A stretch of DNA of 64,000 nucleotides from Octopus vulgaris (lineage: Eukaryota). The first letter of the stretch is position 1; each line of letters opens with the position of its first letter. The stretch lies in NCBI GenBank assembly GCA_951406725.2, contig OX597814.1, forward strand, positions 19,282,001-19,346,000, in the 5' to 3' direction. The translations under genes were made by a program, and so were the position numbers. Shown in pieces: positions 1 to 64,000 of the stretch. A model generated the notes under the pieces. That model saw only the letters and a list, made by a program, of their open reading frames with translations, was not told the origin of the DNA and did no database searches.

Positions 1-771
1 GCCAGCCATGTACATACAAGGTGTCCATATCATCGCTGTTGGTGTGGTTACGTTCCCGTAACTTAGCGGTTCGCAAACACATACACACATATGCATATAT
101 GTATATATATGCATGTGTGTATGTGTGTGTATTTTTCTTTCTGTGCGTAAGTGTCAGTGTGTGTGTGCATATAACTGCATCTGTTCATTCGTACACATAT
201 ATAAATGTATGTACAATATATGTATATATGCCTATCCTTATGTATAAACGCATAGATTTATAGATGCATGTATGTAAATGTTTGTGTTCGAACGCACGTG
301 TATGTGTTTATGTATGTATGTATGTATGTATGTATGTATGTGTGTGTGTGTATGTATGTATGTATGTATGTATGTATGTATGTATGTATGTATGTATGTA
401 TGCTTGCTCATGTGTAGATGCAGTCATGTTGATGTATTTTCTCTTAGTACACGCTTCTCAGGTTCACCTTCTCTTCTGCAACCCGGTGTCACACAGGTTT
501 GTTATGTATCCGCGTTCATGAAGTAGAAAAGAAGATTCAGCTGTCAGTCTGACATGTATTTTACTGAAGTGTCACCGGAATTTTTATATATATTGACAAT
601 CCACGTGTTTCTTAGAAATAGGAAATGCTGCAGTATCTCTTTTAACACATAAACATATTGAATAATATATATGCTGTAAACGTACGTGCTTGAATATCTG
701 TAATTTTCTTTTCCATGTATTTACCTAAATAGCTTTATGCATATTAATGAGCTTGCGAATGTACATATATA

Positions 772-855
<84 letters not shown>

Positions 856-861
856 GCATAC

Positions 862-897
<36 letters not shown>

Positions 898-964
898 TAT
901 ATATATACATACATATATATACATGCACACACACACGCGCACACACATATATACACATATATGC

Positions 965-996
<32 letters not shown>

Positions 997-1080
997 ATGT
1001 GTGTGTGAACGTGTGGGTATGTGTGTATGTATTAATTATATGCGTGTCTGTGTGAATATACATATATATTTATATTCCTT

Positions 1081-1162
<82 letters not shown>

Positions 1163-3023
1163 ACATACATAAGTATGTACATTTTATACAGCCTAAATTG
1201 CGTTTAGTGTATATATGTCTTTAAGCATATATATGTGTTTGTGTGTGTTTTTATGTGTGTGCTTGTGTGTGTTTTTTTGTGTGCGTGTGTGTGTGTGTGT
1301 GCATCATGTAAGAGTGATTGAGGTTTTTTATTAAGTTTAAATAGTCGCATATGTATCGTATTTAAAATGCAATATTTATGTTGTAGTGCTGTATCTCTCC
1401 TCTTGTTAAAAGACTATAAACATGGGAGAGAGACGAAAATTCGTCGCAGAAGCGTCTAGCCAGATGCGTTTAGGATTCAGCACATCATTCGAATGGCGTG
1501 TACTAGCAGCTACATGCTGGTACGTACATTGGTTGCCGCCGATATAATAAACGGTAAATAAGGCAGCGAGCTGGCAGAAACGTTAGCACGCTGGGCGAAA
1601 TGCGTAGCCGTATTTCGTCTGCCGTTACGTCCTGAGTTCAAACTCCGCCGAGGTTGACTTTGCCTTTCATCCTTTCGGGGTCGATTAAATAAGTACCAGT
1701 TACGCACTGGGGTCGATATAATCGACTTAATCCGTGTGTTTGTCCTCTCTGTGTTTAGCCCCTTGTGGGTAGTAAAGAAATAGGTAAATAATGCATTCAC
1801 ATTATTCAAAGTTGATGCAATTCACTTTTACCATTCTAAACTTCAACTACTAAATTCGCTCTCTACCATCACAATTATCAGACGACAAACAATAATTTTT
1901 TCTACTCTAGGCACAAGGCCCGAAATTTTGTGGGTACGGACCAGTCGATTAGATCGACTCCAGTACACAACTTGTACTTAATTTACCGACTCCGAAAGGA
2001 TGAAAGGCAAAGTCGACGTCGGCGGAATTTGAACTTAAAACGGAAAGACAGTAGAAATACCGCTAAGCATTTCATCCGGCGTGCTAACGATTCTTATTTC
2101 GTTATTGCCCACAAAGGGTTAAACATAGAGGGGACAAACAAGGACAGACAAAGGGATTAAGTCGATTACATCGACCCCAGTGCGTAACTGATACTCAATT
2201 TATCGACCCCGAAAAGATGAAAGACAATGTCGACCTCGGCGGAATTTAAACGTAACGGCAAACGTAATACCTATTTCTTTACTGCCCACAAGAGGCTAAA
2301 CACAGAGAGGACAAACAAGGACAGACACACGGATTAAGTCGATTATATCGACTCCAGTGCGTAACTGGTACTTATTTAATCGACCATGAAAGGATGAAAG
2401 GCAAAGTCGACCTCGGCGGAATTTGAACTCAGAACGTAACGGCAGACGAAATACTGCTAAGCGTTTCGCCCGGCGTTGGAAACCTATTCCGACAGATTAA
2501 AAATTCTACTTTCCTGATACACATAAAGAGAAATGAAATCGTCTGCCGAAATACACATAATACAAGCTAATAAAAAAACTTCGCTAACAAACTTTCATAA
2601 GTTAATACACTAAATAATGAATAATTGAAGTTACCAGAGTCCAGACAGCTTTAACACCTGAAAATACAATTGCCATTCACAAAACGTATTTCCAGTAAGT
2701 GGCAATTGTCTAGAAAAATCAGTTATCTATGCAGCCTGAGTCACAATTAACATTAATCAGAATAGCATAGCTTACATCGGGATTAACAGCAAATCAGTTA
2801 AAGATTAGATTTTGTCAGAATAATTATAATCTTAGAACATTACAAAAACTATTCGACATTAGACAATGTATCTTTTTTTAAACATCTTTTTTAACAATAA
2901 TTTCTTCTTTAGCATATATTTTTGACAATAATTTAATTTACAATGTAGATTGTGCAGACATATCAGTATCTTATATACAATCTTATAGGTTGTATCTAGA
3001 AATAAGCGGAGAACTACATAGTG

Positions 3024-3093
<70 letters not shown>

Positions 3094-3157
3094 GTAGATA
3101 GGTAGGTAGGTAGGTAGGTAGGTAGGTAGGTAGGTAGGTAGGTAGGTAGGTAGATAT

Positions 3158-3214
<57 letters not shown>

Positions 3215-3300
3215 GACCGAAAGACAGGCAGACAGAGAGACAGACAGGCAAACAGACAGACATACAGATATTTAGATAGATAGATAGATAGATAGATAGA

Positions 3301-4827
3301 TATGTTTCTTTATTAGCCACACAGGGCTGCACACAGATAGAACAAATTACAAGGTAGAGCTTTTCTTTTGAAGGTTTAAAAAAAAAAAAAAAAAAAAAGG
3401 AAGGGGGAGTTTCGATCAAAAGGGATCGTAAAAGGAGAAAGAGGACAAAAAAAGGGGGGTTAAAAAAAAGGGGGAGAAAAAAAAATTGATCAATAGGGAT
3501 CGTTATCACAGAAATGTCAATATGAAGTGTAAAGGGGAGGACAGGTGAGGTTTACCCGTGGAAAGAAAAGCCTACGGAAAAGACCACGGTAACCTCGGTC
3601 AATGAAGTCACATTTTATATTTCTTTTTTTTTTTTTTTTTTTGCAAATAAGCAACTCTCTGTTTTCGATTTCTGGGTTCATAGGACTATGCTCAAGGTGG
3701 CTTCGTCATTCATACGTGCCATTCTTGCTACATTCACCCATCTTTTTTTAAAACATTCGCTAGACAAAACTTGCCTCTCTACTCTCACTTTCCTTTTCAA
3801 GTGGTACTTGAAGAAGTTGATGAGAGATTGACCAGAGAGGTAAGTGTTTGTCTCCAATCCTTTCAGACGCGTCCACCAGATACATTCTTTCGCCATAGCC
3901 ACAAGGATGATGAAAATAGCTCTTCCTTCCCGTTTGAAGGAAGGAGGCGTGACAATATTGACGATAGACTCAGCTGATAAACCGACTCGTCCCACACGTG
4001 ACAGCAGTTGTTCGACATAAGCCCACAGGTCGGAAATTGTTGGACACTGAACGAGTGCGTGCAGAACGGTTTCGTCGCTCTGACCGCATCTCGGGCAGGT
4101 CGGCCCCGTGTTTCTCGAGCCGTGTCTGTAGAGCTTATCCCGAACGGGTAGCGCTTCTCGGTAGCACTGCCAGGCCAGGGATCTCTGGAAGTTGTCCATG
4201 GGCCCTGGCCCGAAAGTCGTCCTGAACAGGCGGGTCAGGTACTCCTCGTCGACGTCCAGGTTCGCCCCGAGCTCGTCGTCGTACCTCCCCTCCACTAAAC
4301 CCCTATAGAATGCTTTGGTTGTGTTGAAGTCACTTAAGGTCGACCCAGGACGGCAGAGTTGCTTGAGAGCAACGCGACACTCGCGGTGCCATTCGCCCTT
4401 CCTCGGCCTCTTTTTGATCCACGACTGCAGTTCGGTCATGGAGACGAGCTGCGGGAAAGCGTGCCTCACAAACGGCGACCACACCTGTTCACCGTCGTCT
4501 ACATAGAGCCAGAGATGCCGCAGTCTCAGCGCGTGTCTTCGCATCATCAACCACGGCATGCCCAGCCCTCCTTTTAACGGGTGTTGACAGCAAATGGATC
4601 GCCTGACCATCGGGACGCATCCTTTCCACAAGAAGCGAAAGAGGATGCGTTGTAGTTTGGTGATGGTAGGGTCGGGACAAGGTACGACGGTCAGGCGGTA
4701 GTAGATGACGGACGCGATGTACGTGTTCGCCACCTCCGCTCGACCTTTTAGGGACAGTTTCCTCTCGGCCCATTGCCGGGCGAGAGTGACCACCCTACTC
4801 GTTATCTCGTTCCAGTTCTTCTCCACT
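3301..4827 (-). mobile_element. 5'-truncated Tx1/L1-clade non-LTR retrotransposon inserted in a (GATA)n/(TATC)n microsatellite
   Basis: GC-rich island containing the ORF2 C-terminus and a ~375-bp 3'UTR. AATAAA (minus strand, 3309-3314) lies 8 nt before (TCTA)n. Both junctions abut (GATA)n. Confidence 0.88.
3678..4826 (-). CDS. LINE ORF2 C-terminal part (post-RT thumb region plus zf-RVT/CCHC zinc knuckle); 5'-truncated, no true start codon
   Basis: 382-aa uninterrupted frame with W..RKLSLKGR, FRFLWKG, P..KGGLG, CPRCGQSDETVLHALVQC and IWWTR motifs typical of L1/Tx1 ORF2. Confidence 0.88.
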   Translation of the reverse strand: MEKNWNEITSRVVTLARQWAERKLSLKGRAEVANTYIASVIYYRLTVVPCPDPTITKLQRILFRFLWKGCVPMVRRSICCQHPLKGGLGMPWLMMRRHALRLRHLWLYVDDGEQVWSPFVRHAFPQLVSMTELQSWIKKRPRKGEWHRECRVALKQLCRPGSTLSDFNTTKAFYRGLVEGRYDDELGANLDVDEEYLTRLFRTTFGPGPMDNFQRSLAWQCYREALPVRDKLYRHGSRNTGPTCPRCGQSDETVLHALVQCPTISDLWAYVEQLLSRVGRVGLSAESIVNIVTPPSFKREGRAIFIILVAMAKECIWWTRLKGLETNTYLSGQSLINFFKYHLKRKVRVERQVLSSECFKKRWVNVARMARMNDEATLSIVL

Positions 4828-4944
<117 letters not shown>

Positions 4945-4990
4945 GATCCGGTGTGCAGATAGGTAGGTAGGTAAGGATGCAGGTAGGCAG

Positions 4991-5021
<31 letters not shown>

Positions 5022-5569
5022 TGTATGTATGTATGTATGTATGTATGTATGTAGGTAGGTAGATAGGTAGGTAGGTAGGTAGGTAGGTAGAGAAAAAGAA
5101 AGAGGGAGAAAGGAAACAACAAAAGAGGAGGAAGACTATTCACTAGTAAAAAAAAAAAAAAATTCCCTTCAGATTCACTTTAAGTCAGATGAAGATAAGT
5201 GGCTTGAAGGAGGGTGACAAGCTACACTAGAAACAAACCAAAGAGTGAAACGAGAAGACGGTAAGGGATTTGAACAATGAGAGGAAACTCATTTGAATAT
5301 CGTTCGCTACCTGTCAGAAACGAAACAAAAAGGTGGGTGTAGTTTTATATCGGTGGAATATATCTCGCTTGAAAGGGTCTGTCTCGTAACAACCGTCCTT
5401 AGCCTCTTCCTCACAGCCACTATTAAGGGTCGTTATATTTGAATGGTGTATAGAAACTGCATGGAAATAAAGAAGGTAACAGGGTAAGATGTACAGATAT
5501 CCGTGTGTATTGATGTATTCCATTGTACACAATATGTTGTCGAGCTCTCAAATGTTAAAATTACAGGAG

Positions 5570-6580
5570 GGATTACACGCACACACATACACACATATAC
5601 GCTCTTACATACAAATACAAACGGGTGCGCGCAAAGACACATGCACACACGTACAACCAGAAAACTTACTCCCACACACATAATCTCCCACACATTTACG
5701 CACACATACTCACACACATACATTCACACAGACACACACACACACTCACACACGCAAACAGACACACAGTCATACACACATACTCACATACACTCACACA
5801 CTTAAACACTCACACACATTCATACATTCACACAGAAATACACACACACTCACACACAAACAAACATTCACACACACTCACACATACGCACATACGCTCA
5901 CACACACATATACACGCACACAAACTAACACACACACGTACTTACACACACATATACTCACATACATACACATTGACACACACACACTCATACACGAACA
6001 CATACATAAACACACATACACTCACACACTTAAACTCTCACACACATTCATACATTCACACACATTCATACATTCACACACACACTCACACACAAACAAC
6101 CATTCACACACACTCACACACACGCACATACACATACACACACATATATACACGCACACAAACAAACACACACACATACTTATACACACATATACTCACA
6201 TACATACACATTGACACACACATACACACACACACTCATACACGAACACATACATAAACACACATACACTCACACACTTAAACTCTCACACACATTCATA
6301 CATTCACACAGAAATACACACACACTCACACACAAACATTCACACACACTCACACATACACACATACGCTCACACATACATATATACAAGCACACAAACA
6401 AACACACTCACATACTTACACACACATATACTCACACACATACACATTGACACACACATACACATACACTCATACACGAACACATACATAAACACACGCA
6501 TGCACACATTCACATACTCACACACAAACACACATACACGGGCATATAAACACGCACGCATACACACAAACACACACAGT
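5570..6580. repeat. Long degenerate (CA)-rich low-complexity array with higher-order duplications
   Basis: The block CACTTAAAC(A/T)CTCACACACATTCATACATTCACAC recurs at ~5800, ~6027 and ~6275. Confidence 0.85.
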
Positions 6581-7094
6581 ATACATGGATGTGAATGTGT
6601 GTGTCAGTGCAGGACTATATTTGTATGTATGTATGTATGTATGTATGTATGTATGTATGTATGTATGTATGTATTACTCTTTCTCTTTTACTTGTTTCAG
6701 TCATTTGACTGCGGCCATGCTGGAGCACCGCCTTTAGTCGAGCAAATCGACCCCGGGACTTATTCTTTGTAAGCCCAGGACTTATTCTATCGGTCTCTTT
6801 TGCCGAACTGCTAAGTGACGGGGACGTAAACACACCAGCATCGGTTGTCAAGCAATGCTAGGGGGACAAACGTAGACACACAAACATATACACACACACT
6901 TATATATATATACATATATACGACAGGCTTCTTTCAGTTTCCGTCTACCAAATCTACTCACAAGGCATTGGTCGGACCGGGGCTATAGCAGAAGACACTT
7001 GCCCAAGGTGCCACGCAGTGGGACTGAACCCGGAACCACGTGGTTGGTTAGCAAGCTACTTACCACACAGCCACTCCTGCGCCTATGTATACGA

Positions 7095-7310
7095 GAATTT
7101 GTTTAAAAGTTCCTGCCTTTAACGTTATTGCGAAAGGTCTGCTTGGAGACTCAACCTTCCGAGTTCTTTCAGGGGGCTTAGAAAAACTAAAGGACGGCTG
7201 CAATAAGTGTGAGTGTCTGAGAGGGGAATATGTTGAATACAATTATTATTAAGGAATCCTCCTGTATTTTCTTTTACACATAGCCAGGAAATTTTCAGCA
7301 TCCCCTCGTA
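7095..7310 (+). mobile_element. Mariner 3' relic
   Basis: GLEKLKDGCNKCECLRGEYVE followed by TIR-like AAATTTTCAGCATCCCCTCG-TA. Confidence 0.65.
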
Positions 7311-7539
7311 TAATCATACATACATACATGCATATATACCACATATAGGGGTCCCTAACTGAAAATTGTGTCTTAAATAACAAACACGAGGAAGGTACAA
7401 AATATGCACAACAAATACATAAACGCACCCATATAAACAGAATGTAGTCAAAATTAAAACTTCCTACGTACAAGCATTAGCACTTGCAAACACATACCTG
7501 CGTGCTTTCACACATACGTACATACACACACACATATAT

Positions 7540-7593
<54 letters not shown>

Positions 7594-7594
<1 letters not shown>

Positions 7595-8105
7595 TAGCAG
7601 TATCGCCCGGCGTTGCCCGGGTTTGTAAGGAAATAACTATATAAGCATTTTTAGAGAGTTACTTCCCTTACAGATGCCAATTCGGGCTTTCTTAGCCATT
7701 TCTGTTTTGGTGCCTTCAAGCCATGAAGTCGTTGTTCTAAAAGAACGCTGGTCTCCTTGACAACGCTTTACGACGTTGATTTCTTTACACTCCCTTCCCC
7801 ACAGCTTCACGAGGGAGGGAAGAAGGGGGAGAAGCAAACAGGTGCAGGTGTGACCATGGATGCCAACTCCGCCGCCATCGACACACGAAAAATTATGCAT
7901 TAAAATGGAATAAAAAATTATGTTAAATTATTTTTAAAATCGTAAACTCATCGTAGACGCGCGCTAATACTCAGACGGGCTCGATATGAATCACGACTAT
8001 AAGATACCCGAATTTGGTTAAACTGCACCGCAAAATGTGGGAGTAGTTAGGAATCTAAATCGAAGGGGACAGACACTCACACAACTACAGTTTTATATAT
8101 ATAGA
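7594..8105 (-). mobile_element. Non-autonomous Helitron
   Basis: Minus strand starts TCTATATATATAAAA and ends with hairpin CCCGG-GCAACG-CCGGG followed by CTAG. Inserted between A and T with no TSD. Confidence 0.85.
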
Positions 8106-8317
8106 TATATATATACTTTTTCATCTTTCGCTTAGCGATGATAATAACCTAGTGTTAGAACTCAGTATACATATGCTTAAGAAAGAAACGTTAATTAGGT
8201 TCAGAATGTAATAAAAAAAAAAGATTTAATAAAAGACAGGGGAACAAGAAATAACGTAACGAACTTCAACAACAAACAGCTGTTTCTGCAGTAAGATGCA
8301 ATGCACTGAAATTTGAA

Positions 8318-8580
8318 TAAAAGAGGTTGCAGAAATTAACACATATCACGTGATTTAGAACTCTGAGATATTTCTCTTAGTCCTCATCAGTGGGTCTTAC
8401 TGCGCCTAGAGGTAAAACTGATTCTTCACCTCGTCAATTTGTTAAAACTGTTGTAGGCGAGCATCATATTTAAACGGTAGGAGTGTATAATTATCAATAA
8501 TAAGATCCACTGATGAGGACAAAGAGAAATATCTCAGATTTCGAAATCACGTGATATGGGTATATCTGCAACCTCTTTTA
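8318..8580. repeat. ~80-bp imperfect inverted repeat with a hammerhead in each arm
   Basis: Arms 8318-8399 and 8501-8580. Confidence 0.8.
8505..8561 (+). ncRNA. Type I hammerhead ribozyme (inverted, core-mutated copy at ~8340-8395)
   Basis: ATCCA-CTGATGA-GGAC..GAGA..TCTC..TTTC-GAAA-TCACGTGA-TA-TGGGT. The inverted copy has GAAA>TAAA but a better stem II (GGAC/GTTC). Confidence 0.72.
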
Positions 8581-8729
8581 CGAGTGTCTGTCGCTACTGT
8601 ATGTTGGATATAATTTCTAGCTACCAATCTTTCGTCAACTTGTTAAATTTCAATGCTTTTTGTGGCTAATCGAGTCACTTTTGACTCCTGTTTCTAGGAA
8701 TGCTGCTACTATTTTGTACCCTTGTTTTT

Positions 8730-8785
<56 letters not shown>

Positions 8786-9699
8786 TTATATATATATATC
8801 TGTGTATTTGTGTGTGTCTGTATGCATATGTTTATACATATCTGTATGTGTGCGCTTGTATGTATATATTTATAAATGCATGATTCAAGATATATAGATG
8901 ATCTTATTGATTGACTAATAAAATATTTTATAGACCTTTCGATTTCAAAGATTTTAGTTTTAACATTTATTAAAGATAAAATTCATGTTTAATTTAATTG
9001 TAACCCTATTCATATTATTAGTCAATGAGAAGATGATAATGATATATTGACCCTAGAATTACTATGATGATAAATGTAAATTTGGCCGGGAAATATTTAT
9101 TATTCATAAAGAGTAGTACATTTCGGAAGCAATGTTTATAATTTTCCATAAATGCATATATAAAGATACAGGCACGCTTTTGTGTTTGTCTATATGTGCC
9201 GGTGCCCTTAGGAAAAATAGAACTCTAATTATGGAGACAATTATCATATCACAATACAATGCTAAAATTAACACGTCAACACATCAAAATATTATCATAT
9301 TCCTAGCTTACACGAAGACAATAAATAAATAAAGATAAAAAAAAGCCTAAGGGTCAACATTTGGCCACAGCAAAAAAATCAGCATGTAACTTTTGATGCA
9401 TGATGCTAATAGTCAAAGAAACCTTTGGCAGCAAATTCTACACGAATTCAATCAGTATGTAACAAATGCAAATAAATCGATAAACATATTTAATCTAATT
9501 CTTCGAAATGAGACTGTGAAGTACTAGAAACGTTTCATGTGTATCTTGGAACTCCATTAATCGAAACAGAAAATATAAAAAATAAAGCATAAAAAGACAA
9601 ATGTATTTCATCTTTCTCTCTCTCACACACACACACACACACACTCGCGCACACTCATAAACACATATACATACATACATGCACATACACACACGCACG

Positions 9700-10490
9700 T
9701 ATAGGATGGGGTACTGAAAAAAACATGGTTTAAGGGTGTCGCGAAAGGCTTGGTTGAAGGCCCAACATTCTCAGTTCTTTTACAGGGCTTTAAAAACTGA
9801 GGGAGCACTGCCATAACTGTATAACTGATAGGGAATTATGTTGAATAAAATGATAATTAACTGATCGTTCTTCCTGCAGGATGGGGTACAGAAAACACAT
9901 GGCTTAAGTATGTCACGAAAGGTTTGGTTGAAGGCCCAAAATTCTGTTCTTTTATAGGGCTTGAAAAACTAAGGGGTTGCTGCTATAACTGTGTAAATCT
10001 GAGAGGAAACTATGTTGAGTAAAATCATAATTAACTGATGGAGGCGCAATGGCCCAGTGGTTAGGGCAGCGGACTCGCAGTCGTAGGATCGCGGTTTCGA
10101 TTCCCAGACCGGGCGTTGTGAGTGTTTATTGAGCGAAAACACCTAAAAGCTCCACGAGGCTCCGGCAGGGATGGTGGTGATCCCTGCTGTACTCTTTCAC
10201 CACAACTTTCTCTCACTTTTACTTCCTGTTTCTGTTGTACCTGTATTTCAAAGGGCCGGCCTTGTCACTCTCTGTGTCACGCTGAATATCCCCGAGAACT
10301 ACGTTAAGGGTACATGTGTCAGTGGAGTGCTCTGCCACTTACACGTTAATTTCACGAGCAGGCTGTTCCGTTGATCGGATCAACCGGAACCCTCGTCGTC
10401 GTAACCGACGGTGTGCTTCCACAATTAACTGATCGACCCTCTTGTATTTTCATTTTACCCAAAGCCATGAACTTTTTAGCACCCCATATA
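9700..10490 (+). mobile_element. Mariner 3' relic, tandemly duplicated (~175 bp x2) and interrupted by a SINE
   Basis: Decayed ...GL.KL...C.NC...GNYVE* C-terminus occurs twice. TIR-like GAACTTTTTAGCACCCCATATA end. Confidence 0.6.
10040..10422 (+). mobile_element. SINE family C, full length with 11-bp TSD
   Basis: tRNA-like head TGGCCCAGTGGTTAGGGCAGCGGACTCG...GGTTTCGATTCCC. TSD AATTAACTGAT (10029-10039 / 10423-10433). Confidence 0.9.
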
Positions 10491-10913
10491 TGAATTCAGG
10501 TTAGTTGAAATACGTTTGTTACATATTTCAACTGCTGAAGGCATATACAGTGCAGTTACTTGGAAAAAAAATCTCGTTCAGTTTCGCCATCCCTCGGGAC
10601 TCTCAGACATCTATGTTTCGAGTTTTGACTTTTGTCAATGAGATGTACATAAGTGTGGCAACTCCAAACGAACTTAATACAGCTATAGCTTTATATATAA
10701 CACAGTCAACACTTTTATTGATTTGCGCTAGTAGATCGCTCGATCAGTGTTTAGGTATGAGCAGAATTTAGGTTAGGTGAAATAAGTTTATCACATATTT
10801 CAACTGCTTATGGCAAATACACTACAGTCACCGTGGTAAAAATGCGCAAAAACACGCAGTACGTTCAATGTCGCCATCTCTTTGGAATCTCAAACTATAT
10901 ACATACGCACATG

Positions 10914-10969
<56 letters not shown>

Positions 10970-11112
10970 CATACATATATATATATGCATATATATATAT
11001 ATATATACACACACACATATATATATATATATGTATACATATATATAAGAATTTTTTGCGTGATAAGATAAAAAAAACCAAGGCTGTATAGATATTACAG
11101 TATTTATAGATA

Positions 11113-11166
11113 GGTCTTACAGTTGTTTCTAGGATATTGATTAATAATAACCCTTCATCGGAGACG
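11113..11166 (-). ncRNA. Degenerate hammerhead, same family as 19142
   Basis: GTCT-CCGATGA-AGGGTTATT..AATATCCTA-GAAA-CAACTG-TA-AGAC, with a U4>C core change. Confidence 0.65.
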
Positions 11167-11341
11167 GTGTGAGAGGAAAAATTAAGTTATAGTTAGTTTC
11201 GATGGGATACAAATAGAACCAATGTTGAACCCTTTAGTCTCAATATTACCGAATCTGGAACTTAACCATGGTCTGTCTACAGCACTTATTCAGCATTATC
11301 TGACATCTTTGGATCTCAATAACACCTTTATCTCTTTTATA

Positions 11342-11372
<31 letters not shown>

Positions 11373-12030
11373 GCATAGGTCTGTTTCGAGTATATATATG
11401 TATATATGCGCTTAGGTCTATTTTTTTAAAATATGCATCTATGTATTTTGGAAGCCTGTGAAACAATAAGCATTGTTCCCAACGAGGAAAAGAAGAAAAT
11501 ACAGAAATGTATGAGATGATAGAAGAGTAGGAGACTCATGATAAGAGGGGATTGCCAAATAAAATCCAGCAAAATGGTGTTATTGAAGACTTATTTGGGC
11601 ATAGCTTTTGGGTCAAACTGTTTGTGTTCACTTAACCGTGACACCAGCTATTCTCTTGACAACTTTCCGCGAGTTTTGTTAAAGACGTGATAGGAAAAGA
11701 CAGGCTTTTCTACGGCCCAGCCAGGCGTGCAACATTAAATGATGTTGATATTTATTAAAGCAGCGAAGATTTTGAATGCTGCCTATTTTACCTACACAAA
11801 TGCCTTGACGCGATAGCGATAGGCATAGAAATTCTGACGTTCATATTTATTTATTCATGCAAGTGTGTGTGAGAGAGAGAGAGTGTGTGTGTGTGTGTGA
11901 GTGTGTGAGAGTGTGTGTAAGTATGTATGTGTGTGTAAGTATATAAAGATATGCATACACGCATATATTTGCATGAATATTCGATAAATATACATGTATA
12001 TATATATATATATACATGTATACACACATG

Positions 12031-12086
<56 letters not shown>

Positions 12087-12311
12087 TACTCCTACTCTTT
12101 ACTCTTTTACTTGTTTCAATCATTTGACTGCGGCCATGCTTTAGCACCGCCTCTAATCGAGCAACTAGACCCCGGGGCTTATTCTTTGGTAAGCCCAGTA
12201 CTTATTCTATCGGTCTCTTTTGCCGAACCGCTAAGTAACGGGGACATAAATACACCAGCATCGGTTGTCAAGCAATGCTAGGGGACAAACACAGACACAC
12301 AAACACACACA

Positions 12312-12355
<44 letters not shown>

Positions 12356-12520
12356 TATATACATATATACGACGGGCGTCTTTCAGTTTCCGTCTACCAA
12401 ATCCACTCACAAGGCTTCGGTCGGCCCGAGGCTATAGTAGAAGACACTTGCCCAAGGTGGCACGCAGTGGGACTGAACCCGGAACCATGTGGTTGGTAGA
12501 CAAGCTACTTACCTCGCAGC

Positions 12521-12556
<36 letters not shown>

Positions 12557-12644
12557 TTGGTATGAGTTTGTCATGTGTATACAAGTTTTTTATTTAGGTG
12601 TTTGTGCTACCGCTAGCACTGTAATGTGTATATACAATAGGTAT

Positions 12645-13330
12645 ATATATAGAAGCCTAGCAGTGGATAAGAGTGATGACATACTCTGGGAAAGAGTCGA
12701 TGAGGATGAATCGGTCTATTCTGGAGGATATTCGGGTCGGAACTAACATGGATAAATTCCAGAAATGCTTGGACTGGCAATACTACGAATTGACTACCGG
12801 TTCTTGTTAAATTCCACAGAGTTGGAAGCATCACCAGGTGGGACTACCTGGGATTCGCGTAGATCAAAGAAAGCATACTGCACGGACTCATGTCGTGTCA
12901 GAACATTACTGACTTTGGATTTATATAAAATTGTTTTTGTTGCATGTTAAACGAATCTATTTCCCAAATCTACTGTGATGATTGCCCCATTGCCCACCTT
13001 TGACAAGGCAGAATAAGCAGCGTTCCTCTATTTAGTAGCTATGGCAAAAGAGATTGTGATGGATGAGGAAATATTGAGGAAAGATACCGTCTCCTTCAGT
13101 CAAGCCTGCATCGATCTTTTAAATTTCTACTTGGAAAAGAAAGTGAGGCTGGAGAGGGATCTGCTGCCTCCCAATGAAATAAGATGGGTGACTGTGGCAA
13201 GAATGGTTAGGGTGAATGAACCTAATTAAAACTTGTGCCTGTTGGTTGGAGAACAACAATTGGGTGAGGACTCGTGTCTTTTGTGGTTAGGTTAATCTTG
13301 GATCTGTAAGGTATTTTTTTTGGCGCTAGT
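12645..13330 (+). pseudogene. Decayed Tx1-like LINE 3' end (related to 3301-4827)
   Basis: Frameshifted translations YRSLAVDKSDDIL, MDKFQKCLDWQYYE and MAKEIV...LEKKVRLER...RWVTVARMVRVNE match the C-terminal half of the 382-aa ORF. Confidence 0.8.
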
Positions 13331-13334
13331 TCTA

Positions 13335-14050
13335 CCTATAACCTTAGGAAAAAACAGTGGGCCTGCGGCTCGGCACCTGGAGAAGCAAGTCCATACCATC
13401 CAACTGCGTCGTTGGGCGTTGGACCGACGGACCTGTTAAACTGTTCAAGGTCTGATTCGGTCCGGACCTCTAGATGGACAAAAATTGGGACGTGGCAATG
13501 AGCAGGGTGACTACTCTCACGCAGAAATGGGCCGAGAGAAAGCTATCCTTAAAAGGTTGAGTAGAGGTGGCTAGCGCCTATATTGCATCCGTCATCTACT
13601 ATCGCTTGAACATTGTGCCTTGTTCTGGCCACCGTGTGATTACACTGGAGCATCTATTTTCCGCTTTTTGTAGAAGGAACGCATCCCAATCGTCAGGCGG
13701 TCTGTCTGCTGTCAGCACCTGCTGCGTAGTGGCTTGGACATGCCTGGTTGATGATGCGTAGACATGCGCTGAGGTTATGACATCTCCAGTGCTTCTTTGC
13801 CGGTGAACAGGTGTGGTTGCCGCTCGCCAGACCACGTATTTCCGCAGCTAGTTACTTTAATAAAGCTGCAGTCCTGAGTAAAACTGAGACCGAGGGGGGG
13901 GGGGCGTTTGGAAAGAGGAATGTACACGGTCCTCAGCCAATCGGACGGTGCGATAAGTTAACATCAACTTTAATTTTTTATAGAGGATTAGTGGAGGAAA
14001 AGTGCGACGACGTTCTTGGGGAGACGTTGGGCGTCGAAGATCAGCTAGCA
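13335..14050 (+). pseudogene. Second decayed Tx1-like LINE fragment
   Basis: MDKNWDVAMSRVTTLTQKWAERKLSLKG*VEVASAYIASVIYYRL...FYRGLVEEKCDDVLGE matches the N-terminal half of the 382-aa ORF, with stops and frameshifts. Confidence 0.85.
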
Positions 14051-14835
14051 GAACCACCTATATCCTTTTTTTCCTTTCTAGTCAGCACCGTGCTTTCTTT
14101 ACTATTGCCCTCTCTACTGGCAGAAGCAATTTCTCCATCTAGGTTTATGTTTATCTCTTTTTGTCATTGGGCATTGAGATGGTTGTGAGGTGTGCTAAAA
14201 ATAACAGATTTTTTTTAAATACATGTTTTAAATTAAAGTTTATTTGCCAACAACTCGCTCAGAGATTTAAAACTAACTGGTTTTCTCTTTTAAATTAACA
14301 TAAAAATATTTATTTACATGAAAGAAAATTACGGGAGAAATTTCAACTAAATCTTTGTTAAAAATTGTAATGTTTTATGGCATGTAACGTGTTATGTATC
14401 GCATTTGCATTAAACATTGGTGGTTATAAAGTGTGCTGAAACTTACAGCTAAATTAGATTTATTGACATGAAATAAAATTACTGGAAACATAACACGTTG
14501 TTTACAAATATTTTTTTTCTACTCAAAGCACAAGGCCCGAGACTTTTGGGGAAGGGACCAGTCGATTAGATCGACCCCAGTACGCAACTGGTACTTAAAT
14601 TTATCGACCCCGAAAGGATGAAAGGCAAAGTCGACCTCGACGAAGTGCTATTTTCAAAATATTGACCACAGTGTATTTATGAAACCTTCAAGCAGCTTCC
14701 GTACTTTCATATTCGTCTGAAACATTATCGTTGCTATAGTAATTCAGATCTCCGGCTAACAAGCGTATGTGTTCCGTATCGATGATATTGGCATCTGAAT
14801 GAGAGCACAATACAAGATTCGCATGGTAATCGGAG

Positions 14836-14897
14836 GCCGCCATTTTGAATGCCAACATTTATTAACTTGACATGGTGAAAGTGAGCTCTGATTGGCT
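14836..14897. promoter_or_regulatory. Candidate promoter motifs (YY1-like and CCAAT box)
   Basis: GCCGCCATTTTG at 14836-14847 and CTGATTGGCT at 14888-14897, in non-repetitive, locally CpG-containing sequence. Confidence 0.3.
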
Positions 14898-15450
14898 GTA
14901 TGGAAATGAATACTTTACTGGGGTCCGGAATTCTTGTGGGCAAAAAACATTTCGCGAACGGGTCTGCTTTGAGCGTGCACCTGCAGTTGGAAAAAAGGAA
15001 AGGAAAAAGGCATCTGTCCCAAAATTCAGGGTACCCATGGATTTTTAGGGGTTTTTTTCCATGAGTAGCCCTCGAACGTCTCCTCCTTATTGAGGAGTAC
15101 ACATTGTTGATTTCTTTCTTTTCTTTTTTTATTTGTCTCGTTCACAAGCAAAACTCTCACAACAGCACACACTCACAAACCTACATACACATTTTTTTTT
15201 CGTTTTGTCCTGTACAGGCCATAATGTTTTTCTTAATATTAACCCTTACTCTTTTACTTGTTTCAGTCATGTGACTGTGGCCATGCCGGAGCACCACCTT
15301 TAGTCGAGCAAATCGACCCCAGGACTTATTCTATCGGTCTCTTTTGCCAAACCGCTAAGTTACGGGGACGTAAACAAACCAGAATCGGTTGTCAAGCGAT
15401 GTTGGGGTGACAAACACAGACACACAAACACACACACACGCACATACACT

Positions 15451-15512
<62 letters not shown>

Positions 15513-16024
15513 TACGACGGGCTTCTTTAAGTTTCCGTCTACCACATCCACTCACAAGGCTTTGGTTGGCCCGTGGCTATAGTAGAAGATACTTGCTCAA
15601 GATGCCACGCAGTGGGACTGAACCCGGAACCATGTGGCTCGTAAGCAAGCTACTTACCACACAGCCACTCCTACGCCTTATGCTTTAAAAAAAATCATTA
15701 TCATTATCATGTTATTATTACTATTATTATTATTCAGTGAATTAAATAGTTTATCGAACTCCGTGAGAGAAAGCACCGATGCTACCTACCGCACCAGCTT
15801 CAAAGTCTATCATTGTGCAAGAAATTCAACTCCATGTGCTGAAAGCTTTAATAGTTATTTAAATGTAACGTTACAAGGTTCTTTGACTGGGTCATGCTGA
15901 CAGCAGCTACAATAATAATATGAACCCAGTATGTTGTTGGATACGAGACATATCAAGTAACGTTTGTTGTACTGACCGAACAAAAAAACCTTGTAGACGT
16001 AATGTTTAAGAGACATGCAGACAC

Positions 16025-16089
<65 letters not shown>

Positions 16090-16590
16090 AACACTAAATT
16101 ACGAGAAAACAGGATACCATGTGAGTGCTAAGTTAGGGCTAGGAGAACAACGTGATTATGTTACTGACTAAATAATACTGCCATATATGTGAACAGAAGA
16201 GAAAACTAATATATATATATATACACACATAGGCACACATAATCACGCACACACACCCACACATACACATACATAGATACATACATTTATACACAAACAC
16301 ACGCACTCAAACACTCACACATATACATACATATATATGCCCCCTTATTCTAATTTAACTAACTTAATAAACTTCATCATTTTTGGTTGATGGTAATTAA
16401 AAACCTGTCAGACTACTCAAGCTGCGTTCTGGCCTAAAATTCGCAGTACAAGTCCATTGTCATTGAGATTAAATCCAAGCTGGTAAAGCATTTCTCTGGT
16501 ACTATTTCAAGATTGAAATAAAGCTACAGACATTTTGTTCCACGCAAAGTATAACTACATTTTACTATTATATATATATGTATATATATA

Positions 16591-17004
16591 TGTAAATATA
16601 ATATGTGACAATTATTCGGTAGCCATGATAAAACTCCGTGTTTCTGATGTCGGGGCGGAAACCCACGCCGCCATCTCTTCAGTTATCCGGCCATCGAAAA
16701 AATGCCATGAAAATGACCGTTAAACAACGGGGAATTATTGTGTGATTGACCGTTATTAAGAAAAAAGACCTATTAGAATGACCGCTAAGTGAGGGGAGAG
16801 AGTAAAGGTAAGGGAGTAAAAATGTTCATAGTATTCGCGTAAGCGAACATGTCCATACCTACACATGTGCACCCACACACCCATGTACATGTGCCTATAA
16901 GAATATTCTCATCCGCCCTCACGGGCGGCGTGGGTTTCCGCCCCGACATCGGAATCTCGGAGTTTTATCATGGCTACCGAAGATTGTCACATATTATATT
17001 TACA
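16591..17004. mobile_element. MITE with ~80-bp terminal inverted repeats
   Basis: TIRs 16591-16672 / 16924-17004 (TGTAAATATAATATGTGACAA...CCCACGCCGCC). Confidence 0.85.
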
Positions 17005-17069
17005 GATAAATTCCTCTATTTACATAATATCTAGGTCTCTTTCATTCTTTTGTTTTCTTACCATTTCTA

Positions 17070-17107
<38 letters not shown>

Positions 17108-17109
17108 TG

Positions 17110-17157
<48 letters not shown>

Positions 17158-17959
17158 GTCACCTGAGCTGTATAAGATCACAGTTCACACACTTAACACC
17201 TCACAGGTGTATTCCATCTAGCAATAGCTATGTGACATAGACTGACTTAGATTAGTATCTTCCAATTATTTAAGCACAATAAACCCAAATTTTTTGTAAT
17301 TAGCAGCCAATTTGTTTCAACTCTTCAGACACGCATCATAGATCGTAGATATAATATCTCATTTTCTAGATTATGTTCAAATACTTCATAATCACCTGGG
17401 CCCACATTTATTCACTTCCAGTGGACTAAAGTTTCGACGATGTTTTGAATACATACTCTAGGAAATTTTCCGCTTTCTTCTCTTTTCTCTTGTTACTGAG
17501 AGTTTTAATGATAGAGTGAAGAAATAGAGTACAGACAACAAAGAGAAGAATGGGCGAAGTAAATTCCCTTAGATTCTCAACTGTGCTGTAATTTGAGGGT
17601 GTGTAGAGGAAGATGTATTAAACGATATTGAACGTCAAGTAATATTGAACTTTGAACACATCTTTCAGAACACTATTTGATCCGAGAGTAACAATGTAAT
17701 CACCGAAATCATATATATATATATATATTTCTTTACTACCCACAAGGGGCTAAACACAGAGGGGACAAACAAGGACAGACAAAGGGATTAAGTCGATTGC
17801 ATTGACCCCCAGTGCGTAACTGGCACTTAATTTATCGACCCCGAAAGGATGAAAGGCAAAGTCGACCTCGGCGGAATTTGAACTCGGAACGTAACGACAG
17901 ACGGAATACGGCTACGCATTTCGTCCGGCGTGCTAACGGTTCTGCCAGCTCGCCGCCTT

Positions 17960-18042
<83 letters not shown>

Positions 18043-18099
18043 AAAACTATCTTCCTGATTAACCATTCTTTGATATTGCTGCAACCCTTATGCGTGTAT

Positions 18100-18161
<62 letters not shown>

Positions 18162-18549
18162 TTTATTGTATTATTGTGTCTGGGGAGCTTCATTCTCTTT
18201 TAGTACCTTTAACACACGCACCGGTTCGATTTCCACTCATTTACCTATTTATTTTTTTATAAAATTTTCGTTGCACTTTGCAACCTTTTCAGTAGTCGTT
18301 GACCCTGTTCGTTACAGAACTGCTTTCTTTTTGTTTGTTTGTTTGTGCGCATATGTGTACGTCAGTGAGCATGTGTATACATATATGTATGTATATATGT
18401 TTGTATATATATATATGCGTGTATGTGTGTGTATGTGTTTGTTTGTAAGCGCGTGTGCGTGTGCATTTGCGTGTGAACCTCTTTGTCCTTCCGCATTACC
18501 TATATACCGATCTATCTATTTATCTATCTGTTTATTTACACATCCATTT

Positions 18550-18585
<36 letters not shown>

Positions 18586-19141
18586 AGAAAAATCATCTAA
18601 GGATATACATATGCAATGAATTATTGGTGTATTACCAATATGCGATTCTGAGTATTAGTATTAATACTCATGAATGATAGGCAATGAAAGGAATAAACCG
18701 AAGTTTATATATATCTAAGAAAGTTTATCTTTATTTTTTCCTTCTTTTCTCCCCATTTCTTTTGACCTCTCTCGTCATTTTAACATACACATCTCTTCTC
18801 TCCTCTCTATCCACTTAATACTAACGCTACATTCTCAAATTTATATTCACACAACAAGACGCCTTTGAATGAACAGCACATGGAATCTACGTCTTCACAC
18901 TTACCATTTGTGATAACAAAATGTGAACTCCAATTGGAATTTAGATACCACGAACAAGAAGCATTTCTACCACTACTACACACCACTTTCCTTGTATAAT
19001 GGAACTGCATCTATAACATCCTACATTTATTTTTATTTCTACATTAATCCTTATATTTCCCTCTATACTGCTTATTTGCTTCCTTTATATTTCCTTCTTT
19101 ATATTGAACTATAATGTTACCCTGTATTTAACCATTTTACA

Positions 19142-19193
19142 TAGTCTCTGATGAAGGGATATCCCTAATATCCCAGAAACAGCTGTAAGACTA
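19142..19193 (+). ncRNA. Type I minimal hammerhead ribozyme
   Basis: Stem I TAGTCT/AGACTA, CTGATGA, stem II GGGATAT/ATATCCC, GAAA, palindrome CAGCTG, GUA cleavage after 19187. Confidence 0.85.
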
Positions 19194-19293
19194 ACTTTCT
19201 CTATGTCAATGTCCTGAAAATTCCACACATCCTTGGCCTTGTTGTCTCATTTCATTTAAGATACATATCTGTATAAATGTGTGTAAATTTATA

Positions 19294-19348
<55 letters not shown>

Positions 19349-19352
<4 letters not shown>

Positions 19353-19864
19353 TAACAATTGAGGATAAAATCTTTAAAAGAAATTATCAGTAGTTAGCGT
19401 GAAAAACCTCGTAAGAGAAAAAATCCGTAAATTTTTCCACTTTGAAAATATTTATTTATATTATATTGAGGGTACTACTATTCGTAGATACCACACGCTA
19501 AAGAGGGACCAATGCGGTCAAAACTACTAAACTAAACAAAATTTTACCGAATGCAAAACTTCAAAGCAAATCATTTAAAAAAAGGATTTAGTTACATATC
19601 ACCTGTGATTTCGCAATTAATGCAGAATATGCATTCTATGTTCATCAGTGCAACAAACTCAAGATATATAAGAAAAAACATAACGTTACAAGCTCGATAG
19701 CCAACCGTAGAATTCGTCGTAGCATGTACGAATGTTTATCTTTACATATCTATGAAAATGATTTGCTTTGAAGTTTTGCATTCGGTAAAATTTTTTTTAT
19801 TTTAGTAGTTTTGACCGCATTGGTCCCTCTTAGCGTGTGGTATCTACGAATAGTAGTACCCTCA

Positions 19865-19874
<10 letters not shown>
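19349..19874 (-). mobile_element. Non-coding fold-back Penelope-like element in (TA)n
   Basis: ~120-bp inverted arms 19457-19576 / 19756-19874, hammerhead in the spacer, ~110-bp unpaired tail, (TA)n on both sides. Confidence 0.78.
19591..19654 (-). ncRNA. Type I hammerhead ribozyme
   Basis: Minus strand reads GTTGCA-CTGATGA-(imperfect stem II with AATGCA/TGCATT)-GAAA-TCACAGGTGA-TA-TGTAAC. Confidence 0.7.
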
Positions 19875-19909
<35 letters not shown>

Positions 19910-19958
19910 CATACATATACATATACATATACATACATACATATATATATATACATAC

Positions 19959-20040
<82 letters not shown>

Positions 20041-20220
20041 GGAGAATTCACTTACAAACAAAAGCCGAATACAGGTGGTGTAGACAACAAGTAGATGTAT
20101 TAGTTTAACGCTCGGGAAGTGAAAAAGTCTTAAACGTTTCGAGCCTACGCACTTCCACAGAAAGGAACACAGAAAGAAACAAGGAGAGAAAATAAAGAAA
20201 GAATGTGTAGTGGCTAGGGA

Positions 20221-20292
<72 letters not shown>

Positions 20293-21266
20293 ATGCTAAA
20301 GGTAGATGGATATATATGCTAATAGTTGGATAGTTACATATATACATACAAGTAAATTTGGGACGCTGCATGGATACGTATATGCGCACGCATAAAGCAA
20401 TACATAGAATTACATATACACTTTCATAATAGTCAAAAATCATTTGTACACATATTGAAATACATATACATATTTACATACAGACACACTGATACACATG
20501 TATGAAAACATGCAGTTAGGACTCTCTCTTTCTTTCTCTTTCTCTCCATAGAATCATATGTATATTCATGTATATACATATAAATCTGTATGTGTGTGTG
20601 TGTCTATGTGTGTGTTTCATACATGAATACATATATATACATATATGCATAAATACATATACTCATACATATAGGTATACATATATATTTCTTTACTACC
20701 CACAAGGGGCTAAACACAGAGAGGACAAACAAGGACAGACAAAGGGATTATGTCGACTACATCGACCCCAGTGCGTAACTGGTACTTAATTTATCGACCC
20801 CGAAAGGATGAAAGGCAAAGTCGACCTCGGCGGAATTTGAACTCGGAACGTAACGACAGACGAAATACGGCTACGAATTTCGCCCGGCTTGCTAACGTTT
20901 CTACCAGCTCGCCGCCTTGTAGGTATACATATAGGTATACATATAGATTTTGCTAAGATGGAAACGACTGTGTGAGAAAAGCAGAGAAGTAGTTACATAA
21001 CGAAAAAACTGGTTCAAAATAATGAAAGGATGGAGAGGAAAATATAGAGTGCGTTGCCATGTTTCTATAAGACGAACGTTCTGGCAGGAATCTGGTTCAA
21101 TTGTCATGTGTGCTTGAACGGATATCCGCATTAAGATACATCTACGTACGTTCTCTTGAGGCAAACACATGCTGAAAATCTAATCGCTAATGGCCATATA
21201 TAGCATGTGTATGTGTGTGTATTGTGATATGTGGATGCATGTATGCATGCATGTGCATGTGCGTTG

Positions 21267-21307
<41 letters not shown>

Positions 21308-21553
21308 CGAGCCACCGGGAGAGGCTAATTTGTTAATTTTTGCGTACATACGTTTGTGTACGACAATTCTTGTACTCCCACATAAATTTTGTATGTACGT
21401 TTTATATGACGTGTGTTTGTGTTTGAATGCGTGTGTAAATATATATGTATGTATGTATGTATATGTATATGTGTATGTATGTATATATATATGTGTGTGA
21501 GTGTGTGTATGTATGTATATATGCATACATACGCACATATATATATATATATT

Positions 21554-21585
<32 letters not shown>

Positions 21586-21899
21586 AATTAGAAAAAAAAA
21601 ACCTTTTAGCAATTCAAAATGAAAAATTAAATTACACCATCTAGAAAATTACATATAATAGAAATATTAAATATAATATAAAAATACTAAACCGATGATT
21701 AAGAATGATTATTATTGGGCTATTTGAGAGAAATGAATATATTCTTCTAGCAAATTCTTCTAATTCAGGTATATATATATGTCTGAAATTAAATGTATGA
21801 CAAAAGAAAAGGAAATTATGCAATGTACTTCATTAGCTTACAACTGTTTCTGCCATAAGATGCAGTACAGTTCAGAGTTGAATGCTTGTGGATAGATTC

Positions 21900-22900
21900 A
21901 TCGGAGCTTCGTGTGATTCCGTTCAGACTTACCGATGCCTATAGCCAGTCGTTATTAAGGGTTGTGCCTGTCATTCTATACATATCTGTGCATCAAAGGC
22001 ACTTTCAGAATTTAGAAGAACTTGCTAGAAGAATATATTCATTTCTCCCAAATAGCCTAAAGAAACTGCAGGAATATGAAGAATTTCAGGTATTTCCTGA
22101 GACAAATCCTCATAAATTATTACATGTAAGTAGTACAAGGTGGCTATCTTTTGAACAAGTTGTCAAAAGAATACCCAAACAGTAACCCACGCTAGTGTTC
22201 TTTATTATTACTGCTGCTATTGACGATAACAACAGTGCAGCTTCAATTGCGCCGAACTCAATAACAAATCCAATCACAGTCATGTATTATGCATTTTTAG
22301 CATACATTTTGCCAGATATTAATAAATAAGCTGAACTTAGATTTCCAATCAGAAAGCTATACAATGCACAAACTGCACAATTCTATCACATGTACTGTTA
22401 AGGGAATACTTGGCAATTTTGTAAAAAAAAAAAAAAAAGAAGAAATTGTGAAAAACTAAGATCGACATGAAGTTAACATCAAAGATCCTTCAGTGTATAT
22501 TCCTATAACTGAAATTTCCAGACAAGCAAAGGTTGAAAGCATCAACATAAAGAAAGTTCATATGTTCGCACAACTGAATTGAAACAATTTCATGTGAAAA
22601 CATAAAATTTCTATGTGTGAATTGGGAAGGAATTTTTCAGCGCTTCTTTGCACATGATTTCTTCTGTAATCTGGAGCTTCTAGAAGCACCAGACCCAGTT
22701 AGTATTCGTGATTGCAATGGTCCAATTTCAATTGTTCCTCTGGCATGCAAATTTCTAAATATTGTACAGAAGAGTCAGATTGAAGCTCTTAATAAAAATG
22801 GAGAGAACTTCTACTTCAAGATAAAAATGACATAATTGAAGCTACCAAACCAGAAGATTATTGGTGGAGACGAAACTCGTTATGAAGAAAAATTTCTTCG
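21900..22900 (+). pseudogene. Decayed hAT-superfamily transposase
   Basis: C.CHSIHICASKA...LEELARRIYSF..NS.KK..EYEEFQ.F....HKLL..SSTRWLS..QVVKRI..Q, followed by LNLDFQS. Confidence 0.75.
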
Positions 22901-23059
22901 TGCAATCTGATAAATTATGACAAATATACGGAATTAAGCTTCTGCAAAAGCTAACCACTGCTTTTTAAATTTCAGATAAATTATACAAAACGCTATTTTT
23001 TTTAGCTTGAATAATTAATAATATCCAATTCGTTTACTGGGGTGATGGTATTGGTCAAA

Positions 23060-23760
23060 GTGAAAGCGTTGAGAAGAGATCTTTTTTGAAAGCTTAACAA
23101 TCAATAATCTCAAACTAGACAAACCTATGATAGTGTTCATCGTTATCATTACTCTATCATTCGTAAGTGACCCATAGACAATATTATATGTTTTATTCAT
23201 ACAATCGAGTTTAGAATATGCTTAGTATTCAGTCGTAGTCTTTTCTACCTTCGTATGACTACAGTCATGTTTTTCGATGAAAATTAGGTTTACTATACTT
23301 GGGTATAAAATGTGGAATCACGGGAGTCAGATATTATACTCTGTCCTCTACGTTAAGAGTGATAGGATTACGTTTAGCATCAAGAATAATAGAATTGCAT
23401 GTCTTCGTGTCAATTTTGCAAAAAAATATTGGTAATGCTTTCGGTTGCAAATATTCTGCGTGTGCTTTTATCAACAACATTATGATACTTTGTTCTACGA
23501 ACATAATTTTTGGAATCACGTGAAGGAAGTTCTTGTTTAAGGCACTTTGAAGGCGATCGTTTTGTATCATACTCTCTTTTCCAAACTGAGGAGATATCTT
23601 GAACGGCTTTAATTCTTTAGTTCTTTAACAGCTTCAGGGTTTTCTACTTGATTGACATGCGAATTTATTATAGTGTCATTTCTTGGCGTATCTTTGCCAA
23701 GAAAATAAGCACGCCATTTCATTCTTCTTATGAATACCCGTTTTTGACTGAAGATTTCCA
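23060..23760 (-). pseudogene. Highly decayed Penelope-like element ORF (N-terminus plus start of RT)
   Basis: FIRRMKWRAYF..P.AVKELKN; KPNF; FV*FEIID (resembles the FxxFDIxxFYPSI RT motif). Numerous stops. Confidence 0.55.
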
Positions 23761-25859
23761 GTTGCTGGAATGAAAATGACTTGCACTGAATAAAACCATT
23801 GTATATTTCGTTATTGTATGTATGTGTGTGCATATACGCATCAATTTTGTGTGTATTTCTATAACATTTGTGCTTATATATGATGTACGCAAAAATAATG
23901 CTTGAAAACTTAACCAGCGGGTCCTAACTAATTCAGGTAAACAACAATAACATGTTCTTCGTGACCTCTGCTACGGACAAAACTACCCCCGAAGTAAAAA
24001 CGCTACAATTGTAAAAAGAAAAATGAAAAACATTCCAGAACACTGCATCCGTTTATTATGGGGGTGATGTTACGCCTATATATGCAGCTTTGGAAATACA
24101 TAACAAGACTGTTTATACCACAGGTCAATGATAAGAAACGGGATTATTCTACGATGAGAAATACCTCAAGTGATGTTAAACCTCTGTAAGTTATATATCC
24201 GAAGTAGATCTTACCACTGTTCACAAATCTAGTTTACTCGTATTCCAAGATATTCTTTTTCTTTCACCTGATTGAAAAATAACATTTTTTTAGATTAATT
24301 AACTTCCATCAAAAGGTAGAAATATCTCAGTGAAACTTGTAATCGAATTGTTAACTGTTTTCATATATCACATACAACCATCTTTGAAAAATATCAAAAC
24401 ATACTGCTAGATACAGTGTATTTCAAAAAGACAACAAAGATGTGTTAGTCACGGTTTAGATTACTTTTGACCAGAGATATGCTTAAAGATGACCTGGGGT
24501 CGAGGTCTAAGCAACAATATCTTCATCGAAACAAATTTCTACATAAACTTTCTCTCCTCTTTGGAACACCAATATTTGCGTTTCGCCATTATGCTTATAT
24601 AGTACACAAGAAGGAATAAATATGTTGAAAGGTAAGTATTGTAAACCTATTTTGACTTCAGGGTCTATACTCCAATTAAAAACTTACGTCTCTTTATGAA
24701 AGACTTTCAAATCTATACTCCAGTTAAAAGCTTACATGTATGTAAAAGAAAAAAGGGGAAGCAGCTGACCTCCCCTGTTCGAAGGATATATTGAACACAG
24801 GTTCGTGTGTCACATAGCTAGCTAGAGGCGATGACCTCTTGGAGCAAATCAACGGCAGCATTCGTCCTATATTTCTTGACTGCCATATTAGCTTGGCGAT
24901 AACTATTAATATCCAGTACTGCTGTCGTAGTCTCCTTTAGTGAAACTTAGGAATATTAATATTTCTATTTTAAAAAAAAACTTTCAAAACAACCTACAAA
25001 ACTCCAGCAAATTTTCTCATGGTATTAAATGGTCTTTTGTTTTAGTATACCTAGCACCAAATAAATCAACAGTAAAATGCTCAAACTAGTACAGCCTTAG
25101 TTCCCATCATATTGCCACTTCATGAGCTTGCAATGCTAAATTTGTAAACAAATATTTTCCTGAAGTTATACAGCAGAGGCGGTTATGCACCATTTTACAT
25201 TCCCCGCTGAGAGTGATGATGCATCATGGTTTTTAGCCAGTTGGCATATATATAGTTTGCACTAGTTTGCATATATATATATAGAGAGAGAGAGAGGGAG
25301 AGATGTTTATATATATATATATATATATATACGGTATCGTTTGGTCGATCTTGCTTGGATGATCTTCACTCGATCACAGAAATCATAACGACCACATATA
25401 GCGTTTGGAAGCTCAACAGAGAAACATCCCATGTACATAGAGAACTTGCTAATGAAGATTTTGCAGCGACTTTGCCTTTCATCCTTTCGGTGTCGATTAA
25501 ATAAGTACCAGTTATGCACTGGATTCGATGCAATCGACTCAATCCCTTGTCCTTCTTTGTCCCCTCAATGTTTTACCCCACCGTGTGGATTAAAAAAAAT
25601 AAATATTTTTTCACTTGAATTTGTGGATACTAGTGAACATTACACATATTTCACATTTTAGAATAGAAACTTTCTTCTAGACCAGCTTACTTTCATTATT
25701 GCTGTTATCATTCTTATTATTCTTTTTACTGTTGGTCTAGTTTTATCCGTTTCCTATTTATCTGATTTATTATGCAGTTTCTATACGAAACGTTACATAT
25801 ACGTACGCACACGTATGGCTCACTTTCTCTCTCCCTCTTCATATATATATATGTATATA

Positions 25860-25939
<80 letters not shown>

Positions 25940-26650
25940 TTTGTGTAGCAATAAAAATATTCGAAATGATAAATAAACAAAAAATAAACCCACTATGCTG
26001 TCAACATGAATGTTTAAGGGCTTCAAATGTTATTGTATCAATATGTTCGCCAGTCTATTGGCTGCTAGATTGTGATATGTTTGTAAGATAACCAAACTCT
26101 AATCTTTACTAGTTATACACGCTTTTTACAACATTATTCTCTCTTTCGCTTCATAAAATCTTCCTCTGTCTCTCTCTCTTCCTCAATCTCTTTGTTTTAT
26201 ATTATCTTATTCTATTTGTCTTTGGAATTCTTCCTTAACTTCCCATATTCTTTATCTCTATATATTTATCACTTATTCTAACTAATAAAACATGGACAAA
26301 TCTTCTCTTTTCCTACAGTCGCTTAGCTTCTCTACTTTCCCCCTCTCTCCCCCTTTCTTTCTCTCCCTTTCTCTAATGTCTAGTTTTAAGATTCTATGAT
26401 ACCCTGGCATAGACTTTCACGTGCAAAGACACTCTTCCGCACTTAGATTAATGTGGGTATTAGTCCTCCTAGAAATAGGGGCAAAATTTCCCTCAAATAA
26501 CACTATATATTTATAGATATGCTCAGGTAACAACTGGCATTCATTTGGAAATGAATTTGGATTTAAGGCTAAACTACAAGATATCTACTTGATATTACAG
26601 ATATAACGCACACATACATATTTACACACACGCGTGGAAATATATTCAAT

Positions 26651-26708
<58 letters not shown>

Positions 26709-26717
<9 letters not shown>

Positions 26718-27117
26718 TTAGAGACAAAACCACTATTATGCAAATCAAACAAAGAAAGACTTAAGCCAATACATAAAATAATTTATATAAATTTAGAAAT
26801 TTAACAATTATAAATAACCACTAGGAGTTCATAGTTTAAAACTCGACAAGAAGGTTTTGAAACCACCTGAAGAATGTCTCAAAGATGTGCTGAAATAAGA
26901 CATGAAACGATCGTAGTGGTTATTTATAATTGTTAAATTTCTAAATTTATATAAATTATTTTATGTATTGGCTTAAGTCTTTCTTTGTTTGATTTGCATA
27001 ATAGTGGTTTTGTCTCTAATTTAATATAATATAATATTTTACTATAAAATTGGATTCAATCCTAAATCTGATTTTTCCCTGTAAATTTGGATTTATTCCC
27101 TAATATTTATTATTAAT
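26709..27117 (+). mobile_element. Non-coding fold-back Penelope-like/retrozyme-like element in (TA)n
   Basis: Perfect 115-bp inverted arms 26709-26823 / 26914-27028, hammerhead at the inner edge of the right arm, unpaired ~90-bp tail, (TA)n on both sides. Confidence 0.8.
26861..26921 (+). ncRNA. Type I minimal hammerhead ribozyme (Penelope-like)
   Basis: Stem I AACCAC/GTGGTT, core CTGAAGA, stem II ATGTCT/AGACAT, GAAA, palindromic stem III CGATCG, GUA cleavage after 26915. Confidence 0.88.
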
Positions 27118-27133
27118 ATATATATATATATAT

Positions 27134-27970
27134 AACTTACTTGGAAGAAGACGACGCGTGCGTTCGATCATATAATAAAAAATTTATAAATTAGACATAT
27201 GCATACATACATATATGTACATACCTACATCTATATGTATATATACATGCATATATAAGTAAGTAAAAGAGTATATATGGGTACAGGGCACCACAAATAA
27301 ACGTAGAACACAACGAGAAACGAAAACATAAAAACAAAACAAGGAAACGGACCTTTTTTAACAACGAAAAAACAGAGTACAAGACAAACAACATAAGGAA
27401 CATTTCCCTTCTTCAGCTGCCCCTGTTTCGACTCAATGCGTGTTTCGATGGTAAGGGCAGAACACAACTACTTTAAAACAATCCTTCCCGCAAAGCGAAT
27501 TAAATAAAAAAAAATTGCGGAGGGGTTAAAAAAGGTGACTAGAACAGGACGTAAAAGCAATACAAATAAAGAAAAAAACAGTACAAATAAAGATAAAAAC
27601 AGTAAAAGACAGGACAAGGAAACCAACAATAAGGATTTTTTTAAGCCTAGACGGTGGAAAAATTCATTTGAACGCATTCTGAAGAACGGCTTGCGAGGAC
27701 AGAAAAAGCCGATGTTGACTTGTTGAAGGCAGTAGACAGAAAGAAAGTTAGTAGCTCTCTGGTCAGTGACGAGAGGGAGGAGGAAGAGGAACGGTGAAAG
27801 GGAGAGAAGAAACCAGAAAGGGTGAAAAATAAGAGAGGGAGAGAGACAGGTAGAGAGGAAGACAGACAGGCAGGGAGGAAAGGTCAAGTAAAGAGTTAAG
27901 AGTGCGCGTCATAATTATTGAAATAAAACTTACTTGGAAGAAGACGACGCGTGCGTTCGATCATATAATA
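27134..27970. mobile_element. ~800-bp non-coding element with 44-bp terminal direct repeats, in (TA)n; relatives at ~28010-28390 (inverted) and ~60490-61165
   Basis: Exact repeat AACTTACTTGGAAGAAGACGACGCGTGCGTTCGATCATATAATA at 27134-27177 and 27927-27970. Colinear similarity to 60490-61165. Confidence 0.75.
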
Positions 27971-28381
27971 ATATATAATTTTTTTGTATATATATATATA
28001 TATATATATACAACCATTCCTCTTTCTTCTCTCCCTTTCTCTTGCTCCTCCTCCCCCTCCCGTCGTTTACCCGCGATGAGACTTCCGCTACTGTCTTTTC
28101 TAGCTTGACCTCCTCAAGGTGTGGACGGCAATTCTTTTTGCTCCGTTCGTCGTTCACAAAAAAACATGGCGACTGAAGAAGGGTTTATTCTTTGTGTTAA
28201 TTGTCCTGTACTCTATATTTTTTTGTTGTTAAAAAAATGTTCAGTTCCCTGGGTTTGTGTCTATGTTTTCGTTTCTCATTGTGTTCGACGTTTTTTTGGT
28301 GTCCTGTACTCATATATGCGTGTATATATACATGTAGAGGTTGGTACGTACATATATGTATATATATATGCATATGTTTTT

Positions 28382-28482
<101 letters not shown>

Positions 28483-28616
28483 AGTTCTATATTTAAGAGA
28501 TGAGGAATTATGTACATTATTTACATTATTATTATTATTATCATTATTATTATTATTATTATTATAACATCGAAAAATACATTAGAAATGAGAACCCAGT
28601 TTCGAAAATTCCCCAA

Positions 28617-28662
28617 AACACCTGAAGAAGGCTATAGGGTATATCAGCCGAAACGTTGTGTT
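28617..28662 (+). ncRNA. Type I minimal hammerhead ribozyme
   Basis: AACAC-CTGAAGA-A-GGCT..AGCC-GAAA-CG-TT-GTGTT, with an ACGT palindromic stem III. Confidence 0.78.
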
Positions 28663-29506
28663 AACAACAAACAAGATGAGGACAAATACCTGTCGAATGA
28701 AATAATGTAAATAATGTATATATATATATATATATATAGAATAGTTAGAGCTTTGGCCTCCTATCATGAGGTAGGAAGTTCGATTCTCAGACCAGGCCTT
28801 GTGTTGTGTTCTTGAGCAAAACACTTTATTTCACGTTGCTGCAGTTCACTCAGCTGAGGAAATCTAGTTGCGACGTCGCTGGTACCAAGCTGTATCGGCC
28901 TCTGTCTTTCCTTTGGATAACATCGGTGGCGAAGAGAGAGGAGAGTGGGATGCATGGGTGACTACTTGTCTCCCATAAACAACCTTGCCCGCACTTGTGC
29001 CTCGGAGGGGAACTTTCTTGGAACAATTCCATGGTTAATCGTGACAGAAAGGGGTTTTACTCTTTATGCACAAGTTTAGCTAATTGCCAGGGAAAAGGCT
29101 ACTCGATACTACAGTAAAGTTTAATAATGTATTTTATTTTGATCGTATCAGCATCTTGCAACTCCGAGTTTCACCCGTAGAAACAGAGGATATTCAGCGA
29201 ACTTATCAGTAATAATTTTTCCTGAACATCCTGTGCATCTACAGGTAAAAGTCAGAGTAACAAGATAAGGACTTGACTAAAATAATGAGGGTGTATGTGT
29301 GTGTGCGCGTATATATTTAGAAATATGTATATACACACATACATGTGCCAAAGTTTTGATAGACATATGCTTTTCCATAAATTGTCTGTAATCTCCCTTC
29401 AATTATTCATTTTCATCTATTTTAGTTTAGTTTTTTGTTATTAATTTCTTGATTTATATATACACCCCCACATGCATACATACATACTTACATACATACA
29501 TACTTG

Positions 29507-29563
<57 letters not shown>

Positions 29564-29647
29564 GTATATGTGTGTGTATGTGAATATATATATATACATA
29601 TATATATATACACGCATATATATATATTTAATATCAATATACACATT

Positions 29648-29694
<47 letters not shown>

Positions 29695-30199
29695 GTATAT
29701 ATACATGTATGTATTTTTATGCGTATATGTGTGTGTATGTATGTCTCTCTCTCTCTATATATATATATATATCGAGAGTGACTAAGAGAGAAAGAGGGAG
29801 ACAGATAGATAGAGGCTTATACATAGCATATGTGTATTCGTGGGTCTGTGCTTGCGTTTCTGAGTGTAGGCATTTACTTGCCTGTGCCTATTATATAGCG
29901 AGAGTTATGTATTAATCAGAATACGTTTTGTCACAAAGCTGCTTACATAATATTTTCGCATTCTGTTACTGGTTTATCATGAGTGATAAACGATCTTATT
30001 CCAGAAGCTTCTATAAAACAGATAAGAAATATAAAAGTTAATAAATTCTTTTTTGATATTCCGCGTGCAGTTATTATTTTTTTTTTTTATTTATCTGAGT
30101 TTTTTTTTTCGTACATCATCGTGTAACATATTTCGTTATAATACTGTTCATAATGATGATACCGACAAGTAGGATGATGACGGTGATGATGATGATATA

Positions 30200-30252
<53 letters not shown>

Positions 30253-30572
30253 AAGACTTCTATTACCCAGAAGGGCGTGGATGAGGAAGACGTCACAAGG
30301 ACAGTCAAGAATTTGTGTTGTTTTTTTACATAAAAATACAGAGAAAAAAATGGGGAAAAATACCTAAATGAGATAAAAGAATATATGGTATAGAAATCGT
30401 GTCAAGCGTGAATGATACAATCCTCGTGATGAAGGAGAAACTTCAGCTAAGGTCAATCAAGGAACCTCATAGTTTCAGTTTTATCCTGACCACCAAAGTA
30501 CGATTCCTTGCCCGACCGTTGTTCTGTATTCTACTGGTGAATAATAAAAACTGAAATTTATCAAAATATTAC

Positions 30573-30651
<79 letters not shown>

Positions 30652-30682
30652 GAGTGAGAGAGCAGTGCATGCCATCAAAGTG

Positions 30683-30738
<56 letters not shown>

Positions 30739-30740
<2 letters not shown>

Positions 30741-31046
30741 GTTTGACTTTTGCTTTATATTTGTACAAGTTGGTTCCAAGTCTCACCCAGAGACTTCAAG
30801 AGACAACAGGCTGGAAATTAGTGTTGTTGTTATGCCTAGTGTGCCATTTATTTGGTTTTGTATTTAGTGTTGTACTAGTGAATGTCTAAAAAAAAACATA
30901 TGAAAATTATGTTTGTTTTAAAACTTGAGATTACATAGAAAGTATTTTGCGTAGGATATGAGCAGTTCCCATGAGCACTATCTTTTGAATTTCTGCCATT
31001 TAGGGGTTTCCTGGTATCTGAGTTAAGTAGAATCAGCCCCTTTTGC
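30739..31046 (-). mobile_element. 3' stub of a second R4/Dong-like subfamily, in (TAA)n
   Basis: Translates ...QIPGNP/MAEIQKIVLMGTAHILRKILSM* followed by a distinct 3'UTR. Flanked by (TAA)n. Confidence 0.72.
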
Positions 31047-31104
<58 letters not shown>

Positions 31105-31130
31105 CATCATTATTATTATTATTATTATTA

Positions 31131-31200
<70 letters not shown>

Positions 31201-31735
31201 TGAGTGAAAGAGCTGTGCATGCCATCAAAGTGACACTGGGCTAAAATATACGAAGCCCAGTATACCCATCATGACTACCCGTCTGATATGGGTACACCAT
31301 GTATGTCCGTCACAACTAAATGTGCGTGACATGGTGATCTCATATTAAAATAAACAGCGCAAGACCTTGCAGGCGGGGCCCAGTTAAATTGTTATTCTGA
31401 TTGAGTAGCCCATCCCGCTCAAAAGGTTTAAGGATGTCGAATGAAACACCCATGTTTCCAAAGGTGAATTATCCAAACCTCCGAGAATTCCTTTCAACAC
31501 ACAGCTATGATGCTCCCCCACTACTTCTGCTCGTAGTCAGAGATGCACATATCGTCAGCCACTAAGTTACATGGTCAACCGGATAAGGTCAAACAACTGA
31601 CAAGCAAATCTGGGGTACTGAGCAGAATGTTTGATGTAGCCCATCATTTATACCAAGACAAAACAATGTACATGATAATACTTCCAATCAGTTAAGATCA
31701 GAAGCCATGAGAGCCACTGGTACTGCATCAGGGCA
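31201..31735 (-). mobile_element. Unclassified non-coding (TAA)n-inserted retroposon, copy 1 (family D)
   Basis: Closely similar to 31755-32310 with the same two ends. Bounded by (TTA)n. Confidence 0.8.
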
Positions 31736-31754
31736 TTATTATTATTATTATTAT

Positions 31755-32309
31755 TGAGTGAGTGAGCAGAGCATGCCATCAAAGTGACACTGGGGTAAAA
31801 TATACGAAGCCCAGTATACCCATCATGACTACCCGTCTGATAAGGGTACACCAGGCACATGCATCACAACCATATGTGCGCGACATGGTGATCTCATATC
31901 TAGATAAACAGCACATGACCTTGCAGGTGGAGCCCAGTTAGAATTTTCTTCAGATCGAGTAACCCATCCCGCTCAAAAGGTCCCTCAATAAGGATTGTTT
32001 AAGGACGTTGAACGAAACACCCATGTTTCCAGAGGTGAATTATTCAAACCCCAAAGAATCCTTCTCAACACATGGCTATGATGCTCCCCCACTACTTCTG
32101 CTCGTGATCAGAGATGCACATATCGTCAGCCACTAAGGGACATGCTCAACCGGTTAAGGTCAAACAACTGACAAGCAAATCTGTGGTATTGAGCAGAATA
32201 TTTGCTGTAGCCCATCTTTTATACCAAGACAAAACAATGTACATGATAACACTTCCAATCAGTTAAAATCAGAAGCCATGAGAGCCACTGCCTGGTACTG
32301 CATCAGGGC

Positions 32310-32310
<1 letters not shown>
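31755..32310 (-). mobile_element. Family D, copy 2 (full length, ~555 bp)
   Basis: Head-to-tail with copy 1, separated by a short (TTA)n. Confidence 0.8.
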
Positions 32311-32387
<77 letters not shown>

Positions 32388-32397
32388 CATTATTATT

Positions 32398-32987
32398 CAG
32401 TACTTTTATTTTTATAACGTGCTTTCACTTCACTACCGAGCACAGCTCTGTGTGCCTCGGGTATGTGCTGTGGTTTGGTTTGATGCTCTTATGGTTACTG
32501 TATTGAAAGTGTTTTGCGTAGAATGGGTCCAGTGCATATTTGTCCTATTTTCTGTATGCTATATATATTTGTATGTCCTGGTGTTTTTGTTATGTATTTG
32601 TCTATATATTTTTTATCATAGCTAATGCGCCTACTATGATAGTAATTATTTCTGTTTTTAGATTCCACATTCGAGTTACCTCTATTTCTAGGTCTTTGTA
32701 TTTTGAAAGTTTCTCCATTTGTGTTAGAGATACGTTGATATCTGCTGGTATTGATACATCAGTTAGAAAGCATTGTTTTTTCTTCATGATCTCTGACAAC
32801 TATATCGGGCCTATTGGCCTTAGTTTCTCTATCTGTGTGTATTGGCACATCCCAGTGTATGGTTGCTTTCTCGTTTTCTGTGACCTTTTCTGGTGGGTGC
32901 CTATACCATCTTTTTTCTGTTGTTCTTCCATAGTGTTGGCATAGCTTCCAGTGTATGTAGGCCCCAACTCTGTCGTGTCTGTGAATA

Positions 32988-32990
<3 letters not shown>
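32398..32990 (-). mobile_element. 5'-truncated R4/Dong-like LINE 3' end with restriction-like endonuclease, in (TAA)n
   Basis: Translates YIHRHDRVGAYIHWKLC...WDVPIHTDRETKANRPDIVV...DVSIP...EKLSKYKDLEIE..RMW...IIVGAL. (TAA)n on both sides. Confidence 0.85.
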
Positions 32991-33035
<45 letters not shown>

Positions 33036-33062
33036 CATTATTATTATTATTATTACTATTAT

Positions 33063-33411
33063 TGAGTGAGAGAGCAGTGCATGCCATCAAAGTAACACTG
33101 GGGTAAAATATACGAAGCTCAGTATACCCATCATAACTACCCGTCTGATAAGGGTACACCAGGCACATGCATCACAACCATATGTGCGCGACATGGTGAT
33201 CTCATATCAAGATAAACAGCACATGACCTTGCAGGTGGAGCCCAGTTAGAATTTTCTTCAGATCGAGTAACCCATCCCACTCGAAAGGTCCCTGAATAAG
33301 GGTTGTTTAAGGATGTTGAACGAAACACCCATGTTTCCAGAGGTGAATTATTCAAACCCCAAAGAATCCCTCTCAACACATGGCTATGATGCTCCACCAC
33401 TACTTCTGCTC
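33063..33411 (-). mobile_element. Family D, truncated copy (a 33-bp stub also lies at 30651-30683)
   Basis: Keeps the TGAGTGAGAGAGCAGTGCATGCCATCAAAG end and loses the other. This polarity implies 5' truncation of a minus-strand retroposon. Confidence 0.75.
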
Positions 33412-33414
33412 TAC

Positions 33415-33466
<52 letters not shown>

Positions 33467-34163
33467 GCACAAGATCAGCAAGTTTAAAGGAGGAAGTCAG
33501 TCGATTATATGAACCACAGTGTTCCAATGCAACTAATACCGATACCGATAAACGGCAAAGATAACCTCAACGGAATTGGACCCGGAACAGGAGCTGGAAA
33601 AAATGCCGCTGTGTATTTTGCCCGACAAACAAGAAAGAGTACCTTGCCGCGAAATGTAGCACCAATATCAATTAATTTTCCATTTTAATAGCGACTTATT
33701 TTAATGTGAAATAAATAGATCTCGCGCAGACAATCAATTATATGAATGTACTGTCTCTTTATGTCCGTATGTATGTGCACGAGCATGCGTATGTAGAAGA
33801 TTCCGTTAATCAAGGCAGTTTTAATAGTATATTAGACTGATACATTCCTTGTTATCTTCAGCTTAAAAAAAAAAACGGAAAAAATAATACTAATAAAACC
33901 TAATGTTTTTTAAGCATACATATTGTGTTTCACGGGCTTTACGACGGAGAGTACATATCTAAAAGAAAGAAAAAAAAACACTTATAAGTTAACTCAAGAT
34001 AAAAAAACAAAAGTAGATAAAGAATTCGAAAAGTTGTATTAAAAAAGAAATAAAAGTACAAGTAAAAATGACCGATAAGAAGAACTTTTTGAAGAACTTC
34101 TATATTCTAACTAATGAAAACATACACACGCGCACGCACGCGCACACACACACATACATCTTT

Positions 34164-34214
<51 letters not shown>

Positions 34215-34289
34215 TGTATATATATATATATATATACATGCATATAAGTATATATATATTGATATATATACATGTATATAAATATATAA

Positions 34290-34324
<35 letters not shown>

Positions 34325-35899
34325 CATATATGTATATATATATAATATATATTATATATTTATATACATGTATATATATCTATATATATATACTTATATG
34401 CATGTATATATATACATATATACATGCATATATATATATATATACATACATGCATGCATACATATGCATGTATATGTGTGCATGCGTGTGCGTTTATATG
34501 TAAGGTGTATTGTGGCTGCCACACCGTCAGTTTGATTCACACGTTAACCGATACCACACGTTCTTACTAAGCATTTTATACCATTACGAACATCTGTTAT
34601 TCTTATTTCATTCTCTATCTCACTTTCTTTTCTTTATTTCCTCTCTCTCTCTCTCTCTTTCTCTACGTTTTTTTTTGTGTATACGTTTACACGCCGTATG
34701 TGCATGTATTTGTATGCGTGTGTTTTTGTGTGGGTGTGTGTGTCAGTGCGTACATGTGTTCTGCTGTGCCTATGCAAGTCGTCCTCTGTTACGTATTCTT
34801 AGTTACTTTGTATCATTAAGAACCTATTATAATTTCCCTCCCACTGGCTGTCATATTGAGACCACCCATATACTGTATTATTGTTTCTCTAATTAACAGA
34901 TAAAACAGTCTGCATTCCTCTACATTGATTTCTTGCCTCAGAATAAGTAAGGAACTTTAAATGTTAGCGCGGAATCTAACGACATTGATATTCTTTAAAT
35001 TCTTGTTCGTCGTATGAGCATTATGAGTTCGATTCCCGTTGCAGTCAGTCGTGGCTCCGAAGCTTCTGATGGCGATAAAATTATATATATATCAAGTGCT
35101 GGAATAGATCTAATCCCTCTACATTAAACTTGAATATTATTCATTCTGAGTGAATTCAACAGGTCCATTGACTACGTGGAGATTCCAGCCATTTAGAATC
35201 TCTTGTAGACATACAGCAACAAAAAAAAAAAAAAAAAAAAAAACGATAACTTGTGTCCGAGGACTGGTGCGCATAGAAAGTTCAGTCATTAGTTTAATAC
35301 TAAAATGTGAGTTGGTATTTGTCAATGAGCCGAATATTCTTCATTTAGAATAAATGTATATAGTGGTCCGAAAGTCTTGTCACCCTGCCCCCGACCGAAA
35401 TGTAATAAGAACAATAGAAGAACATTATAATAATTTTTTCTACTGTAGACACAAGGCCCGAAATTTTCTGGGGAGGGGATCAGTCGATTAGATCGACGCC
35501 AATATGCTTAATTTATGGACCACGAAAAGATGAAAGGTAAAGTCAACCTTGGTGGAATTTGAACTCAGAACGTTGCGGCAAACGAAATACCTATTTCTAT
35601 TTCTTTACTACCCACAATGGTCTAAATACAAAGAGGACAAACAAGGACAGACAAACGGATTAAGTCGATTATATCGACTTCAGTGCGTAACTGGTACTTA
35701 TTTAATCGACCCTAAAAGGATGAAAGTCAAAGTCGACCTCGGCAGAATTTGAACTCAGAACGTAGCGGCAGACGAAATACCGCTAAGCGTTTCGCCCGGC
35801 GTGCTAACGTTACTGCCAGCTCGCCGCCTTCGAACAATATAATAAGATCAAACACACGTACTGGTTTTAGTATATTCACTTTCATTGACACTGACATTG

Positions 35900-36055
35900 T
35901 CACCCATCGAGAAGGTCTTGTGGCACAAAATGATGCTGTACAATGTCTTGTGTGATATTTTACGAAGCATTGCTTTGGTGATTTTATAGTTGAAAAGGCT
36001 GCCGAAACAGCGTCCTTCAACTGTTGGGTATTCTGGTATTGCTCATGTGAAACTC
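35900..36055 (-). pseudogene. Possible Tc1-like transposase C-terminal relic
   Basis: QLKDAVSAAFSTI/TKAMLRKISHKT...IILC resembles Tc1/mariner C-termini. Confidence 0.35.
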
Positions 36056-37097
36056 TCTCTTTGATAATAGAAAATTAAAACAATATTTACAGGTGGTGAT
36101 AAGACTGTATATATATATATTCATTAGATCTAGGGGAAATGTTTGTTTGTGAAGATAGCGGCAGATCAGCGTATATATATTTGGTTGAGGAAGATTCAGT
36201 AAAGGTGACAGAGATCCTTCACATGTAGCTCACAGGGTGACTGATGAATGCTAAAATGGATTTTGTCGTGTAAAGGAAATCTATAAATTTGGAAAGCAGA
36301 CTTCCCAATTAAAAATTAAAGAGAATGACATAACTGAGAATCAGAGATTGTGAAGTCAAGTATTTATGGTGGCTTTTTGTCCTTATTATTCCTCTTGAAG
36401 TCACAGAAGTATTGTGATAAGTATTTCCTTGTTTGTTTGTTTGTTTATTTTGGTGTTGCTGTTGTTGTTGTAGAAACCCATGTCAACCTTAACTGAACTT
36501 ACTAACAAACAAAAGATTCTAACCGTAACCACCCCATCGCTGTTTGTAATCAGGGACTACATCATGTCCTTCCTTTTCTAATAATAGCTGGCTGCGAATT
36601 GTTAGAGAGATCTGGGAACTGCTTCTAATAGTTCGAAATGAACACGTAGTTGCTATTGTTATCTCCTGTTTCCTTCATATGTATGTTATGTGAATGTTCA
36701 TTTGCGCATCCATGCGTGCCTTATGGCAAGTGTTCTCTGCTTTAAATGAACCAAACTATACCCTCCCAGTTAAGCAATTTTTCTTTGCTAGGTATTCGCT
36801 TCATTAATCAACAATAGTTACCCACTCCAGTAACAGTTTATTTAATGGCGTTAAAAGAACTAAAATTCCAGGTGTAACACTCCATGACTGTAAATGATAA
36901 CTATGAAAAATATTGTGTTGTACATTGAAACATATTATTTTAATATAGTTAGTGAAGCATATATCAATTCACTCACTCAAGATACTCGGAGAAGTAATTG
37001 AAATATTAAGTTGAATCCCTTATCTTCGTTCTGTCGTACTTACATTCAATTTAGCTCTTCATTGACACCGTATATTATACAATACTAATACTACAAC

Positions 37098-37142
37098 TAC
37101 TGATGATGGTGATGATGATGATGAGGATGATGATGATGATGT

Positions 37143-37181
<39 letters not shown>

Positions 37182-37470
37182 GTTGATGATGACGACGATG
37201 ACGACAACGACGACGACGTTGATGATGATGATGACGACGATGACGATGGCGGCGACGACGACGACGACCATGATGATGATGATGATGACGACGACGATGA
37301 CGATGGCGACGACGATGATGATGATGACGACGACGACGATGACGATGGCGACGACGACGATGATGACGACGACGATAATGATGACGACGACGACGATGAT
37401 GATGATGATGATGATGACGATGACGATGACGATGATGTTGATGATTATGATGATGATGATGATGTCAACG
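37098..37470. repeat. (GAT/GAC)n trinucleotide array
   Basis: Direct inspection. Confidence 0.95.
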
Positions 37471-37828
37471 ACATGATATATTCTTGATGATGCTATATTT
37501 TTTTTACAAGATTAAATATATGATGATGAGAGTTAATCCGAAAGCCAACGATGATGTACATTATCGTATGCTTTCTTGCAAACTATGCCACCAACAACTA
37601 AGTTCAGGTTAATAGATTCTCCTTCTCTAGAAAGCAAGCTACGGTAAGCATGTAATTACTCATATCTCTTTTCTTTTCATTGTACTCCTCTATTAACACT
37701 GTCTTTCTTTCTGTCGTTTGTGTTTAATTTTCAATACAATAAGTAACGAACGGGTGTTTATGCCTGGGCATACCTTGTGAGTTTTTTTTTTTTTAGACCA
37801 GAATATATGAAGCCTCGTCATTAGAAAT

Positions 37829-38213
37829 GGATGGAAGCACTCCGTCGGTTACGACGACGAGGGTTCCGGTTGATCCGATCAACGGAACAGCCTGCTCGTG
37901 AAATTAACGTGTAAGTGGCTGAGCACTCCACAGACAGGTGTACCCTTAACGTAGTTCTCGGGGATATTCAGCGTGACACAGAGAGTGACAAGGCCGGCCC
38001 TTTGAAATACAGGTACAACAGAAACAGGAAGTAAGAGTGAGAGAAAGTTGTGGTGAAAGAGTACAGCAGGGATCACCACCATCCCCTGCCGGAGCTTCGT
38101 GGAGCTTTAGGTGTTTTCGCTCAATAAACACTCACAACGCCCGGTCTGGGAATCGAAACCGCGATCCTACGACCGCGAGTCCGCTGCCCTAACCACTGGG
38201 CAATTGCGCCTCC
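37829..38213 (-). mobile_element. SINE family C, full length with 13-bp TSD
   Basis: Nearly identical to 10040-10422. TSD CGTCATTAGAAAT (37816-37828 / 38214-38226). Confidence 0.9.
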
Positions 38214-38310
38214 CGTCATTAGAAATCAAAAGGACATAATGTAAACTCTGTAAGCAGTCGGTGTCAGGAGCTTTCAAATTTGATATTTTTGGTGTCTATG
38301 AACGAGAAAT

Positions 38311-38345
<35 letters not shown>

Positions 38346-38695
38346 TTCATTCATTCATTTATTTCAGAAAACAGCGATGAGATCCTGGAATTAACAACCC
38401 CGAAAGGACGAGAGGCAAAGTGGACCTCGGCAGAATTTGAAAGCAGAACGTAAAGACGCACGAAATGAGGCTGTCATTTTGTCTTATATACTAAAGATTC
38501 TACTAGCTTACCGTTCTATCAGTAGAAATAATATTGATGTGTCTACGTTCTATCAATGCATCTACTGACAAACATTTTACTTGAGTAAAATTAATATAAT
38601 TGTGTGCTTTTTTTTTCTTTTACTTACTTCAAGCCTTTATATATCTTAAACCTTTACATGTCTTAACATTAACTGCCCACACTTCTGTCACTAAG

Positions 38696-38864
38696 CAGTG
38701 CCGTCTTAGCAATTTTATATGTCCCCATTCAAGTCAATGCACTAGGCCTTATAGTATTTATCTACCGACAGCAAGCCACAACATACATAGGTCTGAATTG
38801 ATCCCCTAGACTCATAAGGCCCCTGGGCAACTGCCCAGTGTGCCTGTGACTTAAGATGGTCCTG
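38696..38864. mobile_element. Small hAT-like MITE
   Basis: Imperfect TIRs CAGTGCCGTCTTA / TAAGATGGTCCTG. 8-bp flanks TCACTAAG / CCATTAAG (6/8 match). Confidence 0.55.
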
Positions 38865-39584
38865 CCATTAAGACCAACTTACTCTGAGTCCAAAATATTT
38901 TTTAACTTACATAAATGTTCCATCAATATCTTCCGAGTGGCGGAAACGCATTCAGTTTCAAAATTCATTTTATGGCGGGCATTTGGTGTCGCTATCATAT
39001 GCATGTAAGTATGAAAGACTCAAAAGGCTAAAATTTCCATAACAACAGACCATTTTCCCGTTAGGATCTTATATGGAGAGGCATTCTACTGTTAATGAAA
39101 TATTCCCTGTATGAAAATAAATTCTATCTACAAAATTAATTTTAAAAGCTTGTTAGAAGCCAGCCTCGAAGTGCGATACCAAAATATCTCAGAAAAGGTC
39201 AATAAGTCAATAATAATAATGCCTTCTATCATAAGTACAAGAGCTGACATTTTGGGTCAGGGAACTTGTCGATTAAATGGAACCCAGTGATTGACAGGTA
39301 ATTATTTTATCTACCCTGAAATGTAGAATAAACAAAGTTGACAACAGTGACATTTGAGCTCAGAACGTAAAGCCGGCAGAAATGTCGATGAATGCTTTGT
39401 CGGTCGCGGTAACGATTCTGCCAGCTCAGCGCCTTATTAATGCTTTCGGCTTTAGGCACAATGCTTGAAATTTTGTGAGGAAAAGAGTAAGTCGATATCA
39501 TCGACCCAAGTACTCGACTTGTACAAACTTGACCTCGACATTTGAGCTCAGAAGGTAAAACTGGCAGATATGTCGCTGAACATC

Positions 39585-40570
39585 CTGGAGTATGATCTTG
39601 GAAGCGGTAAAGGAAAATTGAACCTGTTGTTATTCTTGGACGACTTAATGTTATTCACAAAAAAATAACACAGTAACGTAGAGCTGGACAGCCTAGTCCA
39701 GTCTGTGCAGATTTTCGCGAATGGTATCAAAATGGAGTTTGGACTCTCAAAGTATGCTACGATGATGAGACGAGGAAAGCTTATCAGGAAAGAAGGCATA
39801 TGGATGTCAACCGGTGAAATAATGAAGACAATTGAACCTGAACCCGGTTTTAAATACTTGAGTAGATAGAATTAAACACATCGCTATGAAAGAAAAGACA
39901 AAGAAAGAGTATCTGCGGCGAGCGAGAAAAATATTGGATTCAAAGCTGAATCCAAGAAACATAATTTCGGCAAAAAATAAATAAATAAATAACGTGCAGT
40001 CACAGTAGTTCGTTATGGCGCTGGAATCCTGATGTGGGCGGAGTCAAAAAAAGTTGCACAGGAAGACAAGAAACCTCCTAATGATACGAGGAGCCCATCA
40101 CCCCCCCCCCCTGCAGAGACTGATCGCCTTTTACATGAAGAGAGTAAATGAAGGAAGGGGACTGGTTGCATATCGAAGTCGAGAGCTTAATATGACACCT
40201 ATCCCAAATTAAGGAAACCTTGCTAGCATCAGTTAGGAATGAAGGAATGTTGAAAGGAGAGAAAAAAGGAGGATACAAAGGAAGAAGTACAAAAAGGGCA
40301 TGAAGAAATATTACATAACATGGGACTATACAATCATTTCCATGTAGCTACAACAGAAGTTGCTGGAAAACACAAGACCAATCTTTAACCAGGAATTGAA
40401 GGGTCAACCTTAGGAATGAGCAAGTGTATCTACTGTGCCATAGCTGCAATAGAGTGGGCGAAACCATTGCCCATATCGCGAACGAAGGCCAGAGAACTGT
40501 CCGAAACCACTACAAGTTGCGCCGACACGATGAAGTAGAGAACGTGCTACATTGGAAACTGTCCGAAAAG
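39585..40570 (+). pseudogene. Decayed R4/Dong-clade RT C-terminal fragment
   Basis: LLLFLDDLMLF, ELDSLVQSVQIFANGIKMEFGLSKYA, KEYLRRARKILDSKLN, VVRYGAGILMW, RRHDEV...LHWKL. Confidence 0.8.
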
Positions 40571-40589
40571 TGGTGACTAGAGAGAGGCA

Positions 40590-41295
40590 ATTACATCGAC
40601 CATTGTTCAACTGGTACTTAATTTATGAAAGAATGAAAAGTAAAGGTGACCTTAGCGGAATTTGAATTCAGAACGTAGCGGCAAACGAAATACCTATTTC
40701 TTTACTACTCACAAGGGGCTAAACACAGAGAGGACAAACAAGGACAGACAAACGGATTAAGTCGATTATATCGACTCCACTGCGTAACTGGTACTTAATT
40801 CATCGACCCCGAAAGGATGAAAGGCAAATTCGACCTCGGCGGAATTTGAACTCAGAACGTAGCGGCAGACGAAATACCTATTTCTTTATTACCCACAAGG
40901 GGCTAAACACAGAGGGAACAAACAAGGACAGACATAGGTATTAAGTCGATTACATCGACCCCACTGTGTAACTGGTACTCATTTAATCGACCCCGAAAGG
41001 ATGAAAGGCAAAGTCGACCTCGGTGGAATTTGAACTCAGAACGTAGCGGTAGACGAAATACCTATTTCTTGACTACCCACAAGGGGTAAAACACAGAGAG
41101 GACAAACAAGAACAGACAAATGAACTAAGTCAATTATATCGACCCCAGTGCGTAACTGGTACTCATTTAATCGACCCCGAAAGGATGAAAGGCAAAGTCG
41201 ACCTCGGCGGAATTTGAACTCAGAACGTAGCGGCAGACGAAATACCGCTAAGCATTTCATCTAGCGTACTAACGATTCTGCCTACTCGCCGCCTT
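40590..41295 (-). mobile_element. SINE family A, tetrameric copy (~184-bp internal unit)
   Basis: One head (41247-41295) followed by repeated B-box + core + tail units joined at GAAATA|GGTATTTCG. Confidence 0.85.
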
Positions 41296-41746
41296 CTGCC
41301 AGCTCGAAAAATAGATCATTCGACTGATAGATAGACAGGCAGATAGACTGACGGACAGACAGAGAGACAGATAAATAGTTACATAAATGGGAGTCACTGT
41401 GTGATGGTGTTTTTGCGAAAACTGTGTAAAAGTGTGCGAGAATACGAGTGCATATTGAAAAAAATATGCATTCACGAAAGAGAATACATGCAGAGGAAAT
41501 GTACGAGTTTATGATTATGTAAATCGCAAGAAAATATAATTAAAAGCAGAAAAGAAGGAAATGCAGGCATATAGAGGGAATAAAGATTATGGAATGAAGA
41601 AAAATGAGAGAGTGAAGAAAGGTAAGTTATTAGAGAATGAGAATTTAAGCGGAAACTTAACAGGAGAATAGGCTAAAGGTTTAACATTCACAATGAATAT
41701 TAGATTGATAGAGAGCTAGAAAGATAAATGCATATACATAAATAGA

Positions 41747-41797
<51 letters not shown>

Positions 41798-41799
41798 GT

Positions 41800-41862
<63 letters not shown>

Positions 41863-41924
41863 GATAGATAGATGCATATACATATACATATACATAAATG
41901 TATGTCAATACATGCACACAAATG

Positions 41925-42027
<103 letters not shown>

Positions 42028-42856
42028 GGATAGATAGAATGGGAGTAGAAGCAGTAAAAATATATGGGCGTCGTTAGGTATTAGAAAATTAAAGAAAAAT
42101 ATTTGTAACTAATTCTCTTACTGCTAGAAGGTTCGCCATCTTGAAACAATAGGAAGTTTGCTTAAATGAAAGTATTCAGCTACAGTGTATATGTGCATGT
42201 TTACGTGTATCTATCTCTACATAGAACATGATATAACGATATGTGTGATATGTACTTATATATAGATGTATGCGTATGTAAGAAGTTACGTATGTATATC
42301 AACTATACTAAAAAAAAAGGTTGAGACAAAAAACATTCTTTCGTTTTCACCTGTTCAGAATTAATACTGATTCTGATATAAAATAAACAGGAAATAAAAA
42401 AGGAAATGCTAAGGGACCGTTTCCAGTTTGGAATCATTGTCTTGTGTGTATGTGCCGGTTTGTGTGTATGTGCCGGTTTGTGTGTATGTGCCGGTTTGTG
42501 TGTATGCGTGTTTGTGTGTATTGTGTCTGATATTTTTTTGCCTATTTCATTTTGTTTTTGGTAATTGGTAATTAAGAATATATACATTACATAGTAAGAT
42601 GCCAGTAGAAATTTTTGCCTCGTTTATCTTACACGTACAGTTTATTTTTTTTTCTATTTCTGGATATTGTTTTCACCTTTATGTTGTTCCACGTCAAAGG
42701 ATGCAGGAATATATCCGCATATCGATGGTGGTGCTCCAGCATGACCACAGCCGCATGGCCGAAACGAGTAAAGGAGTAAATGTGTATATATGCACAGAAA
42801 AAGATAAATGTATTTTTTTTTTATATACTTGTATTATATATATATATATATACCGC

Positions 42857-42892
<36 letters not shown>

Positions 42893-42930
42893 ATATCAAT
42901 ATACATATACATATATGGGAATCGAAACCG

Positions 42931-43133
<203 letters not shown>

Positions 43134-43658
43134 TACTCACGCACCGCTCTGAAAATTAAACGAAATTACTAGGCAAGAATTTTTATAACTCCATTGCCAG
43201 AAAATGTGAGAACTATTTGAATAGTGCTCAATCTGAGACTTTGAACCGATACAGTTTAGCTTCTTTGAACTAGTGCATAGAAAATAGAATTCATTATACC
43301 CGGTTTGTCTAATTTATATAGCAGTGAATTGTTAATAACGTTGATTCGTAATAAACTGCACATCGCTTTTAGATGAATCAAATTGTCATTTTAATAAGGA
43401 TACACTGTTAGACTCCCATCGAAATGTTAAGTAATACGCAGGACTTTTATTTCTTGGTAAGCTGAAAAGCTGAGATTGGTCTCCTAAGTTTTTAATCTTA
43501 AAACTTCATCAAAGAATAACACCTATCGTAAACTACGGAGGAAAGACTAGTTTTTAGCTTATTTATCGTGTGTATAGAGACTAGAACTCACTTAAATTGT
43601 TCGTAAAAGTTTCCGTGATGGTGAAAGCACTAATATGTGTCACACGAAAACGTAAAGT

Positions 43659-43700
43659 GTCGCTGAAGAGGTCACAGATGTGTGACGAAAGATTTCCGGA
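43659..43700 (+). ncRNA. Degenerate hammerhead
   Basis: TCG-CTGAAGA-G-GTCACA/TGTGAC-GAAA-GATT-TC-CGG. Strong stem II, weak stem I; AATAAA follows. Confidence 0.55.
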
Positions 43701-44950
43701 GAAAATAATAGAATAAAATCAGTAATAAACGAGTGACGAAAAAAATATATCGTGCGTGTGTTTATTTGGCAAAAAGAAAATGACCGTCCCGAAATACAAC
43801 AATACCTGTTTCAACACACGATTTCCCATCGGGAATCTTGCAAAACGAATTGATAAACCCAATGTTTAATGTTAGTGATATATATAGGTATGTTCGTGTA
43901 TATATGTGAATGTGTGTGTGTGTGTATGTGTGTGTATGTGTGTATGTGTGTGTGTGTAAAGAATAAGGTAGAAAGATAGACAGAAAGATAGATAGACAGA
44001 TGAATAGAAATGCTTGTACGCTTGTGTGTGTGTGTGGTGTTTGCATATGAATATATGAGTATGTATATATGTGTATGCTCGTGTGTATGTGTGTATGTTC
44101 GTGTGTAATTCGTTATTCAAATTCTACCGGGCTGACGGTATTTGAAGTCTGAACTAATAGGGAATCTAATCCATTTAGTCCTATGCTTCTATTTTCTTAG
44201 CCAACAACACAATACACCGGAGCGACACGAAAATGAAATGCATTCACACGTTAGCTCGGGTGGCAATTGTGTCAAATCGATAAAAAATTATACAAAAAAT
44301 ACGTAAGTATAATCACCGTGTCTCCTACGATGAACAGAAAAATCATCAACTACGCCGTCATTATCATAATCGTCATCAACATCATATCATTATAATCACC
44401 AACATTACCACCACGAACAGCACCACCACCGAACTACTACTCCCGCCTCCTCAAACATCATTAATGTCGTCACCAGAATCATCATCATCATTTTTACATA
44501 TATTATCATCACCGCGATACTCATGATCAGTTGTCGTCGATATGTCTGCAGGATACTAATTTAATATGAGGCATGATACTTTTGCGAAAATACAGACAAG
44601 AAATATAGATGAAAAACAAAACAAAACAAAACGTATATATATATATATATACGTACGTTATGTCATCCGTAGGAAGTATTGTCTTGACGGAAATACAAAA
44701 ATGAATGCATTCATATTAACACATTATGAATGTACTTGTACACTGAAAAATAATTAGTGTCTCACAATGGTCATAGATTACCGCGAAAAGGGAAACGTCT
44801 TGCGTCTGTCGTGCTTTTAATAACTATATATTTGACATTGTTGAAGGAAAATAACAAGGAGATTTGAAACCGTATTGTTGAATTGGCCCAGTGGTATGCT
44901 CAAAGGCAATGCCTTCTATATAAAGTAAAACAAACTACGTCGTTTGATAT

Positions 44951-44997
44951 AAACCTGAATATAATAAGGCTTAGAAAGCCTTATTATATTCAGGTTT
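44951..44997. repeat. Perfect 22-bp inverted repeat with a 3-nt loop
   Basis: AAACCTGAATATAATAAGGCTT-AGA-AAGCCTTATTATATTCAGGTTT. Confidence 0.95.
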
Positions 44998-45779
44998 GAA
45001 TGGGAATGGCAACTAAAAGCGTTTTTTATTCTCTCAACAGGAAATAAGTAGCTAGAGAATTGACTGTCGTAACCAGGTTTCGAACTCTGCTCATTAAGAT
45101 ATTAACTTTGAATAATTAGAAATAACGATTTTATACAGTGATAAATAAGGTGGTGAACTGGGAATATCGTTAGTACATGCGTTAAAATGCTTAGCGTTGT
45201 TCCTTCTAAATCTTCCAGCCCTAAGTTCAAATCTCGCCAAAGTCAACTTTATCGTCCCTTCGTGACCGATAAGGTACCAGTCAAGTACTGGTTGATGTAA
45301 TCGATTTGTCTTCTGTCCTTAAATTGTGCCTTATGAATCCTTGGAATTAAAAGAAAAAGAAACAAAAACATTGATACACGGTGATCTCAGAGTAATAGCT
45401 GTTCTGGTATTTAATTCTGTGAAAGATTTTGTCTCTAAAAGAAAAATATCTAGTTGAATTTCCGAACATGAATGTTTAGATGTTTGATCAACTAAACTAA
45501 AGACCCATTTAATTAACTGATAGCGTGACAGGGTTGTACCTTTTAAATTAGAGGTACAATCCATACAACAGCATGCTGCTCTGGTTCCGTCTACTCAGTT
45601 TCACTTACAACATATGAGCAGACAAGAGCTTAAAATGAAACGTATGTAATTTACCACGCAGCGGATCAACACAACGACATCATGATTGCGGAAAAAACTG
45701 CCTAACTTATTGGCCACACTACGTCTATAGCTGTAAATACAATTAAATGAAAGTACCAACCATCATACAGTGACACAAA

Positions 45780-47990
45780 AACAAATTAATCCGATGTCTT
45801 AAACATTCCACCTTCTCTTGTCATTTAGCCTTCCTTTCCAGCAAAGTATAATTTTGATACTCCTACCCTTGGGTAGAGTCTTCCATTCATATTGAATTCC
45901 TTCCTAGTTTTTCTCTCTGGCTTTACTAATTCAGTATTTGTCCAATCTATAAAAGCTGCTGAGTATTTAAGTAATGATACTGTCCAACTATTTACAGCCT
46001 TCACTAGATTCGGACCATTTAGCTTTGATTTCATTAGCTTCCTTACACTTCTAATGTACCCCTTCTCAATTTTCGTTTGCATTTTTGTAGTTAGTACCCT
46101 ATTCTAATATACCTAGATACTTATAACTCTCTCCTCCTTTCAATGATTTTAATGTCTGGCGATCTGGTAATTGGATGCCTTCACTGTTGACTACTTGTCC
46201 CCTTCTCATGACTAACATTGCACAATTATCAATGTCAAATTCCATGCCTATATCTTTGCCAAATAATTTGTATTAAGGCATCTATCTCTTTCTCATTCTC
46301 TCTTAAAAGCTTTAGATTATCCATGTAGAGCAAATTGCTATTTTTCCCTTGCTATTTCTAAACTGATACCTTTCCTTTGCCATCCTAAATACTTAACTGA
46401 GTGAGATCCAACATAAGGCAAATTTTAAAGGGGAAAATTCCCTGACAGTGCATTACCTGAGTAGAGATCTACTTCCCATTTCTTCATGCTACAGCAAATT
46501 AATTCTCTTATGTTGTCTACTATACTGAATATAATTAAACATTCACTTATCTATGAGTGTGGGATAATGTATAGTTAGATTTTTCTTTCTCGCTTTAACT
46601 TCATTTAGAACTGCTTTCTTTATGTATAATAGATCATACGTTCCTCGAACCTTCTTCTTGCAACCTTTCTGTGCTTCTGGCAGTGAATGATGGTTGTCAA
46701 GGTGCTCGTAAAGGCTTTCCGAAAGCATGACTGTTAACAGCTTCCACACTAATGTTAAGCAAGTGATTGGTCTATAGTTGCTAGCCGTATTTCCCTTGCT
46801 CTTATCCTACATGATGAGTGTTGTCCTCTGTCTAATCATCCAATCTAGTCATCCATCTCCATTAAGGCAATCTTCAAGTTGTTCCCTCAGCCTGGGTCTC
46901 TTCCAACTCGGCATTTTTCCTAGCACTTTATTCATTAATGCACAATGTTTCTCACTCACTACTTCTTCCTTCACTTTCTTTAATCATACTACATGTCCAT
47001 TATGATTGACTGGCGTATCCCAAATATTATTCCAGAACTTCCTAGCTTCTTCTGCGTTAGGTTTCTCATCTTCAGTACTTCGTTCTCCGCTATTTATTTG
47101 GTTGTATAATCTCCTCTGGTCTGTCTCAAATAATCTGTTCTGTTGCTATGATCTATTCTTTTCTTATATCTGGAGTGTTTGCCTGATACGCTGTTTCAAC
47201 TCTACTATGACTACCAAAACGTTTCTTTTTGACTGTACCAAACCGTTTCTCTTTGACTAAATATCTTTTCTCGAGGGTAGATTTGCATCTTATATTTCCC
47301 AACTTGTTCAATTTCCAGGCATCTACTCTACTCAGATCTTGTCTTCGAATTTTCACTTTATTCTGTAGTCTCCCTTCCCACATTTGCTCATTATTAATCT
47401 TTCTCTGTGAGATATCTAATCTTCTGGTGACTACTACCCTTCCTGCAGAGATCAATAAATCAGTGACTCCTATATTTTTAGTTTCCTGGTCATTTCTAGC
47501 AACTTCCTTTTGTTGGTGCCTTTTAATGCCGGCAATTTTTTTATACTTCTTTACTCATTACTTCCTGCACTCATCTAAAATCTTCCTGACTTAAATCAAT
47601 TAAGTCGCTGGTGCCAGTTGTTCCTTCCTTATTGGTAGCACTATTGTTATTTTTTCCTTCAGATTCTTCTCTTATGTTGTTCCTTGTCTTTCCTACTGCC
47701 CGGTCTTTCTTTTCCAATTCTCTTGTGATTTCTTCTCCCTCCAATTCTGTCATCCACATTCTTCTCCTAAACGCATTAACTTGATCAACTAATCTCTGCT
47801 CAGTGATTTTAAGCATACCCTTTTCCACCCAAAGTATTAACATCCGTTTTCTGTAGCGCCTTCTTTTAGGTTCACTTTCTAAGTAGCACTGAATCACTAT
47901 CCTGTTTTCTTCGGTGGTCCACTTCCTCCTCCTTGCTCTATAATCTGCTGATGCTGTATTAGGATAACAGTAGTGGCCAGTCTGCACCTT
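45780..47990 (-). pseudogene. Decayed R4/Dong-clade non-LTR retrotransposon (N-terminal domain plus RT)
   Basis: Fragments RRKWTTEEN..CY..YRKRM..W..ITEQRLVDQ; RPITCL..WKLLT..QKGCKK..RGT; NLLYMDNLKL; IGMEFDIDNCA; YKYLG; KSKLNGPNLVKAVNSW..LKYS...IDW. Many stops and frameshifts. Confidence 0.85.
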
Positions 47991-48630
47991 TATTGAATCA
48001 CTGTCGAGCGAGAGGCCTTCCCTTTAATGGTCCAACTTCATTTTCGCTGTTACAACGAGTTTCTTCAGAAACTCCTATCTCCCATATTATTTCCAACTAT
48101 TAGTTTTCGACATCTAAAGGTTTCAATCAACTTTCTATTGCATCATTTGTTGCATCTTTGTGCTGGTGGGGTGGTGCATGCTTCATTTAATCTTGGTGGG
48201 GGTAGATATTGTATTGTATCAGTACGTTTTGTTATAGGGTTTGGTTTGAGACTTCTCTTGTATTAGCTTTTGTAATGTATTGTTTGTGTAGCGATGGTTA
48301 TGTTCTTCTATCGTGTATCGGTCTTCTATAGCACATATTGTGGGTTTTAATCATATTGTTGGATATTAGACAGTATGAGTTTATTCTTGTATGTTTTTTT
48401 GTGGCGTGTTACATAGTGGTGTGTGTAAATTATAGATCAACTACTTCATAGCATTTAGGATTATCAGTCCGCCGTTCTTTCTATTTTGGTTGGTTTTGCT
48501 ATGAGCTTTCCGTTTTCAAGACGTTTACTTTTTAGCTGAACACCGCCGATGGACATGTGTTGATGTTTCTTTTGTAGTTATAATTATAATTATAATCATT
48601 ATTGATCCATCACTGGAGACCGACAATAAA

Positions 48631-48995
48631 TGTGGGAAGCACTCCGTCGGTTACGACGACGAGGGTTCCGGTTGATCCGATCAACGGAACAGCCTGCTCG
48701 TGAAATTAACGTGTAAGTGGCTGAGCACTCCACAGACACGTGTACCCTTAACGTAGTTCTCGGGGATATTCAGCGTGACACAGAGAGTGACAAGGCTGGC
48801 CCTTATGAAATACAGGTACAACAGAAACAGGAAGTAAGAGTGAGAGAAGGTTGTGGTGAAAGAGTACAGCAGGGATCACCACCATCCCTGCCGGAGCCTC
48901 GTGGAGCTTTAGGTGTTTTCGCTCGGTCTGGGAATCGAAACCGCGATCCTACGACCGCGAGTCCGCTGCCCTAACCACCGGGCCATTGCGCCTCC
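48631..48995 (-). mobile_element. SINE family C with a small internal deletion
   Basis: Matches family C but lacks ~20 bp after the tRNA-like head. Decayed 3' parts at 58627-58852 and ~59898-60060. Confidence 0.85.
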
Positions 48996-49329
48996 ACTGC
49001 ATGTATATAGAGATCTTGTATAAATATGGATGTATAAGTAATTGAAATGTAAAATTTAAAATTTTACTCACAGGCTTGCAGTTTTCGTAAGGAAATGTGC
49101 TTACATTTTTACGCTCATGTTGTAACGATTCATCTGATAGAAGATATTTTTGTATATATTTACTCCATATAAGCAAAATCTTTCAGTTTCCTGAAATGGC
49201 TTACATTTAGACATATTTTCCTTTCATTGTTGCGGCTTCTTAATTTCTCATTCGTGATGGGTTCAGATTTGATCTATCTTCCCAGCAGCTCGCTGTCACA
49301 CGTCCATGCTGTTTGGTATTCCCTGCGAT

Positions 49330-50197
<868 letters not shown>

Positions 50198-50922
50198 GCT
50201 ATTAAGCAATACAATATAGGCAGGACGCCCGAAGAGAAATCATTTCAGGTATTCGACATCATACTGCTGACAATTTAATTAATACGATGTATCTTATCTT
50301 ATAAGCATCCCGTCTTGGAACCATTGCATAAAGACGAAATTCGACGGTGTATATACGTTGCTTACCTTGATTTCATTCATTTGTTACAAAGCAAACACTA
50401 CTTCCCATTTCTTTGTCAACGATATTTTCTATGTATGTATATATTCATGTTATATGGGAATGAATGAATGCTGAATGCTCTTTCTAAGCTATTCACGGAA
50501 GCTAATTTATTATAGTATTCAGTGCCTGCCTAAATACCATCTATAAGAATGCGATCAATTTTCACAATTAAAGGAAGACTGGAAGAAGAAGAAGAAGAAG
50601 AAGAAGAAGAAGAAGAAGAAGAAGAAGAAGAAGAAGAAGAAGAAGATGAAGAAGAAGAGAAAAAAGAAAGCAACAACAATTAATATTATTGCACTATAGC
50701 ATGGATAATCAACGAGACGTTTCATACACACGTACACACACGCGCGCGCACGCACATGTACATCTGTCTGTGTATATATGTATATATAAATATATATGCA
50801 TGTATACATATATGTATATATACATGTATATATATATATATATATATATGTATATACATATGAATATATGTATGTGCATATATTTATGTATGCATATATA
50901 TATACAGTATATATATATATAC

Positions 50923-50999
<77 letters not shown>

Positions 51000-51058
51000 T
51001 ATACACACACATACGCAGTTACGTATGAAGTTAAAGACACATACAGACTCGCACGCAT

Positions 51059-51099
<41 letters not shown>

Positions 51100-51309
51100 C
51101 GTGTTTCCTAAATTCAGAAATTGTGATTTAAGCTATTAAAATATTGACCGAAATGTGCAGTGAAGCCTAAATCAACATTAGTTCCGGTGACTTCCGTTTT
51201 CTTTGCAAGACTCTACGCTACTGGAAGTGGGAAGTCTTGACTGACAAAATGACGAGACTAGACATTGTGGAAAATATATTTTGTGTAGACAGCCATATAT
51301 ATACATACA

Positions 51310-51343
<34 letters not shown>

Positions 51344-51365
51344 CATTCATACATACGTATGTATG

Positions 51366-51416
<51 letters not shown>

Positions 51417-51568
51417 GTATATGTATTATGTATTTATGCTTATATATGCATATATATGTATGCATATGTGTATATATATTTATGTACATGCATATAAAAC
51501 AATATATATATATGTATGTATGTATATGTTTGACTATATATGTGTATATCCATAGACACACACATATG

Positions 51569-51602
<34 letters not shown>

Positions 51603-51693
51603 CATTTGTATACATATATATAAATATGTGTATATACATATATACATATATATACATGCATATTTTTATATATATGTATATATATATATGTAA

Positions 51694-51783
<90 letters not shown>

Positions 51784-52524
51784 CAGACAGACAGAGCGAA
51801 AGTGGAACAAAGAATGAAACGGCGAGAATAAAAAAAAAACGGACGAATCAGAAAAAAAATAAAAGAAAATTTGCATTCGAATACATTTCTTTTTTAAACG
51901 TTGATATGTTGTTCTTGTTGGTGTTGCTATTGATGTTTCTTTGAGGGTTTTTTTTTCCTCTTCATAAGATCTATTCAAATGGTGATATTAGGAATAAAAC
52001 ATATATAATGCAATACATGACAAGAACTACTCAACCTGTGTGGTCAAAAGACAAGACAATGCTCTTTCTAGGAATGACATTTATGTCCTATCAAACAAAT
52101 CAGCCACTGGAGTTATGTCTGGTCGGGATCCATACATTATGAATGTCATTCATACTGTCTAAACGCCCTTTTTGTCGTCCTTTGTTTGAATTCGTCGTAA
52201 CCCTCTGTCTGACACGCCATGTATAACTCTTTATAATTTTTCGTTGACAATATGTCAATATATATTGTGTACAATACACACACACACACGTACACACAGA
52301 CACACACACACACTCACACTCACACACCAACGTATATGCATACATACTAATGTGTACTATATGCCAATATATATATCTATTTATGTGTGTGTGTGGTGTG
52401 TGTGTGCTTACGTGTGTATACACATAGATAGATAGATAGATAGATAGATATGAGAAAGTGTGATTTGTGATATAAATGTATACATATGTCTTCATTTATA
52501 CACACACACACACTCACATACACT

Positions 52525-52602
<78 letters not shown>

Positions 52603-52736
52603 AAGCAGGACATTAATGAGGTGGACACGTCGTACGTGTCACGAAGATTTTAATTCATGTAGATCTCAGTCAAACTGCTATTAAATATGTGTTTGCCTAT
52701 ATAACGCACGATATATATACATACATATATATATAC

Positions 52737-52824
<88 letters not shown>

Positions 52825-53531
52825 ATATATATATACATATATGTATATATACATGCAACAGATTTTGAGTGTGAAAATATGTATATATATACCAATATTA
52901 TGCATATACACATATTTCGTACCAACATAGGAAATGATTTTCATATTTTTCCATTATACCCTCAATGGGTTCCAGTTGAAATATCTTACGAGACAGCTTC
53001 TCTCGTCGTAGTATGTAGCTCATTTTCTCTAGCTTGGTCTTCAGGTAATTACTCACGTTTCTGAGATCTTCAATAATTATATTTTTAAAGTTTATAGTTC
53101 GAGAAGTGTAACTGCAGATTACCTCATTACCTTGTCATATACACCTTCTTAGTAACCTGTTGGCAAACTGATTTTCACTACTGTGCACAGTTTCTCATTT
53201 TTTTTTTTTTTGACGTTGATAATTATTTCTACCTGTAATACGTCCATTTTCGGAGCTCTAGACGAGAATATTCTACCGGCATTCCTTTCCGTCTGGAGTG
53301 ATTATATATTCCAAACCAATGTAACATATACTTATTCTTGGTATTATCTTTTCTACAGATTGCATTCAACGATATTTTGATTAGGTGATCATGCATTTTC
53401 ATACCAGGATAATGGATCGTCATGTGATGAAATATTGGGATATTACACATGATGTCGATGATATATTCATTTTTAATTCCACAGTGTCTGCATTGCTTGT
53501 CGCATTTAGATCGTTTATTTCCATCTCCATT

Positions 53532-53826
53532 GGCCCAGTGGTTAGGGCAGCGGACTCGCGGTCGTAGGATCGCGGTTTCGATTCCTAGACCGGGCGTTGT
53601 GAGTGTTTATTGAGCGAAAACACCTAAAAAGCTCCACGAGGCTCCGGCAGAGATGGTGGTGATCCCTGCTGTACTCTTTCACCACACTTTCTCTCACTCT
53701 TTCTACTGTTGGCCTGCTCGCTTAGCCAGCGGGGTGGCGTCATTCGAAGGCTAAAACAATGCGAACGCATTGTGACCAGCGATGTGTAACAACATCTGAT
53801 GGTCTGGTCGGTCACGTGATCACGTG
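53532..53826 (+). mobile_element. Chimeric SINE: family C head with a different 3' tail, 15-bp TSD
   Basis: TSD ATTTCCATCTCCATT (53517-53531 / 53827-53841). Tail ends TCACGTGATCACGTGA. Confidence 0.85.
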
Positions 53827-54629
53827 ATTTCCATCTCCATTCCATTTTTGCATCATGTACTTTTGTCGTTATTTCTAGCTTCTGGGTTGCACTAATTGAT
53901 CCTTGAAAATGATCAATCTACTTCGGTTATTTATGTAGCTATCACTTGGAAGATGTTTCAGCAACATAGCTATGGATGAATTTCTGCGGTCATACATCGA
54001 GTTGTGTGACTTCGTGGGTGTGTGACCCTGGTCATGAGACAAGGAATACTTTCCAAGTTACTCCTGTCTATCTCGCATGATATTCCGTAAGTCATGACTG
54101 CAGACGTCATGCCTTAATGCACTTCGAAATTTGCTATTATAATAGATGGTCTCAAAGGACATGTGACGCAACTTTTGAAGTCAGTTTAAATAGATATTAA
54201 GTCCCTGCCAATTTGTTTCTATTTTAAACAAAGAACAATATCACTGTCCATATAAATATTTATGATGTTGATTGTTTTCAGCATGAGCCATTAATAGATC
54301 TGACCTCAGCTAACATCCACCCAAGCTGATCAAATGTTAGTAGGCGTACTCAGACAAGGGACACGTTCTGGGTTACTGAGATATTGACTGGGGAAAGTTC
54401 TGAGGATCATGTTTCAGAGATTTAATATGTAGGAGTAGGTTGAGTATATATTCGCACTCATATGTGTATACACGTGTCTCTTTAATACACGAATGCGTCT
54501 CATTAGTTTTTCTGTATATATGGATATAAGACATTTGCACATTCGTGACACTGTGAGTGTGTGTTTGTGTATGTATGTGTCCCCGCGCATGCGTGTGTGT
54601 GTTTGCATGTGTGTGTGTGTGTGTGTGTT

Positions 54630-54663
<34 letters not shown>

Positions 54664-54824
54664 ACTAGCGTAGCTAGAGTATGTGCCGACCAGGGCGGCC
54701 CTTCCGTTTACCGCCCCCGGACCCCAGAAAAAACATATTGCCAACAGCAGATCCGAAGTAGTGCCCCTTTAAAAGTGCCGCCTGGGGTGGACCGCCTCTT
54801 CTACCCGGCACTAGCTACGTTAGT
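54664..54824. mobile_element. GC-rich MITE inside (GT)n
   Basis: TIRs ACTAGCGTAGCTAG / CTAGCTACGTTAGT. Confidence 0.65.
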
Positions 54825-54843
54825 GGCGCGCGTCTGTGTGTGT

Positions 54844-54915
<72 letters not shown>

Positions 54916-56254
54916 GTGTGTGTGTGTGTACATTACGTTTAGATTTATGTTCTTCCAAGAATTCAAGCCGGCCATTAACAATGTAACAATGTTTTTTTTT
55001 AATATTTCAATCACGTCAATTTCAGAAATATTTTAACATGTGTGTCATTCTTATACATATATGTAAGTGCATATGTGAGTGTACATGTAAGTGTATATGT
55101 GAATCTATTTCCACTCGTGTGTCGGGTGTACAAGCTTCTTTAGTACACAATAGGTGTGAGTACTTCTCACGTATGTGTGTGCCACATGCAGATGGATATA
55201 CGATGGCGTGATTACAGCAAACACAAATGGTGAAGATTTTGCGAGGATTTACAAACCGTCTTTGTAACACTTATCGATTGTATGTGGAAGATGTTCACAT
55301 TTCTTTGTTCTTTCTTAGAAAAACAGCATTTTTTGTTACATAACTCAACAAAAATAACAAATGAGGCTACAGAAAGGACACAAGAACTGTTAAGTTCTGC
55401 TTTAGCAAACCATAGATGTTTTTCTTTTTCCATAACTTTAAATAAGACACTCACAATCTGCTATGCAGCTGTACGTATGTAAGTTTAAATGTATATTTAC
55501 ATGTATGTACGTATGTTTGTATGTATGAAAGAATACGAATACGTTTATTGTAAATGTATTCTGGTATAAAATTCGCTATTTGCTAACTTCGCATATTTGT
55601 GAATGTATAGCTGTGCATGGTAAGAGTGTGTCTCTCTTTATATATGTACCTTTGTTTTGTGATTGATTAGTTGTGCATGTGTGAGAGTGTGTCCCTCTTT
55701 ATATATGAACCTTTGTGTATATGCGTTTGAGTATATGTATGTGCTGCTTATGTATATACATTCTTCATATCTGCATTCTGTGCAATATGAGTATATAATC
55801 TTATGTTGCCCGTAGTCTAGAAAATCTATTACATTATTCATATCCAATTGCGAGTGAGAAACTAACAAATGAATCTATCCACCGAGATGGGAACAGGTAT
55901 CTAGAAGATAAATGACCGTACCGGAGGAAATGACATTACTATAAATTTTACAAGTGTTTCATTAGATAACAGTGCTGGGTACAACATATTTTGCAAATAC
56001 ACACAAAAAAATTCCGGTACTCCAAAATAAATCTGGAAAGGATACTGTTTACAATTTTTTTAACCATGTTCGAGAGGTTCAAAGACTAAAAACATAGACA
56101 GTAATAAAGCATCCATCATCGCCCTCTAAAATTGTATCAAGAGCAACTATCATAATAGCTTCAGTCATCCTTGCCATTGTCTCCGGACCCGAGCACAAAG
56201 TGTGATAGCTTGTACATGTACATCTGCTCAATGAGCCAAATACATCTAGATCTA

Positions 56255-56672
56255 GGCGCAGGAGTGGCTGTGTGGTAAGTAGCTTGTTTACCAACCACAT
56301 GGTTCCGGGTTCAGCCCCACTGCGTGGCACCTTGGGCAAGTGTCTTCTGCTATAGCCTCGGGCCGACCAATGCCTTGTGAGTGGATTTGGTAGACGGAAA
56401 CTGAAAGAAGCCCGTCGTATATATGTATATATATATGCGTGTGTGTGTTTGTGTGTCTGTGATTGTTTCCCTAGCATTGCTTGACAACCGATGCTGGTGT
56501 GTTTATGTCCCCGTTTCTTAGCGGTTCGGCAAAAGAGACCGATAGAATAAGTACTGGGCTTACAAAAGAATAAGTCCCGGGGTCGAGTTGCTCGATTTAA
56601 GGCAGTGCTCCAGCATGGCCGCAGTCAAATGACTGAAACAAGTAAAAGAGAAAAGTGAAAAAGAGAAAAGAG
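56255..56672 (+). mobile_element. SINE family B (tRNA head, CORE-like CCTTGGGCAAGTG, internal TA/TG microsatellite, (AAAAGAGT)n-like tail)
   Basis: A box TGGCTGTGTGG and B box GGTTCAG(T/C)CCC. Other copies: 6677-7083(-), 12090-12523(-), 15245-15677(-), 61197-61655(+), 62117-62477(-); partial copies at 58409-58556 and 59740-59885. Confidence 0.85.
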
Positions 56673-56787
56673 ATGAGAATGTTCGGCGTCATGCTGGGTT
56701 TTCCGATTTTAACGGCTGGTTGAAACCAAACCACCACGCTAAAGATTATAGTGCCATCATTGAGCAAGCAATATTTTAAGTGCGGCT

Positions 56788-57192
56788 AAGGAGGCGAGCT
56801 GGCAGAAACATTAGCACGCCGGGCGAAACGCTTAGCGGTATTTCGTCAGCCGTTACGTTCTGAGTTCAAATTCCGCCGAGGTCGACTTTGCCTTTCATCC
56901 TTTCGGGGTCGATAAATTAAGTACCAGTTACGCACTGGGGTCGATGTAATCGACTTAATCCGTTTGTCTCTCCTTGTTTGTCCTTTCTGTGTTTAGCCCC
57001 TTGTGGGTAGTAAAGAAATAGGTATTTCGTCTGTCTTTACGATCTGAGTTCAAATTCCGCCGAGGTCGACTTTACTTTTTATCCTTTTGGTGTCCATGAA
57101 TTAAGTTCCAGTTGCGTACTGGAGTTGATCTAATCGACTGGCCCCTTCCCCGCGAAAATTTTGAGCCTTATGCCTAGAGTAGAAAAGAATAT
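56788..57192 (+). mobile_element. SINE family A (tRNA-like head plus GTCGACTTTGCCTTTCATCCTTTCGGGGTCGAT core), dimeric copy
   Basis: A-box-like TGGCAGAAAC and B-box GAGTTCAAATT. Other copies: 1560-1785(+), 1895-2477(-), 14512-14645(-), 17727-17959(-), 20687-20918(-), ~25470-25600(+), 35433-35830(-); decayed at ~38390, ~39230-39570, ~45145. Confidence 0.85.
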
Positions 57193-57366
57193 TTTAAGTG
57201 AGGTTCTATAATACTTAAATTTATTTAGTTTCTTCTGGTGCAACTGCATTGAATAGGTGTCTTAAATGGCCACAATTCGATAACATAAAATGTACAAGAA
57301 TACAATATAAAAGCATGCATACACATGTCTTTGCATGTGCGTGTATATATATATACATATTTCTGT

Positions 57367-57400
<34 letters not shown>

Positions 57401-58123
57401 AGACATATAAATACATCACGTATATCCACACACATATATGAATATATAACAGATAATGATACATAATATTGATCCTAATAACTACAATAACAGAAGGAGG
57501 TGGAGGAGGAATCGAAGACTAGCGACGATAACAGCAGCAACATAAACATGAGCTGTTAAAAAAAAAAGTGAAGGAAGTCAACACCAACAACAAATTATAT
57601 AAAAACAAATAAGAGCACGAACATATACGCTAAATGTCGTCAGTATGGACTGTTTGACTATAGGATAGCTGATGTGCTTGTTGCATAGCCGGTACGGCCT
57701 AATACTGAATACCTACACAGCTCTAATGTAGCAGGTGGCTATTTGTATAAGGAAATATGTCACTTATACCAGTAACTGGTATGAATGCACACCAAAGGGT
57801 TCAAGTAGATTCGTTTTTTTTGTTTTTAATTTTGGAATAGCGAGATCTTATTGAATAAGGAATACGGGAATAGGAAAAGAGAATATCACTGCACCAAATC
57901 TATAGGGAAAAAAAACAACTTAAGTTTAATTATCCTAATTGGCGTGATTGTGAGGTTACGAAAGTCGTTTTCCAGCCATGTGCTTTTGGGTTAAGTCCCA
58001 TAGAGTGACACTTTGGCGAGTATCTTGCTACAATAGATCGGAGCCGAACGTTTACTCTCGTGAGTGAGTGAGTGTTTGTGTATACACACACACACACACA
58101 CACGCGCACACACACACACACAC

Positions 58124-58196
<73 letters not shown>

Positions 58197-58302
58197 GCAT
58201 ACATTTATATATAACTTTGATAAATTTCATAGGTTTCGGCCAGTATAGGCCCATGCCATGTCTAACTTAAAAGCACCACCTGACAAACACATAGACACAT
58301 GC

Positions 58303-58388
<86 letters not shown>

Positions 58389-58554
58389 ATGTGTGTATGT
58401 GTGTGTATCGGCGCAGGCGTGGCTGTGTGGTGAAATCTTGCTTCCCAACTACATGGTTCCGGGTTCAGTTCTACTATAGTGTTTTCTACTATAGCCTCTG
58501 GCCGACCAAGGCCTTGCAAGTGGATTTGCTTGACGGAAACTGGAAGAAGCCCTC

Positions 58555-58620
<66 letters not shown>

Positions 58621-58850
58621 TTTTTAATTCACGTTGCTCCAGTCAACTCACCTGGCAAAAATGAGTTGTACCTGTATCTCAAAGTGCCAGCCTCGTCACA
58701 CTGTGCCACGCTGAATCTCCCTGTGAACTACGTTAAGGGTACACGTGTCTGTGGAGTGCGCAGCCATTTACACATTAATTTCACGAGCAAGCTGTTCCAT
58801 TGACCGTATCAGCTGCGACTCTCGTCATAGTAACCGACGGAGTGCTCCTC

Positions 58851-58928
<78 letters not shown>

Positions 58929-59287
58929 AAAGTATGTATGTATGTATGCATGTATGTATGTATGTATGTATGTACGTACGTATGTATGTATGTATGTATG
59001 TATGTATGTATATATGTTAGTATGTATGTATGCATATTTAGAGTGTTTTGAAAATTCCTTGATACAGTTATAATATTTGGAGAGAAGATTTTTTTCTCAA
59101 AGAGTTAATATTGCGAAAGAAACCTTTTAAGAAAGTCGAAAGACACTAATTTTTGGGAAAAGATTTCACAAAATGTGTGTAGGCTTTACTTTTATAAACG
59201 TGCAAGCGTTTTTAGTTCTTAACGTTTTCAAGCACGTGTTAACATCTATAAAAGTTAAGCCTATACACATTTTGTGTGTGTGTGTGC

Positions 59288-59372
<85 letters not shown>

Positions 59373-59499
59373 AATTGCGAGGATGATCCGGTTCTTGACT
59401 GAAGATTGAAGGCTTCGAATGTTCCGTCCGTGTTTTTTGTATCGTCTTGTAAATGTTTTGCGTTCTTGTCCCAGTTTGTATTTTTTTACACACAAATAT

Positions 59500-59554
<55 letters not shown>

Positions 59555-60122
59555 TAATCCAAACAAGAAAACAAAAAAGACAACAATGCAAAGAGGTGGA
59601 ACAATTAAAGTATTATTAGGCGCTCAGGAAAAAAGGGAAGAAGGAGGGTATGTATGTATATATATGTATATGTGTATATATGTATGTATGTGGGTATTTA
59701 TATTTGTTTGACTTTGTGTATGTCATTGTCTTCATACCATCAGCTGACAACCGATGCTGGTATGTTTATGCCCCTGCAAAAGGGGCTCGATAGAATAAGT
59801 CCTGGTGTCGACTAAAACCCTTTAAGGAGGTGCTGTAACATAGCCGCAGTCAAATGACTGAAACCTGTAAAAGAACAAAAGAAAGGAATATATACATAGG
59901 CACTCCGTCGCTTACGACGAGGGTTCCAGCTCATCCGATTAACAGAACATTTTGCCTGTGAGATTAACGTGCAAGTGGCTGAGCACTCCACAGACGCACG
60001 TACCTGTTCAAATATTCAGTGTGACAGAGTGTGGCAAGGCTGGCCCACTGACATACAGGTACTACCTGTAGATCGCTATCCAAATACCCTAGCCACAAAG
60101 CCACTCGCCTTCGTGCGCGCAA

Positions 60123-60173
<51 letters not shown>

Positions 60174-60289
60174 TGTGTGCGTGTGTGCGTTACGTTAAGT
60201 TACGAAGACGTAAACACCACCATCGGTTGTCAAGCAATGTTGGTGGGGGAGAAACAGACACACAAGCACAAACACACACACACACACAT

Positions 60290-60344
<55 letters not shown>

Positions 60345-61354
60345 TGTATATATATATATATTTATATATGCGTGTATATATATATATATATACATGTATT
60401 ACATGTATTTATACACACGAATTTGTATATATACTTATATATTTATGTATTTATATATATATATATATTATATATATATATAATATAAATAGTATATAAA
60501 TATACCATATATACGTACATATAAATACATACCTACATATATATGTATATACACATGCATATATGGGTACAGGGCATCAAAAACCGTGGACAAAATAAGA
60601 AACGAGAACATAAAAAACAAAATCATTGAAAACGAACTTTTTTCGAACAACGAAAGAAACAAATAGAGAAACGAGACAGACAACATAAAGAACATTCCCT
60701 TCCTCAGTTATCCCCTGTTTTATCTACTCCGCGTATCAAAGGTAAGGACAAGACACATCGTTAAAACAGTCCTTCCCGCAAAGCAAATTAAATAAAATTT
60801 GGGATATTTTGCGGAGGGTTAAAGTGGTAAGAAAACAAGACAGTGAGAACAAAACAGTAAAAACAAACGGAGAGGGCTGTTAAGTCAAGACCATGTGAAG
60901 TAGGGAAAGCCAGAATAACGAGCTTTGTGAAGAGATAGATAAAAGCCCGTCTTGTCTTAAGGAAGGATGTGGAAGAAAGATGGATGGCCGTTAGTCACGT
61001 GTGAGGAACGAGAGAGTCAAGGAGGAAGAGTTTGAGAGAGTGGGAACGTTGAAGGGGAGAGGAGAAAACTAGGGAAAGGGTGGGAGAGAAAAACAGAAAG
61101 GAACAAGAACAAGAAAGGGAGATAAACAGAGAAGAGATAGAATAAGAGTGCGCATCGTAATTTGTGTGTATGTTTGTGTGTTTATGTATGTATATAGGCG
61201 CAGGAGTGGCTGTGTGGTAAGTAGCTTGCTAATCAACCACATGGTTCCGGGTTCAGTCCCACTGCGTGGCATCCTGGACAAGTGTCTTCTGCTCTAGCCC
61301 CGGGCCGACCAATGCCTTGTGAGTGGATTTGGTAGACTGGAAACTGAAAGAAAC

Positions 61355-61447
<93 letters not shown>

Positions 61448-61953
61448 TGTGTCTGTGTTTGTCCCCCTAGCATTGCTTGGCAACCGATGCTGGTGTGTTT
61501 ATGTCCCGTCACTTAGCGGTTCGGCAAAAAGAGACCGATAGAATAAGTACTGGGCTGACAAAGAATAAGTCCCGGGGTTGATTTACTCGACTAAAGGCGG
61601 TGCTCCAGCATGGCCGCAGTCAAATGACTGAAACAAGTAAAAGAGTAAAAGAGAGTATATATATATTTGTGTCTGTCCCTGCCCCCACTTTTAGCAACAG
61701 CCGTATTAAGCACGCCGTTCAGTAAAAGGTAACGATTCGTTAACGATTCTACCATTTTTCAGGGAGGCTGGCTGAGAGCTGAAGTTGACCTCATCATCGG
61801 TTAATGAAATTTGTACGTAAAGAACCATAACTGAATACAGTAATACATTTTGTTCGACACACCTACAACTTTTCACCAATCCACCGCTTTGTATCTAGTA
61901 ATAATTACGAAAATACTATTCCACATCTACTACTACTACTACTACTACTGCTG

Positions 61954-62048
<95 letters not shown>

Positions 62049-62477
62049 TATTATTATATAATAATAATAATAATAACAACAACAACAACAATAACAATAA
62101 CAACAATAATAATAATACTCTTTTACTTGTTTCAGTCATTTGACTGCGGCCATGCTGGAGCACCGCCTTTAGTCGAGCAAATATTCTTTGTAAGCCTAGT
62201 ACTTATTCTATCGGTCTCTTTTGCCGAACCGCTAGGTTGCGGGGACGAAAACACCAGCATCGGTTCTCAAGCGATGCTGGGAGAACAAACACAGACATAC
62301 AAACATACACACACACACATACATATATACCACGGGCTTCTTTTAGTTTCTTTCTACCAAATCCACTCACAAGGCTTTGGTCGGCCCGAGGCTAAAGAAG
62401 AAGACACTTTGCTACGCAGTGGGACTGAACTCAGAGCCATGTGGTTGGTAAGCAAGCCACTTGCCACTCAGCCACAC

Positions 62478-62925
62478 AGATACACACAGATAGAGAAATT
62501 AAAGCCAATAGGCCAGATATAGTTGACAGAAATCATGAAGATAATAAAATGCTTTCTGATTGATGTATAAATACCAGCAAATGACAACGTTTCTCTAAAG
62601 CAAATGGAGAAACTTTCAAAACACAAAGACCTGGAAATAGAGGTAACTTGAATGTGGAATCTAAAAACAGAAAGAAATACCTATCATAGTAGGCGCATTA
62701 GGTATGATAAAAAAAATTATTCAGACAAATATATAACAAAAACACCAGGACTTACACATATATATAACATACAGAAAATTGTACTACTAGGCACTTCATA
62801 CATCCTACGCAAAACACTTTCAATACAGTAACCATAAGAGCATCAAACCAAACCACAGCACAAACCCAAGGCACACAGTGCTGCGCTCGGTAGTGAAGTG
62901 AAAGCATGCTTTAAAAGTAATACTA

Positions 62926-62928
<3 letters not shown>
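62478..62928 (+). mobile_element. Second copy of the same R4/Dong-like 3' end, followed by (TAA)n
   Basis: HTDREIKANRPDIV...CFLIDV...EKLSKHKDLEIE...PIIVGALG...ILRKTLS. The 3'UTR matches 32398-32500 and runs into (TAA)n. Confidence 0.85.
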
Positions 62929-63007
<79 letters not shown>

Positions 63008-63086
63008 GTAATAATAATAATAATAATGATGATAGTAGTAGTAGTAGTAGTAATAATAATAATAATAATAAAAATAAAAATAATAA

Positions 63087-63146
<60 letters not shown>

Positions 63147-63171
63147 TAAAAATAATAATAATAATAAAAAT

Positions 63172-63238
<67 letters not shown>

Positions 63239-64000
63239 TAATGATAATAGTAATAATAATGATGATGATGATGACGATGATGATGACAATATTGATGATG
63301 ATGATATCAACAATACTAATACTAATACTATTAGTAATGATGATAAAGATAATAATGATAATGTTAATAATAATTCCGTCAAAAATTATTGTAAAAAGAT
63401 TAATTTTATTCCCTTGATATTTGGTTCTCATTAGATTTCCTTGATTAAAATCAATTAATATTTCAACTCATCAGAGCATTTCCCTTGTGTATATATGTGT
63501 GTGATTAAGTGTGCGCATGAAAAAACTCTGTGTGTGTGTGTGTGTATCGCGCGCGAGATGGTGTTTTTGTGTGGCTGTATATGTGTCTAAGTATCTGTTT
63601 ACAAATACCTGCGCACGTGGAAGTATTTGCATGCAACTGTATATCTGTCTTACGAATTCATTTACAGATTTTTGTGCATCCGTAGGTGTTTGTGTCTTTG
63701 CCTAGAAGCGTGTATGTCCAGGTATGCCGCTCATCTGTATGCGTCGGTGTGTGTTAGCAAATACAGTTATGTTTACTATGCTAGTGTATGTGAGAGTGAG
63801 TATGTGTGCCCGGTGTTGGTGTGTATGGGTGTGTATATATATAACAGTATAACTGAGATGTGTTGAAGTACGCTTACATGTAGGCCTGAATGTGTCAGAG
63901 CGGTTGCCTACAGGCAAGAGTATGGGTGTGTGGGGCGTATATGCTTACGATGGACTGTCTCGCTGTGCGTGTGTGTGTAGCCATATATACATGTATGTGG

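Follow-up and report, generated by a model that had tools for sequence, protein, structure and literature searches.

Penelope-like elements (PLEs) are known for inverted 5′-truncated copies, tails, (TA)n targeting and hammerhead ribozymes, and the accessible part of PMC8557442, from which this list is taken, names the origin of PLE inverted pseudo-LTRs (pLTRs) and tails as an open question. For the Hydra clade (Hydra-1_Obim, Penelope-13_HM), the same text describes a single ORF with reverse transcriptase (RT) and C-terminal GIY-YIG domains, a (TA)n target and a canonical hammerhead, and it notes a 5′-truncated inverted copy for Penelope-13_HM. The octopus family reported here shares all of these features. 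It differs in three features that go unmentioned in the accessible text: a tail of ~90 nt, where 30–40 nt is typical, an intron of ~1 kb in the 5′ UTR and a majority of spliced, cap-reaching copies.

Penelope of Drosophila virilis, a member of a different clade, has a pLTR with the transcription start and a 5′-UTR intron ending just before hammerhead stem I, as well as inverted 5′-truncated copies with a tail; in these respects the available descriptions match the octopus family. Penelope is known to retain the intron in its genomic copies, whereas about two-thirds of the junction-reaching arms in octopus are spliced. Poseidon PAc from Anolis carolinensis (PMC11167929, available part) likewise has an AT-rich target, a hammerhead upstream of the start sites and a mostly uncut template. 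In that system, two internal RT start sites define the tail, both target strands are extended in vitro, hammerhead mutants have no effect on insertion and no RNA reads end at the cut. The start sites of PAc lie inside the ORF and those of the octopus family in the 5′ UTR; no in vivo trace of cleavage was found for PAc, whereas in octopus a signal at the cut is preserved in the genomic copies. The available part of that paper does not deal with inverted duplication from a single RNA. For PLE hammerheads in general, the text of PMC4209133 at hand reports in vivo evidence for cleavage to be absent.

Two further systems share part of the architecture. Metazoan non-LTR retrozymes are, in the accessible parts of PMC7229834 and bioRxiv 2026.07.22.740005, also short, ORF-less and PLE-related, with a type-I hammerhead. 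They form head-to-tail tandems with one ribozyme per unit, whereas the octopus copies are head-to-head fold-backs or single copies, bounded by the cap and RT start sites. Chimeras of U6 and LINE-1 (PMC6789731, accessible part) carry the same U6 3′ end of about five Ts on a retroelement RNA, for which a 5′-OH partner is needed. There, L1 is joined at no favoured position, by way of a nuclease that has yet to be identified; in octopus, the junction lies at the element's own predicted ribozyme cut, occurs in both arms and involves a PLE.

Layout and parentage of the octopus element

The window is a 64,000-nt stretch of Octopus vulgaris DNA (OX597814.1, positions 19,282,001–19,346,000), numbered here from its first letter. 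A sequence-only reading had described in it a fold-back with exact 115-bp arms, a 90-bp spacer and (TA)n flanks, and these coordinates hold on recheck. The arms (26709–26823 and 26914–27028) are reverse complements at 115 of 115 bp; complementarity first breaks at 26824/26913, with 26824–26913 (90 bp) as the spacer. The tail ends at ~27116, and (TA)n occupies 26654–26713 and ~27117–27134. Two finer points of that reading were borne out: the outer arm end falls inside a TAATATA run that merges into the (TA)n target, and the arm alignment places the inner end of the inverted arm (26709–26823) 2 nt 5′ of the predicted cut. The features are as follows.

26654–26713, no strand: left-flank (TA)n target, 30 copies, 100%
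26709–26823, minus strand: inverted arm, putative cDNA from internal start site B; outer end fixed, inner end variable in the family
26824–26825, plus strand: junction, with one filler G (26824) and a G absent from the genomic promoter (26825)
26826–26853, plus strand: exon 1 (28 nt), whose first base is the likely transcription start; 25/28 identical to L090
26854–27116, plus strand: exon 2 of the 5′ UTR, with hammerhead, arm and tail; 255/257 identical to L090
26861–26921, plus strand: type-I hammerhead, predicted cut between 26915 and 26916; Rfam match, family conservation
26914–27028, plus strand: duplicated arm in sense orientation; its end is internal start site B
27029–27116, plus strand: tail between fixed ends B and T, predicted hairpin, on one arm only
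27117–27134, no strand: right-flank (TA)n target

The type-I hammerhead that had been recognized from the sequence alone, with its predicted cut after A26915, matched Rfam Hammerhead_1 at 26861–26921 when 101 bases were searched; the score of 20.4 bits (E 0.0056) falls short of the gathering score of 34. A 6-kb Rfam search did not list the hammerhead and returned only microsatellite-driven miRNA matches. The core is present with stems I–III, and the 2-bp stem III with its palindromic loop is the usual weak metazoan type. In monomer folding, the active hammerhead is not the minimum-energy structure (–6.8 kcal/mol when constrained versus –11.9 kcal/mol; z –0.98). Two copies are predicted to pair via the stem III palindrome, an arrangement described for metazoan PLE hammerheads in the available part of PMC4209133. 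Across 230 copies, stem II pairs 2–5 are kept in 222–227, including across subfamilies; the length of loop 2 differs between subfamilies, and the stem III loop is always palindromic.

The parent element is an RT-encoding one. Five of the 27 matches to the element's 5′ end run into a GT intron of 940–1285 nt, and the AG end of the intron in genomic copies immediately precedes the hammerhead. In L090/L091 the order is EN (GIY-YIG) ORF, 3′ UTR, start site, intron, hammerhead and tail. A protein search gave 153 matches, many in frames of >820 aa, and in six ORF-bearing copies the start codon lies 61–63 nt after the tail motif. The full ORFs (838–852 aa) have RT motifs and a C-terminal V.YKC...YIG domain, with a pLTR upstream; those examined are from sister subfamilies, 83–92% identical to the window subfamily in the pLTR. 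No intact full-length copy of the window's exact subfamily was seen, this subfamily being linked only to 5′-truncated ORFs. The Penelope-like origin proposed earlier is borne out by this RT and GIY-YIG ORF linked to the same tail, and the autonomous partner predicted to share that tail was found in the ORFs lying directly after it.

A Pfam search of the ORF gave no useful match; the 40 related proteins that were found carry Argonauta and Octopus names, and none is labelled a PLE. DKG is changed to DKT (residue 128); CxCx5C, CxxC and CxH occur at residues 691, 797 and 826; CCHH is absent; and a single Cys lies between the two GIY-YIG strands. The accessible part of PMC8557442 gives DKT, CxCx5C, CxxC, CxH and the lack of CCHH as marks of the Hydra clade. 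RIKWK at residue 41 is similar, though not identical, to the N-terminal RWK motif of that clade. Placed by DKT, CxCx5C, CxxC, CxH and the lack of CCHH, the ORF belongs to the Hydra clade of C-terminal EN+ PLEs. The Neptune clade was considered and set aside, its CCHH endonuclease motif and CX2-5CxxC linker not being found. The hammerhead sequence differs from that of Hydra-1_Obim, which indicates another family. The fold-back in the window is a real feature, from a new family of a known clade. Judged by its sequence, the window copy, ~400 bases long, is a processed, intron-less 5′ UTR of a Hydra-clade Penelope-like element. Intron-less inverted copies of this kind number in the hundreds, and the window copy, taken alone, is an ordinary member of its family.

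A recent insertion had been deduced from the perfect identity of the arms. The copy is indeed young, but arm identity alone gives no age, as both arms likely derive from one template; the 255/257 match of exon 2 to the intron-bearing L090 is better evidence of youth.

Other elements lie nearby. Directly to the right is an older, diverged fold-back of another family (27134–28330), with a ~73% inverted match of roughly 27170–27415 to 28170–28395 and a ~45-nt direct repeat at 27134 and 27927. One insertion elsewhere (L223) is followed by an end similar to that of this neighbour. A short copy at 28617–28720 ends in (TA)n, contains a minimal hammerhead-like motif and is probably from another PLE family.

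Paired arms, splicing and the template RNA

A 24-nt arm motif had 1874 exact matches genome-wide (2.8 Gb) and its reversed control none, which marks it as a family feature rather than a chance match. The first 67 insertions by position comprised at least 43 fold-backs, 23 single arms and one other; 43 is a floor, as long fold-backs extend beyond the extracted loci. Insertions sit in (TA)n targets. Outer ends fall at two fixed places ~90 nt apart, B and T. Of 200 pairs (all loci examined; not an unbiased sample), 195 consist of one B and one T arm, with the tail on one arm only, and this supports the earlier proposal that priming on (TA)n was two-sided and made use of an internal start site. 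Inner ends vary widely, over >1 kb. The 39 arm–arm junctions showed microhomology (18), blunt joins (5) or filler (16, some of which are mismatches to the reference).

A DNA-transposon-like MITE with the arms as terminal inverted repeats, raised by the sequence-only reading as an alternative in the form of fixed TIRs, would account for an inverted repeat with a fixed outer end in a TA context. Yet the arms are variable and asymmetric, the tail lies outside the repeat on one arm, the intron is gone, and the element to which the arms belong encodes an RT. We consider a MITE next to impossible. One caveat here is that a target-site duplication is unreadable inside (TA)n.

Alternatively, a single tail cDNA could fold back, copy itself as far as the internal TAATATA and join the other target end. 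This would yield identical arms, common U6 junctions and a common splice state without a second initiation, and it would suit the many junctions that fall in palindromes. However, the tail arm should then be the longer in every pair, and among 39 pairs the tail-less B arm was longer in 16, the T arm in 13 and neither in 10. Nor can it give the two full-length arms of L023, with 212 bp of copied flanking host DNA between them, or the fixed tail-less ends of copies that lack a visible partner (19/67). Because either arm can be the longer, the folding back of a single cDNA is in effect excluded, and we hold it to be most unlikely.

What, then, was the template? Among the first 100 of 372 junction matches, counted by eye, 65 were spliced, 29 were intron acceptors and 6 were other. 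Spliced and intron-bearing forms are both present in six subfamilies, and an upstream promoter motif was found in none of 113 spliced arms. An additional G precedes +1 in 17 of the 29 spliced arms reaching that position versus 0/9 intron-bearing copies; after dropping eight palindrome-ambiguous junctions, the comparison is 9/21 versus 0/9 (P = 0.007). Reverse transcriptases copy the RNA cap, and we infer that the extra G is a product of such copying. The DNA copies place the likely transcription start at +1, which is 26826 in the window copy; there, the splice junction lies between 26853 and 26854, and the extra G at 26825 was likely copied from an RNA cap.

Arm pairs were also concordant. Both arms were spliced in 27 pairs and both unspliced in 8, with no mixed pair and 165 uninformative ones (n = 200), and a U6 fusion was present in both arms of all seven U6 fold-backs. 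This agreement (35/35 and 7/7) indicates that both arms were likely copied from one RNA, although gene conversion between arms could account for part of it.

A self-propagating, non-autonomous mini-element or retrozyme, mobilized in trans from spliced genomic copies or circular RNA, is very unlikely. The copies are short, ORF-less and numerous and carry a hammerhead; one tandem of 114-bp units, each spanning the cut to site B, does exist (L230, below); and the available part of bioRxiv 2026.07.22.740005 derives retrozymes from PLE pLTRs. Against this, spliced copies occur within the same subfamilies as intron-bearing ones, none has a promoter, they begin at the likely cap and not at the cut, no tail-to-start tandem was found among 27 start-site matches, and the L230 array is without a ribozyme. 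The mini-element described by the sequence-only reading is, at least in the window, probably a dead-end processed product of the 5′ UTR of an autonomous mRNA, without self-propagation.

We are fairly confident that the intron-less inverted 5′-UTR duplication arose when one capped, spliced and uncut mRNA was copied twice, onto both ends of a (TA)n break. An mRNA starting in the upstream pLTR would carry the RT start signal twice, in the 5′ and the 3′ pLTR. Initiation at the 3′, unspliced signal would give long, intron-bearing insertions, and initiation at the 5′, spliced signal would give short, promoterless copies such as that in the window. The element's RT would initiate at two fixed internal sites and copy onto either end of the break. 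Displacement of the first cDNA by the second RT would make the two arms span the same RNA, and the 3′ ends of the two cDNAs would then be joined by host repair. If this is true, the inverted pLTRs and the one-sided tail are explained in one step, and fold-backs archive the cap, splicing, ribozyme cut and ligation of the RNA 5′ end. With >1000 arms in the genome, the questions of pLTR origin and in vivo cleavage become countable. Searches of open-access literature (titles and abstract starts) gave no report of both PLE fold-back arms coming from one RNA and none of a majority class of spliced, cap-reaching PLE copies, although older subscription work on Penelope may describe spliced ones.

Several loci depart from the simple pattern. 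Fillers of ~120–230 bp separate the arms in L023, L147 and L371, with host DNA beside the insertion as the source in L023 and L371, which suggests synthesis-dependent end joining. The 212-bp insert of L023 was considered as upstream element sequence and rejected: it has only two occurrences, both local, and is templated host filler. L230 (G000:C9:98160960-98161263) is a head-to-tail array of 114-bp units that extend from the ribozyme cut to site B and lack the ribozyme; the units share mutations, and thus a single junction was likely amplified later. Four insertions (L451, L454, L462 and L468) carry the beginning of the ORF (~55 nt past the start codon) fused upstream of an arm with a tail. 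All four fusions fall at a common ATGTATT-like point, which may be a further, third RT start site or a place where template jumps recur. L255 (G000:C7:70741640-70741904) is part of a larger host-DNA inverted duplication; its two arms face outwards and each ends at the cut.

Arm ends at the predicted cut

Genome-wide, 1105 of ~1190 arms (~93%) read through at least 3 nt past the cut. The non-read-through rows numbered 32, 65 and 17, of which 24 were false (13 by locus view, 11 by printed match alone). Among the 87 distinct arms that remained, 25 proved to be point mutations, one was ambiguous and four were repeat rows of a single event. The other arms had true ends, 27 of them at position 0, a further 14 at –1 and the last 16, which include the window copy, at –2. 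The 57 ends at these three positions compare with 22 expected (P = 6e-5), and the 27 at position 0 with 7.4 expected (P = 8e-6), where the background is 22 ends in 3530 arm-bases from only 98 read-through arms, on C1 and early C2. As local controls, +2 had no true ends (3 relevant rows of 36) and –3 had two of nine. Position +1 had 13 true ends in 27 rows, so the peak at the cut is a few nucleotides wide. Breakpoints mapped relative to the GUA site across the genome, as the sequence-only reading had proposed, are hence enriched at the cut.

The partners of these arms point the same way. Partners cross the cut in 1 of 18 fold-backs that have an arm end at position 0 and in 11 of 21 with an end at –3 to –45 (P = 0.002); for arms ending at –1 and –2, the partner crosses in 5/13 and 3/10. 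Among 42 unbiased fold-backs, the longer arm extended past the ribozyme core in 16, ended at –4 to –60 in 8 and at –3 to +21 in 17, and ended further 3′ in 1. Part of the pile-up at +5 to +20, in AT-rich palindromes, may reflect a joining bias without cleavage. Cut RNA was likely the template for at least ~3% of arms and perhaps for up to ~40% of fold-backs. In this fraction of transcripts, the hammerhead would have cut earlier, and both cDNAs would stop at or just short of the cut.

For the family, the data support the earlier idea that cDNA ran off a ribozyme-made 5′ end; for the window copy they do not. That copy had been read as a short arm made from ribozyme-cut RNA and a long arm made from a second, uncut RNA. 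In favour of two RNAs, the short arm ends 2 nt from the cut, family ends are enriched at 0 to –2, and partners that read through do exist among fold-backs at –1 and –2. However, two templates would be needed, and arms agree in splice state and U6 fusion without exception; almost no partner of an arm at position 0 crosses the cut; the eight read-through cases at –1 and –2 are close to the background rate; and the extra TA matches uncut RNA, with no (TA)n at the window junction as a source. We therefore regard the two-RNA explanation as unlikely. Since the long arm of the window copy reaches the cap, a single template would have been uncut, and the proximity of the short-arm end to the cut is probably a coincidence.

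U6 fusions

In two independent insertions of the window family, L292 and L565, the U6 3′ end with its five Ts (Rfam match to U6, 102.5 bits) directly adjoins the first base after the cut in both arms. U6 ends at most 200 nt upstream of an arm comprised these four arms and one unrelated U6/SINE neighbour. Facing U6 ends were found at seven loci, corresponding to seven fold-backs in six families; an eighth locus, L505, was left out of the count, as it has a rearrangement in common with L559. At the other five loci, the partners of U6 are five additional high-copy families, and the join falls on the base that follows a hammerhead-like motif, exactly in three families and with T-run ambiguity in two.

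One of these five families has a canonical core and four have non-canonical ones, namely U3:A8; A3:U8 with U13; G3:C8 or G3:U8; and U3:A8 with C13, in hammerhead position numbering. A U3:A8 core is known from Schistosoma (PMC4209133, available part). One of the further families is preceded by a GIY-YIG ORF of the same orientation, and for the remaining ones PLE status is suggested by architecture. A GIY-YIG ORF beside the fourth U6-partner family was rejected as its partner because it lies on the opposite strand.

How might U6 reach the cut? According to the accessible text of PMC6789731, RtcB efficiently joins the U6 cyclic phosphate only to 5′-OH RNA, and according to that of PMC7229834 it ligates hammerhead products in vitro. 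Given these precedents, ligation before reverse transcription is the likely route: the 5′-OH cleavage product would occasionally be joined to U6 snRNA, likely by RtcB, and then copied. The U6 ends examined (~50 of 205) are mostly U6 genes or U6/SINE fusions, and since fusions to SINE 5′ ends are common without a ribozyme, template switching is possible. Each of these routes needs an RNA end at the cut.

The enriched arm ends and the U6 fusions together likely record self-cleavage of the family hammerhead in living cells. From genomic sequence, we lean towards a broader joint reading in which PLEs insert by copying a single RNA twice, fold-backs archive the RNA 5′ end, U6 fusions report germline cutting, including that by non-canonical cores, and cut RNA is the source of up to ~40% of fold-backs. 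As parts of it, the balance tips slightly towards U6 fusions being natural reporters of PLE hammerhead cutting, and we give a small preference to the view that standard hammerhead searches miss cores with U3:A8, A3:U8, G3:C8 or a changed A13. The four non-canonical cores are nominated as candidates. The test is portable, in that U6 fold-backs in any PLE-rich genome would make the cut site readable. In open-access literature (titles and abstract starts), we found no report of U6 at PLE ribozyme sites, and the accessible part of PMC11838501 mentions neither ribozymes nor Penelope.

In most dispersed U6 copies (L413–L442, L471–L489), the fusion partner is the 5′ end of a SINE from one of a few families, and the same loci include U6–U6 and tRNA-like–U6 fusions. 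A tandem cluster of seven U6 genes lies at G000:C1:139.42 Mb.
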